Origin: Thermodesulfobacteriota bacterium
GTDB taxonomy: Bacteria > Desulfobacterota > Desulfobulbia > Desulfobulbales > SURF-16
Reading direction: 5' to 3'
Assembly: GCA_039715015.1 (NCBI GenBank)
Contig: JBDLIE010000033.1
Location: 1-27,662, forward strand
DNA length: 27,662 nt
The translations under genes and the position numbers were made by a program. The notes under the pieces were generated by a model. The model did no database searches and was not told the DNA's origin. It was given only the letters and a program-made list of their open reading frames with translations. Below, piece by piece: positions 1 to 27,662 of this stretch; position 1 is the first letter of the stretch, and each line of letters begins with the position of its first letter.

Positions 1-23
1 AGGTGATCGCGGAGGTGCCATGA
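1..23 (+). CDS. 3' end of upstream gene (...VIAEVP*), possibly holo-ACP synthase (partial)
   Basis: Frame from nt 3 reads GTG ATC GCG GAG GTG CCA TGA. The stop overlaps the nnr ATG (ATGA coupling). VIAE resembles AcpS C-termini and acpS-nnr is a common gene pair, but only 6 codons are visible. Confidence 0.35.
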
Positions 24-1561
24 GAATATGTTCAGCTGACCAGATGCGTTTTCTAGACAAAACAACCATAGATGAGAATATTGTCCCTGGCCTAGAGCTC
101 ATGGAGAACGCCGGTAAAGGGACCGTTGACCTCATGCGTGAGTATTATGGTGATTGTAAGGCGCAGCGGGTTGCTATCTTTGCCGGGCCCGGTAATAACG
201 GCGGCGATGGTTTTGTTATGGCCCGCCATCTCAATGACCTTGGTGCCGAGGTCAGTGTGTATCTTCTGGTGAGGCCTGAAAAAATTAACGGTGATGCCGC
301 CGTTAATTTTAAGCTCCTTGAGGAAGGTGTCACCATCATATCCCTTCTTGACGAAGTGGAGGTCCGTGGCCTGTCTCTCCAATATGATATTATCGTCGAT
401 GCTCTTCTGGGAACCGGCTTGACCAGGCAGGTGAGTGGTGTTTTTGCCCAGGTTGTGGAACTCATTAATAGGACAAACGTACCTGTGATTGCCGTGGATA
501 TTCCGTCCGGCCTGGATGCTGACAGCGGTGTTTTTTGGGGCTGCTGTGTGCGGGCAGACCTTACTGTCACCTACGGGTTGGCAAAATCCGGACTTGTTCA
601 GTACCCAGGGGCTGATTGTGTCGGCCATCTTGAGGTTGTTGATATTGGCATCCCGGCATCAGTAGTCGATGCTGCTGAGATTAAGAGTTTCTATCTTTTG
701 GATGAGCTGGCTGCCGGTTTCTTGCCGCAACGAGAAAATATGGGGCACAAGGGCAGTCATGGTCATGTTCTTATCCTGGCAGGTTCAAGGGGTAAGACAG
801 GTGCGGCTGTCTTGGCCAGTGAGGGAGCATTACGGAGTGGAGCAGGGTTGGTCTCACTTTGTGTGCCCGAGAAGCTGAATCATATCTTTGAGGTCCATTG
901 TCTGGAGGCCATGACAATTCCTGTGGCTGGTTTGGATGGCTACGCCCTGGCAAACAGTGACTATCAGGAGGTTGTTAAGGCTGCTACGGGCAAGAGATGT
1001 CTGATGATAGGCCCGGGGCTCGGTGCTGCCCCCGAAACAGCCGCTCTAGTAAATCAGCTGGTGAGAAGTTGTAACCAGCCCCTGGTCCTTGATGCTGATG
1101 CGTTAAATGGTCTTGATCTTGAAAGTCTTGCTGTAAGTGGGGATGATCGTGTTCGTATCATTACTCCTCATCCTGGTGAAATGGCAAAATTAACCGGCCT
1201 GACCTCAGCTGAGGTCCAAAAGAATCGTTTGCAGGTTGCTGGTGATTTTGCCAAAGGACATGGCGTCATAGTTGTGCTTAAAGGGGCAGCCACCGTCATT
1301 GCCGATCCTGAAGGGCGGCTTGCTGTTAATTCCACAGGGAACCATGGTATGGGTACAGGGGGAATGGGGGATGTTCTTGCCGGTCTCATTGCCGGCCTGG
1401 TGGCCCAGAATGTCAAACCCTTTCAGGCCGCTTGTCTGGCCGTTTATGGCCATGGACGGAGCGGCGATATTCTAGCTGAAACAGGTCCCTATGGCTATCT
1501 CGCCTCTGAGCTTGCCACTGTGGTTCCGCAGGTATGGGCAGAGTTACAATTGGTTCGGTAG
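20..1561 (+). CDS. nnr: Bifunctional NAD(P)H-hydrate epimerase/dehydratase (YjeF/Nnr)
   Basis: Epimerase motifs LMENAG, GPGNNGGDG, VDALLGTG, AVDIPSG. Dehydratase motifs HKGSHG, GAGLV, VLDADAL, TPHPGE, VLKG, GGMGDVLAG. GGAGG RBS at 11-15. Confidence 0.96.
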   Translation: MRICSADQMRFLDKTTIDENIVPGLELMENAGKGTVDLMREYYGDCKAQRVAIFAGPGNNGGDGFVMARHLNDLGAEVSVYLLVRPEKINGDAAVNFKLLEEGVTIISLLDEVEVRGLSLQYDIIVDALLGTGLTRQVSGVFAQVVELINRTNVPVIAVDIPSGLDADSGVFWGCCVRADLTVTYGLAKSGLVQYPGADCVGHLEVVDIGIPASVVDAAEIKSFYLLDELAAGFLPQRENMGHKGSHGHVLILAGSRGKTGAAVLASEGALRSGAGLVSLCVPEKLNHIFEVHCLEAMTIPVAGLDGYALANSDYQEVVKAATGKRCLMIGPGLGAAPETAALVNQLVRSCNQPLVLDADALNGLDLESLAVSGDDRVRIITPHPGEMAKLTGLTSAEVQKNRLQVAGDFAKGHGVIVVLKGAATVIADPEGRLAVNSTGNHGMGTGGMGDVLAGLIAGLVAQNVKPFQAACLAVYGHGRSGDILAETGPYGYLASELATVVPQVWAELQLVR

Positions 1562-1573
1562 AAAAAGGTCTTT

Positions 1574-3463
1574 TTATTGGCAAATCAATTCAACTTTTAC
1601 CAAGCCTCTGACTGAGTTGCCCAGATAGAGATTGTTGCTTGCATCTTCCAGGTCTTCTTGGAAAAGGATCCTCTCTTTTACCTGCTCTGGAAAGCTGGTA
1701 AGGAGATGCTCCCTGAACACACCTGGAAGGAGTCCGGAGCTCACCGGCGGTGTGTAAAAAATTCCCTCTTTTTCAAGAAATAAATTTGTGATTGCCCCTT
1801 CACAGATTTCCCCCCGTTCATTTTTTATAATAACATCAAAAAAACCTGTTTCCTGCGCCTCTTGCCAAAGACGGTCATAGGTCTGGCGGTTGGTGGTTTT
1901 GTGGTAGAGAAAGATGTCGCTAGAGCTGGTGCACTCAGGGGCCAGGTACGTTTTAGGTAATGAATCCTTGTTTGGCGCTGGCGGCAGACCGAGATTTTTC
2001 GGAGTCTGGCAAGGGCTGTGAGAAAAGGAAAGAGCCCCTGTGCTATCAAGCAACAGGCGTACTCTGACTGATTCTTTGATATGGTCGGCCTGATATCTGT
2101 CAAGGGCAGATCGCACCTCATTTTTGTCTAATGGATAACCGAAATAACGAGCTGAGGCCCACAGTCTGTCCAGGTGTTGGTCAAGGAGCCAATAGCCTTT
2201 TTCTGGGGTCCAGAGCATGGTCTCGATGAGCTGAAAATCTTGACGAGGTTTGCTCAGAAAATGGGCCTTTAACTGGCACTCTTGCCATTCTTTTTCTGGA
2301 TTTGAATCAGCAACAATCCCTGAGCCTATCCCCATTTCTCCGGCGTTGCCATCAAGGACTACGGTGCGAATGGGCACGTTGAAAAGGGCGTCGCCATTGG
2401 GGGCTAGATAGCCTATGGCGCCGGTATAGACTCCCCGGCGCGCTGCTTCCAGTTCATGGATAATCTCCATGGTTCGTATTTTAGGGGCGCCGGTTACTGA
2501 TCCACAGGGAAAGAGGGCCTTGAAGAGTTGGTCAAGGGGAAGATTAGCAGCTGTCTTGCTGGTGATGGTGGAGGTCATCTGTAACAACGATTCATAGGTC
2601 TCGACATCAAAGAGGGATTTGACCTCAACTGATCCCAACTCTGCCAGTCTGCCCAGGTCGTTGCGGAGCAGATCTACAATCATGACATTCTCAGCCCTGT
2701 TTTTTTCATCGTTTTGCAGGCGAGAGGCAAACTCCTTATCCTCAAGCAAATTTTTGCCGCGTGAGCTGGTACCCTTCATAGGGCGCACTGTGCACATCTC
2801 ATTTTTTTTAGAGAAGAAAAGCTCTGGAGAAAAGGACATGATGCGCTGGGCATTATGTTTGAGATAGGCACTGTAGCTCACTAACTGGTTACGGCGAAGC
2901 TGGAGATAAAGCTCGTCAGCAGAGCCATGAAGATCAAAAAGAAGCTTTAACGTGTAGTTGACCTGGTAAGTGTCGCCAGCAGCTATATATGCTTTTATTT
3001 TGGCGATATTTTTTTCGTAGGATTCTTGGCTCTGGCTCAGGCGAATATTGTCAACCTGGCAGGAGTCTAGAGGCATCTGGCCTGCTGGTATGTGGTCGTG
3101 GCTCCACGTCCCTTGTTGATGATCATAGGAACAAGGAGAATGGTAAACACCAAGATCAGCTAGAACAATATCATGAGCCGGAAGGAGGTGGCTGAGACGT
3201 GGCTCAAGACCCAGGCCGAATTCATAACTAAACCAGCCTGCCAGATAGAAACCACGTTGGAGCATTTCCTGGCATTTTTCGAGGAATTCAGCCGGGGTGC
3301 TGCCTCCAGCGCATTGGAGGCGATCCACGGGATTGTGAAAAAGATGGCTCCTGAAGTTGTCTGCAGTAATCTTTGCTGTCTCCAGGAAGACAAAGTCACC
3401 CTCTAAACCAGCCAGAAGCGCGGTTATTTGGTCTAAGGAAAAAGGTTGGGGGTGGTGGCTCAT
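1574..3463 (-). CDS. pabB: Fused aminodeoxychorismate synthase component I / 4-amino-4-deoxychorismate lyase (PabB-PabC)
   Basis: Chorismate-binding motifs GDTYQVN, SPELF, RPMKGT, KNRAENVMIVDLLRNDLG, FPCGSVTGAPK, NVPIRT. C-terminal class IV aminotransferase-like domain (HLDRL, HKTTNR, EGAITNLF, GLLPGVFR). Confidence 0.93.
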   Translation of the reverse strand: MSHHPQPFSLDQITALLAGLEGDFVFLETAKITADNFRSHLFHNPVDRLQCAGGSTPAEFLEKCQEMLQRGFYLAGWFSYEFGLGLEPRLSHLLPAHDIVLADLGVYHSPCSYDHQQGTWSHDHIPAGQMPLDSCQVDNIRLSQSQESYEKNIAKIKAYIAAGDTYQVNYTLKLLFDLHGSADELYLQLRRNQLVSYSAYLKHNAQRIMSFSPELFFSKKNEMCTVRPMKGTSSRGKNLLEDKEFASRLQNDEKNRAENVMIVDLLRNDLGRLAELGSVEVKSLFDVETYESLLQMTSTITSKTAANLPLDQLFKALFPCGSVTGAPKIRTMEIIHELEAARRGVYTGAIGYLAPNGDALFNVPIRTVVLDGNAGEMGIGSGIVADSNPEKEWQECQLKAHFLSKPRQDFQLIETMLWTPEKGYWLLDQHLDRLWASARYFGYPLDKNEVRSALDRYQADHIKESVRVRLLLDSTGALSFSHSPCQTPKNLGLPPAPNKDSLPKTYLAPECTSSSDIFLYHKTTNRQTYDRLWQEAQETGFFDVIIKNERGEICEGAITNLFLEKEGIFYTPPVSSGLLPGVFREHLLTSFPEQVKERILFQEDLEDASNNLYLGNSVRGLVKVELICQ

Positions 3464-3943
3464 GGTGATGGAGAAAGAGTGTCAGAGGCAGTGGAATGGA
3501 TAATGGCGAGGGGTGTAAGATTGTTTGGGTGCAAATAAAAGCAAGGAGTCATGTGTCCTTTGGGCGACAATCTACACATGGAATACCAAAAAAGCAAATA
3601 ATGCCAGGCTCTCAGCATGAGAGACAAAGACAGCGAAATAGCGGTGTTTTTTTTAAATCTCATCTCGGTTATGGCCGTCATCATATTAATAGTCTGTTAT
3701 AATAGAAATTGAGTGAGAGATAAAAAGATTTATCGTGGAGTTCTTTGCAAGAAATGATAAGATGGGTAGGTAGAAATACTTACAAAATCATCCTGTCAAC
3801 AATGTTGCGAGAATGGCAGGAATATTTTATAAGAACATTGAAGAAAAACCATAGTGATTTGCAAGCTTAAGGGCATGCCCCTTATTTAATATTTGAAAGA
3901 TATTTTTTGTGAATGAACAGTCTCACAGGGAGGAGAAATTAAT

Positions 3944-4612
3944 ATGTTGATTCAAGATTGGATGGCGAAGGATGTGTTAACCGTTGATGAGAATACCTCT
4001 CTTATGCGCGCCACCCGGATAATGAAAGAAAATTCCATCCGTCGTTTGCCTGTTGTTTCCCATGGCAAGCTGATTGGTATGGTTACTGATCGTGATGTTA
4101 AAGATGCCTCTCCTTCCAAAACCACCTCTTTAGATGTTCATGAGTTGTATTATCTTCTGAGCGAGATGAAGGTTAAAGAGGTAATGACTCCTGATCCCAT
4201 TATCCTGAATGGCTTCGACTCCCTGGAAAAAGCTGCTGTTGTTATGCTGGAGAAAAAGATTTCCGGGCTGCCAGTGGTTAATGGTGACGGTCACATCGAA
4301 GGCCTGGTCAGTGAAACTGACGTACTGCGCGGTTTTATTCATTCTACTGGAATTAAGGACGGCGCCATTCAGTACGTTTTGGATCTTGAGGATGTTCCTG
4401 GCTCCGTGACTAAGGTTGTCCAGACCTTGCGGGACCATCATGCCCGGGTAATCAGTGTTTTAACCTCCTTTGAGGATGCGGGCGATGGTCTTAAAAGGGT
4501 GGCTATCAGGGTAATCGCCTTAGAGGGCTGTGATTGTGAAGATCTTACCAGCGAACTCAAGAAGGAATTCACCGTTGTATATCATGGTATGGATGAGTTG
4601 CAAGAAGATTAG
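3944..4612 (+). CDS. CBS-pair + ACT domain protein (AcuB-like)
   Basis: Two CBS domains (IRRLPVV...GMVTDRD; ISGLPVV...GLVSETD) and a C-terminal ACT-like domain (DVPGSV). GGAGGAG RBS upstream. Confidence 0.9.
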   Translation: MLIQDWMAKDVLTVDENTSLMRATRIMKENSIRRLPVVSHGKLIGMVTDRDVKDASPSKTTSLDVHELYYLLSEMKVKEVMTPDPIILNGFDSLEKAAVVMLEKKISGLPVVNGDGHIEGLVSETDVLRGFIHSTGIKDGAIQYVLDLEDVPGSVTKVVQTLRDHHARVISVLTSFEDAGDGLKRVAIRVIALEGCDCEDLTSELKKEFTVVYHGMDELQED

Positions 4613-4633
4613 AAAAGTTCTTCATGCTAGCTT

Positions 4634-4679
4634 GCATTAAAAAACCCCAGGCCCTTCAGGGCCTGGGGTTTTTTAATGC
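4634..4679. terminator. Bidirectional intrinsic terminator between convergent CBS-ACT and PBP1A genes
   Basis: Perfect 21-bp inverted repeat GCATTAAAAAACCCCAGGCCC-TTCA-GGGCCTGGGGTTTTTTAATGC, with T-tracts on both strands. Confidence 0.92.
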
Positions 4680-6709
4680 TATTTGAAGGCCAAGGCGTCG
4701 GGTGGTCCTTTATGGTTCATTTGTGTTTCGATGTCACTGGTCCAGAAGGGCAGCCAGCGCGCTTTATTCCGAATGTCAGGATCATAGACGCCTGTGTTGC
4801 GATTGGTTGGTAAAAAGGTGATTCCTTTTGGAATCTGAAATCTTTCCGCCTTCATGCCAGCCATAGCCTTCTTCATAAAATCAAGCCAAACAGGGGCGCA
4901 GGTCTTGCCCCCGGTTTCTCTTTTCCCCAAGGTTTTTTTAAGATCAAAGCCCATCCAGACACCCGTTACCAGGCTTGGGGTGTAGCCGATAAACCAGGCA
5001 TCCATATTCTGATCAGCGGTTCCTGTTTTGCCAGCAGACTCCCCGCGCAGTCCCCAGGCATTTTTGCCGGTTCCGTGGCTAATGACTTCTTGCAGCAGCC
5101 TGGTAACCTGATAGGCAGCCCGTTCATCAATGGCCTTGTTTTGGCGAGGGATATTGTTCTCCAGAACCCTGCCGTACGGGTCGAGGATACGGTCAATAAG
5201 AATAGGGCGGCAGAACCTCCCTTGATTGGCAAAAGCTGTGTAGGCTGAAGTGAGTTCTAATAAAGAAAGCTCAGAGGCGCCAAGAGCTAAGGAGAGGTTG
5301 GGGTGAAGGCTTGACTTAATCCCCACCTTACGGGCCAGGAAAATAACATTCTGGATGCCTATTTCCTCAAGAAGCTTAATGGTAACAATATTTCGAGATT
5401 TGATCAGAGCCGTGCACAGGGTGGTTGGTCCGTAAGATTTCCCTGAAAAGTTCTTAGGCTGCCAGAGAACACCATCCCGATGGCCTGGAAGGTTGAGAGG
5501 CTCGTCAACCATGACAGAGGCCGGACTAAAACCAGAGCTAAAGGCCTGGGCATAGACCAAAGGTTTAAAGGCAGACCCTGGCTGTCTTTTGGCCTGACTT
5601 GCCCGGTTAAACTGGCTTTTGGTGAAATTCACTCCACCGGTAAGAGCTCGAACCTTACCGGTTTTGCTTTCCATAGCCACCAAAGCGCCTTGCGGGGCGA
5701 TGCGCCTGCCTCGACCACTGCGCAGAGCCCATGAGGCGATGCCCTTTTCTATAGATTGAGCTGCCTGTTTCTGGAAGGTTAGGTCCAGGGTCGTTTCAAT
5801 ACTCATGCCCCCCTCATAGAGCATTTCGCGGCCGTAGCGCTTGGTTATGTCATTGCGGACGAATTGAAGAAAGTAGAGAGCTTCTGGATAGTTTCTGTGG
5901 CGCGGCGCCCAGAGAAGGGGCTGTTTAAAAGCCTTGTTGGCGGCCGAGGAGCTGATGAAACCTTCATCGGCCATCCGGTTAAGAACATAGCCCTGTCTTT
6001 TTTTTGCGGCTGCAAAATTGTGGAAAGGAGAGTAGCGGCTTGGTGCCTGGGGAAGACCGGCAATAATGGCGATTTCCGCAAGGCCCAGCTCGGCACTCTT
6101 TTTGCCGAAATAGGTGTAGGCGGCAGCTTCTACGCCGTAGGATTTTTCGCCTAGATAGATCTGGTTGAGATAAATATGGAGCACTTCTTTTTTGGTAAGA
6201 ACCTGATCGATGCGATAGGCGAGAATCGCCTCTTTGAGCTTGCGAATATAGGTTTTTTCTCTGGTAAGTAGGAGGGCACGGGCCACCTGCTGGGTAATTG
6301 TTGAACCACCCTGGCTTTTACCGCCGGACCGAAGGTTGTTGATAGCCGCCCTGGCGATGGACCAGGCATCCACTCCAGGATGTTCGAAAAAACGCGCATC
6401 TTCTGCTGCAATAAAGGCCTTGGGAAGAAGGTCAGGCATGTCGGTAAGGGGAGTGACAATTCTATTTTCCGTATAGACCCGATCAACAATCCGGCCATAT
6501 CTATCCTTAATAAGGGTGGTTTGTTTAGGGTGGTAGCGCGTCAGAGAGTTAATGTCAGGTATGTTTAGGGTAACAAAAAGAAAAAGCAGGACGGTGATAA
6601 AACAGGTGAGAAGAAACGCCGTAGACAGCAAAAATATGCTGAGATGGATATGATTCCAATACCAGATACGAGGGCGTGATGGGGGAGAAGGTGACCGACG
6701 AAAAAACAT
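4679..6709 (-). CDS. Class A penicillin-binding protein (PBP1A family)
   Basis: N-terminal TM helix. Transglycosylase motifs EDARFFEHPGVD, GGSTITQQ, RKLKE, YLNQIYLG. Transpeptidase motifs SAFK, SRN, KTG. Confidence 0.95.
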   Translation of the reverse strand: MFFRRSPSPPSRPRIWYWNHIHLSIFLLSTAFLLTCFITVLLFLFVTLNIPDINSLTRYHPKQTTLIKDRYGRIVDRVYTENRIVTPLTDMPDLLPKAFIAAEDARFFEHPGVDAWSIARAAINNLRSGGKSQGGSTITQQVARALLLTREKTYIRKLKEAILAYRIDQVLTKKEVLHIYLNQIYLGEKSYGVEAAAYTYFGKKSAELGLAEIAIIAGLPQAPSRYSPFHNFAAAKKRQGYVLNRMADEGFISSSAANKAFKQPLLWAPRHRNYPEALYFLQFVRNDITKRYGREMLYEGGMSIETTLDLTFQKQAAQSIEKGIASWALRSGRGRRIAPQGALVAMESKTGKVRALTGGVNFTKSQFNRASQAKRQPGSAFKPLVYAQAFSSGFSPASVMVDEPLNLPGHRDGVLWQPKNFSGKSYGPTTLCTALIKSRNIVTIKLLEEIGIQNVIFLARKVGIKSSLHPNLSLALGASELSLLELTSAYTAFANQGRFCRPILIDRILDPYGRVLENNIPRQNKAIDERAAYQVTRLLQEVISHGTGKNAWGLRGESAGKTGTADQNMDAWFIGYTPSLVTGVWMGFDLKKTLGKRETGGKTCAPVWLDFMKKAMAGMKAERFQIPKGITFLPTNRNTGVYDPDIRNKARWLPFWTSDIETQMNHKGPPDALAFK

Positions 6710-6811
6710 GGATCCAAGTATATCTTGATATCAATAAAAAGTCAGTAGGCAACTCGTGTAATAGATAGGGAGGACGCTGAGAAAGGGAGAAAAATGATTG
6801 AGGAAAAGAAT

Positions 6812-6844
6812 AAAAAAAGGCTGCCTGAAAGAGGCAGCCTTTTT
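6812..6844 (-). terminator. Intrinsic terminator downstream of the cytochrome gene
   Basis: AAAAAAAGGCTGCCT-GAAAG-AGGCAGCCTTTTT hairpin, T7 tract on the minus strand about 35 nt past the cytochrome stop. Confidence 0.85.
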
Positions 6845-6877
6845 GCTATCTAACTTGAAAAAGAAAGCGTCGAGAGA

Positions 6878-7204
6878 TTAACAACCCTCAATGACTTTTT
6901 TCTTCTTAGGATGGCAGGTGTTACACTTGGTGGAAGCACCTTTAGTCTTATGACAAGACTTACAACCCTCTTTATGGGCGTAGTTTTTGTCGGTAGCCAT
7001 CTTCTTTACATCAAGAGCTTTATGGCAGTCGTCACAGGTGAGTTTGCCTGTCTGATGCTTAGCATGGGGAAACTTAGCAGGCTTCTTGCCATCAGCCTTA
7101 AGGGTCATTTCGGCAGGTCCTTTGTCCTGAGCCATGGCGCCACCAGCAAGGGTGAAGCTGAAAAGCATGGTGAAAGCTGCTGCGCAAAGTACTGATTTTT
7201 TCAT
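6878..7204 (-). CDS. Periplasmic triheme cytochrome c (c7/PpcA-like, cytochrome c3 superfamily), 108 aa
   Basis: Start reassigned to ATG 7204 (MKKSVL..., GGAG RBS upstream, Sec signal peptide ending AMA). Three CxxCH motifs (CDDCH, CKSCH, CNTCH) and three distal His (FPHAKH, YAH), as in c7. Confidence 0.9.
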   Translation of the reverse strand: MKKSVLCAAAFTMLFSFTLAGGAMAQDKGPAEMTLKADGKKPAKFPHAKHQTGKLTCDDCHKALDVKKMATDKNYAHKEGCKSCHKTKGASTKCNTCHPKKKKVIEGC

Positions 7205-7263
7205 TTTCTTTTCTCCATTGTTTGTTATGTGAACTGTTAGTAAACACAATATAAAACAGGTAT

Positions 7264-7292
7264 TGATTATTCTGTTCAATGCGGTTTGTCAA
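7264..7292 (-). promoter_or_regulatory. Possible sigma70 promoter for the cytochrome gene
   Basis: Perfect TTGACA (7292-7287). The -10 region (GAATAATCA) is only a partial match. Confidence 0.4.
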
Positions 7293-7362
7293 GTGTTAAG
7301 TAAAGAATTTCTTTGAGAAAAAAGACAAATTTTTTACCAGTTTTCCCGGTGAATCTGAAGGC

Positions 7363-8199
7363 TTAACTTGCGCCGTAACTATGGAGGCCGGAAAGGAGAT
7401 AGTTTACCCCATAATAGGTGAAAACAACGGAGAGAAAACCACCAATGGCCAGCCAGGCAATACGGCTACCATGCCAGCCGCGGGTGAACCGGGCATGGAG
7501 GATGGCTGCATAGAAGAACCAGGTGATCAATGACCAGGTTTCCTTGGGGTCCCAGCTCCAGTAAGTACCCCAGGCTGAGTTGGCCCAGATGGCTCCGGTG
7601 ATAATACCTGCAGAGAGCCAGAGGAAGCCGTACACCATGCTCTTGTGGATAATGTCGTCAATGACTCTGAGATCCGGCAGGGTGGCAAGGAGACCTGTAC
7701 TTTTAGGAGAGTTGCTTTTGATGAGATACATCACAGCAATACCGCAGGCCACGGCAAAGGCGGCATAGCCGATAAAACAGGTGACAACATGGGCGATGAG
7801 CCAGTTGGACTGCAGGGCCGGGATCAAAGGGTTAATCTCCTGATTTACCCAACCAGATGAGGCAAAGGCCATGGCAATAAAGGCAAAAGGCATGGCAAAA
7901 GCGCCCAGGTTCTTGTTCTTAAATTTATACTCTAGGATCAGGTAGAACGAGGCGATGGACCAAGAGAAAAAGACCAGGGACTCGTACATGTTGGTCAGGG
8001 GGGCATGGCCTGCTCCAATCTGATACGACTCATACCAGCGCAGACCTAGGGCTCCTGTCTGGCCAAGAAAGGTGAGAATCGTCAGAATAGTACCGGCCAG
8101 CCCGGCTTTTTTTGATTTAAAAAGAAAGGCGGCCAGGTAGGCGCATGAAGCAAAGAGGTAGCCAAAGGTTGATAAGCTTAAAAGCTGAGAACTGTCCAT
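7363..8199 (-). CDS. ccsA: System II cytochrome c biogenesis protein, WWD-domain subunit (CcsA/ResC; often annotated CcsB)
   Basis: Polytopic membrane protein with WWD motif WANSAWGTYWSWDPKETWS, conserved His (WLIAHV, GLHSY), PALQSNW and PLTNMYES. Confidence 0.95.
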   Translation of the reverse strand: MDSSQLLSLSTFGYLFASCAYLAAFLFKSKKAGLAGTILTILTFLGQTGALGLRWYESYQIGAGHAPLTNMYESLVFFSWSIASFYLILEYKFKNKNLGAFAMPFAFIAMAFASSGWVNQEINPLIPALQSNWLIAHVVTCFIGYAAFAVACGIAVMYLIKSNSPKSTGLLATLPDLRVIDDIIHKSMVYGFLWLSAGIITGAIWANSAWGTYWSWDPKETWSLITWFFYAAILHARFTRGWHGSRIAWLAIGGFLSVVFTYYGVNYLLSGLHSYGAS

Positions 8200-9572
8200 T
8201 ATTGAGCCTCGATTTGGTTAATGTCAGCCACAGTATCGCTGAGTGTGTTGAATTCAGTTTCAAAACCGGCCTTGTTCTTATTAGTGGTGCCGGCAAGAAA
8301 AATATTGGTGGAGCCGTCTTTGGTTCTGACCAGAACCCAGATTCTTTTGTGGAAAACAAAAAATGCTATGGCAAGACCAATCAGCATGAGGATGCAGCCA
8401 ATATAAACCGTCCAGACTCCCGGGTCTTTAGCGACCTGCAAACCTGTAGAGTAGAACTCTTTGATATGAAAGGTGTATTTGCTATCGTCTTTCATCTTGA
8501 CAGTAAACTGCTTGTTATCCTCAAGAATGTAGAGGCTTTGCTCGCCTTTGCCGTCGGCAACAAGCAGTTTGTATTTGTAAACGCCCGGAGTTGATGTGGG
8601 GATAAGTTCCTGGATGCCAAAGAGGAGATCCTCGTCCTGCCAGCTTACTGCTTGTTGTGGGGGGGCCAGGAAACGTTCTTCCTTCTTGGTAACGCTATTA
8701 GCCACAGAGAGAATAAATTTCCTGTGGGACTCGTAACTTGATTGATAAAATGTCCAGCCCTTATAGCTCAGGGGGCCGTTCACCTCGATGGTCTTTGTCA
8801 GGACTTCCTTGCCATCTTCAATAATAACAAGTTCAGACTCGTACTCTTTCGGTGCTCCATTAGGATACTTGGTTAGATGAAACCAATTACATTTAACCGT
8901 GAACCCAAGATCTATAGGAGTGCCGGATCTGAATTGATAAATCTTGTCTGTGGTCAGGGTCTCGGGAATATTAACCCCGCCCTTTTGTCCCCAGATGGAT
9001 CCTATCATGGCGCCGACAAAGATAATCAGGATAGAGGTGTGGACTACATAGACACCCAGACGGCTCCAGGGGGCTTTCTGGGCAAAAAGCAAGGTGCCGC
9101 CGTCACGGTCACGCTCCGAGGTCTGCCAACCGTTGCTTTTTAGTTTGGCGGCAATGGCAGTGGAGCTTTCCTGAACAGACATCTCAGATGTATACACCCT
9201 GCGGTTACGCATGGATGTTATGCGATCAAGAGCAGTATCAAGGTTATCCATGACAACCAAACGCCAAACATCGGGTAGACGTTCTATGGTGCAGACAATA
9301 AGATTTAATGAAAGAAGAAGAATGAGGCTACGGAACCACCAGGACTGATACATGGTGTCCAGGTCGAGCAGGAAGGTAATTCGGGTAAAAATTTGAGCGG
9401 TGTTGACACTGACCCCCAGCTTGGAGGTGTAAAATTGACTGTAGACTCCTGCGGCTTCCCCCTGGGGTAGAATGGTGCCGATAATGGAAGCGGCAGCCAG
9501 GAGAAAAAGGATAGAGAGCGCCAATTTTACCGACGCAAAGAACATCCAGATACTGTCTTTTTGTTTGCTCAT
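8199..9572 (-). CDS. resB: System II cytochrome c biogenesis protein ResB/CcsB
   Basis: FASVKLA...IIGTILPQ, YQSWWF, VCTIER, VVHTS (TM His), VNGPL...YQSSY, STGLQVAKDPG. Stop overlaps the ccsA start (TAATG). Confidence 0.93.
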   Translation of the reverse strand: MSKQKDSIWMFFASVKLALSILFLLAAASIIGTILPQGEAAGVYSQFYTSKLGVSVNTAQIFTRITFLLDLDTMYQSWWFRSLILLLSLNLIVCTIERLPDVWRLVVMDNLDTALDRITSMRNRRVYTSEMSVQESSTAIAAKLKSNGWQTSERDRDGGTLLFAQKAPWSRLGVYVVHTSILIIFVGAMIGSIWGQKGGVNIPETLTTDKIYQFRSGTPIDLGFTVKCNWFHLTKYPNGAPKEYESELVIIEDGKEVLTKTIEVNGPLSYKGWTFYQSSYESHRKFILSVANSVTKKEERFLAPPQQAVSWQDEDLLFGIQELIPTSTPGVYKYKLLVADGKGEQSLYILEDNKQFTVKMKDDSKYTFHIKEFYSTGLQVAKDPGVWTVYIGCILMLIGLAIAFFVFHKRIWVLVRTKDGSTNIFLAGTTNKNKAGFETEFNTLSDTVADINQIEAQ

Positions 9573-9809
9573 AAGGTTCGTTTGGGTTTGTTGAGGATGA
9601 TATTGCCTCGATTTTAATGATTAAAGTCGAAAAGTAGCTATCATTACCATGACTTTTTGTTGAGTGTCAAATCTAATACGAATGCTGGCGAGGGAGGTTG
9701 ATGAGGTTTTTCTTCATGATTTTTATTTAGGCCTTCTGGTGCGGCATTATGTTCCATGAAAAATAATTTTCTGCGGCTTTTTTACACATCAAAAATAAGG
9801 ATAAAAATC

Positions 9810-9838
9810 TTGCCAAGAATCGTGGGAACGGTTATATA
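9810..9838 (+). promoter_or_regulatory. Probable sigma70 promoter for rpmB
   Basis: TTGCCA-N17-TATATA with an A-rich upstream tract. Confidence 0.55.
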
Positions 9839-9958
9839 CATTGCTTCTCTTTCCTGATAGCCGGGTTAGACTTTGTTTTTTAAGCGTATAAGTAAATAAA
9901 ATTTAAGAGATCGGCTGGCCACTGTATACAGCTGATTTTTCTCGTAAGGAGAAATGTT

Positions 9959-10165
9959 ATGGCTCGTGAATGTGCAATCTGCGGGAAAAAGCCGGTAACC
10001 GGCAATAATGTAAGTCATGCTCATAATAAAACCCGTCGTCGCTGGCTGCCAAATCTGCAAAGCGTAAGAATGGCCACCCCAGGTGGTAATTCTAAAAAGG
10101 TTCGGGTTTGTACCAGATGTCTGCGTTCCGGTGCCGTTGTTAAACCGGCAGCAAGAACTGCCTAG
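9959..10165 (+). CDS. rpmB: 50S ribosomal protein L28 (Zn-binding CxxC...CxxC form)
   Basis: [43 protein letters not shown]. Confidence 0.98.
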
Positions 10166-10184
10166 ATATCTTCTCATAAATTTG

Positions 10185-10226
10185 TAATAAAAAAGCCCGC
10201 TGGTTTTCCAGCGGGCTTTTTTATTA
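10185..10226. terminator. Bidirectional intrinsic terminator (rpmB / convergent rel operon)
   Basis: Perfect 19-bp stem TAATAAAAAAGCCCGCTGG-TTTT-CCAGCGGGCTTTTTTATTA. Confidence 0.92.
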
Positions 10227-10227
10227 T

Positions 10228-10357
10228 GGTTCTTCGCCGATTAGCTGGAATGACTTTGTTTTTGCCACGGAATCCACGGAAAAACTGGCATAAAGTGGAA
10301 AAACTTTAGCCTGCCAACTTGTACCTAACCACCTTTCCCGGACTTCGACGAAGAACC
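10228..10357. mobile_element. MITE-like element (130 bp) with ISL3-like ends
   Basis: Terminal inverted repeats GGTTCTTCGCCGA / TCGACGAAGAACC (12/13). Flanks TTTATTAT / TTTTTTAT (7/8, TSD-like). Left end matches that of the 20770 element at 14/16. Confidence 0.65.
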
Positions 10358-10389
10358 TTTTTTATTTGTTCATTACGGCAAAGGGATTG

Positions 10390-10566
10390 TTACTTGTCTC
10401 TTTTCTTTTTCTTATCTTCTTTTTTCTTTGGTTCGGTGATAAAACCCAGGCCGCCGCACTCGGGGCACTCCTCCCAGGAGATGAGAAATCTACTCACCCC
10501 TTTGAAAAAGCTGATCTGGCCTGATCCCCCGCAGGCTGCGCATGTTTTTTCATGATCTGACCCCAT
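10390..10566 (-). CDS. Small CxxCxGxG (DnaJ-type) zinc-finger protein, 58 aa
   Basis: Manually translated: MGSDHEKTCAACGGSGQISFFKGVSRFLISWEECPECGGLGFITEPKKKEDKKKKRDK. Starts 25 nt after the rel stop, with AAGG upstream. Below the ORF-track length cutoff. Confidence 0.8.
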   Translation of the reverse strand: MGSDHEKTCAACGGSGQISFFKGVSRFLISWEECPECGGLGFITEPKKKEDKKKKRDK

Positions 10567-10591
10567 AACCTTACCCTTGCCAGTTTTTTGT

Positions 10592-12760
10592 TTACTGGCG
10601 CTTTGCCTCCATTACGCCATTAAGTTGGCGAATGCGCTGCAACACTGCTGACAGATGATCGAGGCTGGTGACCTCAATGATAAGGTTAAGACGTGCCACC
10701 CTGTCCTTGGCAGAGTGGGCATCAATATTGACGATATTGGCGTCAGCATCACTGAGGACATTACAAAGTTCGGCAAGAAGACCTTTGTGGTCTTGGGAAA
10801 TGACGTTGATCTGGGCTCGGTGGCTTTTTTGGGAAGTACTCCAGCGAACCTCAAGCCAGCGCTGCGGGTCGGTGTTGAGGAGATTGGGACATGTCGCCTT
10901 GTGGACGGAAATGCCGCGGCCTGCCGTGATAAAGCCCATGATCTCCTCTCCGGGCATAGGCATGCAGCATTGGCTGATGCGGATCATCATATCGTGGATG
11001 CCGTCGATGGTGATGGCATCGTCTGATTCCTTTCCTGGCGCGACTGTTGCCGCGGGAATTTCCTGAATTTTTTCTTCTTGCTCCTCCACTTCTGTTTGAT
11101 CAGGAAGAAGGATGGCCGTGAACTGTTTGGTGGTGATCTTGCCAGAGCCTACTCTGACAAGAAGATCCTGCAGGGAGTTACAGTGCAGCTTCTTTAGGAG
11201 CAGTTGCAGTTCTCTGCTTTTAGTAAGCTTTTTGAGGGAAAGGGTGTGTTTCTTCAGTTCCCTCTCAGTAATCTCCTCGCCGATTCGCAGGGATTTCTCA
11301 TGCTCCTCCTGACGCAGCCAATGGCGAATACGGCTTTTGGCCCGCCCGGTTTTTACCAGGTTGAGCCAGCCCTGATGAGGATGCTGATTCTGGCTGGTAA
11401 TGATCTCAACAGCATTACCGTTTTTGAGCTCTGTCTTCAGCGACACCATGGTGCCGTTAATCTTGGCGCCGGTGCAGTGATTGCCAACCTCGGTATGGAT
11501 TGCATAGGCAAAATCAAGTGGGGTGGAACCGCCCGGTAATTCCTTGACCTCACCATTGGGGGTGAGGACATAGATCTTTTTGCCTGGTGCAAGTTCGTCC
11601 TTAACGGTGTCGAGAAACTCCTTGGGATCTTTCAGCTCCTGGAGCCAATGGACGAGCTGTTTTAACCACTGGAAGGTAGAGGCGTCCTGTTCGGAAATTT
11701 TTGCGCCTTCTTTGTATGCCCAGTGGGCAGCAATTCCTTCTTTGGCGATCTTGTCCATCTCCTCAGTACGGATCTGGATCTCCATGAATTCACCAGACGG
11801 GCCAATCACGGAGGTATGCAGAGATTGATACATATTGGGCTTTGGCTGGGAGATATAATCCTTGATACGATGGTCAATGGGCGTCCACAGGGAATGAACC
11901 ATACCCAAGGCCTGGTAACATTCACGTACCGTTTTTAAGATGATCCGAAAGGCGACCTTGTCATAGACCTTGTCCAGGGTAATCTTCTGAACAAGGAGTT
12001 TTCGGTAAATTGAGAGAAGATGTTTAGGGCGGCCAAGAATATTAAACTCACTAATGCCGTGCTCTTTAAGCTTTTCGGAAAGGAGATTCTTAATGTCAGT
12101 GACGTATTTTTCGCGGTCCCCCAGAGAGGAGTCTATCCTGCCCTCAAGGTCCTGATATTCCTTGGGGTGAAGGACTGAGAAGGCCCGGTCCTCAAGCTCT
12201 CGTTTCATCCAGTCAATACCCAAACGGCTGGCTAGTGGGGCGTAGAGGTCCAGAGTCTCCTGGGCAAATTCCACCTGCTGTTCGGGGGGGAAGTCGAGGA
12301 TCTGCATGTCATTGAGACGGTCGGCAAGCTTGACCAGCAAAACGCGAATGTCTGATGACATGGCCAGAAGCATCTTGCGGATGTTTTCGGCCTGATAATC
12401 GATTTTCGAGTTGTACTGGACCTCAGATATCTTGGTGGCGCCGCTAACAATATGGGCCACATCCTTGCCGAATTTTTTGCTGATCAGGGCTTCGTCAATC
12501 TCGGTGTCGTTTTCTTTGAGGATGCCGTGGAAGAGGCCTGAAACAATGGTGTCCACATCAAGACGCATGGCAGCGAGGATCTGCGCCACCGAGAGGACGT
12601 GGGTAATGTAGGGGTCACCGTTTGGCCGGACATGCCCTTCGTGGGCCTCGGCGGCAAAGGCGTATGCCTCTTTGATAACCGGGATCTGTTGGGCAGGCAG
12701 GTATCCCTGGGCCCGGTTCAGGAGGTCATCAATGGTGATATGGTGTTCAAACTGCGTCAT
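10592..12760 (-). CDS. Long RelA/SpoT homologue ((p)ppGpp synthetase; hydrolase domain degenerate)
   Basis: HD-SYNTH-TGS-ZFD-ACT architecture: YAPLASRLGI, GRPKH, RIKDYISQPKPNMYQSLHT, EIQIRT, GIAAHWAYK, TPLDFAYAIHT, CCMPMPGE, HKATC. Confidence 0.95.
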   Translation of the reverse strand: MTQFEHHITIDDLLNRAQGYLPAQQIPVIKEAYAFAAEAHEGHVRPNGDPYITHVLSVAQILAAMRLDVDTIVSGLFHGILKENDTEIDEALISKKFGKDVAHIVSGATKISEVQYNSKIDYQAENIRKMLLAMSSDIRVLLVKLADRLNDMQILDFPPEQQVEFAQETLDLYAPLASRLGIDWMKRELEDRAFSVLHPKEYQDLEGRIDSSLGDREKYVTDIKNLLSEKLKEHGISEFNILGRPKHLLSIYRKLLVQKITLDKVYDKVAFRIILKTVRECYQALGMVHSLWTPIDHRIKDYISQPKPNMYQSLHTSVIGPSGEFMEIQIRTEEMDKIAKEGIAAHWAYKEGAKISEQDASTFQWLKQLVHWLQELKDPKEFLDTVKDELAPGKKIYVLTPNGEVKELPGGSTPLDFAYAIHTEVGNHCTGAKINGTMVSLKTELKNGNAVEIITSQNQHPHQGWLNLVKTGRAKSRIRHWLRQEEHEKSLRIGEEITERELKKHTLSLKKLTKSRELQLLLKKLHCNSLQDLLVRVGSGKITTKQFTAILLPDQTEVEEQEEKIQEIPAATVAPGKESDDAITIDGIHDMMIRISQCCMPMPGEEIMGFITAGRGISVHKATCPNLLNTDPQRWLEVRWSTSQKSHRAQINVISQDHKGLLAELCNVLSDADANIVNIDAHSAKDRVARLNLIIEVTSLDHLSAVLQRIRQLNGVMEAKRQ

Positions 12761-12798
12761 TCTTTATCTGATTATATGGAGAGTAGATTTTCGTTTAA

Positions 12799-14514
12799 TT
12801 AGGCAATTGCATTTTTGATAAGGTCGACCACGGTTGAAACCGTCTCACTAAGGGGTGTGCTGAGTGTTTCGCCGTTAGCCCGGCTCCGTACCTCGATCAG
12901 GCCTTCTTTGCTGAAACTCTTGCCCACCGTGATTCTGAAGGGGATACCAATGAGGTCTGCATCCTTAAATTTAATGCCAGGGCGTTCATCACGATCATCA
13001 AGGATGACCTCGATATTTTTTTTCTGCAGAGCCTGATAGACAACCTCTGCTGCTTTGCTGATCTCTTCATCCTTGGGAGAAAGGTTGAGAACTAAAGCCT
13101 GGACCGGCGCTATGGTTGCAGGAAGTTTAATGCCGTCTTTGTCGTGGTGTTGCTCAATGGCAGCGGCTACAACTCTGCTGACACCAATGCCGTAGCACCC
13201 CATAATAAAGGGGGTTTCAGCTCCCTGGTCATCAAGGAAAGTGGCCTTGAGGGACTCGGAATATTTTGTGCCCAGTTTGAAGATATGACCAACCTCAATT
13301 CCTTTGGTGAGCTCAAGTTCGCTGCCGCATAGAGAGCAGCGATCATCGGCAGTCACTTTGCGAATATCACCGCTTAAGGTCGGGGTAAAATCACGGCCCA
13401 TATTAGCGTTTAGCATGTGGAAGTTCTTTTCGTTCGCGCCCACTGCAAAATTGCGCATATTGTCAATTTCCAGATCAGCCACAGTTCTTATTTTCAGGCC
13501 AATGGGGCCGAGATAACCAGACGGGGTGCCGGTGGCATCGAAGATCTCTTTGTCATCAGCCATACGCATATCTTCATCGCTGACACCGAGAATATTGGCA
13601 AGTTTGATATCTTCAACCTCATGGTCGCCGCGCAGGAGAACTGCCACGGGTTCATCTTTGACGATATACACCAAGGTCTTGACCAGCTCTGCTGGTTTGA
13701 TATCAAGGAAATCACAGACCACCTGTACCTTACGTTTGCCCGGAGTTTCTATCTTTTTGATCTCTTGCAGAGCAATATTCTGGGGGGCGCTGCTCTTTTG
13801 ACATACCGCCTTTTCCATATTGGCGGCATAGGAGCATGATTTACAGATAACAATGGTGTCCTCGCCGGTATCGGCCAGCACCATGAATTCGTGGGAAAAG
13901 CTGCCGCCAATGGAGCCCGAGTCGGCATCCACGGCCCGGAAGGTCAGGCCGCAGCGAGTAAAGATCTGCTGGTAGGCATCCTTCATCTTCTCATAGGTCT
14001 CTTCAGCTCCTTTGTCCGTGGCATCAAAACTATAGCCATCCTTCATGATGAATTCCCGGCCACGCATAAGACCGAAACGGGGCCGGGCCTCGTCACGGTA
14101 TTTGGTCTGGATCTGGTAGAGGTTGATGGGCAGCTGTTTGTAGGAATGGATGTTTTTCCGTGCCACATCAGTAATGACCTCTTCATGGGTGGGGCCCAAA
14201 CAAAAATCGCGGTTATGGCGATCCTGGACGCGGAGCAACTCCTTGCCATACTCCTGCCAGCGCCCCGATTCCTCCCAGAGGTCAGCAGGTTGAACCATGG
14301 GCATAAGAAGTTCCTGGGCACCGGCCCTATTCATCTCTTCCCGGACAATCTGTTCAACCTTGCGGATGGCGGCAAGGCCCAAGGGCAGGTAGGTGTAAGA
14401 GCCACTGGTAAGCTTGCGGATATAACCGGCCCGCAGCAAGAGTTTGTGACTGATGACCTCTGCCTCTGAGGGGTCTTCTTTTAATGTCGGGATGAGAAGC
14501 TGGGAAAAACGCAT
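12799..14514 (-). CDS. proS: Proline--tRNA ligase (bacterial type with editing domain)
   Basis: LGPTHEE, RDEARPRFGLMRGREF, SHEF, IEVGHIFKLG, MGCYGIGVSR, DDRDERPGIKFKDADLIG. Confidence 0.98.
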   Translation of the reverse strand: MRFSQLLIPTLKEDPSEAEVISHKLLLRAGYIRKLTSGSYTYLPLGLAAIRKVEQIVREEMNRAGAQELLMPMVQPADLWEESGRWQEYGKELLRVQDRHNRDFCLGPTHEEVITDVARKNIHSYKQLPINLYQIQTKYRDEARPRFGLMRGREFIMKDGYSFDATDKGAEETYEKMKDAYQQIFTRCGLTFRAVDADSGSIGGSFSHEFMVLADTGEDTIVICKSCSYAANMEKAVCQKSSAPQNIALQEIKKIETPGKRKVQVVCDFLDIKPAELVKTLVYIVKDEPVAVLLRGDHEVEDIKLANILGVSDEDMRMADDKEIFDATGTPSGYLGPIGLKIRTVADLEIDNMRNFAVGANEKNFHMLNANMGRDFTPTLSGDIRKVTADDRCSLCGSELELTKGIEVGHIFKLGTKYSESLKATFLDDQGAETPFIMGCYGIGVSRVVAAAIEQHHDKDGIKLPATIAPVQALVLNLSPKDEEISKAAEVVYQALQKKNIEVILDDRDERPGIKFKDADLIGIPFRITVGKSFSKEGLIEVRSRANGETLSTPLSETVSTVVDLIKNAIA

Positions 14515-14595
14515 GATAAGTCCTGGTAATAAAGTGATTTTTTATAATAGAGCCCTTTTAGGGCTATTTAATATCTTTAATAGAAGTCACGATTG

Positions 14596-15672
14596 TTATT
14601 TACTTTGTACTTCCTTGCTCATGGCATCAAGTTCTTTGACAAAGACTTCAAAAAGATCTGCCTCAGGCACCTTTTTGTAGAGCTGGCCTTTTTTGAAGAT
14701 AATACCAACGCCATTACCTCCGGCAAGACCAATGTCAGCCTCTTTGGCTTCCCCGGGTCCGTTAACCACACAGCCCATGACCGCCACTTTAAGAGGGGTT
14801 ACCATTTTCTGGATATGGGCTTCCACCTTTTCCGCGAGACCAAAGAGGTTAATCTGACAGCGGCCGCAGGTGGGGCAGCTGATCAATTCGGGGCCACGTT
14901 CTCTAATCTTTAGAGAGCGCAGAAGCTCGTAGCAGACGCGGATTTCTTCAACCGGATCGCGGGTTAGAGAAATGCGGAAGGTGTCGCCGATTCCTTCGTA
15001 AAGCAGGATGCCGAGGGCAACACTTGATTTGACGGTGCCGCCGATAAGACCGCCGGCCTCGGTGACTCCTAAGTGCAAAGGATAATCTGTTGCCTCAGAG
15101 AGCTTACGGTAGGCATCAATGGTGGTGAGCACATCAGAAGATTTGATGGAAATTTTTATCTCATAAAAACCAAGATCTTCAAGTAGGGCAACATTCTTAA
15201 GGGCGCTCTCCACCAAGGCTGCTGGGACAGGGTGGCCATATTTTTTGAGGATTTCTTTTTCCACCGAGCCGGAATTAACACCGACCCGGATAGGAACATG
15301 GTGACTCTTGGCAGCATCCACAACTTTTTTCAGCTTTTCTTTGCCGCCAATATTGCCAGGGTTGATGCGAATCCCCTGGGCGCCATGCTCCATACTGGCC
15401 ACGGCCAGGCGGGAATCAAAATGGATATCGGCAATAAGAGGGATGGTGATCTGCTCTCTGATATTTTTGATGGCCTCAGCCGCCTCAATGTCAAGAACTG
15501 CCACCCTGATGATCTCACATCCTGCACCTTCAAGGGCATGGATTTGCGCCACGGTACTCTCGACATTGCGGGTGTCCGTGTTGGTCATCGATTGGACGGT
15601 AATGGGTGCATCACCGCCTATTTTGACGTTGTCCAAGGTAATTTGGCGCGTTTTTTTTCTTGTAATCATCAT
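14596..15672 (-). CDS. ispG: (E)-4-hydroxy-3-methylbut-2-enyl-diphosphate synthase
   Basis: VQSMTNT, ADIHF, RINPGNIG, RVGVNSGS, PLHLGVTEAG, SCPTCGRC, VMGCVVNGPGE. The start may be 15669. Confidence 0.98.
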   Translation of the reverse strand: MMITRKKTRQITLDNVKIGGDAPITVQSMTNTDTRNVESTVAQIHALEGAGCEIIRVAVLDIEAAEAIKNIREQITIPLIADIHFDSRLAVASMEHGAQGIRINPGNIGGKEKLKKVVDAAKSHHVPIRVGVNSGSVEKEILKKYGHPVPAALVESALKNVALLEDLGFYEIKISIKSSDVLTTIDAYRKLSEATDYPLHLGVTEAGGLIGGTVKSSVALGILLYEGIGDTFRISLTRDPVEEIRVCYELLRSLKIRERGPELISCPTCGRCQINLFGLAEKVEAHIQKMVTPLKVAVMGCVVNGPGEAKEADIGLAGGNGVGIIFKKGQLYKKVPEADLFEVFVKELDAMSKEVQSK

Positions 15673-15846
15673 CGTTCTCTTTTGCGAAAAATAACAAGCG
15701 AGTCACCATACCTGAAAACGGTAATTTCGGCATTATTTATCCGCAACATCGAGGTGTATGTCGGGAAAAAGTTGCGGTTTCTGTTCACTGGGATGCAGGT
15801 TGAGCAAGCTGTTGAAATTATGGGCTCACCTTGCTACTATGCCGCC

Positions 15847-16047
15847 ATGAAATTATTCATCTCCCTTATCGGCATGGTATTGATTTTTGAGTCATTGCCC
15901 TATATTGCCTTTCCTGATTCCATGCGCCAGTGGCTCAGGCAGCTATCGGAAATGGAATCGCCGGTTCTTCGTATCTTTGGTTTTTTTGCCCTGGGTGCTG
16001 GTTTGCTTCTCTGTTACTTGGCCCAGCGCACCTCGTGGTTCTCCTAA
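15847..16047 (+). CDS. DUF2065-family small membrane protein, 66 aa
   Basis: MKLFISLIGMVLIFESLPYIAFP...LRIFGFFALGAGLLL fits the DUF2065 pattern. It is the 3' part of the over-extended 15232..16047 ORF. Confidence 0.8.
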   Translation: MKLFISLIGMVLIFESLPYIAFPDSMRQWLRQLSEMESPVLRIFGFFALGAGLLLCYLAQRTSWFS

Positions 16048-16069
16048 ATTATTTCGTGTTTCATATAAC

Positions 16070-17161
16070 GTGAGTGCAGATCATTTTGATATACAGGCCT
16101 ATGACTTTGAGCTGCCTGCAGAGTTAATTGCCCAACATCCTGCTCCCAGCCGTGATGCCTCAAAACTTCTCTCATATCATGCCAAAGGGCTAATTATTGA
16201 AGATCGGCCTTTTCGGTCAGTGGTGGATTCTTTCTCCAGCGGTGATGTGCTGGTGGTCAATAATACCAAGGTTTTTCCAGCCCGCCTTCTTGGCAAGAAA
16301 GAGACAGGTGGCAAGGTGGAGCTTTTACTGCTCTCTTTTCCTGCCATGGAGCCGATTGAGGTTGCAGGCCAACCCGGCTGGCGTGAAGTGGAGGCAGTGG
16401 GCCTTGTTAAGAGTTCCAAGCGGCCGCGGGTTGGTACCACTCTTCTCTTTGGTGAAAATCTGAAGGCAGTTGTCCATGGGCTCCTTGATGATGGCAAGGT
16501 CGTTGTCCTTCTTCGCTTCACAGGCGCCCTGTATGATCAACTTGATCAATCAGGGCAGCTTCCCTTACCGCCTTATATCAATCGAGATAAGGGGCAAACT
16601 CCGGAGGATAGACAGCGCTACCAGACTGTCTATGCCGCCCATACCGGCGCTGTGGCGGCTCCCACCGCTGGACTCCATTTTACCAATGAAGTCATAGAGG
16701 AGATCAAAAAAAAGGGGGTGATCATTGCCCCGGTTACCCTCCACGTTGGTTATGGCACCTTTGCGCCGGTGCGGGTCAAAGATATCCGCGACCATCAGAT
16801 CCACTCCGAGTATCTGGTGGTTTCGGAAGAGACGGCAGATCTTGTCAATAAGGCAAAGGCCGCTGGTGGCAGAGTATGGGCGGTGGGTACCACCAGTATC
16901 AGGGCCTTGGAGTTTGCCGCTGATGACCAAGGCCATCTTCATGCCAGGGAAGGAGCGTGTGAGCTTTATATTTATCCTGGCTATCGTTTCAAGATTGTTG
17001 AGAACGTCATTACCAATTTCCATCTGCCCCAGTCTTCACTGCTCTTTTTGGTCAGTGCCCTGATAGGACGAGATGAATTGCTCCGTTGTTATCGCCATGC
17101 CATAAAGGAAAAGTATCGCTTTTTTAGCTATGGTGATGCCATGATGATTGTCACGGTCTGA
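16070..17161 (+). CDS. queA: S-adenosylmethionine:tRNA ribosyltransferase-isomerase
   Basis: YDFELPAELIAQHP, VFPARL, PLPPYI, YQTVYA, AAPTAGLHF, LHVGYGTF, VGTT, TNFHLPQSSL, YRFFSYGDAM. Start reassigned to the in-frame GTG at 16070. Confidence 0.97.
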   Translation: MSADHFDIQAYDFELPAELIAQHPAPSRDASKLLSYHAKGLIIEDRPFRSVVDSFSSGDVLVVNNTKVFPARLLGKKETGGKVELLLLSFPAMEPIEVAGQPGWREVEAVGLVKSSKRPRVGTTLLFGENLKAVVHGLLDDGKVVVLLRFTGALYDQLDQSGQLPLPPYINRDKGQTPEDRQRYQTVYAAHTGAVAAPTAGLHFTNEVIEEIKKKGVIIAPVTLHVGYGTFAPVRVKDIRDHQIHSEYLVVSEETADLVNKAKAAGGRVWAVGTTSIRALEFAADDQGHLHAREGACELYIYPGYRFKIVENVITNFHLPQSSLLFLVSALIGRDELLRCYRHAIKEKYRFFSYGDAMMIVTV

Positions 17162-17207
17162 AACTTAGGTCCAGTGGGGTGGAATGATTGTGACTTATTG
17201 TGCAAAG

Positions 17208-17242
17208 AAAAAAGCCGCAAACCATAAAGGTCAGCGGCTTTT
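17208..17242. terminator. Probable bidirectional terminator (queA / FmdB gene)
   Basis: AAAAAAGCCGC-AAACCATAAAGGTCA-GCGGCTTTT hairpin between convergent genes. Confidence 0.75.
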
Positions 17243-17262
17243 GAAACAGATGCGAAGATCTC

Positions 17263-17532
17263 TTAGGAAGCGCAGGGACAGCTCGCGGCGTTAGGGCAGG
17301 ATGCTTTTTTCTCTGTGCTGTTGGCACCAGTGCTTTTTGTGTTGGCATTACCGTTGCTGCTGTAGCCGTCTGCATACCAGCCGCCGCCTTTAAGGTGAAA
17401 GGCGCTCTGGGAGATAAGTTTCTTTACCGAGCCGTCACATTCCGGACAGGTGGCCAGTGGCGCCTCAGACATCGATTGGCACATCTCAGTAACTTTATGG
17501 CATTCTTCACATTCATATTCATATATGGGCAT
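17263..17532 (-). CDS. FmdB-family zinc ribbon protein
   Basis: MPIYEYECEEC...CPECDG...KLIS...FHLKGGGWY signature. GGAGG RBS. Confidence 0.92.
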   Translation of the reverse strand: MPIYEYECEECHKVTEMCQSMSEAPLATCPECDGSVKKLISQSAFHLKGGGWYADGYSSNGNANTKSTGANSTEKKASCPNAASCPCAS

Positions 17533-17609
17533 TGGTCACCCTCCTACGGAACTGCTTAGTTTTATTTGAGAATTTTACAGATATTTTTAGACCTGCTTGA
17601 AGGTACGTA

Positions 17610-17638
17610 AACATAATGTTGGAGCCGTTTTTTGTCAA
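17610..17638 (-). promoter_or_regulatory. Probable sigma70 promoter for the FmdB gene
   Basis: TTGACA-N17-TATGTT on the minus strand. Confidence 0.6.
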
Positions 17639-17795
17639 TGGCCGCAGGTGAAAAAGAGATTAAGTGTCATGCTGGTTCTGGCCGATAGGTTGTTTATCAT
17701 TTTTTATTACTAGTGTTTGCCCGCCAACTTTATATATTCTCTATTTTAGAAAGTCGATCCAAGTAACAACTAAACTTAAAATTGTAGGCTGCAAC

Positions 17796-18113
17796 GTGCA
17801 ACAAATTCTCTGTCAACAGGCTGCTGAAGGGATGGTGCTGGCCAAGGATGTCCAGACCCCGGAAGGACGTACCCTTTGTGGGAAGAGCACCCCTCTTACC
17901 GAGGCCATGATTGGCCGCTTTATTAAAATGGAAATCAGCCATATCGCGGTTGAGGGTCATCCCGTAAAGGTGGCAGGTGAAAAAAGTTTAAAAGAAGAGC
18001 TGTTGGATATTGAAAAAAGGTTCTCCCGTGTGAAGCATGTGCCACCGTTAATGTTTTTGAAAAAGAGGATTATGGAAAGAATGGTCGAGTCTCGCAAGGA
18101 GCAGGAGGGCTGA
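17796..18113 (+). CDS. Hypothetical ~105-aa protein resembling the N-terminal module of HD-GYP proteins
   Basis: GMVLAKDVQTPEGRTLCGKSTPLTE pattern. Start taken at the in-frame GTG 17796 (uncertain). Stop overlaps the HDOD start (TGATG). Confidence 0.75.
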   Translation: MQQILCQQAAEGMVLAKDVQTPEGRTLCGKSTPLTEAMIGRFIKMEISHIAVEGHPVKVAGEKSLKEELLDIEKRFSRVKHVPPLMFLKKRIMERMVESRKEQEG

Positions 18114-18982
18114 TGGAAAAAGATAATAAAGCAGAATTTCGCAGGGCTCTTCGCGAGGTAAAGAACCTTCCCACCTTGCCCGGTATTGTTGCCAAACTTA
18201 CTCGGATGGCTGATGATCCAGATACCACCACCGAGCAGATGGGCAAGGTGATCAGTAAGGATCATATCCTTGCCGCTAAACTATTAAAGCTTGTTAACTC
18301 AGCCTTTTATGGGTTTCCTCAAAAAATTAGCTCCTTATCCAGCGCTATTATCCTACTTGGTTTTAACGTTATAAAAAGTTTGATCATCAGCGCCTCAATC
18401 TTTGAGCTGATGGAGAGCTCTGATGTGGAGCTTTGGGAGCACTCGCTGGGGACAGCGGTTGCGGCAAGTATCCTCGCTAAGCGTCTGGGGATCAAAGATC
18501 CAGAAGAGGTGAGTACCGCCGGCCTTATTCACGACATCGGCAAGGTGGCAGTGAAGATGGAGCTGCCGGAGCAGTATGATGAAATCTTGAATACGGTTGA
18601 AATGAAACAGATCTCTATGGCTGAGGCGGAACGGCTCGTTCTTGGCCTTGATCACGCCGAAGTTGGGGGGTGGCTTGCCAAGGGCTGGTTTCTGCCCAAG
18701 AAGCTTGTTGAACCCATTGCCTGTCATCATCTTCCCAAAAAATCAAAAGAAGAACCCCTTGCCACTGCCATTCTTCATTTTAGCGATGTCTTGATCCGGG
18801 GCCTTGGTTATGGGCATGGTGCCGATATTTGGGTCCCGCCTCTGAGTAAAGTCGCCTGGGAAGAATTGGGGCTTTCTGCCGCTGATCTCGATGAGGTCCT
18901 TGAGGAGGTTGAAGAGAATCTCTGGGATGTGAAAGGCTTCAGCCTTGATATCCAAGCCGAATTAGAAAATAAATCAGCGTAA
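18113..18982 (+). CDS. HDOD domain protein
   Basis: LPTLP, LLKLVNSAFYG, AIILLG, LWEHS, AGLIHDIGK, DHAEVGGWLAKGWFLP, IACHH. Confidence 0.93.
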   Translation: MEKDNKAEFRRALREVKNLPTLPGIVAKLTRMADDPDTTTEQMGKVISKDHILAAKLLKLVNSAFYGFPQKISSLSSAIILLGFNVIKSLIISASIFELMESSDVELWEHSLGTAVAASILAKRLGIKDPEEVSTAGLIHDIGKVAVKMELPEQYDEILNTVEMKQISMAEAERLVLGLDHAEVGGWLAKGWFLPKKLVEPIACHHLPKKSKEEPLATAILHFSDVLIRGLGYGHGADIWVPPLSKVAWEELGLSAADLDEVLEEVEENLWDVKGFSLDIQAELENKSA

Positions 18983-19003
18983 GTTCTACGGAGTTTTCTG
19001 CTT

Positions 19004-19927
19004 ATGGCACGCCTTCTTTTTGCCGGTGAAGTCTTGGACAGTGAAGAGCCGAGTCTCATCCTGAAGGCCAGTGGCTATCAGATCCTCAGTTTCTCCTCCT
19101 CCCAGGATGCTATCGCCGTTGTTCTTGAGGATCCCCCGGACATGCTCATTATCGACAAAGAGCTTCCGGGATGTATGGACCTTCTTAATGCAGCTAAGGC
19201 CTGTTTGCAGAAAACCAATATGCCCATCCTGCTTGCTGTTGAGGCAAAGGGACTCAGCAGCCTGGACTGGCAAGAATATTCCGTTGATGATGTCCTCGTC
19301 AAACCGGTTGATTCGGAAAATCTCTTTGCCCGAATCGGCCTAGCCCAAGCCAGGATGGGCAGGGTTTTTGATAATAATCCCCTGAGCCGTCTTCCCGGTA
19401 ATACCTCTATTCTTCAAGCCATCCAGTCGACTATTGAGTTGGAGGAAAGCTATGGTGTCTGCTATGTGGATATTGATAATTTCAAACCATATAATGACCG
19501 CTACGGTTTTTCTCAGGGTGATGATGTCATACTTATGGTGGCGCGGATTATTGTTAATGTCATGGAAGAGGTGGCTCGCCATAAGAGTTTTGTAGGACAT
19601 GTAGGGGGTGATGACTTCTTGTTTATTGTTCCTGAAGAAATGATTGATGAAACATGCAAACGTGTGCTTGCTCATTTTGAGGTGGTTCGTAATCTGTTCC
19701 TTACAGAGGAGGATGTTGAAGCAGGTTGTTATGTTGAAAAAGACCGCCAGGGAAGGGAAACAAAATTTGGTTTGTTAAGCCTGTCTATTGCTGTCATTCC
19801 GACAGGAAATCATGAATTCAGCCATTCTGCTGAAGTCTCTAATGCCGCATCTCAACTAAAACATTTTGTTAAGCAGAAGGAAGGGTCTAACTATGTGATA
19901 GATCGCCGTCGTAGCAGCAAAAGTTGA
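19004..19927 (+). CDS. Receiver-like domain + GGDEF (GGDDF variant) diguanylate cyclase
   Basis: N-terminal PDMLIID...LVKP receiver fold. NPLSRLPGN, DIDNFKPYNDRYG, GHVGGDDF, LSLSIA. Confidence 0.9.
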   Translation: MARLLFAGEVLDSEEPSLILKASGYQILSFSSSQDAIAVVLEDPPDMLIIDKELPGCMDLLNAAKACLQKTNMPILLAVEAKGLSSLDWQEYSVDDVLVKPVDSENLFARIGLAQARMGRVFDNNPLSRLPGNTSILQAIQSTIELEESYGVCYVDIDNFKPYNDRYGFSQGDDVILMVARIIVNVMEEVARHKSFVGHVGGDDFLFIVPEEMIDETCKRVLAHFEVVRNLFLTEEDVEAGCYVEKDRQGRETKFGLLSLSIAVIPTGNHEFSHSAEVSNAASQLKHFVKQKEGSNYVIDRRRSSKS

Positions 19928-20134
19928 CCTCTCTTTTGTCGTTTTCTTAGGCGCTATTTTCTGTTGATGGTCTTATTGCTGTCTCCTGCCAGGTGGGCTA
20001 TGTGTTCGTTTTTTCTGTAAATTGTTTAAGTTTGTGGTTGGCCTGTCTTCTTTATGTCTGTTTTTGTAACTATGTGTAGGTCGCCTTTGTGAGATATCTG
20101 CAAATTATTTATTGGATAAAAATAGCAGTAATAT

Positions 20135-20163
20135 TTGATATAAAGAAAATGTAGTGATATGGT
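20135..20163 (+). promoter_or_regulatory. Probable sigma70 promoter for mucR
   Basis: TTGATA-N17-TATGGT preceded by TG-n (extended -10), in AT-rich DNA. Confidence 0.55.
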
Positions 20164-20230
20164 ATGTTTCGCTTTTTACTAGGGGCTAATATATTCTAAC
20201 AACAACAAGAGAAAAATTACAGAGGAGAGA

Positions 20231-20707
20231 ATGATGGCTAAATCCCTTTTGGAGATGGCTGCTGATATTGTTAAATCACAATGCCAAGGTACCTCAATGT
20301 CAACCGAAGATGTTACTGCTGCCCTGAGCAACACCTTCAACTCATTGCAGTCTCTGCAAACCATGGAGTCACAAGGTGAAGCAGGCGAGGTTGCAGGTGC
20401 ACCATCCGCAGTTGTTGATATTAAACCTGAGAAGTCGATTCTGAAAAATAAGATTATCTGTCTTGAGTGTGGAGAGTCTTTTAAAATGCTCTCTCCCAAG
20501 CATCTTCGTTCCCATGATCTTGATGGACGTTCTTATCGTCTGAAGCATGGCTTGCCGCTTCGTCAGCCTCTATGCGCCAGGGCACTTTCTGAAAAACGTA
20601 AGAAGGCTGGTAAGGCGCGTGGACTTCCCGATAACCTTCGCAAGGCAATCGAGGCAAGAAAGGGCAAAACAAAAAAGAAAGCTGGAAGGCCACGTAAGAA
20701 AAAATAA
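20231..20707 (+). CDS. MucR/Ros family transcriptional regulator (C2H2 Zn finger)
   Basis: MAADIVKSQ N-terminus, ICLECGESFKMLSPKHLRSH, YRLKHGLP...PL, SEKRK. Basic C-terminal tail. Confidence 0.93.
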   Translation: MMAKSLLEMAADIVKSQCQGTSMSTEDVTAALSNTFNSLQSLQTMESQGEAGEVAGAPSAVVDIKPEKSILKNKIICLECGESFKMLSPKHLRSHDLDGRSYRLKHGLPLRQPLCARALSEKRKKAGKARGLPDNLRKAIEARKGKTKKKAGRPRKKK

Positions 20708-20730
20708 TTTTAGGCCATTATTGATGTTTG

Positions 20731-20769
20731 AAGGGGGATCTGGTTTGTAGCAGATCCCCTTTATTTTTT
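20731..20769 (+). terminator. Intrinsic terminator after mucR
   Basis: GGGGATCTG-GTTTGTAG-CAGATCCCC stem followed by TTTATTTTTT. Confidence 0.85.
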
Positions 20770-21002
20770 GGTTCATCGCAGATTATTGTGGGGCGGTCTG
20801 TACCCTGTGCCTTTCCAACTCCGAATGTTGTTTTGTTCATTTTCGCCCACTTCTCTGGCTGCTTGCCAAAACCAAAAACGAACCAAGAAAGGGCACCCTT
20901 TACAGCCCTGGCCTTCGGCTCCCTGCTCGTTCAGGTCTGAATGGGGAAAGGCAAAATCAAAACCTTTCAAGCCAGAGGTCCCACGGAAATCCGTGATGAA
21001 CC
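20770..21002. mobile_element. MITE-like element (233 bp) with ISL3-like ends and a perfect 9-bp target duplication
   Basis: Terminal inverted repeats GGTTCATCGCAGATT / AATCCGTGATGAACC (13/15, extending imperfectly to about 30 bp). Flanked by TTATTTTTT at 20761-20769 and 21003-21011. Confidence 0.75.
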
Positions 21003-21117
21003 TTATTTTTTGGCGCAGGGACCTTTTTTCTATGTTAAGAAATACGTGGTTGTAGAGGTCTGATTTTGGTCATTTTTATGGTTACGAAATGGTATTTGAT
21101 GTTTTGAGAGTTTATTT

Positions 21118-21906
21118 ATGATCGGAATTTTTGATTCTGGCGTTGGTGGCATGACTGTGGCCCGCGCTGTTGAAGAGGTACTGCCGGAGAGGTCAATCAT
21201 CTATTTTGGTGATGTGGCCAGAACTCCATACGGATCCAAGAGCCCAGAAACCATTAGCCGCTATGCTCGCCAAAATAGTGATTTTCTCCTCGCCAAGGGA
21301 GCCAAAATAATAATAGTTGCCTGTAATTCGGCGGCAAGTGTCGCTGGTCATCTTCTTCAGCAAGAGTACGACGTACCCATCATGGAAGTGATTAGCCCGG
21401 CTGTAAACCAGGCTGTCCAGCACTCAAATTCCGGTCGAATTGGGGTTGTCGGTACCAGGGCTACTATCAATTCCAATGTTTACGAGCAAGAGATTACAGC
21501 ACTCAACCCTAAGGCCCGGGTGTTTTCACAGCCATGCCCCTTGCTGGTCCCATTGGTGGAAGAGGGATGGCTGGCTAAGCGGGAGACAAAGATGATCCTT
21601 CGTCGCTATCTCCACCCACTGAAATCCCATGGGGTGGATACCTTGGTTCTCGGTTGTACCCATTACCCCCTTTTAGGTCATATGATTCAGCCACGCATGG
21701 GCCGCCAGGTACGGGTCATTGATTCCTCTCTGGCCGTGGCCCATGAACTCAAAAGTTTCTTGGCGGATAATCCTTCTCTTGCCGATAGCCTGGCAAAGGG
21801 GGGAGAACGGCATTATTATGTATCTGATGTCACTGAGGCGGCCCAAAGTACGGCCAGCCGCATATTCGGTCGGCAAATGAATTTAGAATTAGCGCAGGTT
21901 TCCTAA
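21118..21906 (+). CDS. murI: Glutamate racemase
   Basis: IGIFDSGVGG, PYGSKS, VACNSA, LGCTHYP. Confidence 0.98.
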   Translation: MIGIFDSGVGGMTVARAVEEVLPERSIIYFGDVARTPYGSKSPETISRYARQNSDFLLAKGAKIIIVACNSAASVAGHLLQQEYDVPIMEVISPAVNQAVQHSNSGRIGVVGTRATINSNVYEQEITALNPKARVFSQPCPLLVPLVEEGWLAKRETKMILRRYLHPLKSHGVDTLVLGCTHYPLLGHMIQPRMGRQVRVIDSSLAVAHELKSFLADNPSLADSLAKGGERHYYVSDVTEAAQSTASRIFGRQMNLELAQVS

Positions 21907-22571
21907 TGATATCTTGGTTCAATATCCAGAAATTTTCTTTCTTTCTTCTCGTGTCTTTCAGTTTTCTACAGCCAGCTTATGGCATTGATGCTGAAACCAT
22001 TGCCCGCCAGGTCCAGCAGAAATATGACGCCATGCTTTCCATTGAGGCTAATTTTCAGCAACTAACGACCCTGAGCGGTCTCAGTGGCCGGACCCAGAAG
22101 GGCAGTGGCATTGTTGTGATTCAGAAACCTGGGCGTTTACGCTGGGATTATGAAAAACCCCATCGCCAGGTTTTGGTATGCGATGGGGATGAGGTCTCTT
22201 TTTACCTGGAGAGAGAAAAACAACTTATTGTTTCCAAGGCCACAGCCTATCTCGAAGAAGACCTTACCTATGCTTTTTTCACCGGCAAGGGCAATTTGCT
22301 CACCGACTTCCTTGTTGAGCTGGCAGCCGAAAATATGAAAGAGCCGGGAAGCTATAGCCTGAAATTGACCCCGAAAAAAGCCCATGCCCAGGTCCACCAT
22401 CTCTTTCTCTGGGTGGATGAGGAAAGTTTTAATTTAATGCGTATTCGCCTTGTTGACCATCTGGATAGCGTCACTGATATCAGGTTTGAAAATATGGTTT
22501 TTGATAAGAAATTTGCCGATACATTCTTCCTCTTTGTGCCGCCGGAGGGCACAGAGATTATTCTCCAGTAG
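21906..22571 (+). CDS. lolA: Outer-membrane lipoprotein carrier protein LolA
   Basis: Signal peptide, ANFQQ, KPGRLRWDY, DG motif, C-terminal F.F.PPEG. Confidence 0.9.
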   Translation: MISWFNIQKFSFFLLVSFSFLQPAYGIDAETIARQVQQKYDAMLSIEANFQQLTTLSGLSGRTQKGSGIVVIQKPGRLRWDYEKPHRQVLVCDGDEVSFYLEREKQLIVSKATAYLEEDLTYAFFTGKGNLLTDFLVELAAENMKEPGSYSLKLTPKKAHAQVHHLFLWVDEESFNLMRIRLVDHLDSVTDIRFENMVFDKKFADTFFLFVPPEGTEIILQ

Positions 22572-22660
22572 TTTCTATGAAAATAGGCGCCACTTTTATC
22601 TGCATCTGGATCGGGTGTCGCCTATACCTATTTTTTGACCTGAAAATTTAGAGAAAATTC

Positions 22661-23194
22661 ATGCAGGAAAAACATCCAGCCACAGTTTTTTTTCTCGGCG
22701 GTTGCCGGAGCGGTAAAAGCCGTTTGGCAGAAGAGTTCGTGGTCAATAATTTTAGCCGGCCTTGCTATGTGGCGACCATGACCCAAAGCGCTGATTCCGA
22801 ATTGCATGAGCGCATCAAAATACATCAAAATAGACGGGGTGATTCCTGGCAACTCATTGAGGAACCCCAAGATTTATGCACGGTCTTATCACAGCCTGAG
22901 AGTGATGTGATCCTTATTGATTGCCTGACCATGTGGCTGACCAATCTTTTGCTTGCTGATCTGTCTGATAATGATATTAGGGTGAAGGTTAATGAGTTCA
23001 GCCGGGCCATCAGTAACTGCCCGGCATCGGTGGTGATGGTTTCTAATGAAGTGGGGCTGGGAATTGTGCCTGATTCAGTTCTGGGTCGGCGCTTTCGAGA
23101 CCTGGCAGGCTGGCTTAACCAGCAGGTGGCTGAGGTGAGCCAAAGGGTTATCCTGGTTGCAGCCGGTCTTCCTCAAGTTTTAAAGGACGAGTAG
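22661..23194 (+). CDS. cobU: Adenosylcobinamide kinase / cobinamide-phosphate guanylyltransferase
   Basis: GGCRSGKS, YVAT, RIKIHQNRR, LIDCLTMWL, SNEVGLGIVP, FRDLAGWLNQ. Confidence 0.96.
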   Translation: MQEKHPATVFFLGGCRSGKSRLAEEFVVNNFSRPCYVATMTQSADSELHERIKIHQNRRGDSWQLIEEPQDLCTVLSQPESDVILIDCLTMWLTNLLLADLSDNDIRVKVNEFSRAISNCPASVVMVSNEVGLGIVPDSVLGRRFRDLAGWLNQQVAEVSQRVILVAAGLPQVLKDE

Positions 23195-23198
23195 AGCA

Positions 23199-24257
23199 AT
23201 GGCTTTTATTCACGGCGGTAATATTATCAGTATGGCCAGCGATCTTGGCCTTCAGGTTGATGAACTCATTGATATGAGCAGCAATCTTTCTCCGTTGGGT
23301 ATGGTCCCTGGCCTCAGGGAGGTACTTGAAAAGGGAATTGATCAGGTAGCCTATTTGCCCGAGGCCACCAGTGACACGCTTTGCGCCTTATTTGCCGACC
23401 ATAATGGTTGCCTGCCCCAGCAGGTTATGGCTGGTAATGGGACCACTGATTTTATCTATGATCTGCCTGCCATGGCCCCCTTCAAAAAGGCCGTTATTGT
23501 TAATCCGACCTATTCTGATTACCGGCTGGCCTGTGATTATGCTGGTTTGGCCTGGCAGAGTTTTACCTTGGAATCCCCTGATTTTTCAATTGATTTCAGC
23601 AAGTTGGCTAGAGTTCTTGAGGGAGGAGAGCTTCTTTTTATCTGTAATCCGAATAATCCAACCGGTCATCTGGTTCCCAGTGATGTTTTGCGGGCCTTTA
23701 TCAAGGAGCACCCGCAGACTACCTTTGTCATAGATGAGTCGTACCTGCCTTTCAGTAAAGAGCCATCTTTGGCCAGCGGAGAGCTGCCTGAGAACCTCTT
23801 TATTCTCTGTTCATCTTCAAAAATTTATGGTATTCCGGGCCTTCGTCTAGGTTTCCTGGTCAGCACTGAGCAGAATATGGCCACTATCAAAGGGCGCTGC
23901 CGACCATGGACCGTTAATCGCCTGGCCCAGCTTGCAGGTGAATTTTTACTGTCCCAGGCTGACCCTTATGTTCGGGAGGTCCAGGCCTTTATGGATAAGG
24001 AACGAGCCTTTGTTGTCAGTAAACTGCAGGGTATGCCGGGCCTGGCTGTGGTGCCGGGGGTAGCAAATTTCATCCTGTGTCGATTGTCGAATATGGCCGC
24101 CAGCCAACTTGCTGAAAAGATGCTTGCTGAAAAAATTATGATTCGTAACTGTGCAAGTTTTGACGGACTTGATGGCAGCTATTTTCGGTTCTCCCTTAAG
24201 AAGGCAGGTGAAAATCGCCTCTTTCTTGATGTGCTGGCCTCTGCCTTAAATAATTAA
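23199..24257 (+). CDS. cobD: Threonine-phosphate decarboxylase (CobD-like class I/II PLP enzyme)
   Basis: HGGNI, DMSSNLSPLG, CNPNNPTG, IDESY, SSSKIYGIPGLRLG, IRNCASFDGL. Adjacent to cobU. Confidence 0.88.
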   Translation: MAFIHGGNIISMASDLGLQVDELIDMSSNLSPLGMVPGLREVLEKGIDQVAYLPEATSDTLCALFADHNGCLPQQVMAGNGTTDFIYDLPAMAPFKKAVIVNPTYSDYRLACDYAGLAWQSFTLESPDFSIDFSKLARVLEGGELLFICNPNNPTGHLVPSDVLRAFIKEHPQTTFVIDESYLPFSKEPSLASGELPENLFILCSSSKIYGIPGLRLGFLVSTEQNMATIKGRCRPWTVNRLAQLAGEFLLSQADPYVREVQAFMDKERAFVVSKLQGMPGLAVVPGVANFILCRLSNMAASQLAEKMLAEKIMIRNCASFDGLDGSYFRFSLKKAGENRLFLDVLASALNN

Positions 24258-24271
24258 ACTGTTTCGTAACA

Positions 24272-24793
24272 ATGCGTATTGCCATTCTTTCTGATACCCA
24301 TGACCATATTCCTAACCTGAGGTCCGCCGTTACCTATTGTAATGCCTATGGGGTGCAGATGATGATCCATTGCGGTGACCTGATTTCGCCCTTCATGCTC
24401 ATGGAACTTGCCGAGTTTTCCGGACCGGTTCATCTTATCTATGGCAATAATGTCGGCGACCAGCATCTGATCTCGCAGTCATGTGGGGTTAAATATGCAA
24501 ACATTACCCACCATGGCACCTTGGGTGCGGTGGAGGCCGGGGGCATCAAGTTTGCGTTTAATCATTATCCCCAACTTGCCCGAGGCATTGCTGAACAGGG
24601 CAGCTTTGATGTGGTGTGCTGCGGCCATACCCATCGCTATCATGTTGAAAAAATCGGTGACTGTGTGCTCATTAACCCCGGCGATCTGCATGGTGGCAAG
24701 AAGCAGCCCGGTTTTGTCATTTTTGAGACAGCTACGAAAAATATTGAAAGGGTCGATATTGGTGAGCCCTTTTTTCCGGAGAGTCCGGAGTAA
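24272..24793 (+). CDS. YfcE/MJ0936-family metallophosphoesterase
   Basis: SDTHD, HCGD, GNN, GHTH, NPG motifs. Confidence 0.92.
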   Translation: MRIAILSDTHDHIPNLRSAVTYCNAYGVQMMIHCGDLISPFMLMELAEFSGPVHLIYGNNVGDQHLISQSCGVKYANITHHGTLGAVEAGGIKFAFNHYPQLARGIAEQGSFDVVCCGHTHRYHVEKIGDCVLINPGDLHGGKKQPGFVIFETATKNIERVDIGEPFFPESPE

Positions 24794-24997
24794 AAAAGAT
24801 AATTGTTAGCTTGGTGCGACAAATCGAATTGAAACTCAGAGTCTAAGAGTCCGGCAGTGCCTTAGATTTGTTCGTTTGGGGCTTAGAATTATAGCCCTCT
24901 ATATATGAGAAGTCCAAAACGGACGCACCCAGAAAGAAGTGCCCTTGGGGTAAAGATGAGGTGCTGCTGAACTCTTACAGAATACGAGGATATGTCG

Positions 24998-26203
24998 ATG
25001 ACAGAAGAAACAGGTAGCTTTGCGGATATGTTTGAGTCTTCCCATGTTGAGACCAGCAAACTTGAGCCGGGCCAGAAGGCGGAGGCTGAAGTTGTCCGGG
25101 TCGAAAAAGAATGGGTCTTTCTTGACATCGGCGGCAAAAGTGAAGGTGCTTTGGCCTGTTCAGAAATCCTTGATGACGACGGCCAACCCACCTTAAAGGA
25201 AGGCGACACCATCACCGCCTATTTCCTCTCTGCCGATCAAGGCCAGATGCTCTTTACTACTAAAATGAGTGGGGCAGCGGCCCTGGCCCATCTCGAAGAG
25301 GTCTATAAGGGCGGCATCCCCATTGATGGCGAGATCACCAAAGAAATCAAGGGCGGCTTTGATGTCAAAATAGCCGGGAGCAGCAGGGGGTTTTGCCCTT
25401 ATTCCCAGATCGCCCTGCGCCGGGTCAGTGATTCCAGCCAGTTCGTCGGTCAGGTCCTGCCTTTTGTGATTATTGAATATAAGGAAAATGGCCGTAATAT
25501 CATTCTGTCCCGTCGCGCTCTCCTAGAAGAAGAGCAGGAGGAAAAGAAAGAGGCCCTGAAGGAGAAACTGCAGGTGGGCGATATTGTCACCGGCACCATC
25601 ACCTCCATCCAGAATTTTGGAGCTTTTGTCGATATTGGCGGTATCGAAGGCCTTATTCCTGTTTCGGAAATCAGCTGGGGTAGGGTTGCCGACATCAGGG
25701 CCACCCTGGAAGAGGGCCAGAGTGTTGAGGTCTCGGTGATGAAGCTTGACTGGAAGGCCAACCGTTTTTCCTTTAGCCTGAAGGCCACCCTTGCAGACCC
25801 TTGGGAGAGTGTTGAATCACAATTTAAGGAAGGCCAGTGTCTCACCGGTGTTGTGGTTCGCATTGCCGATTTCGGCGCCTTTGTTAATCTGGCGCCTGGC
25901 ATTGACGGCCTGGTTCATATCTCCAACTTGGGAGCTGGCCGCCGGATTAATCATCCCCGTGAGGTGGTTGGCGATGGTCAGGAACTTGAAATCCGTATTG
26001 ATCAGATAGATGCGGAAAATAAGAGGATCTCTCTGTCCATTCCTGAGATGGAACGCAAGAGGGAGGAGATCATAAATAAGAAACGGGCTGCAAAGCAAAA
26101 AGAGCCTGATCTTCGTGAAGAGTTTGATCGCTTCAGTAAGGATAAGAAGGAGCCGGGTGGTGGTATGGGAACCTTTGCTGATTTGCTTAAAGGCAAGAAG
26201 TAG
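24998..26203 (+). CDS. rpsA: 30S ribosomal protein S1-like protein (four S1 domains)
   Basis: DIGGKSEG, GFCPYSQ, NIILSRR, FGAFVDIGGIEGLIPVSEISW, FGAFVNLAPGIDGLVHIS, C-terminal GTFADLL. ATG 24998 is better spaced from the GAGGA RBS than 24992. Confidence 0.92.
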   Translation: MTEETGSFADMFESSHVETSKLEPGQKAEAEVVRVEKEWVFLDIGGKSEGALACSEILDDDGQPTLKEGDTITAYFLSADQGQMLFTTKMSGAAALAHLEEVYKGGIPIDGEITKEIKGGFDVKIAGSSRGFCPYSQIALRRVSDSSQFVGQVLPFVIIEYKENGRNIILSRRALLEEEQEEKKEALKEKLQVGDIVTGTITSIQNFGAFVDIGGIEGLIPVSEISWGRVADIRATLEEGQSVEVSVMKLDWKANRFSFSLKATLADPWESVESQFKEGQCLTGVVVRIADFGAFVNLAPGIDGLVHISNLGAGRRINHPREVVGDGQELEIRIDQIDAENKRISLSIPEMERKREEIINKKRAAKQKEPDLREEFDRFSKDKKEPGGGMGTFADLLKGKK

Positions 26204-26396
26204 CAACGGATTGTCTAAAATGTAGTTTTAAGGCCTGAACGAACAGTTTTGGTGATGAGGTATTATCAAATCTGATGACATTCACAGTAGCAACCTTCAC
26301 CTGAGGTCGGTTTGATAAAATCAGGTCTTGGATGTGGCAATGGGCTTGTTATGTCAACCCCCAAAAACAGACATATGAGGAGATAGAAAGCAAATC

Positions 26397-27581
26397 ATGA
26401 GTGAATTGAACGAGGAAGAGGCGCCCGAGAAACTGGACACCATTGATTTTCGCACATTGGCATGGAACACCGAACTCGGTAATAACGTTAATTCTCTAGA
26501 AAAACTCAAGCTCTATTTTTCTCTGACCGAAGAGGAAGAACTCTCCATGCAAGAGGTGTTGGATAATCATCCCATGAATATCCCGCGCTACTACCTCAGT
26601 CTCATTGACCCAAGCGACCCCAACGACCCCATTCGCAAGCTGGCAATTCCCACCGCCGAGGAGTTGGTTGTCGCTGGTCAGATGGGCGAAACCACTGGAG
26701 ATCCTTACGGTGACGATAAACACAATAAGGGCAACGGCATCCTCCACAAGTATCCTTACTCAGCCTTGGTCGTGGCCACCGAATACTGTTCAATGTACTG
26801 CCGCCACTGCTTCCGCAAGCGCCTGGTGGGCCTGCCCAACGACAAGACCGTCGAGAACTTCCAGAATGCCGCCAAATACATTGCCGAACACAAGGAAATC
26901 ACCAATGTGATTATTTCCGGTGGTGATCCCATGATGCTGCCCACCAGGGTCATCGCTCAGATGCTGGATGCCTTAAAGGATATCGACCATCTGAACTATG
27001 TCCGCATCGGAACCCGTACTCCCGTTGTCTATCCCCTGCGTTATTTTGATGATGAGTTGATCAAAGTACTGGGCGATTTCAACCAGCACAAAACTCTCTT
27101 CATACCAACCCACTTTAACCATGTGAATGAAATCACCGACCTGTCCAAAGAGGCGGTGATGCGCATCCGTAATGCCGGTATCACCGTTAACAATCAAGCC
27201 GTGTTTCTCAAGGGGGTCAATGACAGCGTCGAGGACCTTAAAGACCTGATGAACGGACTCACCAGGATCGGCGTGAACCCCTACTATCTGTATCAGTGCA
27301 TGCCCGTTTCCCGTGTACGCCATCACTTTCAGGTGCCCCTGAAGCGCGGCGTGGACATTGTCTCCGAAGCCAAGCGTCAGTTGGACGGATACGCCAAGCG
27401 TTTCAAGTTCATCATGGGCCATGACATCGGCAAAATTGAGATCTGCGGACGTAAGGATGATATTCTGGTGATGAGCCAGATCCACGCTCGCCCCGAACAT
27501 CCCGAAGAGGCATCCCGTATTCTGATGGGCCATCTGACGGAAAACGCCGGTTGGCTCGAAGACCTTGACCTGATGGAATAA
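26397..27581 (+). CDS. KamA-family radical SAM/PLP aminomutase-like protein (substrate uncertain)
   Basis: YYLSLID...DPIRK, HKYP, CSMYCRHCFRKR, SGGDP, RIGTR, THFNH, NQAVFLKGVND, PYYLYQC. GAGGAG RBS. Confidence 0.92.
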   Translation: MSELNEEEAPEKLDTIDFRTLAWNTELGNNVNSLEKLKLYFSLTEEEELSMQEVLDNHPMNIPRYYLSLIDPSDPNDPIRKLAIPTAEELVVAGQMGETTGDPYGDDKHNKGNGILHKYPYSALVVATEYCSMYCRHCFRKRLVGLPNDKTVENFQNAAKYIAEHKEITNVIISGGDPMMLPTRVIAQMLDALKDIDHLNYVRIGTRTPVVYPLRYFDDELIKVLGDFNQHKTLFIPTHFNHVNEITDLSKEAVMRIRNAGITVNNQAVFLKGVNDSVEDLKDLMNGLTRIGVNPYYLYQCMPVSRVRHHFQVPLKRGVDIVSEAKRQLDGYAKRFKFIMGHDIGKIEICGRKDDILVMSQIHARPEHPEEASRILMGHLTENAGWLEDLDLME

Positions 27582-27588
27582 GAGCGTT

Positions 27589-27611
27589 TCCACATCTTAT
27601 CGAGATGTGGA
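27589..27611 (+). terminator. Stem-loop after the KamA gene (weak terminator or stability hairpin)
   Basis: TCCACATCT-TATCG-AGATGTGGA, 9-bp stem with no proper U-tract. Confidence 0.35.
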
Positions 27612-27662
27612 TTGGCAAGATCATGTTTTGGAAATTTGATTGAGGTGTAGATGTTTCCTGAG

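What the first reader, a model, noticed from the sequence alone, without database searches (positions are those of the whole stretch)
10228..21002. Two MITE-like elements share ends but not interiors, and both sit in terminator T-tracts
Seen: the elements at 10228-10357 and 20770-21002 begin GGTTCTTCGCCGATTA and GGTTCATCGCAGATTA (14/16 identical). They end ...CGGACTTCGACGAAGAACC and ...CGGAAATCCGTGATGAACC. Their interiors show no similarity I can detect. Each begins directly at the T-tail of an intrinsic terminator (rpmB, mucR), and the duplicated target is that T-tail. Known: ISL3-family IS have GG-starting inverted repeats and make ~8-bp duplications in AT-rich targets. From memory, IS1001-type ends start GGTTCATCG. 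Inference: this is a family of non-autonomous ISL3-mobilised elements with variable cargo that uses terminator tails as safe landing sites. Two copies within ~10 kb suggests many genome-wide.
Basis: partly seen in the sequence, partly recalled or inferred. Interest (0 to 1): 0.75.

Follow-up and report, generated by a model that had tools for sequence, protein, structure and literature searches.

The report
Two ISL3 mini-transposons in terminator tails
Both inserts are real, small non-coding jumping elements that borrow the ends of a common insertion sequence (ISL3) and landed in the T-rich tails of gene terminators; this is an ordinary kind of element, and the one unusual point is that each carries a different, older DNA repeat inside it.

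Summary
Confirmed, with corrections. Both elements are ISL3-type MITEs. Six congeners lack each insert. An intact 1,301-bp ISL3 with e2-type ends exists in a relative, and e1's right end matches an ISL3 transposase remnant in this genome at 23 of 24 nt.

They belong to two families, not one family with random cargo. Family A (e1, 129-235 bp) carries palindromic arms that elsewhere flank GxxExxY genes. Family B (e2, 166-374 bp) wraps an older, covarying ~175-nt repeat ('X') that occurs without ISL3 ends across the order and has no Rfam match.

The terminator link is real: 17 of 25 T-side junctions abut a hairpin versus 13-31% of intergenic T-tracts, and full-length ISL3s elsewhere do the same (38 of 49). 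But a plain sequence motif, GC-rich | T8 | GC-rich, predicts the same rate (56-75%), so hairpin recognition is not needed. 'Safe landing' is untested. e2 has an exact 9-bp duplication; e1's is imperfect.

ISL3 MITEs are published (Microcystis), and this scan has reported terminator-tail ISL3 MITEs in several other genomes. New members of a known kind; interest 0.3.

The parts
10228..10357 (+). e1: family-A ISL3-type MITE, 130 bp, minimal form
   Evidence: 90% full-length sister on C20; relatives in G007/G004; absent in 6 of 6 aligned congeners
10228..10251 (+). e1 left terminal inverted repeat, resembles the left end of the A-type ISL3 remnant on C13 (19 of 24 nt)
10334..10357 (-). e1 right terminal inverted repeat, 23 of 24 nt identical to the right end that follows an ISL3 transposase C-terminus on C13
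10264..10281 (+). REP-like arm of the kind that encloses a GxxExxY (PF13366) gene as an inverted pair in congener G007; also occurs free in this genome
10185..10226 (.). Bidirectional intrinsic-terminator-like hairpin after rpmB (19-bp perfect inverted repeat including A and T tails); relA converges on it from the other side, so e1 lies in the relA 3' region
   Evidence: (I11); terminator function inferred
10217..10225 (+). Left copy of the e1 target (T-tail), repeated at 10358-10366; 2 extra nt lie between it and the element
9959..10165 (+). rpmB (50S ribosomal protein L28), host gene upstream of e1
20770..21002 (+). e2: family-B ISL3-type MITE, 233 bp, internally shortened form
   Evidence: absent in 6 of 6 aligned congeners (G002 has a different, longer spacer)
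20770..20793 (+). e2 left terminal inverted repeat, partly decayed (18 of 24 nt to the ISL3 right end; other B copies match it at 22 of 22)
20979..21002 (-). e2 right terminal inverted repeat, 22 of 24 nt identical to the right end of the B-type ISL3 (C14 edge; intact copy L053)
20835..20946 (+). Captured repeat X, lacking about 85 nt (its long central helix) at 20917/20918 relative to fuller copies
20734..20769 (+). mucR terminator-like hairpin and T-tail; 20761-20769 is the 9-bp target duplicated at 21003-21011
20231..20707 (+). mucR (Ros/MucR regulator), host gene upstream of e2; murI follows at 21118

Best explanation
e1 and e2 are members of two separate families of non-autonomous MITEs mobilised in trans by closely related ISL3 transposases (about 1.31-kb elements, GGTTC-starting ends). 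SHOWN: their ends are ISL3 ends; they are insertions into sites that are empty in congeners; the target duplication is 8 +/- 1 bp of A/T; the duplication usually starts exactly where a GC-rich run turns into a T-run. INFERRED: the transposase prefers the linear sequence GC-rich | T8 | GC-rich, of which terminator tails are the commonest instance. Insertion behind the tail leaves hairpin plus U-tract intact and regenerates a T-tract, so such copies persist and sites get re-used. INFERRED: each family began when ISL3 ends came to enclose an existing host repeat (GxxExxY-cassette arms in A, structured repeat X in B). The interiors then changed length by loss or gain of hairpins. The cores are most likely passengers.
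For: Empty sites in 6 of 6 aligned congeners at each locus. Ends joined to ISL3 transposase C-termini in this genome (C13, C14, C39). Intact element L053:233-1533 with PF01610 and PF13542; its two ends lie at this genome's contig edges, C61 90% and C14 88%. A 1,304-bp stand-alone contig spanning it, depth 248, is in run X1, which may be the window's source sample. 19 full-length ISL3s among 80 loci; 9 of the 15 with both flanks have exact 8-bp duplications and 11 of 15 have 7-9 bp. Stem-to-element spacing is 8 nt in 38 of 62 hairpin-positive junctions. Motif-weighted sites in this genome carry hairpins at 56% (all) or 75% (intergenic), against 68% observed (P 0.17 and 0.84). Interiors are unrelated to the ISL3 body but match free repeats. 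X lacks paired ISL3 ends at 29 of 29 loci outside this genome. The end pattern was found in only 5 of 40 genomes of the family, all in one genus.
Against: No transposition was observed. No intact transposase is assembled in G000, and no intact A-type element with exactly e1's ends was recovered (only remnants: C13, and contig-edge ends in G106). e1's duplication is imperfect, and only 5 of 12 two-ended copies have an exact 8-9-bp duplication. The motif was trained on sites that are mostly terminators, so it cannot exclude a hairpin contribution. A simpler matched null (three G/C then T-run) still left an excess: 17 of 19 versus 192 of 382, P 5e-4. Some end-less X copies in G000 may be decayed B elements. 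Gene calls for the nulls were crude ORF calls.
Confidence: 0.85

Rival explanations
1. The transposase, or a host factor such as paused RNA polymerase, recognises the terminator itself (hairpin or termination complex), so targeting is structural and not just a sequence preference.
For: T-side junctions abut hairpins at 17 of 25 here, 15 of 27 in congeners and 38 of 49 in distant genomes, against 0 of 17, 3 of 31 and 9 of 41 on A-sides. Spacing from the stem is tightly 8 nt. An excess remains over a three-G/C-plus-T-run null.
Against: A 20-position linear motif removes the excess. GC-richness also appears on the far side of the T-run, where no hairpin lies. 8 of 25 sites have no strong hairpin.
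Confidence: 0.2
2. Insertion is into any A/T run, and the terminator excess comes from survival: other insertions are purged, or an upstream terminator is kept because it silences the transposase.
For: All sites seen are survivors. Terminator-like sequences upstream of many IS families are reported and read as transposase attenuation (PMC13548323, passages).
Against: The excess holds against T-tracts in convergent spacers, where insertion should be mildest (17 of 25 versus 125 of 397, P 3e-4). MITEs have no transposase to silence. Either end abuts the hairpin (8 left, 8 right, 1 unassigned). Near-identical multi-copy IS ends in other genomes show the same pattern.
Confidence: 0.15
3. The interiors are functional (for example X is a regulatory or stabilising RNA) and the MITEs are kept because they deliver them to 3' ends of genes.
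For: X covaries strongly: 20 of 29 pairs show two-sided changes, score 0.50 versus 0.18 shuffled and at most 0.16 when slid. G-U pairs point to one strand.
Against: e2 has lost X's main helix. Neither site is conserved in congeners. Orientation to the terminator is unbiased. Covariation is also expected of a mobile single-stranded element.
Confidence: 0.08
4. The intervals are fixed host RNA genes or chance look-alikes.
For: Both fold into long hairpins.
Against: Absent from congeners; ISL3 ends and target duplications; no Rfam match at either site or in 10 loci holding copies.
Confidence: 0.01

Closest known systems
ISL3-mobilised 187-nt MITE of Microcystis aeruginosa PCC 7806 (PMC11448079; section 21 and passages read)
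   Same: Short non-coding element, imperfect terminal repeats shared with ISL3 elements (GGCTCTTCG there), 8-nt target duplication, stem-loop fold, tens of copies.
   Different: That element has 31-33 identical copies, some inside genes, and the word terminator does not occur in the main text. Here copies are diverged (70-90%), form two families and carry recognisable foreign repeats.
Autonomous ISL3-family insertion sequences (Pfam PF01610/PF13542), e.g. L053 and the annotated ISL3 transposase WP_172693579.1 element on plasmid pMKPA34-1
   Same: Same GGTTC-starting ends, 8-bp A/T duplications and the same GC|T-run target profile.
   Different: e1 and e2 encode nothing, and their interiors are not deletion products of the IS body.
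IS elements found beside intrinsic terminators in general (PMC13548323; passages read)
   Same: Terminator-like sequences are over-represented immediately next to ISs.
   Different: That paper stresses IS200/IS605, an upstream position and transposase silencing. ISL3 appears in its main text only in a reference, and its per-family figure S7 was not seen. Here either end faces the hairpin, and non-coding elements show the pattern too.
REP/REPIN-like palindromes and hairpin-enclosed small-gene cassettes (GxxExxY, PF13366)
   Same: Family A's interior arms are the same sequences that enclose GxxExxY genes as inverted pairs in G007 and G002.
   Different: Here single arms or empty pairs ride inside ISL3 ends. 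One literature search for GxxExxY plus repeat returned one unrelated paper.

Membership tests
ISL3-mobilised MITE | Short (<500 bp), no transposase gene, terminal inverted repeats | tested here: met
   130 and 233 bp; ends compared
ISL3-mobilised MITE | Ends match those of an ISL3 transposase element | tested here: met
   e1 right end 23/24 to C13 remnant; e2 right end 22/24 to C14 and intact L053
ISL3-mobilised MITE | About 8-bp A/T-rich target duplication | tested here: met
   e2 exact 9 bp; e1 7/8 flush; 5 of 12 two-ended copies exact 8-9 bp, 11 of 12 within one mismatch; 8 bp in 9 of 15 full ISL3s
ISL3-mobilised MITE | Multi-copy, with empty orthologous sites | tested here: met
ISL3-mobilised MITE | Mobilised in trans by the transposase | not testable with these tools
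   Only indirect: IS ends at contig edges C61 and C14, and a full-length contig in run X1
Simple internal-deletion derivative of ISL3 | Interior homologous to the parent IS | tested here: not met
   No match of the e1 or e2 interior to 20 full ISL3s or the C13 remnant. C13:30943-31201 is such a derivative; e1 and e2 are not.
   A-type ends went with the A core and B-type ends with X in all two-ended copies viewed; e1 and e2 right ends share only 15 of 24 nt
Catalogued non-coding RNA gene (Rfam) | Match to a family model; conserved position | tested here: not met
Hairpin-duplicating terminator elements (IS1182-type, as described in this scan's notes) | Whole terminator hairpin copied to both sides | tested here: not met
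   Only the 8-9-nt tail is duplicated
IS1001 subgroup of ISL3 | Ends and transposase close to IS1001 | not tested
   No IS1001 sequence or paper was available; no ISfinder tool

The most novel reading that the evidence does not exclude
A widespread ISL3 clade truly targets intrinsic terminators (structure or termination complex, not just sequence), and its ends repeatedly capture and spread other repeats. One of these, X, is an uncatalogued, order-wide, strand-specific structured element with its own unknown mobility or RNA function, which the MITE now delivers to gene 3' ends.
Probability: 0.15. Interest if true: 0.6.

Novelty: new member of a known kind. Interest (0 to 1): 0.3.

Why it matters
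As it stands, modestly. It adds two genus-restricted MITE families and gives a quantitative target profile for a broad ISL3 clade (GC-rich | T8 | GC-rich, duplication starting at the first T). That profile explains why these elements pile up behind terminators without invoking hairpin recognition or transposase silencing, and it makes the point directly testable. It also shows one class of repeat hitch-hiking inside another. The loose end worth a specialist's time is repeat X: strongly covarying, present in 31 of 121 genomes of the order searched, and absent from Rfam.

Tried and rejected
Rfam: nothing at either element; only sub-threshold leader hits on terminator hairpins in the window and 0 matches in 10 loci holding copies. 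ISL3 transposases found in 12 of 40 relatives by PF01610 had no matching ends, apart from one weak end in L012. The matching intact element came from a pattern search that hit 2 of 401 genomes. GxxExxY genes: none in G000, 2 of 4 congeners. Sequencing runs: no RNA holder listed. Reads were laid on the ISL3, so empty alleles of e1 and e2 in the population were not tested. The built-in terminator scan listed the mucR hairpin but not the rpmB one, so my own hairpin test was used; its strict and loose versions gave 17 and 19 of 25. Two junctions that abut another element and three with mixed flanks were left out of the 25. Literature, 10 searches: ISL3+MITE+terminator, ISL3+rho-independent terminator+target site (26), an X motif (34, 0 papers), Geobacter multicopy sequences, ISL3+transcription terminator, IS1181+terminator, IS1001 (48), nested MITE/REP, GxxExxY (66), ISL3 target specificity. 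None of the listings or passages read describes terminator-tail insertion specifically for ISL3, but most subscription papers and the original IS1001 and IS1181 papers are not held. From recall, a preference for T/A runs is already described for IS1001. In PMC2700814, 12 of 19 supplements were searched for X motifs with no hit; the other 7, including the miscellaneous-repeat alignments, were not searched and may describe X. Rejected: one family with free cargo; fixed RNA genes; transposase silencing as the cause of the terminator link.
Full report
OBSERVATION. Left ends agree at 14 of 16 nt, and the interiors align no better than shuffles (score reached by 6% of 300). e1 lies between rpmB and the convergent relA, and e2 between mucR and murI. 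Each follows a strong hairpin and T-tail (-19.3 and -16.7 kcal/mol). e2 has an exact 9-bp duplication. In e1 the T-tail 9-mer is repeated, but two extra bases lie between it and the element, so the flush match is 7 of 8.

THEY ARE INSERTIONS. Of 7 congeners, 6 could be aligned across each site. All 6 keep the rpmB terminator without e1. Five have the short mucR-murI spacer without e2, and G002 has a longer, unrelated spacer. In G004 the two flanking matches overlap by exactly 9 bp.

TWO FAMILIES. Seven seed copies hit 69 loci in this genome, partial hits included. At least 3 A-type and 10 B-type copies have both ends. Of 12 tabulated MITE copies, 5 have an exact 8-9-bp duplication and 11 are within one mismatch, which is a weak criterion in A/T runs. 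Forty stretches fetched from G003, G004 and G007, chosen from the best BLAST hits, show the same two architectures at 129-233 bp (A) and 290-342 bp (B). A 22-nt end pattern was found in 5 of 40 genomes of the family, all in this genus, and never with the reversed control.

THE ENDS ARE ISL3 ENDS. This genome has two PF01610 remnants. On C13 a 259-bp internally deleted ISL3 ends in a repeat 23 of 24 nt identical to e1's right end. On C14 and C39 the transposase C-terminus runs into e2-type ends. A pattern spanning the last codons and the right end hit 2 of 401 genomes of the class. One hit is an intact 1,301-bp ISL3 (L053; PF01610 and PF13542). Its left and right ends match G000 contig edges C61 (90%) and C14 (88%). 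Run X1, possibly the window's own sample and so not independent, holds a 1,304-bp stand-alone contig spanning it at depth 248. This suggests, without proving, an unassembled multi-copy parent. The same pattern gave at least 119 loci in the genome collection. Of 80 examined, 19 are full-length (1,306-1,364 bp), and 9 of the 15 with both flanks have exact 8-bp duplications. In most B copies both ends resemble the IS right end.

THE INTERIORS ARE OTHER REPEATS. Neither interior matches the IS body. The motif at 10264-10281 occurs 14 times in G000, 11 of them outside MITEs and often as inverted pairs. It encloses a GxxExxY gene in G007. A second 9-nt-unit repeat found in longer A copies encloses a GxxExxY gene in G002. 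Family B wraps a ~175-nt repeat, X, of which e2 has lost about 85 nt. X matches 31 of 121 genomes in 8 of 17 families of the order. It has no paired ISL3 ends at any of 29 loci outside G000, three of which showed a weak single end-like match. In G000, 16 of 29 X hits have an ISL3-like end nearby and 13 do not; several of those 13 are near contig edges and some may be decayed. Across 20 copies, 20 of 29 predicted pairs show two-sided changes, beating 500 of 500 shuffles and all slid controls on the covariation score; the structure was derived from that same alignment. Rfam has no match. Several B copies carry a further nested palindrome pair. The simplest order of events is X first, ISL3 ends later and within this genus; this is inferred from distribution, not from a tree.

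TERMINATORS. With a hairpin threshold of -10 kcal/mol, 17 of 27 T-side junctions in G000 abut a hairpin (17 of 25 after dropping two that abut another element), against 0 of 17 A-side junctions. Nulls were 57 of 450 intergenic T-tracts, 100 of 450 near stop codons and 125 of 397 in convergent spacers (P at most 3e-4). Congeners gave 15 of 27 versus 3 of 31, and distant full ISL3s 38 of 49 versus 9 of 41, so this is a trait of the transposase clade and not of the MITEs. The element starts 8 nt after the stem in 38 of 62 cases, and either end may face the hairpin. Against structural targeting: a 20-position motif trained only on other genomes (GC-rich, T8, GC-rich) picks unoccupied G000 sites that carry hairpins 56% (all) or 75% (intergenic) of the time, so 17 of 25 is no excess (P 0.17, 0.84). 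For it: a cruder three-G/C-plus-T-run null left an excess, 17 of 19 versus 192 of 382, and the motif was learnt mostly from terminators. I favour sequence preference with terminators as its main instance. Survival alone is less likely, given the convergent-spacer null. Both window insertions leave hairpin and T-tail in place. 'Safe' is inferred; e1 would lengthen relA's 3' region.

WHAT IS KNOWN. An ISL3-mobilised MITE with similar ends and 8-nt duplications is published for Microcystis (PMC11448079, section 21 read). Terminators beside ISs are reported generally (PMC13548323, passages). PMC9208149, PMC7049690 and PMC2700814 were read as passages only and add nothing specific. Ten searches surfaced no paper on ISL3 insertion in terminator tails or on X, within a library that lacks most subscription papers. 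This scan's own unchecked notes report ISL3-type MITEs in terminator tails in five other windows, and a phylum-wide structured core that may be X.

VERDICT. Real, well explained, two new families of a known kind. Confidence 0.85, interest 0.3. The residual novelty lies in repeat X and in the testable question of motif versus hairpin targeting.

Noticed in passing
G000 C61:1-172 and C64:11-175: Back-to-back elements separated only by a 9-10-nt T-tract (an IS left end next to a B left end; a B left end next to another end), suggesting that the regenerated T-tract is re-used as a target.
   Followed up: partly
L257:1434-1886 (G002) and L258:1452-1882 (G007): Two different GxxExxY genes, each enclosed by a different inverted repeat pair, sit between the same flanking genes in two congeners, like exchangeable cassettes at one site.
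   Followed up: partly
L107-L136; G000 C11:54393-54580, C12:10919-11089: Repeat X: about 175 nt, strongly covarying, strand-asymmetric, often in inverted tandem pairs (L109, L118, L123, L125), no Rfam family. No partner gene was looked for.
   Followed up: partly
G000 C18:34928-35003, C30:28553-28615, C50:18094-18158, C73:8689-8749, C51:1354-1895: A third palindrome family (25 arms in the genome) nests inside X's central helix. On C51 it brackets a short ORF whose start looks like a GIY-YIG nuclease (recalled resemblance, not tested).
   Followed up: no
G000 C13:30943-31201: A true internal-deletion ISL3 derivative (259 bp) whose two flanks are both T-tracts pointing inward, with no direct repeat, as if produced by recombination between two copies; L168 and L079 look similar.
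   Followed up: no
window 4634-4679: Perfect 22-bp inverted repeat between convergent genes, a bidirectional terminator-like site with no insertion.
   Followed up: no
L040/L047 (G002 C80, mucR-murI spacer): The same spacer carries about 630 bp of other, repeat-like sequence in G002, so this spacer has taken up extra DNA independently in two lineages.
   Followed up: no
window 17664-18113: 149-aa ORF with no NCBIfam or Pfam match, directly upstream of an HDOD-domain gene.
   Followed up: no
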